Positions 1 through 64,000 of a stretch of DNA of 64,000 bases are shown piece after piece; the stretch's first letter is position 1, and every line of letters begins with the position of its first letter. The notes beneath the pieces were generated by a model. The model made no database searches. It was given only the letters and a program-made list of their open reading frames with translations, and was not told the DNA's origin. Source of the DNA: Okamejei kenojei. Taxonomy: Eukaryota. The stretch is taken from assembly GCA_035221665.1 (NCBI GenBank), contig CM069133.1, positions 130,510,001-130,574,000 of the forward strand, written 5' to 3'. The translations under genes were made by a program, and so were the position numbers.

Positions 1-25
1 GTCCATTACATTAATCACAGAATGG

Positions 26-400
26 ATGCTTAATCCAGCAATATTTAAGAATATTGTAACTGAATTTGGTTTACCAGAAATTGATTTGTTTGCATCAAGG
101 CTTAATCATCAATTGCCTAAATATGTGTCTTGGGAACACGATCCAGATGCAGTAGCAGTAGATGCTTTTTCATTGAACTGGGGGAATATGTTCTTTTATG
201 CTTTTCCACCTTTTGCTTTGGTTCAGCAATGTCTGAAGGAAATAGAACAAGATTCTGCCACAGGATTGTTGGTAGTTCCAAATTGGCCAACACAACCTTG
301 GTTCCCATTAATGCTGAATATGATTAAAGAACCATATATGTCAATTCCTAACTGTAGTGATATTTTGATTAATCCAGTAACCAAAAGAAATTTATGCATT
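26..400 (+). pseudogene. DIRS DNA N6-adenine-methyltransferase-like (MT) domain
   Basis: IDLFASRLNHQLPKYVSW...DAFSLNW...YAFPPF...LLVVPNWPTQPWFP, typical of the DIRS MT domain. Confidence 0.85.
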
Positions 401-429
401 ATATGCATATATGAATTTATTAATCTGCA

Positions 430-1439
430 GGTTTTGACCAGACCACTACAGGAGCTGGGATTGTCGGACAAAACTATGGAGGTTATAGTCGCATCATGGC
501 GAGATAACACACAAAAACAATATATGACACATGTTAAGAAATGGGAAGAATTTTGCACACAGTCAAATATTTCTTATGATACGGTGAATATTGCATGTTT
601 GATATTGTGATACTGTGATATTGCATGGAAAATGTATTGGAGCTCCTTGCTAAATTGCATTTTGAGCAACATTTAAGTTACAGTGCTACTAACACTGCAC
701 GCAGTGCCTTATCATCTTATTTAGGACTTATGTCTGACCAGAAATCAATTGGATCACATCCACTAATATCTAGATTCATGAAAGGAATCTTTAATATTAA
801 TCCACCCAAACCTAGATACACAGAGATTTGGGATGTGAGCATTGTACTTACCTTACTTAGACAGTGGACTCCATTGAAAGATTGTCATTGGAAAGATTAA
901 CATTAAAATTAATAATGTTAATATCATTGGTTTCAGCTCAAAGAGTGCAAACTTTACAAATGTTGCGTTTAGACTGTATGCATGTGACTACAGATAACAT
1001 TGTGTTCTATGTTTACGATCTGATCAAACAAAGCAGACCAGGGAGATCTGGAGCTAAGGTAACCTTTCAAGCTTATCCTATTTTGATCCTACTTTGTGTG
1101 TGGTTTAAACATTTGAATCAATATGTTAAAGTTACTGAAACTCTTCGAGGAAATGAAAAAAAAACGTTGATGATTACGCATAAAAAGCCACACACAAAAG
1201 CTTCAGTTCAAACTATCTCAAAATGGTTGAAACAGGTGTTGCTTTTAGCAGGAGTAGACACTGATGTGTTCAAATCTCACTCCACCAGGGCTGCAGCTAC
1301 GTCCGCGGCGAAGGTGCGGGACGTACTACTCGAGCATATTTTAAAAAAATGGAGTAAAGAAGAAACTTTTTCAAAGTTCTACAATAAACCTGTTCACACT
1401 ATGACAAGCTTTGGCCACGCGGTGTTGGGATCAATATAA
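430..1439 (+). pseudogene. DIRS tyrosine recombinase, frameshifted over three ORFs
   Basis: N-terminal SAM-like part (SWRDNTQKQY..KWEEFC; SYSATNTARSALS). Catalytic motifs SAQRVQTL (R), KQSR (K), KSHSTR (HxxR) and FYNKP (Y). Breaks near 600-625 and 864-900. Confidence 0.9.
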
Positions 1440-1706
1440 TTACCTGCTTTGTATACTATTGATTACTATAACCAAGTTATGTAGTCACTTATATCTTTTA
1501 TCACTTGTAATCATTCCCTCGGATATAAGGAGGGTTATATGTTCTTTAAACCATTAAAAAGTTAATTATGGAAAGAACTAATATTAGTCTGGTTTCTCAT
1601 GTATGTATTTACTTAGCCGGACTGTCGTACTAATTAAATACTACGACATAAAAAACACAGAAAGCTTTAAAATCTTCACGTAGTCACTCACGTGACTCCG
1701 AAGTAA

Positions 1707-2016
1707 AATAGTAAGATTAAACGAGAACTTACCAGTTCGAAGTTTGATCGTTATTTTATGAGGAGTTACGATGAGGGATTACGTGCCCTCCACTCCCACC
1801 CTCATAAAATAAATGATCAATCTGGTAGTTCTAAGTCTTTTATGAGCCTTACTATGTTACTTCGGCTGTTTGGTGTTCTGTGTTTTTCATGCCGCTGCTT
1901 TGAAGTATGCCGTTTGCCAGCGTGAGGCGGGGTTCTTCACGTAATCCCTCATCGTAACTCCTCATAAAATAACGATCAAACTTCGAACTGGTAAGTTCTC
2001 GTTTAATCTTACTATT
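1707..2016. repeat. Perfect 79-bp inverted repeat: ICR (1707-1785) vs 3' terminus (1938-2016) of DIRS copy A
   Basis: aatagtaagattaaacg...gagggattacgtg is the exact reverse complement of cacgtaatccctc...cgtttaatcttactatt. Confidence 0.95.
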
Positions 2017-2314
2017 ATACTGACACATGCAAAATACAATCCACTGTCAATGAGTCCAATGCTGGTAATTCTGAGGGTAACGAGACTGAGTACTTTTATT
2101 TTTCACACCAGCCAATACCCTTGTATCAGCAAAAAAAATCCAGACGTGCCATTTGTGTGAGTGGAAACCTTTTTCACGTCTGAGAGACTTTGTAGCAAAG
2201 CGATGTAAAGATTAAGAGGATTACTATGGTTCTTTTAATTAATATGAGAGGGAGTGAGAATAGCAAGTATCCTTTTGGGCTGAAGTAAAGAAATCTGGCT
2301 GTGTTTGATTGTTA

Positions 2315-2532
2315 AAGAAGGAACTGCAGATGCTGGAGAATCGAGGGTACACATAAGGCTGGAGAAACTCAGCGGGTGCAGCAGCATCTAAGGAGCAAAG
2401 GAGATGGGCGACGTTTCGGGTCGAGACCCTTCTTCAGACTGAAGAAGGGTCTCGACCCGAAACGTCGCCTATCTACTTTGCTCCTTAGATGCTGCTGTAC
2501 CCGCTGAGTTTCTCCAGCCTTTTGTGTACCCT
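2315..2532. mobile_element. Palindromic short Penelope pseudo-LTR-derived element with hammerhead-like cores on both strands
   Basis: 94-bp arms 2344-2437 and 2439-2532 centred on cttcag-a-ctgaag. Tail aagaaggaactgcagatgctgg at left. Flanks ctggctgtgtttgat / ctggctttgtttgat resemble a target-site duplication (TSD). Homologous to the end of the PLE at 27727. Confidence 0.85.
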
Positions 2533-3229
2533 GGCTTTGTTTGATATTGGGTGGGGGCAGTGCCTCATGAATTATGCATATGAAGGGATTATTGGTCACA
2601 GTTTACAAACGTGCACACAAGGCTTTTGCCTATGAAGGTGGTGACAGGGGCACAATCAAATGCAAGCCAAAAAGGGGGATATTCTGATATATGGCTTATG
2701 GCTTGATCTAAGGGATTTTAAAGTGCATCGTAAAATCGGAGTGAGAAGTCGAGGGGTTGAAGGTTGGAATTCCAAAGCTTAAGGTTCGAGCAGATAAAAA
2801 TAAGTGTCTTGGAAGTGGAATAAATGAAACTTGGAATGCTGAAGAAACTGCGCTTGGAGAAATCAAGGTGGCTTGAAAAACCGTGGCCAGAGGTAACCAC
2901 AGAGAAGAGAAGGTTGTGTAACGAAGATGGTGGTTTACATGATGTAAGGTTACGTTTAAGAGCTGTGCATAATGAGATTTTGATCAATTATTGGGGCAAC
3001 CACCGATGATAGTTGTCAGCTGAATATGTCCTATAAAGGATGTTCCTTTGTTCTTATTTGTTAAGAAACAGTACCAAAAGGTCTATGCATACCACATTAG
3101 CTTGAGGACTGTGACTTTACCACAAGTGTATTTGCATGTGAAGTTAGTAGAGGTAGAGCGATGATAATAATGTGCTGTGGATGACACTGATATCTCTGAG
3201 CCCAAGGGATTCAAGTGGTCACCACCATC

Positions 3230-3330
3230 ATCCATCCTTTTACTCCAGAGATGCTGCCTGACCCGCTGAGTTACTCCAGAATGTTGTGTCTATCTTTGGT
3301 ATAAACCAGCATCTGCAGTTCTTTCTTTTT
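3230..3330 (+). repeat. Penelope pseudo-LTR/tail fragment
   Basis: ctccagagatgctgcctgacccgctgagttactccag...ccagcatctgcagttc. Confidence 0.7.
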
Positions 3331-3339
3331 CCATTTCAC

Positions 3340-4130
3340 CCACACTAACAGGCTATTCTTGGCACGGGATGATAATGGTTTTCTTTAGAAATAGCAGAAT
3401 GGAATAGGAAGAAGTTAAAGATGTTCGTGAATACCCCTACCAGCTGGTCCACACATATCCTGAGTAAATGTCCAAGAACTCCATCTGGGTCAACCAGTTT
3501 CTGCTAGTTTCCTCTCAGGAAGACTGAACTGATATGGTGACTGCAGGTACAGATGACACATTCCACTGACCTGTTCTGTGTAGAAAGCATTGAGCCCATC
3601 GGGAAGGGACATGCTGGTATCAGCGATACCACCCGACTTCACTTTGTAGCCTGTTATAGCATGCAAGCCTGGCCACAATCGACGGGTGTCCATCTGGTTA
3701 TTCTGGGACTCTAACATGGTCCAGATTTCTTTCTTGACTTTCCCGATGGCTTTTAGAAGGTTGTTCATAGATTTCTTCTGCAGGTCTGAGGAATTCTACC
3801 TCCACACTAATGGGGAAAATGTACAGCTTCTCCATGGTCAGCACCGGAGTCAGGGTCGAACCAGAGTTGCTGGAGCTGGGAGACAGCAACTCCACTAGCT
3901 GCCCCATTGTGGCTGATGCTGCAGCGCAGATGGAGGCCACATGCTATCTGGCTCCGTGCTCTCTCATCCTGATCAAATTACAAGGCTTCTCTCTGTCACA
4001 TGGGAGCAGCATGAACATTGTGAGTGACGGTGAAATGCTGCCAAGGCACAGCACGATGTCCTCATTGAGCGGAGGGATTCCACACATGAGCAGATTGTTG
4101 TCCAGATCAAGCAACAAGATGATTGGTCTC
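3340..4130 (-). mobile_element. Degenerate Rex1/Babar-like LINE ORF fragment
   Basis: Minus-strand translation has DTRRLWPGLHAITGYK...LPDGLNAFY. The reverse complement of 3400-3460 (GQLVGVFTNIFNFFL-like) matches the Rex1 segment at about 45560. Confidence 0.7.
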
Positions 4131-4724
4131 AATGGACACAGGAACACTACCATTAACTGCTTGCGGTTAATCAGGATCCAAAGAGTACTGAATTTTTTTT
4201 GATATACAGTTGCTGGAAATTCCATTTAAAAAAAAGTGTTTTTTTAAAAATTTATTAACATCATGGTTGTTCAAATGTTCAAAACCTTTTGGCGACACTG
4301 ATATGATGGTGGCAGTCGCCAAAAAAATCATCAAGTGGGGCAGGCCCTTTAAGGACCAAATATCAGATTTTCACCAATGTAGATAGAGAGATTATTATAT
4401 ATCCCTACAATGAACAAAAGCTTTTGATTATAATCTTACCACATTGTCACACTAACATTTGGCTAAGCAGTTTAGCACACAGCTTGGAGACTATCAAGCA
4501 AGTAAACCAAATTAAGACAGACGTTTCTAATTGATTACAGTTGGTGGATTGCATTAAGAAGCTGCTTAGCATTATCAACCATGCCAGCAAGCTCAAAGGG
4601 AAGTCTTGATACTCTTATCTCATGCCAAAGATTTGTTTTAAACCAGGGTTGTATTTTGAATTTGAATTTCTTCAATTCAATTTCTTTAACTTCTAACCAT
4701 ATAGCAATGAGCTTTGTGAAATAA

Positions 4725-4985
4725 AGGAGTGCAGATGCTGGTTTATACCAAAGATAAACACAAAGTGCTGGAGTAACTCAGCGGGTCAAACGACATCTCT
4801 GGATAAAAAGGATAGGTGACGTTTCGGGTCGGGACCGTTCTTCAGGCTGAAAGTTGGGGGGGGGAGGGGGGGGTGGAGGGAGGTGGAGAGATGGAGGCAA
4901 GAAAAAAACAGGAACCAATCAGGGCCAGCAACAAATTAAGCCAAGCAGGGAGGTGCCCAGGTAGACGCATTGTTGGCAAGAGAAG
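4725..4985 (-). repeat. Penelope pseudo-LTR fragment with hammerhead-like core (4818-4845)
   Basis: gcagatgctgg...gtgctggagtaactcagcgggtc...gacgtttcgggtcgggaccgttcttcag. Confidence 0.75.
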
Positions 4986-5787
4986 ACAATGTTTGATACT
5001 GGCAAATGGGCAAATTGAATAAGAATTCTCAAATGTCCAGCGATGTTAATATATTTTAGTAAATATTTACAAGGGCAGCAGACATAATGAAGAAACTTAT
5101 TACTGCTGAATTTACTTTAGGTTTGGAGGCCCACTATATCACAAACATTACCACAATCCAATCTGAGGAATTCTCTTGGCAGTGACACTACGATGTCACT
5201 GCTTATTGTAGAGCATTTCATCTGAAATTAATTTACAGATCCATCTCTTAGATAAAGCTAATTTTATGTTGTTTTATTCTCTCCCCTACTAATTTGGCAA
5301 AATGTCATTGTTTAGGATCCAAATTGTAGGCGTTAACTCTGTGAGCTCAAAAAATATCTGAATTCAGCAATGTTGACTGCAAGTTAATTCAGTCTGCCTT
5401 CATTCCTATTTCTAACCCCGCTTTAATGCTGCTGTGTGTGAATACATCAAAATAAATCAAAAAAATGTTTTTAATTTACTTTATGCTGTTTTTCTGATAG
5501 AGCTGGTCCAGATTTTTTCTTGTTTCTGTAGAAGTGTTTCCAAATATGGAAGGAATAATGTTCATCCCACAATGGTTATATGATTACTGTATCTATTCAG
5601 CTTGTCTAAAATGCTTGAAATTTACTATAGCTCTGTAGGGCTTTGATCTCTGAACAATGAGAGTCTTTCATGTGATCTGAAAATTGCAAATATCTGCATT
5701 CAGTTATTAACATTTTGTAAAAATAAATTATGTTCTAAATTTTAAAATGAGCATTTTCGTCAATGGAACAAAAGTCAAGCATAAAGC

Positions 5788-6098
5788 CGAAGGTAGACTA
5801 ATATGCTGGAGAAATTCAGTGGGTGAGGCAGCATCCATGGAGCGAAGGAATAGGTGACGTTTCGGGTCGGGACCCTTCTTCAGACTGATGTGGGGGGGGT
5901 GGTTGGGAGAGAGGGGGGGTGGGGGGGGAGGGAAGAAGAAAGGAAGACTCTTCTCCACCCCCCCCCAAAAATCACTGAAGAAGGGTCTCGACCTGAAACG
6001 TCACCTATTCCTTCGCTCCATGGATGCTGCCTCACCCACTGAGTTTCTCCAGCATTTTTGTCTACCTTCGATTTTCCCAGCATCTGCAGTTCCTTCTT
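5788..6098. mobile_element. Fold-back Penelope-derived short element with 11-bp TSD
   Basis: TSD aagcataaagc at 5777-5787 and 6099-6109. Inverted arms about 5788-5883 and 5975-6070. 3' tail attttcccagcatctgcagttccttctt. Confidence 0.88.
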
Positions 6099-7609
6099 AA
6101 GCATAAAGCTGGATTGCCTAGACAATCAATAATTAATTGATTATTGGCAGAAACATCCAAGACGTGTGGGAGGTTTTAAATCCAAATTTATTCATTCCTA
6201 AATTACCGTTACTATGCTCGTGATGCCCCATTCCCTTCCACACAGATGATCCAGACCAAGGAAAGAAATGCATTTTGAAGAAGTAATTTTTCTTTAACAA
6301 GCTATAATGGAAATTACTTCTTTATCCTTGTTCCTTGCAGCTGATATGCCTTGAAACCACATCAACAGCGAAGTGAAAAATAAATGTGTTAGAAAAATAA
6401 ATGTGTTAGAAATGGTCTCAGCTGAGTCTTTAGAAACCAAGCTTGATGCATGGGGAATAAAAACAGAAAATGTTGGAAATATTCAGCAAGTTAAGCATAT
6501 CAGTGGTGGAGAGAAAGTGCTTCAGGTCAATCACCATTCATCTAAACTTCTAATGCAAAGTGGTTGAGGGAAGAATAAATGAGGCTATGAATAAGCCAGA
6601 GACAGGAGCAAGGCACCCGTAACAAAACTTGAATTCATTTGTGGAAATCAAAAATATTAAACAAGTGGAGGATTTCAGCAACAGCAAAGAGGCAAGAAAC
6701 TATTTAAAATCTATAGAAAATAAAGCACTGAACCGCACATTTAAGGAAGAGAGTAGTTCTAAAGTAGCATATTATTTTGCTATTACAAGATTAAATGAGC
6801 CACTGGCATGTCTGTTTCAAAATAATATAAATTGGAAAAAAAACATTTGATGTTGGCGATGAAGGCCTCAACTATGTGGATAGGAAGCTAAATTATCTAT
6901 GAGGTGCTTTGAATAATAATATGAGGTTCATTAGAACAGAGATTATTGTATCATTATAAGTGGAACCGCATTTCAGCATGGAGAACAAAGTCACTACCTT
7001 TGCCAGAGGCTTTGTTATATTATTGATTAAGTTGGATACCAATTAGCACACAGCTGCCTTGAACTGATGAATCTCATTGTGCCTGAATCCATTTCAAACT
7101 GCAGCTTCTGTATCCAGATAAGGAGGCAAAGGCTGGCCTTGAATTGATATTTTCTGCATTAAGAACAAGAAGACAAGAGAAAGAATCACGCTTCACTCTA
7201 CCATGTATCTCTAACCATGGTATCTTCTTGTGTTTTTGTGTGGGATTTGAAAGGGTGAGAATCGTCTGGTTTAGCATTGTCAAGTTATGATTGATTAGGC
7301 ACAGAATGTTTTTAATGTACATTTATTGAATCAAAGTTCCATTTAAAGAGAAAAGGGGGTTCTGCCCTTTTCCCTGGGTTTGACTGACAACACAATTTAA
7401 AACATTTCAAAGGCTAGCTGCAGCAAGTTTCCTGGGAAGTAATTGCAATCCTTTGACATTTTACGTGTTATGTAACATTAATTTAAAAATGTGTTGTTTT
7501 ATTATTCCTGGCCTGCCCCATATTTCATCAAATGTTAATAATTTCAGACATCAATTTAAGCAATAATTAAGCAATCTGCTGAGAAAATGCTGAATCTGCA
7601 GAAGGAAAT

Positions 7610-9655
7610 AGTAAAAATTGGAAAGAGCCATGGTTTTCAAGGGAAATTGGACACTTGGTTCGAAAAAAGAGAGATATCTACAATAATTATAGGAGGCATG
7701 GAGTAAATGAGGTGCTAGAGGAGTATAAAGAATGCAAAAAGAATCTTAAGAAAGAAATTAGGAAGGCTAAAAGAAGATATGAGGTTGCTTTGGCAAGAAA
7801 GGTGAAAGTAAACCCAAAGGGTTTCTACAGATATATTAATAGCAAAAGGATAACAAGGGATAAAATTGGACCATTAGAGAACCAGAATGGACAGCTATCT
7901 GCAGAGCCAAAAGAGATGGGGGAGATATTGAACAATTTATTTTCTTCGGTATTTACCAAGGAGAAGGATATTGAACTCGGTGAGTTAAGGGGAAAGAGTA
8001 GAGTAGCTATGGAAACTATGAGATTCAAAGAGGAGGAAGTACTGACACTTTTGAAAAATATAAAAGTGGATAAGTCTCCAGGTCCTGACAGGATATTCCC
8101 TAGGACATTGAGGGAAGTTAGTGTAGAAATAGCAGGAGCTATGACAGAAAATATTTCAAATGTCATTAGAAACGGAATAGTGCCGGAGGATTGGCGTACT
8201 GCGCATGTTGTTCCATTGTTTAAAAAGGGTTCAAAGAATAAAACCTAGCAATTATAGACCTATTAGTTTGACGTCAGTGGTGGGCAAATTAATGGAAAGG
8301 ATACTTAGAGATAATAATATAAGCATCAGGATAAACAGGGTCTGATCAGGAACAGTCAACATGGGTTTGTGCCTGGAAGGTCATGTTTGACAAACCTTCT
8401 TGAATTTTTTGAAGCGGTAACTAGGGAAATTGATGAGGGTAAAGCAGTGGATGTTGTCTATATGGATTTCAGTAAGGCCTTTGACAAGGTTCCCCATGGA
8501 AGGTTGGTTAAGAAGGTTCAATCTTTGGGTGTTAATGGCGGAGTAGCAAGATGGATTCAACAGTGGCTGAATGGGAGATGTCAGAGAGTAATGGTGTGCA
8601 TGGCTGTTTGTCAGGTTGGAAGCCGTGACCAGTGGGGTGCCTCAGGGATCTGTGTTGGGTCCACTGTTGTTTGTCATGTACATCAATGATCTGGATGATG
8701 TGGTGGAAAATTGGATAAGTAAGTATGCAGATGATTCTAAGATAGGTGGTGTTTGTGGATAATGAAGTAGATTTTCAAAGTCTACAGAGAGATTTGGGCC
8801 ATTTGGAAAAGTGGGCTGAAAGATGGCAGATGGAGTTTAATGCTGATAAGTGTGAAGTGCTACATCTTGGCAGGACAAATCAAAATAGGATGTACATGGT
8901 AAATGGTAGGGAATTGAGGAATGCTGTGGAACAGAGGGATCTAGGAATAACTGTGCATAGTTCCCTGAAGGTGGAATCGCAGGTAGATAGGGTGGTAAAG
9001 AAAGCCTTTGGGTGTGCTGGCCTTTATAAATCAGAGCATTGAATATAGGAGTAGGGAAGTAATGTTAAAATTGTACAAGGCATTGGTAAGACCAATTCTG
9101 GAGTATGGTGTACAATTTTGGTTGCCTAGTTATAGGAAGGATGTCAACAAAATAGAGAGAGAGTACAGAGGACATTTACTAGAATGTTGCCAGGTTTCCA
9201 GCAACTATGTTACAGAGAAAGGTTGAACAAGTTAGGTCTTTATTCTTTGGAGCGCAGAAGGTTAAGGGGGGACTTGATTGAGGTCTTTAAAATGATGAAA
9301 GGGATAGACAGAGTTGACGTGGATACGTTTTTTTCCCATTGAGGGTAGGGAAGATTCAAACAAGAGGGCATGACATGAGAATTAAGGGACAGAGGTTTCG
9401 GGTAACGTGAGAGGGAAACCTCTTTACTCAGAGGGTGGTGGCTGTGTGGAATCAGCTTCCAGCAGAAGTGGTGGAGGCAGGATCGATTTTAACATTTAAG
9501 AGTAAAGTGGATAGGTATATGGACGTGAAGGGAATGGAGGGGTATGGTCTGAGTGCAGGTAGATGGGACTAGGGGAAAACAAATGGTCGGCACGGACTGG
9601 AAGGGCCGAGAGGGCCTGTTTCCGTGCTGTAATTGTTATATGGTTATATGGTTAT
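7610..9655 (+). mobile_element. CR1 LINE, 5'-truncated, frameshifted RT, (ggttatat)n tail
   Basis: KSPGPDRIFPRTL, GRSCLTNLLEFF, YMDFSKAFDKVPH, WQMEFNADKC. TSD aaggaaat at 7602-7609 and 9656-9663. Confidence 0.95.
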
Positions 9656-9663
9656 AAGGAAAT

Positions 9664-10310
9664 GATCAGAACATTTTAAGTAAAGACCCTTCATCTGGAT
9701 TGAAAGAGCAGAGAGGAGATAGGGCTCAAGAGAGCTAGATAGGGCTTTTAAAGATAGCGGAGTCAGGGGATATGGGGAGAAGGCAGGAACGGGGTACCGA
9801 TTAGGGATAATCAGCCATAATCACATTGAATGGCGGTGCTGGCTCGAAGGGCCGAATGGCCTACTCCTGCACCTATTGTCTATTGAGTACCCAGTGCAAA
9901 GAGGGGAGGGAGGAAAACTGGAAAGTAATAGGTAAATTCACCTTAGGAGGGGTTGAATGGTAGATGATGTCAGGTGGTTGGAATTAGCGACACAAGCTGA
10001 TAAGATGTTGACTCTCAACCTTCTGCTCTTTCAGTCCAGATGAAAGGCCCAGGCCTGAAAAGTCGACTGTCCATTTTCTTCACAGATGCTACTTGACCCA
10101 TTGACTGCCTTCCATCGTTGGTTACACAAAAAGCTGGAGAAACTCAGCGGGTGCAGCAGCATCTAAGGAGCGAAGGAGATAGGCGACGTTTCGGGTCGAG
10201 ACCCTTCTTCAGACTGGTCAGGGATCAGTCTTTTTTCTTGGCGACATTTCGGAGAGCGACTGCCTTCCATCAATTGTTTGTTGCTCCAGATTCCAACATC
10301 TGCAGTCACT
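9664..10310. repeat. Older fold-back Penelope-derived element hosting nested insertions (CR1 3' end about 9730-9885; younger pseudo-LTR about 10120-10215)
   Basis: cttcatctggattgaaagagcaga (about 9690) is inverted to tctgctctttcagtccagatgaa (about 10022). Hammerhead-like motif at 10032-10069. Tail ccaacatctgcagtc. Confidence 0.7.
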
Positions 10311-11164
10311 TGTGTTTTCACTTCAAGAAATAAAGTGGGTACATGGTATGTGATAAAATGTGATGCAGTTATTTTGAGCCAAAATGAAAACTGAAGTTAC
10401 ATTATGATTGTGCCACTGATATGTTGACAGTTCCTTAGAGTGGGATCAGTAGAGTGTAAATGACTGTTATGACGTTTAGGAAAGAAGCAAGAGATAATGG
10501 CTTTCTGAGGGCTGTGTTTACTATCCTGACCATTTGTAATGCTTTCTGATTGTTGTTCTAGCACAGATGGACAAAACAAAATCATGTGTAATCTTGTAAC
10601 GATTAGATACGTGAAATGCTTTAGAGGTGAATAAAGATGAGAAGAATCAACATTAAAGTTGAATGAAGCAGTGAGGTGAAAGGACAGGGAGACCAAAATG
10701 TTCAGTGAATATGTGGAACCCAGATGAAAAGGTGTAGGAAGGAATCTTGTGCCATTTCTTCCATGATATTTAATTTACTTAATTTAAAGAATTAGAAATT
10801 TACCAGCCTCACAGCTTGATTGCGAATCGAGAGTGTTTTATGTGTCCCGAAACCAAACAATGAAATTCTTAATTACAGCAGCACAACAGATATGTTTGAT
10901 CTGTACATTGGTGTGATTTGAATAAAAAAAGAATTAAAGGAGAATATTATAGCCTAAACCAGATTTTGGAAATAGTACATTGATATCTAGTCTGTTCTCC
11001 TATTACTAATTGTTTTATCCTTGGGGATGATTTTAACATCACCTACTTGACAGAAGCAATGTAAACGAACAGTTAAGATTCTCCGAAATCTCCACTTTTG
11101 TTTCTCTTACCAACCATAGTTGATAGTTCAGATATCGGCTTGAAGCCTGTTCAGCAATATAAAC

Positions 11165-11265
11165 AGATTAGAAAAAGGGTCTCGACCTGAAATGTCACCC
11201 ATTCCTTCTCTCCAGAGATGTTGCCTGTCCCGCTGAGTTACTCCAGCATTTTGTGACTACCTTGG
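11165..11265 (+). repeat. Penelope pseudo-LTR fragment
   Basis: aagggtctcgacctgaaatgtcacccattcc...gctgagttactccagcattttgtg. Confidence 0.7.
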
Positions 11266-11849
11266 AAATATACTGTTGTTTCTGCCTGTGCCAGGCCAGG
11301 TGAATTATATTCCATCCAAGTTTGCTTATGTATTTTATGGTACATAAACTTTACAAACTATTTTCTTTCCATGGGTAGTTCTGAATACTGTGAGTGAATT
11401 CAACAGGGGATCTCACACTTCCATATGTGTAATGTGGTTGAGTTGACACCGAATTATTTGACAAGGATGATACTGTTTGCATTAGCACAAGCTATGCAGT
11501 CGAACAAGCTCATGTGTTGAGATGTAATTCTCTCTCTCTCCTAACTCAGACAGTGCACAAGTGTTCTATAAATTAAAGCTAGTTCTTGCTCTGGAAAGAG
11601 CAAGGAATCTATTTTGAAATTGAGTGGTTTCTGTCAGAGGTAATTAGACTCCTCATTGCCAACTTTCTGTGGTGGGGTGAGAAGTGTGGAAGGTGGGGAA
11701 TAAATTTAGAATGAGCTGATTAAAAGGGAGTTACTGGAAATGATGCCTCTGAAATACCAAACATGCAATCAATGGCTGATTATCCTAATGTTCAGATACA
11801 GCTGTGGAGGTTCCTAATTGTATCTAGTAATGAGCCTTCATTACCCACA

Positions 11850-12130
11850 GATGGTAAAATAAGGATTGCCTCAAATATAAGCTGCTGAGGACCAGGGAGG
11901 GGTGGAGAAACAACATTTTGGTGATATGAAGCACCATAACAGTATATGGTTCAAGACACTGGAGGCCAGGTGCCAACTCCACAAAATGGTCAACGGCAAC
12001 ACACTCCGCAATCCAACAGCCAGAGACAATTTCACCTGTGGGAGGGTCTGCCTGACCAGGATAGGCCGAGTCAGCCACAGCCTACAGAAGCAGACAACAT
12101 CAAGGCTGGATGGACGGATGCAAAACACAA
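11850..12130 (+). mobile_element. RTE-clade LINE 3' end (degenerate)
   Basis: FTCGRVCLTRIGRVSH resembles the RTE C-terminal C..CGR.C.SRIGL.SH motif. Confidence 0.6.
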
Positions 12131-12159
12131 ATGCTGCAGTGGCTGGACAGGCTGACTAC

Positions 12160-12675
12160 AGGCCCTCTCGGCCCTTCCAGTCCGTATTTGTTTTCCCTAG
12201 CTCAGACCATACCCCTCCATTCCCTTCACGTTCCATATACCTATCCACTTTACATCGAACACCTCTGCAGCTCTCACAGCCACAGATTTGTTTGAAACAT
12301 GGGAAAGCTTATCCATGTCAAACTCTGCATTTTAAAGACCTCAATCAAGTCACCTTCTGCGCTCCAAAGAATAAAGACCTAACTTGTTCCTTTCTCTGTA
12401 ACATAGAACCCTGGCAACATTCTAGTAAAACTCTCTCTATTTTGTTGATAACTTTGCATACTCCAGAAAACCAATGCCTTGAATGCTCTGATTTATAAAG
12501 GCCAGACCAAAGGACATGCGATTCCACCTTCAGGGAACTATGCACAGTTATTCCTAGATCCCTCTGTTCCCACAGCAATTCTCAATTCCCTACCATACCA
12601 TGTACGTCCTATTTTGATTTGTCCTTGTAGACAGCATTAACTCCATCTGCCATCTTTCAGACCACTTTTCCCAAT
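12160..12675 (-). mobile_element. CR1 copy (same family as 7610-9655) riddled with short deletions
   Basis: Blocks nearly identical to 39540-40290 but with many internal deletions. Confidence 0.8.
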
Positions 12676-12739
12676 GGCAATGAATAACATCAATAACAAA
12701 TGCTTGGCTTGTGTTGGATTTTGGTCATATGTAATAAGA

Positions 12740-14233
12740 GCATTCGGCCCATCAAGTTTACTCTGCCATTCAATCATGGCTGATCTATTTCTCCATCCAA
12801 CCCCATTTTCCTGCCTTCTCCCCATAACCCCTGGCACCTGTACTAATCAGAAATCTATCTATCTCAGCTTTAAATATATCCATTGAGGGCCTCCACAGCC
12901 TTCTGTGGCAAATATTTCCACAGATTCATCAACCTTTGGCAAAATAAATTCCTTCTCATCTCATTCCCAAAGAAACATCTAATTCTGAGGCAATGACTTC
13001 TAGTCCTAGACTCTCCCACGAGTGGAAACATTCCTCCCCACAGCAACTCTATCCAAGCCTCAAGGCTTATGAATATTACTGAGATAAAACCCATCTACAT
13101 GATATTTTAAAAACAAATCCTTGGAGTGCAGGAGGCTAAGGTATATAAAATCATAAGGGGAATTGATTGGGTGAATGAACAGAGTCTTTTACCCAAGGCA
13201 AGGGAATCAAGAACCCCGGGAAGTGAAAGGGGAAAGATTTAGTAAGAATTAATAGGAAATTTATCTTCACTCATAGGGTGTTCGGTATATGCAGTGAGCT
13301 GCCAAAGGAGATGGTTGAGGTCTGTACAATAACCATATTTAAATTCAGTTGGACAGGATAGGAAAGGTTCAGATGGATGCAGGCAAAATGCAGGCAAATG
13401 GGACTAGCTCAGATGGGCATTTTGGTCGGCATGGCCGAGTTGCACTGAAGGATCTGTTTCCATGTTGTATGTCTTTATGGCTCTCACTCTGTGACCTCAA
13501 TAAGATCACCGCAAAGCCTCCTTTGGTCTGTGGAATAAAGTCGTAGATTGTCCAATCTCTCCCTGTATCCTAAGCCATTGAGTCCTGGCAACATCCTTGT
13601 AAATCTTCTCTATATTCTTTCCAACATAATCTTTCCAAAGCAGGATGACCAAAGCTGAACACAATAATCCAATAATAAAGTATCTTGTACAGCTGTAATA
13701 AAACGCCCCAACTTTTATACACAATTTTCTGAAAGCCATGTGCCAAAAGTCTTCTTTACTATCCTATCTACCTGCAGTCCCACTTTGAGTGGATTTGGAT
13801 AGACTCGGCTTGTACTCGCTAGATTTTAGAAGATTGAGGGGGGGGATCTTATAGAAACTTACAAAATTCTTAAGGGTTTGGGCAGGCTAGATGCAGGAAG
13901 ATTGTTCCCGATGTTGGGGTAGTCCAGGACAAGGGGTCACAGTTTAAGGATAAGGGGGAAATCTTTTAGGACCGAGATGAGAAAAACATTTTTCACACAG
14001 AGTGGTGAATCTGTGGAATTCTCTGCCACAGAAGGTGGTTGAGGCCAGTTCATTGGCTATATTTAAGAGGGAGTTAGATGTGGCCCTTGTTGCTAAAGGG
14101 ATCAGGGGGTATGGAGAGAAGGCAGGTACAGGATACTGAGTTGATTGATCAGCCATGATCATATTGAATGGCAGTGCAGGCTCAAAGGGCCGAATGGCCT
14201 ATTCCTACACCTATTTTCTATGTTTATATGTTT
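12740..14233. mobile_element. Cluster of CR1 3' fragments in mixed orientation (about 12740-13065 -, 13120-13490 +, 13500-13790 -, 13792-14233 +)
   Basis: CR1 C-terminal motifs (ESRTRSH, RLMNLW, LGLYSL..RRLRGDL) and 3' UTR aatggcctattcctacacctattttctatgttt. Confidence 0.8.
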
Positions 14234-14399
14234 CAGGGAACTATGTACTTGCACGCTGAGATCCCTCCACTCTGCAACACTCTCCAAGGCCCCACCAGTC
14301 GCTCTGAAGGTCCATACTTCCCGAAATGCAATACCGCACACCAGACCTCCAATATGAAAAGCAACCTTCGACCATCACCCACGGCTTCCTAACATGAAA

Positions 14400-15450
14400 G
14401 CAATTCTGTAGGTGAAAGAGTGGCCCTGTTTATTTACGACAGGCAAAAAGCAATTGGGTAGGTTGGCAAAGGTTCAGGGAACCAGTATGTGGAAACTGTT
14501 TGGATGGGAATAAGGTATAGTAAAGGCAAGAAGTCGCTCGAGGGAAGGTGCACAGGCCCCCTTATAATAACCAAATAGAAAGGCAGAGAATGAAAGAGCT
14601 GGACAGAATGATAATCCTAGTGAATTTTAAACTACATCTACATTTGAAAAATCAAATAGACAAAGATTGCCAACATGGGGGAATTAGCAGTTTTTTCATG
14701 ATAGTTTCATAGAGCAGCAAGTGCTATAGCACACCAGGGAGAAGGATATATTAGACGTGATAATGTGCAATGAGTTGGAATTAATTAATGACCTCATTGA
14801 AAAGGCTCCCTTAAGCAGAAAAAAAATCATAAAATGATTGAATATTACTTTCAGTTTGTTGGAGAGAAGAATGGGTCCAACACTAGTATTTTAAATTTAA
14901 ATAAGGACAATTATGAAGACATGAAAATAGATTGAGCTGAAGGGAACTGGCAAACTGAGCCATGGGATCAGTCAATCGAGATGCAACGGCAGATATTTAA
15001 AGGAGATCTTTCAGAAAACACAGAACAGACACATTTAAACAAGAAAGAAAATTCCAAGGGGAAGGCCCAATATCTATGATTAACAGGCAAATGATTGTAT
15101 TAATTATAATGTAAAAGCATACAATTTGGCTCAAAACATTGAAACAGCAGTAAATACCTAAATGGTTAACAAGGAAAGCGAAATTGCAGAATAAGGTAAA
15201 GCTAACTAGAAATATAAAAATAGATAATGATAAGAATTTAGGAGACTGACAGGTGATCCTATTGAGGTGTATAAAATTATGAGGAACATGGAGAGGATGA
15301 ATGCACAGTCTTTTCCAAGGTAGGGAAATTGAACTAGAGTGCATACGTTAAAGGTGAGAGGGTAAAAAATTAATAGGAATGTAAAGGGGCAGCATTTCGC
15401 ACAGAGGGTGATGGGTATGTAGAACGATCTGCCAGAGGAACTAGCTGAGG
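14400..15450 (+). mobile_element. Old degenerate CR1 ORF2 remnants (endonuclease region and 3' part)
   Basis: Resembles CR1 endonuclease text (tagagcagcaagtgct...caccagggagaagg...tagacgtgataatgtgcaatgag) and RT C-terminus (aggtgatcctattgaggtgtataaaattatgagg). Confidence 0.55.
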
Positions 15451-15496
15451 TATAGTTTAGTTTATCGTTGTCAGGTTTGGTACCCAGACAAGGCAT

Positions 15497-15768
15497 CGAA
15501 GGACGAGTAGCCGAAGCAAAGAAGTGGAAACTAAATTACCGAATAGAAATGATGCTGAAACACCACATAACCTAAAGAGTATGAGGCCAAAACACCAACT
15601 AACCGAAAGGGAGGGACACCTAAAAGCAAATTAACAGAAAAGGGCAGGAGACCTAAAAACCAACTAACCGATAGGCTGCATCGCCAAAAAGCAAACTCAC
15701 TGAATGGCCACTCTGTCGAAACGCCACCTACCCGAAAGGCGGCATCGCCTACAAGCCAACGACCCGAT
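15497..15768 (+). repeat. Degenerate ~16-bp-period array with alternating (32-bp) higher-order structure
   Basis: About 17 units beginning cgaa/ctaa/caaa/tgaa, e.g. caaaacaccaactaac, cgaaagggagggacac, ctaaaaaccaactaac, cgataggctgcatcgc. Confidence 0.7.
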
Positions 15769-16514
15769 TGCAGCTCAACAGAAAAGTCAAATAACGGACA
15801 TGACGTTGCCGGGGAGGTGGGACGTCCGCAATTGGTCTAGACCCCCGTGTCCATTACATCATTGGCTGGTGGAGACGGGAGGGTGTTGGTCATTTTCCCC
15901 ACACAAGCCATAGGTGGCTGGGCAATCTGAAACCAAGCACCAAGTTGTAAGTGGCTGAAGGTGTGCATCCCTAGGAATAGCCACCATTCTCCCACGGCCA
16001 CCCTCCGCCTCGTTTCCCCCATGCGACCGCACTGTGGCGGTCTGTGGGTCGGGTGGAGCGGAGGTGTGGGGCAGGCTGGTCCCTCCGCCCACCCAGAGTC
16101 ACTGACCGCGGTGCACCACCATCAGACCCTAATCCCCACACCAGGGTGATTCTTAGGACAGGGCAATAATCCCACCACCTAATTAGCCAGGTTCCCAAAT
16201 GTAAGAACTATTTATACATGGAACATTTTTGTTTTAAAATCTGCCAAAGATCATCTAGCAGATTCACGTCTGACTGCACTTATGCAGAGCGGCTATGGAA
16301 GTTGAGAAAACTGGCACTGACAGCAGTCCATGTGAAAGGACAGCACCTACCAGCAATGAAGGAACTATGAAACCAGCTGCCGCAAGCCCTTCCCACAGGA
16401 CGGGGTTTTAACTTAGCATTAAAAATCAAAAAAGAGTTACATTGATTTAAAAACAAAAATAGGGGATTGTAAACAGTTAGTTTGCTTTTAGGCATCCCAC
16501 CCTTAAAAACAACA

Positions 16515-18077
16515 ATAGGGGATTATAAATCACATAGAATTCATAAACGACATCTATGTAAACCCAAAGAAATTGGTGGATTGGCGTTCCCCAATTTCTT
16601 ATAAGATTATTGGGCAGCGAATATTAAAAATTTACTGGCTGGATAATGCATGTCAACAGGTTAGATTGGTTGGTAATGGAGAGAGAGGATTGTTCGCCTT
16701 TTAAAATAGGCGCGATCCTTCTCCCTCCAATACAATTGAAGAACTCAGTATGCAAGAAAAATCTGATAGCACTTCACGAATTTGGAGACAAGTAAAACTT
16801 ACTTTTAAATGAAGAAATCTATCTCTTCTTTCTCCAATAGCTAATAACTCGTCGTTCAAACCATCCATTATAGATAAAATGTTTATTTATTGGGAAAGAC
16901 TAGGAATTAAAAAGGTTGGAGATTTGTACGAAATGGGAAACCTCCTATCATTCCAGAAATTACAGTTGAAAAACAGTCTGAAAGGTAATCAATGTTTTAG
17001 ATGTCTGCAAAATCGAGATTATTTGAAAACATATAACCACGAGTACCAAGCTCTGTTGCCAGATATATTAGATGAAGGTATGAATAGAAACGCAGAGTCA
17101 AATAATCTAATATTATACTTGTTCAATATCCTTCTATATATAGAAATTCCATCTTCAGACACAATTAGAAGAGAATGGGAAGAGGAATTAGGCCTAAAAA
17201 TCTCCAAAGACAGATGGGAAAAATATCTCCTATATATACATAATTGTTCGATTAATGTTGGACACATTCTAATCCAATTCAAAATACTACACAGACTATA
17301 TTACTCAAAAACTAAACTGAATAAGATTTTTCCAAATGTATGTCCTATTTGCGACAAATGTCTCTCTCAAGAAGCAACTATAACACACTCCTTTGCTTCT
17401 TGCATAAAACTCCAGAAATTTTGGAAATAAATCTTTGAAATTTTCTCAAGTTATTAAAAACAAAACTGGACCCCCCATACAGAATTGATTATTTTTGGAA
17501 TCGCAGGAGCCTGCTCTGAGCTCTCAATATTTCAAAGACGGTTCCTTAACTATGGCCTGGTAATGGTGAAAAATTTTATACTTAAATTTTGGAAAAATGC
17601 ATCTACCCCAACTCTTAAAATGTGGATCACAAGCATGTCTGAGACTCGTCTTAACAGAAAAATAAGAGCAGTTCTCAAAGAAATAGTTTCCTTTCATTGA
17701 TTCATTACAAGGATAGTATGGTGCAACACACCTTTGGAATTAAACCAATTTACGGACAGGGTGATGGGTAAGGTAAGAAATGAAGCAGGTATATCAACAT
17801 GTTTTGGTCTTTTTTTTAATTACTTTTCTTTTTTGTCTTTTTATTTTTTTTAAGTTTTTACTTACTCACTTTGTGACTACACTCTGATAGTTTAGGGGTT
17901 CTACTTTTACACATTCACTACCTCTTTCACCTTTTCTCTTTCTTGCTCTCTTTCTCTATGACATTTTTGTCAGAATTAAAATGGAAGATGTACAATAAAT
18001 GTATTTTGTCATATGCCATGGTTTATACTACATTGCACTGCTTCTAATAAAGATATTATAAAATTTTTTTAAAAAAG
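16515..18077 (+). mobile_element. L1-clade LINE 3' portion with CCHC domain, T-rich 3' UTR and poly(A) remnant
   Basis: KPKEIGGLAFPNF; QFKILHRLYYSKTKLNKIFPNVCPICDKC...THSFASC; aataaa followed by an A-rich tail at about 18046-18077. Confidence 0.88.
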
Positions 18078-18558
18078 GGAAACCGGGAGGACAATGGTAC
18101 ATATTTTCATGACAGAGTAGAAAGATTCATAAGCAAGGGGATGGGAGGTTAACACATTCAGACCGTTTGTTGATGATTCTCCCATGTAATCGAATCTCAT
18201 ACTTGCTGGAATTAAAAAATATGTACGTAATTTTATTTCCTGCACACTTCAATTATCACTCCAAAATCTCATTTCCAATTACCAAACTTGTTAATGGCCC
18301 TCCATTTCATTTATTTTTATCTATTTAAAGAAATTGGTATTCTGCACACACTGATTCTCTCACATCATCCGGTGTCAAATGGCGTGAGAGATAAGTGAAA
18401 TTAAATGTATTACGGTGGACCTCAGTTTAACAATGAGATGTCATTTGCATTCTGAGAAGAGTTGTTGACCCAAATCCTTGCTTCGCTTTCTCTCTCCACA
18501 GATATGACTGCATTGAATGTTTCTAGCATTTTTTAATACTGTGTCAGATTTGTCAGAT

Positions 18559-19416
18559 TTATTAATGATCTGGATGAGGGGATTGAACGCAACATCTCCA
18601 AGTTTGCGGATGACACGAAGCTGGGGGGCAGTGTTAGTTGTGAAGAGGATGCTAGGAGGCTGCAAGGTGACTTGGATAGGTTGGGTGAGTGGGAAAATGC
18701 ATGGCAGATGCAGTATAATGTGCATAAATGTGAGATTATCCACTTTGGTGGCAAAAGCAGTAAAGTAGACTATTATCTGAATGGTGGCCGGTTAGGAAAA
18801 GTGGGGATGCAACGAGACCTGGGTGTCATGGTACACCAGTCATTGAAAGTAGGCATGCAGATGCATTCATAGCGAAATGATTTGAGTATAAGAGCAGGGA
18901 GGTTCTACTGCAGTTGTACAGGGTCTTGGTGAGGTCACATTTGGAGTATTGCATACAGTTTTGGTCTCGTAATCTGAGGAAAGACATTCTTGCCATAGAG
19001 GGAGTACAGAGAAGGCTCACCAGACTGATTCCTGGGATGGCAGGACTTCCACATGAAAAAAGACTGGATAGACTCGGCTTGTACTCGCTAGAATTTAGAA
19101 GATTGAGGGGGGATCTTATAGAGACGTACAAAATTCTTAAGTGGTTGGACAGGCTAGATGCAGGAAGATTGTTCCCGATGTTGGGGAACTCCAGAACAAG
19201 GGGTCACAATTTTAGGATAAGGGGAAGTCTTTTAGGACCGAGACGAGAAAATCATTTTCCACACAGAGAGTGGTGAATCTGTGGAATTCTCTGCCACAGA
19301 AGGTAGATGAGGCCAGTTCATTGGCTATATTTAAGAGGGAGTTTGATGTGGCTAAAGGGATCAGGGGGTATGGAGAAGGCAGGTACAGGATACTGAGTTG
19401 GATGATCAGCCATGAT
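18559..19416 (+). mobile_element. CR1 LINE 3' part, interrupted by DIRS copy B and resuming at 23807-23858
   Basis: SKFADDTKLGG, WQMQYNVHKC, LGLYSLEFRRLRGDL. The 3' UTR gatcagccatgat|catattgaatggcgg is split by the insertion. Confidence 0.92.
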
Positions 19417-19621
19417 TTTACTTCGGAGTCACGTGAGTCGACATATCGTCGACCGCATGCGAAGCGACAGGCAGGGAGGAGGGTCGCTCCTCCACCAGAA
19501 CGGACCTGCATGTAAAGTTTTTTCTTTCAGGGACTCTGTGGGATAGAGTACCCCACCAACGGGCCACCTCAAGAGACTGACCGCGGACCGCGGCCAGTCA
19601 GTGGCAGCAGAACTCGCCACA

Positions 19622-19836
19622 GAGGTCGGGCAGTCTGTTGACCCGGCAGGGTCCGTGCTCACAGACTCGCCGCTCGCAGGTAGTGACGGCAGAGCGGCAG
19701 CCCGACTTAAACACTGCAGCCCGCAGGAACACCGCGGACTGGCGGCTTCAATACACCGGGAAGTCGGGCAGCCCGTTGACCCGGGAGGGTCCGGGCTCAC
19801 TGACTCGCCGTTCGCAGGTAGCAACGGCAGACCGAC
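19622..19836 (+). repeat. 138-bp (46-codon) period coding repeat in the DIRS ORF1 region
   Basis: EVGQSVDPAGSVLTDSPLAGSDGR / EVGQPVDPGGSGLTDSPFAGSNGR; partial third copy near 19925. Confidence 0.8.
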
Positions 19837-20175
19837 AAACACCGCAGCCCGCAGGATCACCGCGGACTGACGGCTTCGCTACCCGGAAGCCCCGACTCAA
19901 GCGCAGGCAGCACAACGCCTGGAAGTGGACCGGGCGGGGTTCGGGCTCACAGACTAGCCGTTGGGGCAGTCTATATTCCCCATGAGCAGGTGGGGAGCAC
20001 TACCTCCACATGGCACACTCTAGCAGGAGTGTGGACACCATGGGTCTCCGAGCAGACCCATGGCAGGACCCTTTACAGGGCTGCCAAATGCTCACCCACT
20101 TCGCAGGGGAGCATAAGGAGTCAGGCCTAGGCTGACTCTGAAGGAGGGAATCGAATTTTGCAACGGTTGGCTGGT

Positions 20176-20206
<31 letters not shown>

Positions 20207-20648
20207 AGTGCTGCTCCAACAGGTGACGGAAATATGACCAACAAGTTGTACTAACCTTGAGTTGGTTGGGTTTCTGTATTGTTTACATCCCTTACAGAAA
20301 CTTCGTAATTCAGAAAACGAGCAGTAAGAAGGCTGCTTCAAGCATGCCATTGAAGACTGCGGGACTTAGTAGCGAGGTCGGCAGCCAACATTCCCGGAGC
20401 TGACCATTGATTTCCGGCAGCACCCGTACCTCGGGCCAGGAAGACAGCGCAGAAGTCGGGGAGCCCCGCACAGTCTGGACCCGACTCTCCACCGCAGCAG
20501 TCCAGGGAGCTGCATACTGGTGGTGGGACTGCGCGGGATCAGGGTAGCTAAGACCCCGACTCCCCACCGCTTCAGTCTGTACGAAAACAGACCAGCGGAA
20601 AAAACAAGTGCGGAAGACAGGGCCAGGTTAAGGGACACCCCGACACAC

Positions 20649-20909
20649 CACCACATCAGTTCGCAAGAGGTCGGACCAGTGGCAAAACCTCACATGAGTG
20701 GAGTAGCCCCGTTGGAGCGGCTGGCACCGACTCTCCACCACTTCAGTTCGCTAGATTGCGGACCGGTGGCAAAACTACACAAATGTCGTGTAGCCCCGCA
20801 GGAGCGGCTGGCAGCGACTTTGCGTCGCATCAGTCCCGAAGACACGGGACTGGCGGCAAGCCCGCGCGGATGTCGTGTAGCCCCGCTGGAGTGGCTTCCA
20901 CCAGCTCTC
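20649..20909 (+). repeat. Three 87-bp (29-aa) tandem coding repeats in the DIRS ORF1 region
   Basis: HHISSQEVGPVAKPHMSGVAPLERLAPTL / HHFSSLDCGPVAKLHKCRVAPQERLAATL / RRISPEDTGLAASPRGCRVAPLEWLPPAL. Confidence 0.85.
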
Positions 20910-21197
20910 TAGGATCCCGAACATCAACGGCAGGGACCATGACAATGCTGTCCAACATCTCTCCCTCCTCAGTAGGGTGCCAGAAGTCAGGCACTAGCTG
21001 ACTTCGAAGAGGCGTTGGCTGAAGACCTACAGTTGCAAGGGATGCAAGACAATGAATGGTGTCTAAGTTCACTCAACCATCCCAGAAAAGGCAACCTCTT
21101 CAGCCAAGGCTAGCGGCAAGCATAAACTACCTGACAACACACCAATTATAGGAACAGGTAATTTCGGAGACCACAAGCAAATACATGGCCCGGAAAA

Positions 21198-21620
21198 TTG
21201 CGTGTCGCTGAATGCGTGATATGGGGAAACATCCTGAAAATTCACAAAATTCTGAAACTACTGAACTCTGGCATTACTGTGTTTGCCAGGTCAGTCGGCG
21301 GTATGGACATGACGGAAGAGCAGCAGGATGCATCCATGAAGCGTATGCTCTGCAATACGCAATATGAGTTCAATTGCTTCGGGAAAGCTCTATCCGTCCT
21401 ACACTCAACCCCAAAAATTGCAGGTTTGTGTAAGGCCACCGCTATGCCACCACCAAGACAGTTGTTTGGTGATGACCTGCCCAATCAGGGGAAAGACCTA
21501 GATGAGGAAGTTAAAGCGGTAGGTTTGATAAAACCGCCTTCGTCTGGTAGACCTCCAGTGTATCGTCGGCAGCATCCATATGCAACATCTAACAGGCCCT
21601 GGTTCAACCCGATAGAGTGA
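21198..21620 (+). pseudogene. DIRS ORF1 (gag-like) C-terminal remnant
   Basis: Position upstream of the RH/MT remnants; ...LFGDDLPNQGKDL motif typical of DIRS ORF1. Confidence 0.55.
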
Positions 21621-21859
21621 TGGGAGCAAACCCAAAGACCGTGCCTTATCATCAGAGGCCTGTTTAAGCCAAGGCCCACAGCGACCAGCCTGAAAAAATG
21701 CGTCAACCCTACACTGCAGCACCACAGCAACCCAAGAAAGGACAGAAACATGTCTGTCTACAGATAGACAATACCACAGTGTTGGCATATTCAACCATAT
21801 GGGTGGTATCAAGTCAATATATTGGGATGAATTGGTAAATGACTTGGCACTTGTGCATT

Positions 21860-22362
21860 GAAATATTTGGATATCAGCTACATACCTTCCAGGTAAGCTT
21901 AATACAGTGGCGGACACCAGGTCACGAGTATTGAAGGACAACACCAAGCGGATGTTGAACCCCAAAATATTTGCTAATATTATCGCTAAGTATGGAACAC
22001 CAGATATCGACCTCTTTGCATTCAGGTTGAACCATCAAATACCAACATATGTCTCGTGGGAGCTAGATCCTGGGGCAGTAGAGATGGATGCGTTCTCGCT
22101 ACATTGGGGAACATTGTACTTCTATGCATTTCCCCCATTTCTGCCTCATCAGTCGGGTATTGCGGTAATCCAGCTAAATTCTGCATCAGGGATTCTGATA
22201 ATACCTGTCTGCCCCACACAGCCATGGTTCCCGGTGGTCCTCGATATGGTAAAGAAATCATGGGTGCAGGGTCCTAAATGTCCGAACCTACTGATACATC
22301 CCATATCAGGGGAGAATCATCCGTGCCGTGGTCATCTGAACCTGTTGGCTTGTAGGTTCTGA
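21860..22362 (+). pseudogene. DIRS RNase H tail plus MT domain (copy B)
   Basis: IWISATYLPGKLNTVADTRSR, then IDLFAFRLNHQIPTYVSW...DAFSLHW...YAFPPF...PTQPWFP. Confidence 0.85.
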
Positions 22363-22364
22363 AG

Positions 22365-23314
22365 AGACCTTTGTTGGAATTTGGGCTGTCGAACAGGACC
22401 ATGGATATCGTCACAGCATTGTGCAGAGAGTCCATGAAGGAGCAGTACCTTACCCATGTAAGGAAATGGGAGGCCTTCTGTTCCAGGACTAATATCACCT
22501 ACGACTCTGCCACCATCACAGATGTGCTGGAATTCCTCGCGGGCCTTCACTATGATGAGGGCCTCAGCTATAGTGCCATCAATAATGCCAGAAGCACATT
22601 GTCATCCTACCTCACTATCGGAGTAGGATCCCATCAGTTGGTGTCAAAATGTATGAGGGGTATTTCAATTCTTACCCTCATAGACCACGATACAATATGA
22701 CCTGTGATATTGGGGTAGCGTTGTCCCTACTCAGGAGTTGGTCACCAGTTTCGGAACTCCCACTGGCCAAACAAACCTACAAAGTGGTAATGCTAATGGC
22801 ACTTATACTGCTCAGCGGGTCCAGACCCTCCACAAACTAAACTGGACAGGATGGTCTCGACCCCTACCAAGGCAACCTTTTCATTGATGAATTACTTAAA
22901 CGCCATAGACCTGGTACAACCGGTCTTAAATTGGAATTCCATGCATATCCCATTGATGTATGCCTCCGTATAGCCACTTATCTCCGATATTGTCACACAA
23001 AATATAGGGAGAATGGAAACGGGTCTTTTCATCAGTTTTTAAAGCCCACATCACAGGGTAACTGTGCAGGCAATTCCAGGTGGCTCAGGGTGGTGTTGAA
23101 TGCAGCAGGGGTAGACACTGATATTCAAATCTCATTCTAACAGGGCTGCGTCCACATCAGCGGCGATGGACATGGACCATGTCCTCACAACATCATGGAC
23201 CATGTCCTCACAACATCAGGCTTGGCCAACGGAGACATCTTTCAACGGTTTTATAACAAATCTGTGGCCACTCCTGCGACGCTTGCAGATACTGTTTTAA
23301 GTTCTGTTCCCTGA
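22365..23314 (+). pseudogene. DIRS tyrosine recombinase (copy B), multiple frameshifts
   Basis: LEFGLSNRT..., QYLTHVRKWEAFC, GLSYSAINNARSTLSSY, WLRVVLNAAGVDTD; homologous to 430-1439. Confidence 0.85.
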
Positions 23315-23902
23315 ACGGTTCCCGAACTCAGGGATTTTTTGTTGGTATTAATGAATACATTATTGTTTTTCAGCTCTGTTACGTCTGAAATACGTTAACA
23401 CACTTCCTCCATCAGTTATTACGGCAGTGTGTGAGCATGGACGTGGTCTAGGGCATGAAATCACAGAGCTTTGAAATCTTCACGAAGTCACTCACGTGAC
23501 TCCGAAGTATAATAGTAAGATTAAATGAGAACTTACCAGTTTGAAGTTTGATCCTTATTTTATGAGGAGTTACGATGAGGGATTTTGTGCCCTCCGCTCC
23601 CAAACCTCTATCATAAGGTCAAGTGGTATATGGTTTCCCTTAATCTTACTATCTACAGTCAGTTCTGCTATCTGTGATTTCACACCGCTGCTTTGAAGAA
23701 TGTCACGTATGCGTGCTGGCGGGGTCTTCCCGAAATCCCTCATCGTAACTCCTCATAAAATAAGGATCAAACTTCAAGCTGGTAAGTTCTCGGTTAATCT
23801 TACTATCATATTGAATGGCGGTGCAGGCTCGCCTGCACCTATTTTCTATGTTTCTATGTCAGCTGGTGTTAGCTGTAGTTAACACCCACACGCTACCATT
23901 TT

Positions 23903-26725
23903 AGACAATAGATAATAGGTGTAGGAGTAGGCCATTCGGACCTTTGAGCCAGCCCTGCCATTCAATGTGATCATGGCTGATCATCCACAATCAGTACCCT
24001 CTTCCTGCCTTCTCTCCATATACCTTAACTCCACTATCCCTACGAGCTCTCTCTTGAAAGCATCCAGAGAACCAGCCTCCACCGCACTCTGAGGCAGAGA
24101 ATTCCACACACTCACAACTGTGTGGAAAAGTGATTCCTCATCTCCATTCTAAATGGCTTACCACTTATTCTTAAACTATGGCCCCTGGTACTGGACTCCC
24201 CCCAACATTGGAAACATGTTTCCTGCATCTAGCATGTCTAAACCGTTAATAATCTTACAGGTTTCAATAAGATCCCCTCTCATCCTTCTGAATTCCAGAG
24301 TATACAAGCCCAGCCCCTCCAATCTATCAGCATATGACAGTCCCGCCATCCCAGAAATTAACCTTGTGAACCTCTGCTGCATTCCCCCAATAGCAAGAAT
24401 GTCCTTCCTCAAGTTTGGAGACCAGAACTGCACACAATACTCCAGGTGTGCTCACTGGGGCCCTGTACAACTGCAGGAGGACATCTTTGTTCCTATACTC
24501 AACTCCTCTTGTTAAGAAGGCCAACGTGCCACTCGCTTTCTTCACTGCCTGCTGTACCTACATGCTTACTTTCAGTGACTAATGAATAAGGATCCCCAGA
24601 TCCCATTGTACTTCCCCTTTTCCCAACTTGACACCATTTAGATAGTAATCTGCCTTCCTGTTTTTGCCCCAAAGTGGATAACCTCACATTTATCCACATT
24701 AAACTGCATCTGCCATGTATTTGCCCACTCCCCCAACCTGTCCAAGTCACCCTGCATCCTCATAGCATCCTTCTCACAGTTCACACTGCCACCCAGCTTT
24801 GTGTCATCTGCAAATTTGCTAATGTTACTTTTAATCCCATCATCCAAATCATTAATATAAATTGTAAATAGCAGCGGTCCAAGCACCGAGCCTTGCGGTA
24901 CCCCACTCGTCACTGCCTGCCATTCCGAAAGGGATCCGTTAATTCCTACTCTTTGTTTCCTGTCTGCCAACCAATTTTTTTTATCCATGTTAGCACTCTA
25001 CCCCCAATACCACGAGCCCTAATTTTGCCCACCAATCTCCTATGTGGGACCTTATTAAATGCTTTTTGAAAGCCCAGGTACACTATATCCACTAGCTCTC
25101 CCTTTTCCATTATCCTGGTTACATCCTCAAAAAATTCCAGAAGATTAGTCAAGCATGATTTCCCCTTCGTAAATCCATGCTGACTCAGACCGATCCCACT
25201 TCTGCTATCCAAATGTGCCGCTATTTCATCTTTTATTATTGACCCCAGCATCTTCCCCACCACTAATGTCAGGCTAACTGCTCTATAATTCCCTATTTTT
25301 CTTTTTTCTGCTGCCCTTTTTAAAGAGTGGGACAACATTATCTAACCTCCAATCCACAGCAACTAATCCTGAATCTATAGAATATTGGAAAATTATCACC
25401 AATGTGTCCACAATTTCTAAAGCCACTTAAGTACCCTGGGGTGCAGACCAGCAGGCCCTGGGGATTTATCAGCCTCCAGTCCCATCAGCTTACCCAACAC
25501 CATTTCCTGCCTAATGTGAATCTCCTTCAGTTCCTCCGTCACCCCAGATCCTGCGGCTAGTACATCAGGAAGATTGTTTGTTTTCCTTAGGGTGAAGACG
25601 AATCCAAATTACTTGTTCAACTCATCTGCCATTTCCTTGTTCCCCATAATGAATTCATCCTTTTCAGTCTTCAAGGGTCTAACTTTGGCCTGAACTCGTT
25701 TTTTTTTCCTCTTCACATACATAAATAAGCTTTTACTATCCTCCTTTAAATTCTTGGCTAGCTTACCTTCATACCTCATAATTTCTCCCCGTATTGCCTT
25801 TTTAGTTGTCTTCTGTTGCTCTTTAAAAGATACCCAATCCTCTGGCTTCCCGCTTATCTTTGCTATGTTATATTTCTTCTCTTTTATTTTTATACTCTCC
25901 CTGACTTCCCTTGTCAGCCACGGTCACCCCTTACTCCCCTTGGAATCCTTCTTCCTCTTTGGAATGAACTGTTCCTGCTGTATTCCTTCTGAATACCTTC
26001 TGTATTTTATTCCCAGAATTACCTGCCATTGTTGTTCCACTGTCATTCCTGCTAGGGTATCTTTCCAGTCAACTTTGGCCTACTCCTCCATCATGACTCC
26101 ATAGTCCCCTTTGCTCAACTGTAATACTGACACCTCCGATTTACCCTTCTCCCTCTCACATTGTAGATTAAAACTTATCATATTTTGGTCCTGTACCTCG
26201 AGTTCCCTTATCAAATCTGGTTCATTGCATAACACTAAGTCCAGAATTGCCTTCTCCCTGGTAGGCTCCAGTAAAAGCTGCTCTAAGAATCCATCATGGA
26301 GGCACTCTACAAACTCCATTTCTTGGGGTCCAGTTCCAACCTGATTTTCCTAGTACCTGCATGTTGAAATCTCCCATAACAACTGTAGCATTACCTTTGT
26401 GACATGCCAATTTTAACTCTTGTTTCAACTTACACCCTATATCCAGGCTACTGTTTGGGGGGCTGTAGATAACTCCCATTAGGGTTCTTACCCTAAGAAT
26501 TCCTCTGTTCTATCCAGATTGACTTTACATCTCCTGATTCTATGTCACCCCTCACAAGGGACTGAATTTCATTCCTCACCAACAGAGCTACTCCACCCCC
26601 TCTGCCCACCTGTCTGTCTTTTCGATAGGACATATACCCTTGAATATTCAATTCCCAGCCATGGTCCTCTTGCAGCCATGTGTCTGTAATTCCCACAACA
26701 TCATACTTGCCAATTTCTAACTGAG
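23903..26725 (-). mobile_element. CR1 LINE covering most of ORF2 (AP endonuclease + RT), disrupted
   Basis: GITDTWL...[57 protein letters not shown]; (ctatt)-type tail at about 23903. Confidence 0.93.
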
Positions 26726-27189
26726 TTTGCCATTTCTCTCCAAGATGTTCTATAATTTTGATTCTGTCTCAGCTGTTTGGCTTCCAATTTTCCCTCTAGA
26801 TTTGGCTGAACGAAGGTCAATTTTGGAGCAAGTTGATGCCAACCATCAAGTGCCCTTCTGCACTAACCCTAACATAATTTGACATTTTGTACAGATACAG
26901 TAATAACTCAATTCACGTGACAATTAAACCACAAAAAAAACTATCAGAAAATGCAAAATCTGGAAGGCATCAAAGTTACACATGGAGATAAATTCTTCAT
27001 AGGTCACTGAGATTCATCCCACATCTCTATTTTTGTTACAAATCTGTAATGCTACAATTATCAATGGTTAGGATCATTTCAACCCTATAACTTTTGTACT
27101 GCTTCTGCTTTCCATGGCATCACATTATTTTATAATGTAATGTTCCTTTTGGAACCCATTTCTAATGGAAGAATGGCTTTGTTGTGCTC

Positions 27190-27680
27190 CCTCATAACTG
27201 GAGAGGGACCAACATCCTAGCAGGCAGACTTTGCTAATGCTACACAGGAGGGATTAAACTGGGGTGGCAGGGGGTGGAATCTCGTAGACGACAGAGGCAC
27301 ATGAGAGGCTAGAAGTTGGTATGGAGTGTGATGTGGGAAAGGTTAGAGGACAGAATAGGCAGGTGAAAGGCAGAGAGCGAGGAAGAGGGTTGGTTTAAAC
27401 TGCATGTATTTTAATGCAAGGGGCCTGACGGGTAAGGCAGATGAGCTTGGGGCATGGATAGGTACGAGCGACTGGGACGTTGTAGCCATGACTGAAACCT
27501 GGTTAAGGGAGGGGCAGAACTGGCAGCTCAATGTTCTGGGGTACAGGGTTTTAGGAGAGACAAGGATGAGAGAAAAAGAGGAGGGGGGTTGCATTGTTGG
27601 TTAAGGAGGATAATATGGCAGTGATCAGAGGTGACATTACAGATGGTTCATATAGTGAGTGTGGAGCTGAGAATAAGACA
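27190..27680 (+). mobile_element. CR1 ORF1 (esterase-type) end and ORF2 start
   Basis: NWRGTNILAGR.. then MYFNARGLTGKADEL...VVAMTETWL. A same-strand CR1 3' piece follows the PLE at 29660. Confidence 0.75.
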
Positions 27681-27726
27681 AAAAAAACAAAAATAAACAA
27701 ATAAAAAGTGAGTATAGAAGTTGGGA

Positions 27727-29357
27727 GGTAGACAAATGCTGGAGAAACTCAGCGGGTGAGGCAGCATCTATGGAGCGAAGGAAATAGGTGACGTTTCAGA
27801 TCGAGAACCTTCTTCAGACTGATGTGGGGGTGGGGAAGAAGAAAGGAAGAGGCGGAGAAGTGGGCTGTGGGAGAGCTGGGAAGGGCAGGGGAAAGAAGGA
27901 GAAAGCAGGGACTAAGTAAAATTGGAGAAGTCAATGTTCATACCACTGGGGTGTAAACTACCTCATCAGAATATGAGGTGCTGCTCCTCCAATTTACAGT
28001 GGGTCTCACTCTGGCCATGGAGGAGACCCAGGACAGAAAGGTCGGATTCGGAATGGGAGTGGGAGTTGAAGTGCTGAGCCACCAGGAGCTCAGGTTGGTT
28101 ATTGCGAACCAAGCGGAGGTGTTGGGCGAAGCGATCGCCAAGCCTATGCTTGGTCTCACTGATGTAGAACAGCTGACACATAGAGCAGCGGATGCGATAG
28201 ATGAGGTTGGAGGAGGTGCAGGTGAACCTCTGCCGCACCTGGAAAGACTGCTTGGGTCCTTGGATGGAGTCAAGGGGGGAGGTAAAGTGACTAGTGTAGC
28301 ATTTCCTGCGTTTGCAAAGGAAAATGCCAGGAGTGGTTTGGGTGGGAAGGGGCGAATGGACCCTTCGGAGGTGCGGAGGGAGCGGTCTCTGCGGAAAGCA
28401 GACAGGGGAGGAGATGGGAAGATGTGGCCAGTGGTGGGATCCCATTGGAGGTGGCGAAGATGTCGGAGGATTATTTGTTGTATGTATTAGCTGGTAGGGT
28501 GAAAGTTCAGGACAAGGGGGATTCTGCCCTTGTTACGAGTGGGGCGATAAGGATTGAGAGCAGAGTTATGGGGTATAGAAGAGACCCTGGTGAGAGCCTC
28601 CTCTAAGGTAGAAGAGGGGAACCCCCGTTCCCTAAAGAATGAGGACATCTCCGATGCCCTGGTGAGGAACACATCCTGGGTGGAGATGTGGTATAGACGG
28701 AGGAATTGGGAGTAGGGGATAGAGTCCTTACAGGAAGCAGGGTGGGAAGAAGTGTAGTCCAGATAGCCAAAGGATCAGTGGGTTTATAGTTGATGTCAGT
28801 CAGCAGTCTGTCACCTGCGATGGAGATAGTGAGGTCAGGAAACAATAGGGAGATGTCAGAAATGATCCAGGTGAATTTGAGTGCCGGATGGAAGTTAGTG
28901 CTGAAATGGATGAAGTCAGTGAGTTCTGCATGGGTGCAGGAGGTAGCATCAATGCAGTCATCGATGTAGGGGAGGTTGAGTTCGGGGATAGGGCCATGGT
29001 ATGCCTCGAACAAGGATTGCTCGACATACCCTACAAAGGGGCAGGTATAGCTGAGGCCCACGCGCATGCCCATAGCTATGCCTTGGATTTGGTGGAAATG
29101 GGAGGAGTCAAATGAAAAATTGTTAAGGGTAAGGACCAGCTCCGCCCAGGCAGAGGAGAGTATTAGTAGATGTGTATTGGTTGGTTCTGCGAATGAGGAA
29201 GAAACGGAAGGCTTTAAGACCCTCCTGGTGGGGGATGGAAGTGTAGAATGATTGGACGTCCATGGTGAAGATGCAGGAATGGGGGCCTAGAAAACGGAAG
29301 TCATGGAGGAGACGAAAAGCGTGTGAGGTGTCTTGAACATAGGTAGGGAGGGATTTA

Positions 29358-29396
<39 letters not shown>

Positions 29397-29660
29397 ATAG
29401 GATGGAGTCGAAGTATGTGGAAATATGTTTTGTGGGGCATGAACAGACAGAAACAATGGATGTGCCAGGCCAGTCAGGTTTGTGGATTTTGGGGAGAAGG
29501 TAAAATCGGGCCGTGTGGTGCTGGGGAACGCTGAGGATGGAGGCTTGGGACGGCAGGGAGCCGGAAGTAATGATGTCAGTGATGGTGGTAGAGATAATGG
29601 TCTGGTGCTCGTCTGTGGGGTCATGGTCCAAGGATAAGTAGGAGGAGGATTTTGAGAGTT
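27727..29660 (-). mobile_element. Penelope-like element (RT + GIY-YIG endonuclease) with 3' pseudo-LTR, frameshifted
   Basis: RFYLLPKIHKP, FTMDVQSFYTSIPH, YIDDC, NFHPALKFT, IPLVLNFHP; GIY-YIG NLIYRIRCSMCQLFYISETKHRLGDRFAQH. Pseudo-LTR with hammerhead-like core at about 27790-27817. Confidence 0.92.
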
Positions 29661-30155
29661 GGGAGATCATGTTGCTGTTGTATAAGATGTTGGTGGGACC
29701 GCATTTATAATATTGTGTTCAGTTCTGATCACCATGTTCAAGGAAAGATATTGTCAAGCTTGAAAGGGTTCAAAACAGATTTACGAGGATGGTGCCAGGA
29801 CGAGAGGGTGTGAGCTATAGGGAAAGGTTGAGTAGGCCGAGTCCCTATTTCATGGAGCGCAGGAGGATGACAGGGGATCTTATAAAGGTGTACAAAATCA
29901 CGAGCATTAGATTGGGTAGATGCACAGAGTCTCTTGTCCAGAGTAGGGGAATCGAAGACCAGAGGACATGTGTTCAAGGTGAAGGGGGAAATGATTTAAT
30001 AGGAATCTGAGGGGTAACTTTCACACAAAGGGTGGTGGGTGTATGGAACAAGTGCCAGAGGATATAGTTGAGGCTGGAATTATACAATTGTTTAAGAAAC
30101 AGTTAAACAGGTGCATGGATAGGACAGGTTTGGAGGGAAAAGGACCAAGCGCAGG
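29660..30155 (+). mobile_element. CR1 3' fragment
   Basis: GVSYRERLSR...MERRRMTGDLIKVYKI. Confidence 0.8.
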
Positions 30156-30212
30156 CTGAGGGATATGGACCAAGCGCAGGCTGGTGCAACTGTACATTAA
30201 ACTCTTGATAGG

Positions 30213-30422
30213 TGTAGGTTGATGTTGCATGTTAACCAATCACACACCAGCCAGCATCTCTAACTCCACCCCACTGTAATACTTGTATTAACACTTGTTT
30301 CCCAGCACGGACAGTTGGAGCAGCCAGGATGTACTGACAACTAATCATCCTTCATGCTGTGAAGTTTCAGTGCTGATTAAAGATGTATTAGAATCACGTA
30401 CTGAGTCTGGAGGTCGTTTACA
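30213..30422 (+). repeat. 5' LTR (210 bp, TGTA...TACA)
   Basis: Matches 33354-33514 with few mismatches; attaaa signal near its 3' end. Confidence 0.9.
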
Positions 30423-30440
30423 TGGTGTCAGAAGTGGGAT
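30423..30440 (+). promoter_or_regulatory. Primer-binding site complementary to the tRNA-Leu 3' end
   Basis: tggtgtcagaagtgggat immediately after the LTR's terminal CA; complements ...AUCCCACUUCUGACACCA. Confidence 0.85.
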
Positions 30441-30966
30441 GAATGGCATTAGTGACCTAAAGCTCAGATCAGAGCTTCTGAGACGGCCAGATTTGACACT
30501 GGATGAGGCAGCGCATGCATGCAGAACAGCAGAATTCATCGACCCTATAGACAGTTCGCACAAAACCAAAACCATCCATCTGACGGGCCTCACTAGGCAG
30601 CGAACCAACACTGATAACAGGCGATTTATGACCCAAGCTAGTCAGGCGGCTCTTGGCGATCCTCAGAAGAAATGCCCAAATTTCAACTACTCACACAGCA
30701 GACAATCAGCTTTCCCCACTTTTGGTAAATCATGCAATTACTGTATAAAAAATCACTTTGCCTCTGCATGTCGGGCAGCAAGTCGGGCCAGTGGGAAGAA
30801 TTCCCCTAGCGTCAGGTCTAACCTCAATATCTTGCAATGAGACAGCAACAATCTCTCTCCCCATTTCCAGTTCGAATCTGCCCCCGAACAGAGTCCAATT
30901 AACTCACAAGAGGACCCGACTGTTTACTCGTTACAGCTTGCTGCTGCTAAGAATTATGATCCGACC

Positions 30967-33136
30967 GTGACAGTAACTGTAAACAACGTCCATTTTGGCA
31001 TGAAATTAGATACTGGGGCAAAAGTAAACACAATGTCAATCAACCTCTTCAACAAGATAAAAACTAACAAGCCACTGATCAAGGACAAATCCACTCTACA
31101 TGCTTTTGGAGGGGAGGTGCTGGTGCCTCTGGGCAAAATCAACTTGAAATGGGTGCTGAAAAAAGCCACGAGGAATTTGACCTTCTATGTCTTTAACTTT
31201 AATTCAGTTACTCTGCTTGGCAACTGGGCCTGTCAGGAACTGGGGCTGATCTCCTTTGACAAAACGGTCCACAAGCTGCAAATTTCCCTGGACCCGCTGA
31301 GTTAATTCCCTGATCATTTCGACAATAACCTGGGCAAGTGCGGGAGTTGACAAAAAAAAGGACACAGCATGGACATGGCTCAAGCAACATCAGATTGCTT
31401 TCGATGTTTTAAAGTCCAAACTGACCAGTGCACTGACCATGATTTTTCTTTTTTCCTGAAACGTCGGGTAACGATCACCTGCGATGCTTTGAAATTCGGG
31501 CTCAGCGCTGCCTGCTTGCAACCATCTGCCGAGGGGACCCTACTACCTGTCTCGTATGCCTCTCGCACCATGACCGACATGGAGCAGCACTACGCGCAAA
31601 TCGAAAAGGAACTGTTGGCTGTCGTCTTTGCTTGCTCCAAATTCCAAGACTTGATCTTTGGCAACACCTTCATGGTCGAGACGGACCACCAACCACTAGT
31701 AACAATCCTGAACAAGCCCATCCACGCCGCGCCAGCTCGTTTGCTGCGTATGATGATGCAGCTGCAGCGGTACAATTTCTCTATTACCTACACTAAGGGT
31801 AAGGACATGCACGTCACTGACACTCTCTCCCATGCACCTCGGGCATCTTGCGAACAACATCCCCATGAACAGAAAAATGTCATGGTCCTCGGTGTCAATT
31901 TCATCTCCAGCAAGTAACTGCGCACCTTGGCCACGCACACCGCCACTGACGATACGCTTCAAATCCTCTCCTCCATCATCAAAACAGGCTGGCCAGACAG
32001 ACAATCCAACACGCTCACAGTGGTGCAGCCTTTCTTCCTGGTTCGTGATGAACTGGTAGTTCAGGATGGGGTTGTCATCAAGGGTCACAAGGTAGTGATA
32101 CCCTCATCGCTACAAGACGCATACTTCAAAGAGGCACACAGCGGTCACCCAGGAGCCGACGCCACACTGGCACGTGCCCGTAGTCTGTTCTACTGGCCGG
32201 GAATGGCCAGTTACATCTGGGACCGCGTAGCCTCCTGCCCCGCTTGCAACAGCCTTGCGCCTCATCAGCAACGACTTCCACCAGCTCTGCCTCTGGACGT
32301 CGCTGGCGGCAGACATTTTCGAATGGTGCGGGAAGCACTACCTTGTTCTAGTCGACTCCTTTTCTAATTGGTTTGAACTGGACCAACTGACCTCACTCAT
32401 ATCTGAGATGGTCATCCCGAAGCTGAAAAGACACTTCTCTACCTTTGGCTCTCCCGTCAGCCTGAGAACTGACAATGATCGGCAGTTCATCAGCCACATG
32501 TTCAGGCTTTTCGCAGACCGATGGAACTTCCAGCTCGTCACGAGCAGTCCCGAGTATCCACAGAGTAATGGACTCGCTGAACGCGCTGTCAGAAGCGCCA
32601 AACACTTGCTGGAGCGAGCACAGATTTCAAAGTCAGACGTTTATCTCGATCTCCTGAATCTCAGAAACGTTGCCAGGGACGGAACCCTGGGATCGCCGGC
32701 ACAGCGACTGATGTTGAGATTGACGAGGCCTCCGGTACCCATCGCACAGTGGCAACTGGTCCCTCAGGTGCTGAAGCCTGCCACTATCCAGAAACATCTA
32801 CAAGAGAAGCACGATATCCAGAAAAGGTCATACGGCAATTCCAGCAGACCACTCAAGCCTCTACGTCCGGGTCAGGTCGTCCGCCTACGAACCTCAACTG
32901 GACATTCCCGTCTGGGCACTGTTGTCAACCCGACTGACGAGCCACGGTCTTACCTGGTAGACTGTGAGGGAGCGGTATACCGGAGAAGTCGACAACACCT
33001 GCTTGCTGTGAGGGAGCCTCGACCACCGCCTGCTGGTCCCTATGCTTCACTGCTCCAGTTCCAGCCGCCTTTTGCAATGTCTACCACCCGTCCCCGCATG
33101 TCTTGCACCCCTCCATGTCCCGCGGTTCTCCACTAA
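30967..33136 (+). pseudogene. Gypsy pol remnants: protease, RNase H, integrase
   Basis: MKLDTGAKVN; PVSYASRTMT...YAQIEKELLAVVFA; EAHSGHPG..C..C; ADIF..TDN..PQSNGLAERAV. No YxDD RT core between protease and RNase H. Confidence 0.9.
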
Positions 33137-33342
33137 CCACGGGGCCTCAGCCAACGCATGTTTCCCCTTTCGGTCACCACAAGCTTCCACCACGTCATTC
33201 TCACCTCCAGGCTCTCCATCTCATCTTTCAGGTGAGGGGTGGGGGGAGGGTTTGGTCCGCACGCACTCGAGCCGTGTTAGTAGACCACCAGACAGATATG
33301 GCGAGTATGTTTAACCCCATGGCTCTTCCACACTTAATCCTT

Positions 33343-33514
33343 AGGGGGAAGGATGTAGATTGATGTTGCATGTTAACCAATCACACACCAGCCAGCATCT
33401 CTAACTCCACCCCACTGTAATACTTATACTAACACTTGTTTCCCAGCACAGACAGTTGGAGCAGCCAGGATGTACTGATAACTAATCATCCTTCATGCTG
33501 ATTAGTTTCAGTGC
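33343..33514 (+). repeat. Polypurine tract (33343-33353) and truncated 3' LTR (33354-33514)
   Basis: agggggaagga then tgtagattgatgttgcatg...; LTR homology stops at tttcagtgc. Confidence 0.88.
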
Positions 33515-33897
33515 CCGTACAGCCGTTGGTGCGTCGGTCTGCGGCGTGAATTCACAGTGCTTTGAAGTCTTCACGTAGTCACTCACGTGACTCCGAAGTA
33601 AAATAGTAAGATTAAACGAGAACTTACCAGTTTAAAGTTTGATCTTTATTTTATGAGGAGTCGAGTTGAGGGACTACGTGCCCTCCGCTCCCACCCTCAT
33701 AGATCTCATCTGGTAGTTCTAGTTTTATCATCTTACCATTATACTTCAGTCATTGTTAGCTGTGAATTCATTCCGCTGCTTTGAAGATTGACGCACCAAC
33801 GGCTGTACGGGCTTCTATTCACGTGGTCCCTCAACTCGACTCCTCATAAAATAAAGATCAAACTTCAAACTGGTAAGTTCTCGTTTAATCTTACTAT
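33513..33897 (+). mobile_element. Non-coding DIRS terminal module (copy C), possibly a miniature non-autonomous DIRS
   Basis: ICR about 33600-33680 vs terminus 33820-33900. Perfect 23-bp inverted pair 33513-33535 / 33790-33812. No ORF. Confidence 0.8.
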
Positions 33898-33900
33898 TTT

Positions 33901-34629
33901 GTCCCGCTGTTAGTTTATTTCGGTTTATTTTAGTTGTGTATGTTTGGGGGGGTGGGTGAAACTTGTTTTTTGACTCTTCCTTCGGGGCGATGCGACCTTT
34001 CTTGCCGTATCCCCCGTCTCCGTCTGCGCTGAGGCCTATCGCGGAGTTGACGGCCTCCAACGGGGCCCGACCTCGAGGCTCCGGAGGCAGAGCCAGGTCT
34101 TACCAACGCGAGGCTGGCCAACTTCGGGGCTGTGGTGGCGTTGCGACCCGACTTCCGACCGGACTTCGGAGACTCGGCCGCGGACCGAGTGGTCTCGGCC
34201 GTGGGCCAGTGGGCGGCATCGTCGGGAGCTCGCAGGTCACAGGTTGGTGACCTGTTTTTCCATAGCTCCCGCAACAACAGCTGCGCCCGCTGGACTGGAG
34301 GGCGGCAGCTTCGGCCGCACCGGGCCGCGGTGTTTGCACCGGCCCGTTCGCGGAGCTCGGATGCGGCCGCTGGACTTACCATCACCCGGCTGGGTCACAA
34401 CATCGGAGGCCTGGATCGCCTCAGCGCAGAGGGAGAGCAAGGAGGGAAGAGACAAGGACTTTGGGACTTTTGCCTTCCATCACAGTGAGGAGGTGCCTGG
34501 TGGACTCACTGTGGTGGATGTAAAACTGTGTTGAGTGTGTGTTTTGTTATTTATTCTATGTATGACTGCCGGCTAAACCATTTTGTTGTACTGAAAAGTG
34601 CAATGACAATAAATTGAATCTGAATCTGA
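33901..34629 (+). repeat. GC/CpG-rich interspersed repeat ending in a Rex1-like tail
   Basis: GC-rich body without recognisable domains; ends gacaataaattgaatctgaatctga, similar to gacaataaa...cttgacttgactt at about 46480. Confidence 0.45.
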
Positions 34630-34634
34630 GGTTT

Positions 34635-34845
34635 AGGCCATTCGGCCCTTTGAGCCAGCATCGCCATTCAATATGATCATGGCTGATCATCCAAAATCAG
34701 TACCCTGTTCCTGCTTTCTCCTCTTATCCCTTGATTCTGTTAGCCCTAAGGGATAAATATAACTCTCTCTTGAAAAGCAACCAGTGAATTGGCCTCCACT
34801 GCCTTCTGTGGCAGGGAATTCCACAGATTCACAACTCACTGGGTG
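34635..34845 (-). mobile_element. CR1 3' end
   Basis: aggccattcggccc...gccttctgtggcagggaattccacagattcac. Confidence 0.75.
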
Positions 34846-37284
34846 ACAAGCTTATCCTCACGAGGAGGACATACACAACCTGTACAGACAGCACCCATAG
34901 TCAGGATCGCACCTGTAGTCATTACCAGTCATCCACTTCCCTACCAACACTCTGAAGGGATCATTCCCATTGTGATTCCCCAATCTGTTCCTCTTTTTGC
35001 ACCGTTTTCTTTCTCCCACAGCACTTTCCCACGCAACCAGATGAAATGCAACACATCTTCTTCTATCTTGTACCTTCCCATCAATCAATGACTGAAATGG
35101 TCTGTCCCTATGAGGACCAGGAAAGAAGCAACAAAAAATATTTAGTTGCAGAAACACTGTCCAAAAGATCATCTATGATGTCCAAGATCTGAGATCATAT
35201 GTTTACAATAACAGCACCATCTTCCTTTATGCTGGAAGGCTCTTACCATGGAAGAGGTTTCCATCAGATCAATTATTTAATTTGCCAGAGGTTGATTGGT
35301 GCAATCCTAGTTTAAACTTTCTTTGATGTAAAGAGCCACTAATCTCACTGCGCTAATTGATGAGGCAGAATTGTGGATCGTTAAAATGGGCTGTTGCTGG
35401 TGTGATTTTTGTTTTAACACTGTAATTAGAATGAGATTTTGCTACTTTGTCTGCTTGCTTCGCAATATATTTTCAGTTACAGCTGCTTGTGCTCTTGTCA
35501 TGCTTTCCCACAACCCTCATTTAAAATTGGCTCCTCTGGCTTAAAGGTGATTGAATTGTGTGGGATATTTAATTCCAGACAATTTCAGTACTTGATGGAT
35601 TCCATATTTTGAGCTGCCACTTTGTTATTAATCTTAATTTACCATTGTGAAACTGCTACATTATGTAACGAGGTGTATTTTATGTGTGGAGACAGGACAG
35701 GGACTCCACAAAAAATGCCTATCAGCACAATCATAACAAGTGTGGATGAGGTTGAATAAGATATTCCCTCAATCTATTTTTCTCAGAGTCAGTTTTAAGT
35801 CTAATCTGCTACCTTGCACTTAGAATTCAATAAATTTATTCAGCAGAAGTGTCACCAATCAGTAATAGATGGACAATGAAATTGTTTATTTTTGCATGTT
35901 CTGTGCCCTTGCTACCTATTAGCACCTCTGACAAATAGTGCCATAAAGCTCTTGAACACTACACAACACTAACCTCAACTATGAACTTTGGTCTGTTGTT
36001 GGTTGCATGAAGGACTTTTGCTTTTTTGCAATTCTATGAGGGTTATTATTTAATTGAAATTGTGTTTATTATATTATCTGTGTATTGTGTGAATCAGCAT
36101 ATAATGCTGCTGCAAGTAAGAATTTCATTATTCAGTTGACAGTTCACATAATAATTTAACGTTCTTGAATCTTGACTCTTAATAAGAGAAAGTATGGATT
36201 GATCAGCTTCAGTGGGTGCAAGGCAACAATCAACAGGAAGTTCCTTCTGACAATATGATTGAATATAACAATGACAGGTTCTCAGTTTGGCTGTTGGAAA
36301 GCTCATTCAACTTTAGCACTACTCCCAAGATGGCATCAAGGATTTTACACATAGGTTGTGTAGGTTGAGTCTTAGGCATGTATTAATTTGATGCACAGAA
36401 AACAGCTGAATAATTTCAAAAAATGTATTTCTGGATTTGGATACGAAGCAAGACAATGAAAGGATGTGAGCTGTGTTTTTTTTTAGTTCCTATGAAATTG
36501 AAATATACACTTATAGGACAATTGATTAAATTACAATCTTAAAACAATGATACAATTCTAATGAGCAACTGTAACACTTTATAAAATAGAGGGGTCTATA
36601 TATGTAATGAAGATTGTTTGCAACTTTTCAAAAATTCGTACATTTCTAATCATTTCTCAGAAGCCAGAGGAATGGTGCTCGGAAGACACTTGTCAAAATT
36701 TGAAGTGTAAGATAAATTTCTGTCAGTGGTGTCAGATTGAAAATTTTCCTCTTACTGCAGTTCCGTAATAACTGCAATGAAGACTGGAGAGAATCACCAC
36801 TGGTCTTCCTTTCTGAAAAAGATAAACAAGAGCGAGACATGGAGAGAAAAGGCTTTCCTCTCTGGGGTGCTCATTAGGCGCAGTATATGAAGACTGAGAG
36901 GATGATTGCACTACATTGTCTTGATATGGACAAGACACCTTTCTAAAATGAGCAAAGATCGCACTAGACACTAGTGCTATGATTGAATAATGTGGACAAG
37001 TACACACCTGCAGGCTGCAGAGAGACACAGATATATCTTTCTGGCCAGGGAAAGGGTCCTTTCAGCTGATACAATCTAGTTGATATTAACAATTAATCGT
37101 CAGACACATTCATTGGCACTGCTCAAGGCTCGCTGGAGCTAAGAAAGTGTCCAAGTGAGGGTGAATAATCAGAATGATTGAGTGTAAAGTAAAGTAATGG
37201 GAGGAGGTGATTAAGTGAGCAGAAAAAGAGTTGTGTCATTAATAAACAAATGCTGAACGTTTGGAATTTGATATGACATTATAA

Positions 37285-38240
37285 ATTTAGTTTCATTTGG
37301 AGATAGAGTGCAGAAACTGGCCCTTCAGCCTACTGAATCTGCGCCGACCATTCATCCACGTATACTAACACTATCTTACACACACTAGGGACACTTTACA
37401 ATCTTACCAAGCCAATGACCCTACAAACTTGGTAATCTTTGGAATAAATGCAGAGAATCTTTTACCCAGAGTGGGGGAATGAAGAACCAGAGGACTTTGG
37501 TTTAAAGAGAAAGGGGCAAGATTTAATAGGAACTTAAGGGGCACCTTTTTTACTCAGAGAATAGTGGGTATATGGAATAAATTGCCAAGGAAGGTAGTTG
37601 AGGCTGATATTATAGCAGAATTTAAAGGACATTACATGACTAGGAAAGTTTCAAAGGGAAGGTAGACACAAAATGCTGGAGTAATTCAGCGGCGGGTGAG
37701 GCAGCATCTATGGAGAGGAGAAATGGGTGACGTTTCGAGTCGAGACCTTTCTTCAGACTGATATCGGTCGGTGGGGGGGGGGGGGGGAAAGATTGAAAGT
37801 GGGCGGTGACAGTAGGACTTGTAGGAAAACTGGGAAGGGGGAGGGGAAGGAGGGAGAAAGCAAGGGCTATCTGAAATTAGAGAAGCCAATGTTCATACAG
37901 CTGGGGTGTAAACTACCCAAGAGAAATATGAGGAGCGGTTCCTCCAATTTGCGCTGGGCCTCACAGACAATGGGGGGGCCCAGGATTAAAATAATGTTAT
38001 TACTCTTCAACATATTAGATTGGAAATGGGAGGGGGAGTTGAAGTGCTGAACAACCAGCATTTGTGTCTACCTTCGATTTTATCCAGCATCTGCAGTTCT
38101 TTCTCTCACAAGGTTTAAAGGGATATGGGCCAAATGTGGGCAAATGGGACCAGCTTAGATGGGTCATCTTCAGCAGCATGGACAAGTTGAGCTGAAGGGT
38201 TGTTTCCGTGCTGTATAACTCTACGACTCTATGATTATAA
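37285..38240. mobile_element. Nested cluster: partial V-SINE (-, to about 37443), CR1 3' end (+) interrupted by a Penelope fragment (37660-38109) with an inverted short tail
   Basis: SINE tail text matches 39130-39250. The PLE piece matches 27727-28080 and has flanks aagtttcaaaggga / aggtttaaaggga. Confidence 0.75.
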
Positions 38241-39117
38241 CTCTATAAGAGGGGAAAAAGGCAAGGAAGATAAACAATGAAATCTTGAAGGTTGTGGGAA
38301 TCGCTGGGTACAGAGATTGACTGAAGAAACAAGTTACCAGAGTGAGATAACAAACGAACAGAGCAATATATGTCAACAAGATGAATAGGATATGGAACCG
38401 TTAACAATTAGTCCAGACAGTGACTGGTGATTACTGCCATTCGCTCTCATCTCCATAGCATTTCTGGAAATGCTCATCGGCACAGTATTTATTAAATGAA
38501 CAAATGGCAATTTGCAGAAAATATACCCTGCATCTATCATTCCTGCTAGTTTACATAAAAAAGATTGCAAGGCATTCGGCTTTTACTATGATTTAACACA
38601 ACAAACACATGGAAATGGATTCACAGAGTATGACTGTGATTCTTGAAGGGGGGATGTGCGAGCAGGAAATACAAGACAGAAGCAGAGTGACAACATCAGA
38701 ACCCAATCTTCCACCCAAGCTTCCTGAGTACTGGGCCCCCTGCTAGGAGTGTGAGAGCTTATAATTACATTATTCACAGAGGATTCATTAAAGGGATGAA
38801 TGTTGTTATACTTCAACATATTAAATTGGATAACATTTCCTTAGCATTTCTGATATCTTTGTATTTTCTTTTTGTAAGATGTATATGTAAGGACCTTTCC
38901 TTGTCTTATAGCTATTCACTGCTTTCCCCAATGGTAAAATCACTCTTATGGGGGGGTTAAGTGGTATCATATATTTGACCCTTTTTGACTGACCTTTCCA
39001 TTGACAAATCAATAACGGTGATCCTTCATTCAAAGCTGTATACACAAATAGTACTAAATACCACATATAAATTATTAGCATTGGTGTAAAAACAAATCAC
39101 ATTGTGGGTCCTTTCTG

Positions 39118-39417
39118 GTTTGGTTTAGTTTAGTTTAGAGATACAGCCTTTGGCCCACCAAGACCGTGCTGACCAGCAATCCCCATACATTAGCACTATC
39201 CTACACACTAGGGATAATTTACAATTTTACTGAAGCTAATTAACCTACAAACCTGTACATTTGGAATGTGGGAGGAAACCAGAGCACCTGGAGAAAACCC
39301 ACGTGGTCGCAGAGAGAATGTACAAACTCTATATAGACAGCACCCTTAGTCAGGAATGAACCCTAGTCTCTGGCGCTGTAAGGCAACAGCTTTATTGCTT
39401 CACCGCCATGTTGTCCT
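39118..39417 (-). mobile_element. tRNA-derived V-SINE (HE1-like), full length
   Basis: The reverse strand has a tRNA-like head (gccttacagcgccagagactagggttcattcctgact), V-domain gggttttctccaggtgctctggtttcctcccaca, a CR1-like tail and (taaac)n. Confidence 0.85.
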
Positions 39418-39500
39418 AATGGATTAATGGTATAATGGAAGCCTTTTCAATTTCTATCATATTATATTCATGATTTTGAAAGAATTAGTTTATATTATTC

Positions 39501-40290
39501 ATAACCATATAACCATATAACCATATAACAATTACAGCACGGAAACAGGCCCTCTCGGCCCTTCCAGTCCGTGCCGACCATTTGTTTTCCCCTAGTCCCA
39601 TCTACCTGCACTCAGACCATACCCCTCCATTCCCTTCACGTCCATATACCTATCCACTTTACTCTTAAATGTTTAAAATCGATCCCGCCTCCACCACTTC
39701 TGCTGGAAGCTCATTCCACACAGCCACCACCCTCTGAGTAAAGAAGTTCCCCCTCACGTTACCCCGAAACCTCTGTCCCTTAATTTTCATGTCATGCCCT
39801 CTTGTTAGAATCTTCCCTACCCTCAATGGGAAAAACGTATCCACGTCAACTCTGTCTATCCCTTTCATCATTTTAAAGACCTCAATCAAGTCCCCCCTTA
39901 ACCTTCTGCGCTCCAAAGAATAAAGACCTAACTTGATCAACCTTTCTCTGTAACATAGTTGCTGGAACCCTGGCAACATTCTAGTAAATCTCCTCTGTAC
40001 TCTCTCTATTTTGTTGACATCCTTCCTATAACTAGGCGACCAAAATTGTACACCATACTCCAGAATTGGTCTTACCAATGCCTTGTACAATTTTAACATT
40101 ACTTCCCTACTCCTATATTCAATGCTCTGATTTATAAAGGCCAGCACACCAAAGGCTTTCTTTACCACCCTATCTACATGTGATTCCACCTTCAGGGAAC
40201 TATGCACAGTTATTCCTAGATCCCTCTGTTCCATAGCATTCCTCAATTCCCTACCATTTACCAATTTACGTCCTATTTTGATTTGCCCTG
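39501..40290 (-). mobile_element. Young CR1 3' copy with an intact 199-aa C-terminal frame
   Basis: ORF 39665-40264; (ataaccat)n tail; near-identical to about 8880-9655. Confidence 0.93.
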
Positions 40291-40680
40291 GAGGCTCAGG
40301 AGTAAAGGTAATTCCAAGTGAATAAACAGTGTGAATCTTATCAGTGTAGCGGGAGAGTTAGAGTAGAAAAGGGGAGTGGAAAAATTGAGATGATTGATGT
40401 CATGCCAACAGTTAAAAACAAAGAGTATTTAGTATTCAGTTTTGGTAATCCCTGGTTAAACATACAGTAAATACCTTAGAGCAGATTCATCCTCGATTTC
40501 ATGTGAACATGTGTATGCTATCTCTACCCCATCCACCATCACCTTGAGGAGACATGATACAAACATCTAATAACAAACTGCAAGTGTTCAATCTAGGAAT
40601 AGTATGCTTGTGAAAATGGGAACTCATAAAGCAACCATTTTAATTCAGGCACACATATCCGAGCAAACTTTCACTCTTAA

Positions 40681-41153
40681 AGGGTTCCAGCAACTATGTT
40701 ACAGAGAAAGGTTGAACAAGTTAGGTCTTTATTCTTTGGAGCGCAGAAGGTTAAGTGGGGACTTGATTGAGGTCTTTAAAATGATGAAAGGGATAGACAG
40801 AGTTGACGTGGATACGTTTTTCCCATTGAGGGTAGGGAAGATTCAAAACAAGAGGGCATGACATGAGAATTAAGGGACAGACGTTTAGGGGTAACGTGAG
40901 GGGGAACTTCTTTACTCAGAGGGTGGTGGCTGTGTGGAATCAGCTTTCCAGCAGAAGTGGTGGACGCAGGATCGATTTTAGCATTTAAGAGTAAAGTGGA
41001 TAGGTATATGGACGTGAAGGGAATGGAGGGGTATGGTCTGAGTGCAGGTAGATGGGACTAGGGGAAAACAAATGGTCGGCACGGACTGGAAGGGCCGAGA
41101 GGGCCTGTTTCCGTGCTGTAATTGTTATATGGTTATATGGTGTTATATGGTTA
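40681..41153 (+). mobile_element. Young CR1 3' copy, inverted relative to 39501-40290
   Basis: Same family with ggttatat tail. Confidence 0.92.
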
Positions 41154-42004
41154 AAAAGGAATTCGATTTTCCAGCGTTGTTTTTCAAGGATCCGACATAT
41201 GGATTTTGTTCCATTCGGAAAATAACATACTTCAAAATGATGGGGGGTTTTTACAGTTCCATTAATAATATTTCACCATCAACATTTCTTCCCACAGCAA
41301 GCTGCTGTCTCATTATTAATTCACAATGAGCCATAGTATTTTAACATAAATCTGTGATTGTTATGGAGAACAATAGTGAAATGCTGATTTCCTGTTTCAG
41401 TCTACCGCAGGGCCATTCCTCTCAGCTCAAATTCAAAAGAATCCCAAAGGGAAAAGAGGACTTTGTAGTGACTTTGCAAAGTTTCAGGCTAAGTTTCTTC
41501 TTCAGGTTAATCTAAAGCATTATTTTTAAAACTTTTTTCTGAAATGTAAAATTTTTACCCTCCATAGCACATTCGTTCTGCAACAGTTGCAATATCCCTG
41601 ATGCAAAAGAACATGAAAACTTCAGGGAAAAAAGTGGGCAGAGGGCACTTAGCTCCTCTCTCTGACGTCCGATATGATCACGGGCTGTGCTGTTCCAGGA
41701 TTAATATCCTCTTAATCTTTGAGAGACTAGAAGAGACTCTTCTGTGCTGGTTTCCATATGCATCCACTGACTGTACTAATTATCAGCAGTGGTACCAACC
41801 TAATGAATATGTGATCTGAGCAGTTTCACTCTCCCCAGGATCTAAAATAAAGTGTTTTAGTCCAGGGATACTGACACAAGAATGTCATAGAAACATGGAA
41901 ACATAGAAAATAGGTGCAGGAGTAGGCCATTCGGCCCTTCAAGCCAGCACCGCCATTCAATATGATCATGGCTGATCATCCTTTATTCTTAATTGTAATA
42001 ATTA

Positions 42005-43014
42005 GGGAACAGCAAATGCTGGTTTACAAAAAAAAACACAAGGTGCTGGAGTATCTCAGCGGGTCAGTCAGCATCTCTGAAGAACATGGATAAGTTACAT
42101 TTTGGGTCAGGAGAGAGATGGGGGAAGCACCCTCTTTTGAGACACATTTTATTCTACTTTTATTCAATTATAATGAACTTTAAACTTAAAATATGTCAAC
42201 CTAAAAAAAATAAAAATATGAAATCACTGTAAAACATGAAGTTTTGAGTATTTTACATTTATGAACAAACATAGAGAAGTCAAGAATGGAGAGAGGTATT
42301 GTAAAGTTTTGAGTTCCAGAGATGCTGCCTGTCCCGCTGAGTTACTCCAGCTTTTAGTGTCTCATTTCTGTTCTCCTCCCTCTTGAATGCACTTGCACCT
42401 GTTTCTCCCTCACTCCCGCCTCTCCGCCATTGGGAAAACATTCCTTCCTCCAGCTTCACAATTGGCATATCTTCAATCCCTTTGTCCAACACCTGTCTTT
42501 TCATCTCTAGTTTTTGTCCAACCATCTGCCCATTAAACCCCAAGCTCACCACTCAGCTGGGTCCATGTATTACCTGAATGACTTTGTCCTGCCCTCTCTT
42601 ACAGCTTTCTTACCCCCCCCCCCCCCACCCCCACAACCAGTCTGAAGAAGGGTTCCAACCCGAAATGTCACATATAATATTCTCCAGAGATGCTGCCTGA
42701 GTTGAGTTACTCCATGCCTTCATGCCTTTATGAAACCGATCTTTCTAACACAGTGAACAAACACACCTTACCTTGTCACTTTACCTTGAGTGCTCTGACC
42801 TAGAATAGTCTCTGGAACCATCTGCAAACCAAGCCCTCTTTGAGACTTACATTTTATTCTACTGCATCAATTATAATGAACTTCAAACTTAAAGTATATC
42901 AACCTAAAAAAATTAAAAATATGAAGTTGCTGTAAAACATAAAGTCTTGAGTATTTTACATATGTGAACAAACATAGATTAGTCAAGAATGGAATTAGAT
43001 ATTGTAAAGTTTTG
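42005..43014. repeat. Penelope fragments enclosing a ~180-bp copy (42130-42311) of nearby unique DNA (42834-43014)
   Basis: ccctcttttgagac...tattgtaaagttttg is present twice with moderate divergence; hammerhead-like core at 42642-42668. Confidence 0.75.
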
Positions 43015-43322
43015 TGGTTTGGGGATAGAAAGTCCTTGTAGATTTGTGATTTTAAGTTAAATTAGATGGCTCTTGCCCAGAGAACCCAAAATAAGGGAAG
43101 TCTTGGTTTAAGCTTACCTTTAACACTCTTGTTAGGTTCTGATATCCTCATTCAACAATTTGACCAGGGTAGGAACACTGTTCAGAGCAAGTTACAATTC
43201 AAAGTTTCAAGGGCAGTTTATTGTCACATGTACCAGTTAAGGAACAGTGACACTTGAGTTACCATACAACCATACTATACAATTGGGGTTCCAAACATTT
43301 TACCAGGATTCTGGCTCTATTT

Positions 43323-44088
43323 TAACCATATAACCATATAACCATATAACAATTACAGCACGGAAACAGGCCCTCTCGGCCCTTCCAGTCCGTGCCGACC
43401 ATTTGTTTTCCCCTAGTCCCATCTACCTGCACTCAGACCATACCCCTCCATTCCCTTCACATCCATATACCTATCCACTTTACTCTTAAATGTTAAAATC
43501 GATCCTGCCTCCACCACTTCTGCTGGAAGATGATTCCACACAGCCACCACCCTCTGAATAAAGAAGTTCCCCCTCACGTTACCCCGAAACCTCTGTCCCT
43601 TAATTCTCATGTCATGCCCTCTTGTTTGAATCTTCCCTACCCTCAATGGGAAAAACGTATCCACGTCAACTCTGTCTATCCCTTTCATCATTTTAAAGAC
43701 CTCAATCAAGTCCCCCCTTAACCTTCTGCGCTCCAAAGAATAAAGACCTAACGTTCAACCTTTCTCTGTAACATAGTTGCTGGAACCCTGGCAACATTTC
43801 TAGTAAATCTCCTCTGTATCTCTCTATTTTGTTGACATCCTTCCTATAACTAGGCGACCAAAATTGTACACCATACTCCAGAATTGGTCTTACCAATGCC
43901 TTGTACAATTTTAACATTACTTCCCTACTCCTATATTCAATGCTCTGATTTATAAAGGCCAGCACACCAAAGGCTTTCTTTACCACCCTATCTACATGCG
44001 ATTCCACCTTCAGGGAACTATGCACAGTTATTCCTAGATCCCTCTGTTCCACAGCATTCCTCAATTCCCTACCATTTACCATGTACGT
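43323..44088 (-). mobile_element. Young CR1 3' copy
   Basis: ORFs 43702-44082 and 43413-43736; same tail as 39501. Confidence 0.93.
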
Positions 44089-44354
44089 TTGAGTAATTTT
44101 GAGTTAGGAAATCATAGTAGAAGAATTAGGTGTGTCTCATGCTTTCCTTTACCCTCCTCATCATGATAACAATTGACTGTTGACCACCTGCGAGAAACCG
44201 TGTTAGTTCTGACTTTACCAGGGCCAGTGAAGAAGGAACTAACATTAGATTGTCTGCAATAATTAAACCCATCGATGCAAGGCTTTAGTGTATCATTCTT
44301 GTCCCATAATAGCATGGACATCGAAGTAGATCCATATAAATATTAAGGAAGACT

Positions 44355-44730
44355 AAAAGTGCTGGTGTAGCTCAGCAGGTCAGGTATCATCTCAGGTGAA
44401 CATGTATACAATGAATGATTTCTGGTAAAAATCTTAGTGGCTCTAGGACTGAGTGTGGGGTGCAATGCCAAATTCTGCCCAGTTGCATTTCCAATAGAAG
44501 AGGAGGATTCCTGGACTTTCCTGACCCGGCAGCATGTGTGGAGGGAATTGTCCAGAGAAATTCTTGGGTCAGGACTCATCTTCAGACCGATGGAAGGGTC
44601 CCATCCCGAAATGTCCATTTTCCTCCACAGATGCTGCCAGACCCATTGAGTTTGAAGAAGGATCCCAATCCAAAATGTCACCTAGAGATGCTGCCTGACC
44701 TGTTAAGTTACTCCAGCTCTTTGTGTCCTA
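44355..44730. repeat. Penelope pseudo-LTR remnants with two tandem degenerate hammerhead-like cores
   Basis: ccgatggaagggtcccatcccgaaatgtc (about 44587) and ttgaagaaggatcccaatccaaaatgtc (about 44652). Confidence 0.6.
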
Positions 44731-45526
44731 TGTTGCAAACCCAAATCAGTTCATTGTTTCAATGTGCACATTCACAATTCTTTTTGTTGGAACCATTAGT
44801 AAAGATCGAAAAATAAAATTATTTTGGAATGATCATTGATTATTCTCTGAAAGTATTCAGTCAGTGTGCAGCTGTTATCAAGAAAGTTAATCATATACCA
44901 AAATAAAATACCTAGGTATCGGATTTTAAATCAAAATTAGGTACTTGGATCTTGCATAATTTAGACTGCAGTATTTACATATGTCGGACTTTTGAATCTA
45001 ATAATATTATTTAACATTCACATGCATGGGTGTCCATAAGTCAGGCGTTCATAACTTGGAGATGGTCTGCATTTCCTCCATTAGGTAGGGAGACAAGACT
45101 TGTGCACAGTATTCCAGACCCATCTATGTAATTGGAGCACGACTTCTCTACTCATACTCAAATTCCCTTGCAATGCCTTTTGTCTTTATAATTGCTAACT
45201 GTTACCTGTATGTTAATTTAGGTCCTTCTGAAAACTGCATCATCCACCATCTAAAATAGACCCCTTTTTCATTCTGACAAAATGAATGACCACCATTTTT
45301 TCAAGTAATTTATTTTCTTATATCATCCTCCCACAATTACCTCATCAATCAATTACTTCATCCCCCTGAGTATCTTTTCATGTTCCCCACCATCACAGTT
45401 ACACCAAACTTTACATCATCAACAAAGTTGGCTACCTACACTTAGTTTCCACATCAAGATCATTGATTTAACTTGTGCAATGCTGGGGGGCCTCGAACTG
45501 ATCTCTACAGATCTCTACTTTCCCTC

Positions 45527-46505
45527 AGAAAGCACCTGGACCTGTCGTGTTCTCAACCTTTGCAGACCAACTGGCTGGAGTTTGTGCGGATATTTTCAAC
45601 CTCTCACTTCCGAGGTCTGAGGTTCCCATCTACTTTAAAAAGGCATCAATAATACCGGTGCCCAAGAAGAGCAAGGTGATGTGCCTCAACGACTATCAGT
45701 GGCACTAATGTCTGTGGTGATGAAGTGCTCTCAACACCAGTTTTACCAAGGAACTGATTGCGGACTTCGGAAGGAGAAGGATAGGGACCTGCAATCCCGT
45801 TTATATCTATGGGACGAAGGCGGAAAGGGTCAAAAACTTCAAATTCCTGGGCGTGCCTATTTCTAATGATCTTTCTTGGACCCAGCACACTTATGCAATT
45901 ATAAGGAATGCACATCAAAGTGTCTCTACTTCCTGAGAAGATTATGGGGAGTCGGTATGTCAAGGAGGATTCTGTCAAACCTGTACAGGTGCACAGATGA
46001 GAGCATACTGACTGGCTGCATCGTGGCCTGGTTCAGCAACCTGAGCATCCAGGAGCGGAAAAGAGTGCAGAAAGTTGTGACCACTGCCCAGTTCATTACG
46101 GGCTCTGACCTCCCCACCATCGAAGGGATCTATTGCAGTCGCTGCCCTGCCAACATCATCAAAGACCCACACCATCCTGGCCACACACTCATTTCATCCG
46201 TTGCCATCGGGAAGAAGGTACTGGAGCCTGAAATCTGTAATATCTAGGTTCAGGAACAGCTTCATCACCACAGCCATCAGGCTGTTAAACATGACATCAA
46301 ATAAGCTCTGAATAATAACAGTCTACTATTATTATTGCACTATATCTGTTTATTTATTGTGTATATTTGGTCTATAGTCTATAAACACACTGAACTTTTA
46401 TCTTCCATTTTGTATTATGTTTACATATTCTGTTGTGCTGCAGCAAGCAAAAATGTCATTGTCCTATCTGGGACACATGACAATAAAACTCTCTTGACTT
46501 GACTT
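45527..46505 (+). mobile_element. Rex1/Babar LINE, internally deleted
   Basis: ADQLAGVCADIFNLSL...SIIPVPKKSKVMCLND; LYFLRRL..NLYRCT.ESILTGCIVAWF; tail gacaataaaactctcttgacttgactt. Confidence 0.85.
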
Positions 46506-47635
46506 CAGTATCTCATTGGTGGCAACCTTCCTTTCTGCTGTTTCACATTTTTCTATCTGAAATAGAAACCTTAATCTATGTCAGACATTGCCCTCGCAAC
46601 CAGGATCTCTAATTTTGTTTAATGATGTCTTGTACTTCAGATCATTAAGTAGCAAAGTGTGGATAACATTGCAGTAAGCAAGTTATTTAAAACTAATTGA
46701 CACGGTAAAACCTGTGAAGATCATTGCAGTTGAATGCAATTTTCAGCCGCTATGGAACAGCGCTAACATTGTGCATATTAAGCAATGGGTGTATCCAGGT
46801 TAGGAGGGTTAATGGGCAGGTAGAGCCAAGAAGAGGGTGGAGGTAGACCTAAAAGCTGGGAGATGATAAGTAGAACCAAAGTGCTGAAGACTACTCAGGC
46901 GGAATATGAGGTGTTGTTCCTCCAGTTTGTTGCGTAGTCTATAAAACCAATAGCACTAACATTGAATTCTCCAATTTCAAGTAACCTGCACCTCCTCTGT
47001 TCCTTTCTCTCATATTTTGATCCTTCCAACTTCTCCCATACACACCCTCTTTTTGAAGATCCTCTGCATCCACTTGTTACTTAGTTTCTCCTCCCGCATC
47101 GCGTCAATCTACCTATCACCCGCATACTAAAAATAATGGATCACCTCTACTTTCCCCCTATGCCCTCTGCCCATCATCCCTCTCTTATCTGGCTCCACTC
47201 ATCACCTTCTGTTCTTATCAGATTCCATAATCTGCAACCCTGTTGACCCCACATCATCTCCCAGCCTCTGTCACTATCTCCACTCGTCTCTCTCCCACCT
47301 GGCCCAATCAGCCCATCAGTGCCTCATCCCCGAGATCCACCTATCACTTGCCATCTCTTGCCTTGCCCCTTCCTCTCGCCACCTTCTACTGGCTTTCTCC
47401 CATTTATACTCAGTCCTAGTGCAGAGTCTCGGCCTAGAAGATCGACTATCCCTTTGCTGAGTTCTTCCAGCAACTAGTTTTTTTCCTCCAGTTTCGAGGA
47501 TTTGCAATCTCTTTGGTGTCCTCATATCCATTGGTGCTGCTTGATAAGCCAGCATCTTTGTGGTTGTGGGAGAGTGGCAAGAGTTTCCCATGGAAGGAGT
47601 CTAATGATTTTTTTCAGTACATGATGCGTGTATGT

Positions 47636-48125
47636 TTAGTTTCATTTTTTTATTGTCGTATGTACTAAGATACAGTGAAAAGCATATTTGTTGCATGCTA
47701 TCCAGTCAATGTTTATAATCAAGCCATCCTCAGTGTACAAGAAACAGGATAAAGGATATATTATTTTGTGCAAGGTAAAGTCTGATTAAAGATAGTTCAA
47801 ATGTCTCCAGTAGGTCGGAACAACGCTCTAGCTGGAGAGGATGGCTCAGTTGCCTGATAACAGCCAGGAAGAAACTGTCTCCGAAACTGGGGATATGCGT
47901 TTTCAAACTTCTATATCTCTTGCCTGATGGGAGAGTGGAGAAGAGGGAATGACTGGGGTGAGACTGGTCCTTGATTATGTTAGTGGCCTTGCCAAGACAG
48001 AGTGAAGCGTTGATGGCATCCACGGAAGGGAGGTTTGTTTGCGTGATGATCTGGGCTACGTCCTGGACTGTAATTTCTTGCGGTCTTGGATGGAGCTGTT
48101 TCTAAACCAGGCAGTGATGCATCCT
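47636..48125 (-). mobile_element. Rex1-like LINE 3' end
   Basis: KATNIIKDQSHPSHSLFSTLPSGKRYRSLK...SFF..VIRQL. Confidence 0.8.
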
Positions 48126-48353
48126 GAATAAATTCATTTATGTTTCAATAAATAACTGCCAAAATATAGAAATCTGGAATGATGGAGGCTAAAGCGTGAC
48201 ATGATGATTATGAGAGGTATAGATAGATTGTCAACTCATTTTTCATTATAGGGATATCAAATCAAGATGGGAGCATAGATTTAAGGTGCAACGATAATGA
48301 AGTGGATCTTAGCTATAATGTTGGTTTTGGACAGAGAATTGTTGATATCTGTA

Positions 48354-51300
48354 ATAAGATGCCAGAGGAAGTGCAGGAAATGGATACAATTACTATATTT
48401 AAGAAGCATTGAGATAGACATTAAAATAGACAGACAAGACTTCGAAGATTATGATCCTAATGTTGGCATATAGGTTTGCTGTAGATTGGAAAAAGGTGGG
48501 TATGAATGTGGTGGGCTCTGCTGTATGACTCTGTCTCACTATAGTAAATAGGACATCTTATTAAATGTGCTGTTCATTCTTATCGCCAGCCATTCAAAAC
48601 AAGAGCGTGATTGAACACAAGTGTCTGCATGCTATTTAATATTAATCAGGCCACTGTGTGAGATACTACAACCGGCCTCTTTGTTTCTGATAATCTCATG
48701 AGGAACAAAAGAAAAAATGATTCATCTGAAATATTGAGGAGTACAGGGACAGCTGACATCTTTCCTGGACAACTTTTGTGGATCTTTTATGATCAGTCAG
48801 CCCATGAAACATATTCAGGTGGACATATCTAAATGTTGACCAAACATGTAGTGGAGCTCAATTGGAAAAACCAACACCAATGGCCAACCTTATCATGTGC
48901 CAAATGATGCCCACACTCAGGACACCATCCTTGATCTTTATCTCCTGAGAAAGGGAGAAAATTATTAGGCATTAGGTCAGCTGTTCTCTTTTACAGCTTT
49001 TGAAGAGCTAATGTTTCGTGCCCATGATACTTATCAACAAAAAAATAATAATCTGCTGCATTCAAGAAAGAGACTAATAGATTTTTGGATATAAAGGGTA
49101 CAAAGGGATGGTTATGTAGGAAGGTGACAATGCTGGGACAAGCGGGCAAATGGCCAATTGTGGCTTCCACTTTGATTGCAGCAGAAGACATTTTTCTGTG
49201 TGATAAATTTCACTTGTTTTTCCTGCTGGGTCAGTGCACAGCTAAGAGCAGATTGGCCCAGAAATATTCCTCCATGATGACTCGGCCAACATCAGTCATG
49301 TGGCTAATGCCATCATATGTGATCAATGGTCCAAATTTACCAAACTATCTCAGGGCACAAAGGTTCAATCACATTTAATTATCAGACATAGAAAATCAGG
49401 GAGGAAACCTTATAGCATATGTGTTGTGTAATGGAAATGAAGGAAGTGGCTGATGTAATGGTTAACTCACAGGCTCTGCCACACTCAGTTTTTATCGGTC
49501 TCTATATCATCAGAAGCATTATTGCGTGTTTCTTTGATGGACCCACGGCATAGAAAAAGGATCTGTTTCTCTACTTTCCCTCTCCACTTTCACTCCTGAT
49601 GCAAGGTTTTGACCTGAAACATCATCCATTCCTTTCCATCCATTGATGCTGCTCGACCATCTGAAATCCTCTAGCAGCTTGTTATTTCCAAACTCTGTGC
49701 ACCACTCCTGATGGAAGACACAACTGTTCCATGTTGGAGCATGACAGTGTGCAAAATGCTTCTGCAATGTTTTAAATGCATTTCTGCCCAATGTTGCTAA
49801 TTATTATGGAAATGGGTGAACACTGAGAATCTCCTCGTCAACAAGATTACTTAATTTTTATGGAATGTAGGACGGAATCAATCATCACCATGCTTACAAT
49901 ATCAGCTGTGAGTAGAGACATTTGCCTTGGATGAAGACATCAGAGCTAGTTGCTAAATTTTTCTGATGAAGAGGACATAAGAAGTTACAAGGGAATATAG
50001 ACGTGGCAAAGATCTGCTGAATAGATATGATGTGAGGAAAATGAAATTGTGTGTTTGGCAAGAAATATAAAAAAGGAACTTATTCTCTAAATGATGAGAG
50101 GTTGCCGAGCTTCAAGATGAAGAAGGATTAGTGTCTTAATGCATGATTCACAAGAGACATTAAGGCTAGTTTGCAAGTATTGCAATTTAATCAGGAAAGT
50201 TAACAGAGTGTTATCATCTATTTCTAGTGAAATTGAATATACAAGTAGGGAGATTTTGCTTCAGTCATATGGACTTTGGTAGGACCATATCGAGAATACA
50301 GTGTACATTATTGATCCCCTTATTTAAGGAAGGACAGTAATGCTTTGGAAGTGGTTCCAAGAAGGATTACTAGATTAAAACATTGAATGAAAGGGTTGCC
50401 ACATGAGGAAAAGTTGAGAAGGCCTTACTTGTATCTGCCGAAGCTCAAAAGAATGTGAGGCTTTGTAATTGATGCAAAGATAAACACAAAGTGCTAAAGT
50501 GCTGGAGCAACTCAGCGTGTCAGGCAGCATCTCTGGAGAAAAATGATGGGTGACGTTTCAGTTCTAGACCTTTCTTCAGACTGAAGGTAGGAGGTGTGTG
50601 GGGGGGGGGGGGCTGGAGGTGGAGAGCAGGAAGTGAAAACAGGCCAGGAGCAATCAGGGGCAGCCACAAATAACCTCAGGCAGGTTGGTGCACTTGTGGG
50701 TCCATTGTTGGCCAGGGAAGGTGTGCTTTCAGGAAGGATACAATGTGGAGAACTGTGGAACTGATAAAATGACTAGAGAGTGGAAGGAGACAAGAGAGGG
50801 GGGTGGGGTGGGGGGGGGGGGGGGGGGAGAGGGGAAAGAAGGGGAGTGAAAGTAGAAAGTTACTTAAAATTGTATAATTCAATGTTCATAAAATCACTCT
50901 CACTGCACTGGGTTGTAAGTAGGCAGAAACAATGGTCATGGTCAGCCAGTTCAGTTTGCAGTTTCCTGCCTGCTTGTGGGAGAGAGGTAGAAATGGGCTA
51001 TAGGTGAAAATGTGAACCTGGGGAACAATGAGGTTGGTGGCTTTGCAGGGCAAAGATCACCAGAGGTGATGAAATAAGTAGAATAAAATAATCATATGGA
51101 GAAATAAAATGGCATGGTGTGGTGCTCCATTCTAGCAGGGTCATGTTATTAAAAGGTAGCTACGGAGAGGTGTCCACTGGAGCGGAGTCTGGTCTCTAAA
51201 ACACGGTAGAAGGGTCAGAGCCTGAACCCTTGTCGGTAGGGTTTGAAGATAATTTTGTTGTTTGCGATTGTTGTGAAGTGAGTGGATGGCTTGACATTCT

Positions 51301-51926
51301 CATTCAGTAGGTTGATAATCATCTATCATATAGAGTAGGGAATGGGAGTGGACAGTTGTCATCGGGGGGGGAATCTCATTTGGGGCAGCAGTTAGAAGGT
51401 AAAAAGGTTCCAGGGAAGGTTAGATGGCAGTTTGGGAAGTCACCAGAGGAGAGGAATGTTATAGAGATGAGAGAGAGGTGATGGAAGAAAAGCCTCAATG
51501 TCATGTACTATGCCCCAATTTTAATTAAAATAGTTCCTTCTGAAGCTTCTGACAAGGGTGAATTTGCAGCAAACGCTCATCTAACTTGTGGGAAAGAAAA
51601 TCTGGTCACTAATTAAAATCATGGAGTCACATTATTTATGACAAGAGTTGAGGGAAAATTAAAAGATCTCTCAAATGTTCATGAGACCTTGCAACGGTAA
51701 TTGTTCCTGGAGCAATAAAAGCAGTCCTTTAATATTTTTTAAGACTGAGGTAGTAATGATTTGATGACCAAGGAGCAAAATTACTGTAGGTAGAACAGGA
51801 ACTCTGAGCTGAAGCTACAATCAAATCCCCATGATATTTATTAAATGACAAAGGAAAGGTAGATGTGTTTGAAAACATAGAAACACATAGAAACTTAGAA
51901 ATTAGGTGCAGGAGTAGGCCATTCAG
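48354..51926 (+). repeat. ~3.5-kb segment duplicated across the gap (first copy)
   Basis: Collinear with 52499-55982; differences are mostly 1-2 bp indels. Confidence 0.9.
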
Positions 51927-51989
51927 AAGTCGCGTTCAGCAGTTCGAGCACCTGCGACGAGCCCTTGCAGCAGCAGGGGGGCGGCTGTG

Positions 51990-52489
51990 NNNNNNNNNNN
52001 NNNNNNNNNNNNNNNNNNNNNNNNNNNNNNNNNNNNNNNNNNNNNNNNNNNNNNNNNNNNNNNNNNNNNNNNNNNNNNNNNNNNNNNNNNNNNNNNNNNN
52101 NNNNNNNNNNNNNNNNNNNNNNNNNNNNNNNNNNNNNNNNNNNNNNNNNNNNNNNNNNNNNNNNNNNNNNNNNNNNNNNNNNNNNNNNNNNNNNNNNNNN
52201 NNNNNNNNNNNNNNNNNNNNNNNNNNNNNNNNNNNNNNNNNNNNNNNNNNNNNNNNNNNNNNNNNNNNNNNNNNNNNNNNNNNNNNNNNNNNNNNNNNNN
52301 NNNNNNNNNNNNNNNNNNNNNNNNNNNNNNNNNNNNNNNNNNNNNNNNNNNNNNNNNNNNNNNNNNNNNNNNNNNNNNNNNNNNNNNNNNNNNNNNNNNN
52401 NNNNNNNNNNNNNNNNNNNNNNNNNNNNNNNNNNNNNNNNNNNNNNNNNNNNNNNNNNNNNNNNNNNNNNNNNNNNNNNNNNNNNNNNN
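51990..52489. other. Assembly gap (500 N)
   Basis: Run of exactly 500 n. Confidence 1.
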
Positions 52490-52498
52490 CAAAAACAC

Positions 52499-55400
52499 AT
52501 AAGATGCAGCAGAAGTGCAGGAAATGTATACAATTACTATATTTAAGAAGCATTGAGATTAGACATTAAAATAGGCAGACAAGACTTCGGAAGTTATGGA
52601 ACTAATGTTGGCATATAGGTGTGCTGTAGTAGATTGGAAAATAGGTGGGTATGAATGTGGTGGGCTCTGCTGTATGACTATGTCTCACTTAGTAAGTAAA
52701 TAGGACATCTTATTAAATGTGCTGTTCATTCTTATCGCCAGCCATTCAAAACAAGAGCGTGATTGAACACAAGTGTCTGCATGCTATTTAATATTAATCA
52801 GGCCACTGTGTGAGATACTACAAACGGCCTCTTTGTTCTGCTTAATCTCATGTGGAACAAAAGAAAAAATGATTCATCTGAATATTGAGGAGTACAGGGA
52901 CAGCTGACATCTTTCCTGGACAACTTTTGTGGATCTTTTATGATCAGTCGCCCATGAAAAACGATATTCAGGTGGACATATCTAAATGTTGACCAAACAT
53001 GTAGTGGAGCTCAATTGGAAAAACCAACACAATGGCCAACCTTATCATGTGCAAATGATGCCCCACTTAGGACACCATCCTTGATCTTTATTCCTGAGAA
53101 AGGAGAAAAATTATTAGGCATTAGGTAAGCTGTTCTATTTTACAGCTTTTGAAGAGCTAATGTTTCGTGCACCATGATACATATCAACAAAAAATAATAA
53201 TCTGCTGCATTCAAGAAAGAGACTATAGATTTTTGGATATAAGGAGTAACAAGGGTTATGGTTATGTAGGAAGGTGACAATGCTGGGAAAAGCGGGCAAA
53301 TGGCCAATTGTGGCTTCCACTTTGATTGCAGCAGAAGACATTTTTTCTGTGTTGATTAAATTTCACTTGTTTTTCCTGCTGGGTTCAGTGCACAGCTAAG
53401 AGCAGATTGGCCAGAAAATATTCCTCCATGATGACTCGGCCAACATCAGTCATATGGCTAATGCCATCTCTTTGTGATTCAATGTCCAAATTTACCAAAC
53501 TATCTCAGGGCACTAAGGTTCAATACATTTAATTAATCGACATAGAGAAAATCAGGGAGAATACCTTATAGCATTATGTGTTGTGTAATGGAAATGAAGA
53601 AGTGGCTGATGTAATGGTTAACTCACAGGCTCTGCCACACTTCAGTTTTTATCGCGTTCTATACCTTCAGATGCATTATTGCAGTGTTTCTTTGATGGGA
53701 CCCCTCAGCACAGAAAAAGGATCTGTGTCTTATTTTCCCTCTCCACTTTCATCTGATGCAAGTTTTGACTGAAACTTCATCCAATTCCTTTCCATCCATT
53801 GATGCTTGCTCGACCATCTGAATCCTCTAGCAGCTTGTTATTTCCAAAACTCTGTTGCACCACTCTGATGGAAGACACAACTGTTTCCATGGTTGGAGCG
53901 ATGACAGTGTGCAAAATGCTTTGCAATGTTTTAAATGCATTTCTGCCCATGTTGTTTAATTATTATGGAAAATGGGTGAACACTGAGAATCTCCTCGTCA
54001 CAAGTTATTAATTTTTATGGAATGTAGGACGGAATCATTCATCACTATGCTATACAATATCAGCTGTGAGTAGAGTACATTTGCCTTGGATGAAGACATC
54101 AGAGTAGTTGCTAAATTTTTTGATGAGAGGCATAAGAAGTTACCGAAGGGAATATAGGACGTGGCAAAGATTGCTGAATAGATATGATGTGAGGAAAAAT
54201 GAAAAATTGTGTGTTTGGCAAGGAAATATAAAAAGGAACTTATTCTCTAAATGATGAGAGGTTCCGAGCTTCAAGATGAAGAAGGTATTAGTGTCTAATG
54301 CATGATTCACAAGAGACATTAAGGGCTAGTTTTGCAAGTATTGCAATTTAATCAGGAAAGTTAACAGCGTAGTTATCATCTATTTCTAGTGAAATTTGAA
54401 TATACAAGTAGGGAGGATTTTTGCTTCAGTCATATGGACTTTGGTAGGGACCTCATATCGAGAATTCAGTGTACATTATTGATCCCATTTTATTTAGGAA
54501 GGACAGTAATGCTTTGGACGTGGTTCAAGAAGGATTACTAGATTAAAAACATTGAATGAAAGGGTTGCCACATGAGGAAAAAGTTGAGGAAAGGCCTTAC
54601 TAGTATCTGCCGAAAAGCTTCAAAAGAATGTGAGCTTGTAATTGATGCAAAGAATAAACAACAAAGTGCTAAAGTGCTGGAGTAACTCAGCGTGTCAGGC
54701 AGCATCTCTGGAGAAAATGATGGGTGAGTTTCAGTTCTAGACCTTTCTTAAGATGAAGGTAGGAGGGTGTGTGTGGGGGGGGGGGGGCTGGAGGTGGAGA
54801 GCAGGAAGTGAAAACAGGCCAGGAGCAATCAGGGGCAGCCACAAATAACCTCAGGCAGGTTGTGGTGCACTTGTGGGTCCATTGTTGGCCAGGGAGGAGA
54901 AGGTGTTGCTTTCAGGAAGGATTCAATGTGGAAGAAACTGTGTGAACTGATAAAATGACTAGAGAGGTGGAAGGAGACAAGAGAGGGGGGGGGGGGGGGG
55001 AGAGGGGAAAGAAGGGGAGTGAAAGTAAAAGTTACTTAAAATTGTATAATTCAATGTTCATATCACTGGGTTGTAAGTAGGCAGAAACAATGGGTCAGCC
55101 AGTGCAGTTCTGCATGTGTGAGGAGGTAGAAATGGGCTATGTGAACCTGGGGAACAATGAGGTTGGTGGCTTTGCAGGGCAGATCACCAGAGGTGATGAA
55201 ATAAGAGATAATCATGGAGGAAAAATGGCATGGGCCATGGTGCTCATCTGCAGGGTCACATGGTTATTTAAAAGGTAGCTAGCGTAGGGAGAGGTGTCAC
55301 GAGCTGGAGTCTGGTCTCAACACGGTAGAAGTCAGCCTACCTCTTGTCGGTAGGTTGAGTGTAATTTTGCGATTGTTTGTGAAGTGAGTGGATGGCTTGA

Positions 55401-55982
55401 CATTCCAGTTAGGTGTGAGATTTTAGGTAGGGAATGTGGAGTGGACAGTTGTCATCTATTCAGGCAGTTTAGAGGTAAAAAGGTCCAGGAAGGTTTAGAT
55501 GGCTTATTTGGGGAAAGAGTCAAGAGGAGGTGGAATGTTAAGAGATGAGAGGTGATGGAAGAAAAGCTCTATGTCATGTACTATGGCCCAATGTAATTAA
55601 ATAGTCTTTCTGAAGCTTTCTTGACAGGTGGTGAAATTTTTGCAGCAAACTGGCTCTTCTTGTGAAGAATCTGGTTGTCACTATAAATCATGGAGACTTA
55701 TTTATGACAGAGTTGAGGGAAAATAAAATCTCTCAAATGGTCATGAGTCATTGCAACGGTATTGTTCCTGGAGCAATAAAAGCAGTCTTTGAATATTTTT
55801 AAGACTGAGGTAGTAATGATTTGAAGACCAAGGAGGCAAAAGGTTACTGTAGGTAGACAGGAACTCAGAGCTGAAGCTACAATCAAATCCCCATGATATT
55901 ATTAAATGACAAAGGAAGGTTGATGTGTTGAAACATAGAAACATAGAAACATAGAAATTAGGTGCAGGAGTAGGCCATTCAG
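52499..55982 (+). repeat. ~3.5-kb segment duplicated across the gap (second copy)
   Basis: ataagatgc...ggagtaggccattcag repeats 48354-51926. Confidence 0.9.
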
Positions 55983-57097
55983 CCCTTCGAGCCTGCACGG
56001 CCATTCAATATGATCATGGCTGATCATCCAACTCAGTATCCCGTACCTGCCTTCTCTCATACCTCTGATTTCCCTTAGCCACATGGGCCACATCAACTCA
56101 CTCTTAAATATAGCCAAGTGTGAACTGGGCCTCAAACTTCCCTCTGTGGCAGAGAGTTCCTGAGACTCCCCACTCTCTGTGTGAAGAAGAAAGTCTTTCT
56201 CATCTCGGTCTTAAAGGATTTCCCCCTTATCTTCAAGCTGTGACCCCTTGTCCTGGACTTCCCCAACATCGGGATCAATCTTCCTGCATCCTAGCCTGTC
56301 CAACCCCTAAGAAATTCTGTAAGTTTTCTAAGATCCCCTCTTAAATCTCCTAAATTCCAGAGGTATAAACCGAGTCTATCCAGTCTTTCTTCCCATAAGA
56401 CAGGCCTGACATACAGGAATCAGTTCTGTGTGAACCTTCTCTGCACTCCCTCTATGGCAATATGTCCTTCCTCAGATTTGGAGGGACCAAAACTGCACGC
56501 AATACTCCAGGTTGGTCTCACCAAGACCCTGCTACAAAACTGAGAGTAGAACCTCCCTGCTCCTGTTACTCAAAATCCTTTTGCTTGAAAAGTAACATAC
56601 CATTCGCTTTTTTCACTGCCTGATGCACCTGATCGCCTACTTTCAATGGACTGGGTGTACCATGGAACCCAGGTCTCGCTGCTCTCCCCTTTTCCCACTC
56701 GGGGGTCCCCCCACCATTTAAATAATAGTCCTACTTTCTGTTTTTGCCACCAAAGTGGATAACCTTCAATTTATCACATTATACTGCATTCTGCCAATAC
56801 ATTTGCCCACTCACCCAAGCCTATCCAAGTCACCTTGCAGTCTCTAGCATCCTCCTCACATGCGAACACTGCCCCCCAGCTTAGTGGTTCATCCGCAAAC
56901 TTGGAGATATTGCCTTCAATTTCCCTCATCCAGATCATTTAATATATATTGGTAAAATAGCCTGGGGTTTTCACAGCACTGAGCCCTGCGGTACCCCACT
57001 AGTTACTGCCTGCCATTGTGAAAAGGACCCGTTTACTCCTACTCTTTGCTTCCTGTTTGCCAGCCAGTTCTCTATCCACATCAATACTGAACCCCTA
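55931..57097 (-). mobile_element. CR1 3' portion with (ctatgttt)n tail and many 1-bp indels
   Basis: Reverse complement of the family at 59978-60524 and 18559-19416. Confidence 0.88.
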
Positions 57098-57124
57098 ATT
57101 GAGTGGTCTAACCTGCTCCAAATT

Positions 57125-57465
57125 ATGAAGAGCTTGGATAGAGTGGATATGGAGAGGAGGTTTCCATTCGTGGTAGTGTCTAGGACCAGGGGTCACAACC
57201 TCAGAATAAAAAGACGTACCTTTAGACAGGAGAAGAGGAGGAATTTCTCTAGCCAGAGGGTGGCGAATCTGTGGAATTCATTGCCACATATGGGTATTTT
57301 TAAAGCAGAGATTGATTGATTGATAGGTTCCTGATTCATAAGGGTGACAAAGGTTATGGGGAGAAGACAGGAGAATGGGTTTGAGAGGGAAAGATAGATC
57401 AGCCATGATAGAATGACGGAGCAGACTCGATGGGACAAATGGCCCAATTTAGCTCCTATGATTTA
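57125..57465 (+). mobile_element. CR1 3' end
   Basis: LDRVDMERRFP..SRTRGHNL..FSSQRVANLWNSLP. Confidence 0.8.
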
Positions 57466-59865
57466 TGAACACACTCCTGAATCCTATTTATTAAATTTTT
57501 TTTTATTTTTGGGGGGGTGGGTTTATAAGATATGAACACTGCTTTCAGTAATATGATATCAATGAGTGAGAAAAAGCATTACATTATTTTTACTAACTTT
57601 TACCATAACACCCATAATAATTATTTGCTTTAAAGATTAAACTCGAGTCTGATGGTGGCGCATTCAAAAGTATGCTGCAGGATGAAGTATTCCGATAATG
57701 TGTTTTAAGTACAAGGAACGGGATAAACAGTTTTCTTTCAGGCGGCAGAGGTTAATCTTTTCTGCAGAGAATTTTACGGAATCAGACTTCAGCAGCTTAA
57801 GTTGACATTTATATGAAATGCTCACTTGTCTACTTTTCCCCTTTCACTGATTCTTTGGCTCTGAGGTACGAGATAAAACTGGTGCTATCATCACATCCAG
57901 CTACCTTGAAAGACATCTTTGATCGCTTTCTCATCCATTTTAAAAATAAAGTCACTTCAGGATCTGTGGTGAGCACATAGGGAGGAGGAATAATGCTTCA
58001 GTCAACACAGTCCTTCCTCTGCACAGCATCCCCTCTATCGTTCAGTGGACCTGGAATGTAATTATGATGTAGAAACATTTAGTGAAAGGACAGGGGAGTT
58101 GTGGCTGTGGGGGTGCATATTTTCTTACTGTCTATTTTTCACAAGGGCCGAGAATAATGGGGTACAACTTTTTAAATTATCCATCGTGGGATTTATAAAT
58201 CAATTTCTGTTTTGTCATTTGTTGTAATATAACGTTATAAAATTTCAATAGATTATTTTTACATCATACGAGGTTTTTCTGAAGCTTTTGAAATCCTATT
58301 GAACTGAATAAAGCTGATAAATGTGAAGAGGAAATTGCTTCAATAAAAAATTACCTTGGTTTGATCCAGCAGTAGAGAGGGAGTAAATAATGACGCATTT
58401 TCTATATATCGTACTTTAATGGGGCACTCAAATGGCAGAGGCCATTAAACCACTCAGTTTGACATGCAGAGAAACAGTTGACATATATTTCACTTTGTGC
58501 TTCATTTCACTTTTGTGTTCAATTAAAGAATAGCCCACAGTAGACTTCAACAAATAACATCCCATATACATTTGAAATAAAGCCCATGTAAAGCACCAAA
58601 ATGAATTATTTCTCTTTGAAAGATGCAGCAATGGATTGAAGACTCCTTGTTTTTCACAGGGATGGTGTTGTGTTTCGCAAATGCCCCCTGCCTTCCTGCA
58701 CCAATCAGTATACAACACTCAGCAGTCTCACTGGGTCAGGCCAGAAAAGTTCACTAGCTCAAAGAGCTGCAGCAATGCTACCCTCATACTAATTGGGTGC
58801 AATCAAACCCTGGCTCGAAACAGACTCTAAATCATGAATGCTCTTTAAAATGTCAATGGTTGGTTCTTTATTTCAGTTTGAAGTCCTATTACATGCTGAG
58901 GAGACGACGCCTAATGCAAAGTGGAGAGTGAAGAATAAAACCTATCCCGCGGGAATTAATTATGACAGATCTAAGTCAGCACAATTTTTGCTTTGAGTTA
59001 TTATAAACTGCACGTAATCCCTGAAGTGTGAGCTCTACAGTCGACTAATTTCTATATTTCTACTAAAAATGGATGCTGGAAAGAGCAGGAAAGCGCTACC
59101 AAAGTGGACTGATTTCATATTGGAGCAGAGCAAAGTCTGAAACAAAACATGTGCATTCATATTACAACATCTGTTGTTATTTCCCATATGTACACCCCAT
59201 CGATCATTTGTACTTCAGCTCGAACAAATCCCCATGGCTTTGAGAATTTGAAAGGAAATATTTCCCTTTGAGCTCACCAAAAACTCTTGACAGTCTGTAA
59301 TTAATGCCAATAAGAGCATTGCTCCTATTTATAACTCTAACATGTGTTTCATCCCCTTCGATGTGAAGCCAGCTGTGTGAAACCGACTGTCGTACATTAT
59401 TTCCAGGGAGGGCAAGACATCCCCTTCATGCCCCAATTGCAAAATGCACGACCTACAAGGCAATTGAGCCCACAATCCTTCAATGAAGTTGAAAGCTTCA
59501 AATTTACACTGTGCAAGATTGCTTTAAAAGAAAATACACATAGAGTTGGTAGTTGTGGTTCACTGAGTTCACGGGAGGTTAATCGCTAGAAATTTGATCC
59601 AATGATGATTATTTACATGAACTCTGCAACTTTACAATGGCCATATTCCCTATGGTCAAACATTATTTGGATTTACATGAAAAATTCCAAGAATTAAAAC
59701 TCCATCTGCAACCAACTGGAGAAAGTTAACAGACTAGTAAAGGAGGGAAAACCAAGATGGGGAATAGATTGTCAAGATGTCCCTTTTAACCAGATCCCTC
59801 TGTTTCCGGCAATATTTTCTTTATATCGCTTTACATCTGCTTGGTCAGATGAATGTCCATGTGTA

Positions 59866-60673
59866 TCCCCTTCGGCCCATCAAACCCGTGCCGACCAATG
59901 ATCACCCACACACTAGGTCTATCCTACACTCCAGGGACAATTTACATAAGCGAATTAACATACAAACCTGCATGTCTTTGGTCTCCAAATCTGAGGAAGG
60001 ACATTATTGCCATAGAGGGAGTGCAGAGAAGGTTCACCAGACTGATTCCTGGGATGTCAGGACTGTCTTATGAAGAAAGACTGGATAGACTCGGTTTATA
60101 CTCTCTGGAATTTAGGAGATTAAGAGGGGATCTTATAGAAACTTACAAAATTCTTAAGGGGTTGGACAGGCTAGATGCAGGAAGATTGTTCCCGATGTTG
60201 GGGAAGTCCAGGACAAGGGGTCACAGCTTAAGGATAAGGGGGAAATCCTTTAAGACCGAGATGAGAAAGACTTTCTTCACACAGAGAGTGGTGAGTCTCT
60301 GGAACTCTCTGCCACAGAGGGTAGTTGAGGCCAGTTCATTGGCTATATTTAAGAGTGAGTTGGATGTGGCCCTTGTGGCTAAGGGGATCAGAGGGTATGG
60401 AGAGAAGGCAGGTATGGGATACTGAGTTGGATGATCAGCCATGATAATATTGAATGGCGGTGCAGGCTCGAAGGGCTGAATGGCCTACTCCTGCACCTAA
60501 TTTCTATGTTTCTATGTTTCTATGAATGTGGGAGGAAACCGGAGCACCCGGAGAAAACCCACGTGGTCACAGGGGGAACATACAAACCCCATACAGACAG
60601 CATCCATAGTCAGGATCGAACCTGGGTCTCTGGCACTGTAAGACAGCAACTCTACTGCTGCACCACTGTGCTG
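59866..60673 (-). mobile_element. V-SINE (HE1-like) interrupted by a plus-strand CR1 3' copy (about 59978-60524)
   Basis: SINE text acaaacctgcatgtctttg|gaatgtgggaggaaaccggagcacc is split by a CR1 with an intact frame (WSPNLRKDI...GY*). Confidence 0.88.
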
Positions 60674-62534
60674 GGTATTGGTTTATTATTGTCACGTGTA
60701 GAGAGATACAGTGAAAAACATTGTTTTGTGTGCTATCCAGACACATTATGCCATACATGAGGAAATTTATACCATATCTCAGCACTACAGGTAGTGCAAA
60801 AGAGAAAGGAAACAGAGTGTTTAACATAGTGTTATAGCTCCAATTAAATCATGGATCAAAAAAATGCAAGGATAGCTACAAGGAATATTGGGAATAGATC
60901 TTATGTATTTGAAAGGTCAATTTCCATACAAAGCTGTTTTGCATCCCAATAGTGTGTTTGCTATGGTGCATCTGTAGAAATTCGTAAGAGCCATTTGAAA
61001 CATGGTGCTTTTCTTCAGTCATCTGAGGAAGGAGAAGCATTGGCGTGCTATCTTAGCTGTAGTCAATGTGGTTGGTTCAGGCCACATTTTTGCTTTACCG
61101 ACTGTACAGGCAATGGAGTTGACAATGGAGACTTCAACTGTGGCTTCTCTACATATTTATACTTTTCATTTTTATTTCAAAATAAATGTCTTTTAATTGG
61201 GCATTCAATGTGCGCAGAGAATACAATCTGGAGAGAATATTTCATGCAAAGCTGATTGGAGAGGGACTTTCCTCGCTCTGAAGGTGACTTTTCAAAAGAG
61301 ATTTGAGAAGTACTATTGTTTGGGATTGTACCAAAGGTATTGGAAAGTATTCTTCAAAACCTGAAGAATACCTTGCAATAGTCTTCACATCACTGATATG
61401 GTGCTTTATTTTGAAATAATTTGAGATACAATATTATATTTTTGCATTTTTGGGGGGCAATATTGGAGTGGATGAAGGGCAGCTTTCTTCCTTGGATCTT
61501 ATTAAATGTAAAAATTTCTGGAAATCTTCTGACAAATTGCTTTTTTCTCCATAAGAGGAAATGTAAATTTATGGGGCATATTTTGGAATTATGTTTAATC
61601 CATGTGTCACCCCAACTTCTCTTGAAAGTGAGTGATACTTCAGAGAGGAATTCTGATCAGAAAATCATTAACTGAATTGACTGAACTATACCTATTTTAC
61701 CTGACTGTGATTTACAATTTTCATGGCACCTTAGGATTATGAATAATGAATCTGCTCTGTGCTGAAAGATTGACGTTGGCTCAATACGTCAGTAATTAAT
61801 AGGCAAATTGACTACACAAGCCATTTCACTTTTCCACTTCAGCGTTTTACCATATAATCTGAGAAGATTAGGAAGTATCATCAGTGTGCATCATGTATTA
61901 ATGGAAGGACAGTTCATGTTTTTCAAACCTCCCTCAAAGATTATGGGTAAGTTATAAATGTTTTGAAAACATTCCTTGGCATCAGGAAATAAAGCCTGGC
62001 ATCCATCAAAGCCTTGTGCGCAGTTACATTTCATCTCTCTTAAAAGTAAGTAAGTCTATAGTATTTAGTATACATTAAGATACACATATATTTTAGTATA
62101 TTATATATATATTCTTTCTCCCATACACACACACATACTAAAATATACTCACACACATTATAAATAATAGGAAAATATTATACGGTAAAGCATCAAATTA
62201 ATTTTCCCCAATTATTTTCCAAGCAAAGAAGATATAGAATGCATATTATTTCTTTCTGTGGACCTCCAACCGTCTGATATTTCAAAATTAGCCTCTAGTT
62301 TTATTCTTATAAAGTAATTTCTCTTCAGGACGCAGTTCCTTGAAATGAATTTCTGTCACCTTGGAGTGTTTTAAACCTAGAAATGAGCTATCCTCAAAAT
62401 GTGAGGAAAGTGTCTCCCATTGAAGAGAGAATGTGAAATTTATTTTCAGAACATCATGGACATCATGGAATTTTCTTCGTCAATGCATGATGATAGCAGA
62501 ATATTTGAATATTATAAAGTCTGAGGTAGAGTTA

Positions 62535-62935
62535 AGTCTAATCTTATACAAAATTATAAGAGGAATAGATTGGGTAAATGCACAGAGTCTCTTGCCCAGT
62601 GTCCAGATCAGGTAAATACACAGACTCTCTTGCCCATCGAAAACCAGCGGACATAGATTTGAGGTGAGAGTGGTAAAATTTAATAGGAACCTGAAGGATA
62701 ACCTTTGCACACAAAGGGTGGGGGGTGTATGGAATAAACTGCCAGTGGAGGAAGTTGAGGCAGGTACTATCACAATGTTTAAGAAACATTTAGACAGGCA
62801 CATGCATACGATTGGATTGGAAGGATATGAGCTAAATGCAGGCAGGTGGGACTAGGGTAGATGGAACATGTCGGTTGGTGAGGGCAAGTTTGGCCAAAGG
62901 GCCTTTTTCCATGTTGTACAACTTTATGTCTCTAT
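62535..62935 (+). mobile_element. CR1 3' end
   Basis: YKIIRGIDWVNAQSL; TQRVGGVWNKLP..FKKHLD. Confidence 0.78.
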
Positions 62936-64000
62936 AATTCTACAGATTCTTGATAAACAAGAGGATGAAATAATACTAGGGAAATATAGGAATGCAGGGA
63001 TTCAGTTACAATCAGATTAACCGTGATCTTATTGAATGGGGGAGCAGGCTCAAGAGGCCGAATGGCCTGCATCTGCTCCTAATTCACGTATTCCAACTGC
63101 AATAAAAATTGTTTCCGTATAATGGGGCTGAGTTGGTTTTCGTAATGTGAAAAGCTGTTCTTTCCATGATTTAATTATAATAATAGTTTTTAGTTAGCAA
63201 TTGAGGTTAAAATCATGCACTCGGAAAGTAAGGCATTATTCCATTATATCGCTATGTTACATGTAAACATATTTTTTAAATGTTGCTGTGATGTTGATGC
63301 AAATTAGAGTTTAATGTTCCTTTGTTGTTGAGACTCATGAATGGTGGAGCATGTCATGTCTGATGACTTGCAGTGGGAAATGTAAATTGGCTTTTTATCT
63401 GAAATTCATGATTTAGAGCATCTTTACGAGATGATTAGAAAGATAGCATCTGTACACTTTGCTTGGCTGTTATCATGACAAGTTTAATACATTTTACACA
63501 AATAACTGTCTAGATTTCTACAATATCATTAGATTTCTTCAGGAACATTTAGCACTCACTAGAGAGAAACTACTTATCAACATTTGATTTTTAATAATAA
63601 CCTAACAACTTATTTGCAAATTATTGCACTTCCAAGAACAATAGCTTGCTTTTAATATATAATGAATAAAGATAAAAATATATACAATCAGAATTTAACT
63701 GTTAACCCCATTAAGAGTTATTAGGGAAGGTTGCTGAGAGCTTGGGAAAATATTTTTTTTAATTGCTGAATCCTGAACAAAGAATATGCTCCTCGTCTGT
63801 TGGCCAGAGGGAATACTCCTTCTTAGGCTTTTGCCCATCGGCTACATATAGACATAAGACATAAGATATATGAATAAAGTATATAGTATATATGGATATA
63901 AGGTAAACTATCATCTATAGTGAAGCGGCGGAGGATGCAATATGAGTAATGTCAGTTATAGTTAGGTAAATATGCGTAACATCATTTATATTTAGGTGAA

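Follow-up and report, generated by a model that had tools for sequence, protein, structure and literature searches.

A putative conserved unit of clamp stem and twin octamer at the 3′ ends of a clade of short-ITR DIRS1-like retrotransposons

The 3′ ends of a clade of short-ITR DIRS1-like retrotransposons appear, from sequence comparison, to share a conserved unit composed of an outer stem (the P1 clamp), which encloses the ICR, and of two copies of an octamer motif. It was recognised in a stretch of 64,000 nucleotides from Okamejei kenojei (GenBank assembly GCA_035221665.1, contig CM069133.1, positions 130,510,001 to 130,574,000 of the forward strand), referred to here as the window. A preliminary description of the window had drawn attention to a hidden, degenerate partner of the ICR in the adjoining spacer and had proposed a hairpin acting as a timing switch; what it had found was a lineage-specific part together with the edge of the conserved core. 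Since the hidden partner is mostly missing in distant DIRS elements while the outer stem is kept, clamp and twin octamer are taken to be the conserved unit, and the hidden partner an addition in the host lineage. The local structure is a genuine cis structure that looks selected, within a retrotransposon family already known.

The 5′ region of the window holds the 3′ end of a short-ITR DIRS1-like element that is dead as to coding; the 5′ end of this element, the partner of the left ICR (lICR), lies ~2.4 kb upstream of the window. The order of parts is lICR, right ICR (rICR), spacer, right ITR (rITR) and extension. The features of this element, and of two further copies of the 3′ module in the window, are:

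2..610, + strand: pol/methyltransferase remnant of the DIRS element; open frame, weak PCIF1-like match, tblastn match with an RT-MT-YR relative (40%)
861..1439, + strand: C-terminal remnant of the tyrosine recombinase (YR); Phage_integrase match at E 1e-5, under the curated cut-off
1643..1662, + strand: 5′ arm of the outer stem (P1 clamp); pairs with 1876-1895 in the fold, two-sided changes at 4/9 core pairs, equivalent in distant elements
1665..1672, + strand: octamer 1, CTTTAAAA, pattern CTYTRAAR, adjoining the left ICR on its 5′ side
1673..1709, + strand: left ICR (lICR); complement of the element's first 37 bases, 100% over 37 nt (5′ end at L031:3623)
1707..1785, + strand: right ICR (rICR); complement of the last 79 bases
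1707-1709, + strand: circle junction overlap, 3 bases common to lICR and rICR
1764-1785, + strand: predicted toehold, the part of the rICR unpaired with the degenerate spacer copy
1786..1801, + strand: C-rich tract directly after the rICR, present in distant elements too
1800..1865, + strand: degenerate circle-junction copy (the hidden partner), in the host family; weak or absent in distant relatives
1876..1895, + strand: 3′ arm of the outer stem (P1 clamp), from the fold and two-sided changes
1898..1905, + strand: octamer 2, CTTTGAAG, 1 nt before the right ITR
1907..1970, + strand: right ITR (rITR), ~64 nt, 89% match with the 5′ end (65 columns); the inner part matches the left ITR, the outer part is divergent
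1971..2016, + strand: right extension, ends ATT
23445..23807, + strand: copy B, 3′ module of another subfamily
33536..33899, + strand: copy C, 3′ module of another subfamily

The coding remnants agree with this assignment. A broken YR remnant lies near the 3′ end, as in DIRS1-like elements, and is 48% identical to one relative; its relatives are found in skate, brittle star and abalone (40-58%), the closest named being that of skate (58%). The RT/RNase H/methyltransferase pol region is represented by a tblastn match with an RT-MT-YR protein (P0003) covering its residues 72-294 and 471-742 in broken frames. The window copy retains RT, MT and YR frames, all of them broken, and no ORF of at least 100 aa is left in the 5′ half. 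The 5′ end is present in 18 of 20 fetched copies of the window subfamily and carries the inverted complement of 1907-1970; the two ICRs are complementary to both ends and overlap at the 3-base junction. All 18 copies end in ATT and in most the 5′ ATT is common to the flank, with no longer duplication seen by eye.

In other subfamilies most copies have an rITR of approximately this extent. The spacer was considered as part of the ITR and rejected because no 5′ match enters it: matches end at 1907, and in other-subfamily regions, 16 of 20 of which have a 5′ match, none extends into the spacer. The local hairpin is thus not part of a canonical DIRS ITR, a possibility that the preliminary description had named as counting against it. 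Among the subfamily copies with both ends, 17 of 18 lack a frame longer than 213 residues, the remaining one being a longer copy with extra sequence, and module identity reaches 99-100% among the top copies with broken frames, these having been chosen by module. With near-identical 3′ modules and broken frames, the window subfamily (L031-L050) is probably a non-autonomous lineage. The genome contains 12,723 exact occurrences of one 30-mer from the ICR/terminus.

Several other features were observed in and around these elements. A further DIRS 3′ module (subfamily D) lies at L031:1956-2294, ~1.3 kb upstream of the 5′ end of the window element. Just upstream of copy C, positions 30292-33363 hold a decayed gypsy-like element with protease, RNase H and integrase matches, which is not DIRS body, and positions 2339-2537 hold a 199-base near-perfect palindrome (94%) in which a common short repeat occurs twice, head to head. 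The terminus includes a splice-donor-like GGTAAGT (1987-1995), at which the spacer copy (1822-1829) is one A short in most subfamilies. AATAAA occurs in the spacer of the window subfamily (1807-1812), in the terminus of subfamilies C and D and in neither place in B; it is not a consistent polyadenylation signal.

The pairings reported in the preliminary description are present in the sequence. Its ICR, which was the rICR only (the lICR is 1673-1709), is the reverse complement of 1938-2016 at 79 of 79 positions and the match cannot be extended. The spacer pieces that it listed match the reverse-complemented ICR over an alignment span of 1800-1894, the pseudo-junction (1848-1865) agrees with the circle junction at 17 of 18 positions, and complementary outer-stem words are found as 12-mers in copy B (23456/23671) and 11-mers in copy C (33547/33760). 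The local hairpin is also far more stable than its controls: 1640-1900 folds at -86.5 kcal/mol compared with -51.3 +/- 3.7 for 60 dinucleotide shuffles (z -9.6), and z lies between -7.3 and -9.9 on both strands with RNA or DNA parameters (60 shuffles each). All 31 representative copies, extracted out of 35 wanted and drawn from many subfamilies, fold strongly, with z of -2.9 to -11.7 on the plus and -4.1 to -12.3 on the minus strand (20 shuffles each). The spacer pairs best with the 5′ half of its own copy in 23/31 (plus RNA), 27/31 (minus RNA) and 22 and 23/31 (DNA) cases, a result reached in 0 of 20,000 permutations uncorrected for kinship.

Covariation, which had been put forward as a check, was observed, and it resides largely in the outer stem. 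Four pairs of its nine-pair core show two-sided Watson-Crick swaps. In one alignment (A1) the covariation score was 0.066, compared with 0.042 in shuffled alignments (0 of 500 reached it), while the number of pairs changed on both sides, 7 versus 4.8, lacked significance (53 of 500 shuffles). All seven of these pairs belong to the outer stem and none to the inner helices, which are poor in signal, the ICR being nearly invariant. A tree was built from 135 of 231 anchored modules, six rearranged loci being left out first and young subfamilies thinned, with anchor filters that favour conserved helices; on it, same-branch double changes numbered 9 against 3.0 expected, although a single copy, whose register has probably slipped and which is also part of the null, accounts for three of the nine. 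On the inner branches there were 3 against 0.56 expected (p 0.012). In the spacer, conservation was 0.80 for paired and 0.65 for unpaired columns (p 0.002, the columns not being independent).

The junction helix provides one further case. A T to G change at 1712 in one subfamily (168 pattern matches) is a three-way change that involves ICR, spacer and terminus. Where the ICR has G at 1712 (n=30), the spacer partner is C at 20 loci, A at 4, T at 2 and unreadable at 4; the four loci with A are sporadic, belong to other subfamilies and have an unchanged terminus. An ICR T is matched by A in the spacer in 190 of 208 cases. The 1712 change is a single event, yet it is a transversion on both sides.

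Nine distant 3′ ends were compared: a metagenome contig, L251 (YR 35%), and DIRS contigs of one bacterial metagenome assembly. Distant YRs are ~35% identical (four measured), and eight of the nine elements come from that single assembly, giving three independent sources in all. The assembly (G001; L312-L344, L403-L410) holds 26 YR matches on ~4-7 kb contigs, at least 10 of which are DIRS of the window's clade; these contigs are most likely host contamination. A 5′ end was found in 6 of 8 distant contigs. The distant elements have ICR motifs and the C-rich tract in common with the window, and the outer stem is present in nine of nine, in one of them once a spacer inversion is undone; its arm sequences are unrelated among the elements. 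For the arm-pairing comparison L320, L322 and L328 were excluded as incomplete, and the 3′ arm of L321 was taken from the contig end; an element's own arms paired better than all cross pairings (mean -8.7 kcal/mol) in all 10 elements on the minus strand and in 9 of the 10 on the plus strand. The one that failed there, L324, carries its spacer flipped, and its arms pair at -14.7 once the flip is read back. Such a flip, between two long inverted repeats, was also observed in a full-length host copy (L317:5412-5719; G000:C1, at the locus of L199); the flipped spacers may reflect template switching, recombination or an assembly error.

The octamer, CTYTRAAR, follows each clamp arm. The lICR starts exactly 8 nt after the start of octamer 1 in all five distant elements whose lICR matches their own 5′ end, and the rITR starts exactly 8 nt after the start of octamer 2 in four of five; in the window the octamer-to-lICR offset is 0 and the octamer-to-rITR offset 1 base. 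The inner ICR:spacer duplex behaves differently: against z -7.0 for the window, L251 has -2.0, seven further elements range from -0.3 to -0.7 and one was unscorable. Of the conserved local hairpin that had been claimed, the outer stem is therefore clade-wide, but the hidden ICR partner is not general, being absent from seven of eight testable relatives and weak in one. Nor is the clamp and octamer unit universal in DIRS, because the assembly G001 also holds a second YR clade, with 14 loci, in which both the ICR core and the paired motif are missing; the outer stem was not seen by scan in this clade's one element with both arms. Viral contigs gave no YR relatives, and the module was found in 0 of 58 pattern matches.

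These results bear on the timing switch of the preliminary description, according to which the ICR stays locked in the inner local hairpin up to the moment when the terminus displaces that hairpin, this order being the selected function. When the region is folded with a growing 3′ end, the inner helices are predicted to adopt two folds, the local one flipping to the distal one once the 3′ end passes 1961-1964: the local fold has a probability of ~1 until 1961 and is gone by 1964-1967. Mutually exclusive folds are thus predicted for the inner helices, and two states are plausible there. The spacer tracks its own ICR, and nearly all of the right repeat is missing from the DIRS-1 transcript (PMC7192593, partial text), so that a terminus-free state may exist. 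The competition with the ICR:terminus duplex that had been claimed for the whole hairpin is nevertheless confined to these inner helices, the outer stem having 0 bases in common with the 79-bp distal duplex. Sequestration of the ICR is likewise only partial: most of the lICR and the last ~22 nt of the rICR are unpaired with the spacer. Moreover, the delay would be only ~70 nt if the transcript runs through the terminus, and in the seven relatives without the inner partner an ICR self-hairpin can fill the loop. Under this model, timing as the selected function seems to us distinctly unlikely.

This self-hairpin, lICR:rICR, represents a third fold of the ICR. From sequence-only alignments RNAalifold returned it on the plus strand, and the outer stem with the junction helix on the minus strand; the whole hairpin was not recovered. 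The minus strand folds lower than the plus strand in 30 of 31 host copies, and strand preference among the distant outer stems is split (5 plus versus 4 minus). The direction of wobble changes on the tree was 10 versus 4 on inner branches and 24 versus 29 at tips; this skew could come from CpG decay and is too thin for assigning a strand.

A possible origin of the hidden partner is offered by three run-on copies (L315:8158-8245, L316:7939-8007 and L318:4828-4940), in which the terminus is followed by 68-112 bases complementary to the copy's own lICR and the sequence upstream of it, past the clamp. Such run-ons fit what is expected if fold-back extension sometimes fails to stop there, and they could postdate integration; the hidden partner may have come into being through a fold-back run-on of this kind. 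Their interpretation as insertions into the ICR of another copy is unsupported for L315 and L316, whose 5′ flanks were verified as normal, and a spacer inversion once supposed in L216 was rejected, this being a run-on as well. The inner partner might be nothing but a relic of fold-back duplication, kept ICR-like by templated correction during reverse transcription and without function of its own, while the clamp may still function. Run-ons of exactly this form (terminus, lICR complement, upstream complement), the restriction of the hidden partner to one lineage and the order of the two-step compensations on the tree, in which the 3′ side changed first in three of three, all fit templated correction or duplication. 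Correction alone should however lead to a perfect palindrome or to decay, and the helices are conserved around loops that vary in sequence but keep their places; the octamer positions are not explained either. We consider the relic reading unlikely, with templated correction nonetheless a serious rival explanation for the inner partner.

The pseudo-junction could also follow the ICR without pairing with it, as a double-stranded DNA site, either a second recombinase binding site or a decoy target. An element of the window subfamily was observed inserted exactly at the pseudo-junction in the spacer of a copy of another subfamily (L040/L010; L040:3228-3417 and flank after 8342), which would suit such a site. 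Had the site evolved together with the specificity of the recombinase, the three-way change at 1712 could be understood as well. The insertion is the only one of its kind among 236 screened 3′ ends, by estimate compatible with chance, and on this count the pseudo-junction was rejected as a preferred insertion target. A DNA site leaves the outer stem unexplained, and we regard it as very improbable.

We give about an even chance to the reading that clamp and octamers form a scaffold, keeping the two templates for end repair close to each other and signalling the points at which copying begins, ends or jumps. The ICR lies within the clamp, and each of the two stretches that are copies of the left end is flanked by an octamer. 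When the terminus pairs with the rICR, the clamp would persist as a pseudoknot: clamp and distal duplex leave loops of 44 nt (lICR) and 42 nt (inner rITR), which we estimate to be long enough to span the distal duplex in this way. Nested folding, which cannot represent pseudoknots, loses the outer stem once the distal duplex forms. The lICR and the inner rITR would then lie side by side, and reverse transcriptase might copy one and jump to the other via their common 10-mer; an enzyme copying the plus strand would have octamer and stem immediately in front of it. The acting strand may be RNA/plus or minus cDNA. In the host lineage the ICR would be zipped up with the extra degenerate junction copy as a long hairpin for as long as the terminal arm is missing; once present, the arm could displace that copy, starting from the open toehold. 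We infer that this copy is a local reinforcement, not the core mechanism.

Clamp and octamers might instead act on the RNA in other ways, in 3′-end formation, cleavage, packaging, RT loading or the prevention of long double-stranded RNA by the ICR. A stem closing a domain of 160-280 nt is a typical RNA handle, and the clamp closes a domain in this size range; in four distant stems most wobble pairs suit the plus strand (by eye). An RNA role alone does not explain an octamer at each template edge. A search of Rfam gave 8 matches, all far under the gathering threshold (best E 0.22), and hence neither a known structured RNA family nor a match above chance. In DIRS-1, first-strand synthesis is not blocked by ICR deletion (PMC7192593, partial text). 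Such a role is in our view quite improbable. 

A bolder form of the scaffold reading, which taken as a whole we think unlikely, would have a widespread DIRS clade rebuild its ends on a pseudoknotted scaffold by a plus-sense, self-templated route to the left end. The 3′ end would fold back on the rICR, extend along the lICR and halt at the octamer before the clamp, then jump to the adjacent rITR and halt at the second octamer; the skate-like lineage would add a toehold-gated lock on the ICR. This plus-sense route differs from the textbook minus-strand model.

The account of how DIRS elements restore ends that their transcripts lack rests on a model of 1985, and the available experiment demonstrates a need for the ICR, not the steering of jumps (PMC7192593, partial text). 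A conserved stem with a twin motif at both template edges offers specific bases to mutate and predicted copying stops. It also provides a way to recognise the ends of the clade after its genes have decayed, as in the window subfamily.

In retroviruses and hepadnaviruses, reverse transcriptase is helped to jump by base-paired cis elements, which bring the donor template close to the acceptor. Sequences and geometry are unrelated to those described here, and the likeness is an analogy of working, not membership. Dictyostelium DIRS-1, for which the Cappello model was proposed, resembles the window element in having an ICR complementary to both ends (PMC7192593, partial text, as for the following statements on DIRS-1). 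Its transcript lacks most of both repeats, its cDNA intermediate is single-stranded and its ICR is required for retrotransposition at a step after first-strand synthesis. Its ITRs are ~320 nt, unlike the short ITRs here, and the sole hairpin mentioned in that part of the text is one of 14 nt near the 3′ end, proposed as a primer.

In the literature covered, including parts of PMC9210276, PMC2685390 and bioRxiv 10.64898/2026.05.21.726589, an ICR stem or twin motif was not found; clamp and twin motif are apparently undescribed, their novelty being provisional. Likewise, the partial text of PMC3266345 and its supplements describe no ICR-enclosing stem, twin octamer or degenerate spacer junction copy. 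The elements treated there are nevertheless the closest in anatomy: the short-ITR DIRS1-like AcaDIRS1/2, LgDIRS1/3 and NveDIRS6b (PMC3266345, Table 3, partial text) have the same order of lITR, lICR, rICR, rITR and right extension (rE) and, as in the window, a 3-base junction overlap, an ATT end and a 10-mer common to ITRs and ICRs. Their sizes are close as well, the window element and the Aca/Lg elements having, respectively, ITRs of ~64 and 66-70, extensions of 46 and 48-49, and ICRs of 37+79 and 39-45 + 86-88 (PMC3266345, partial text).
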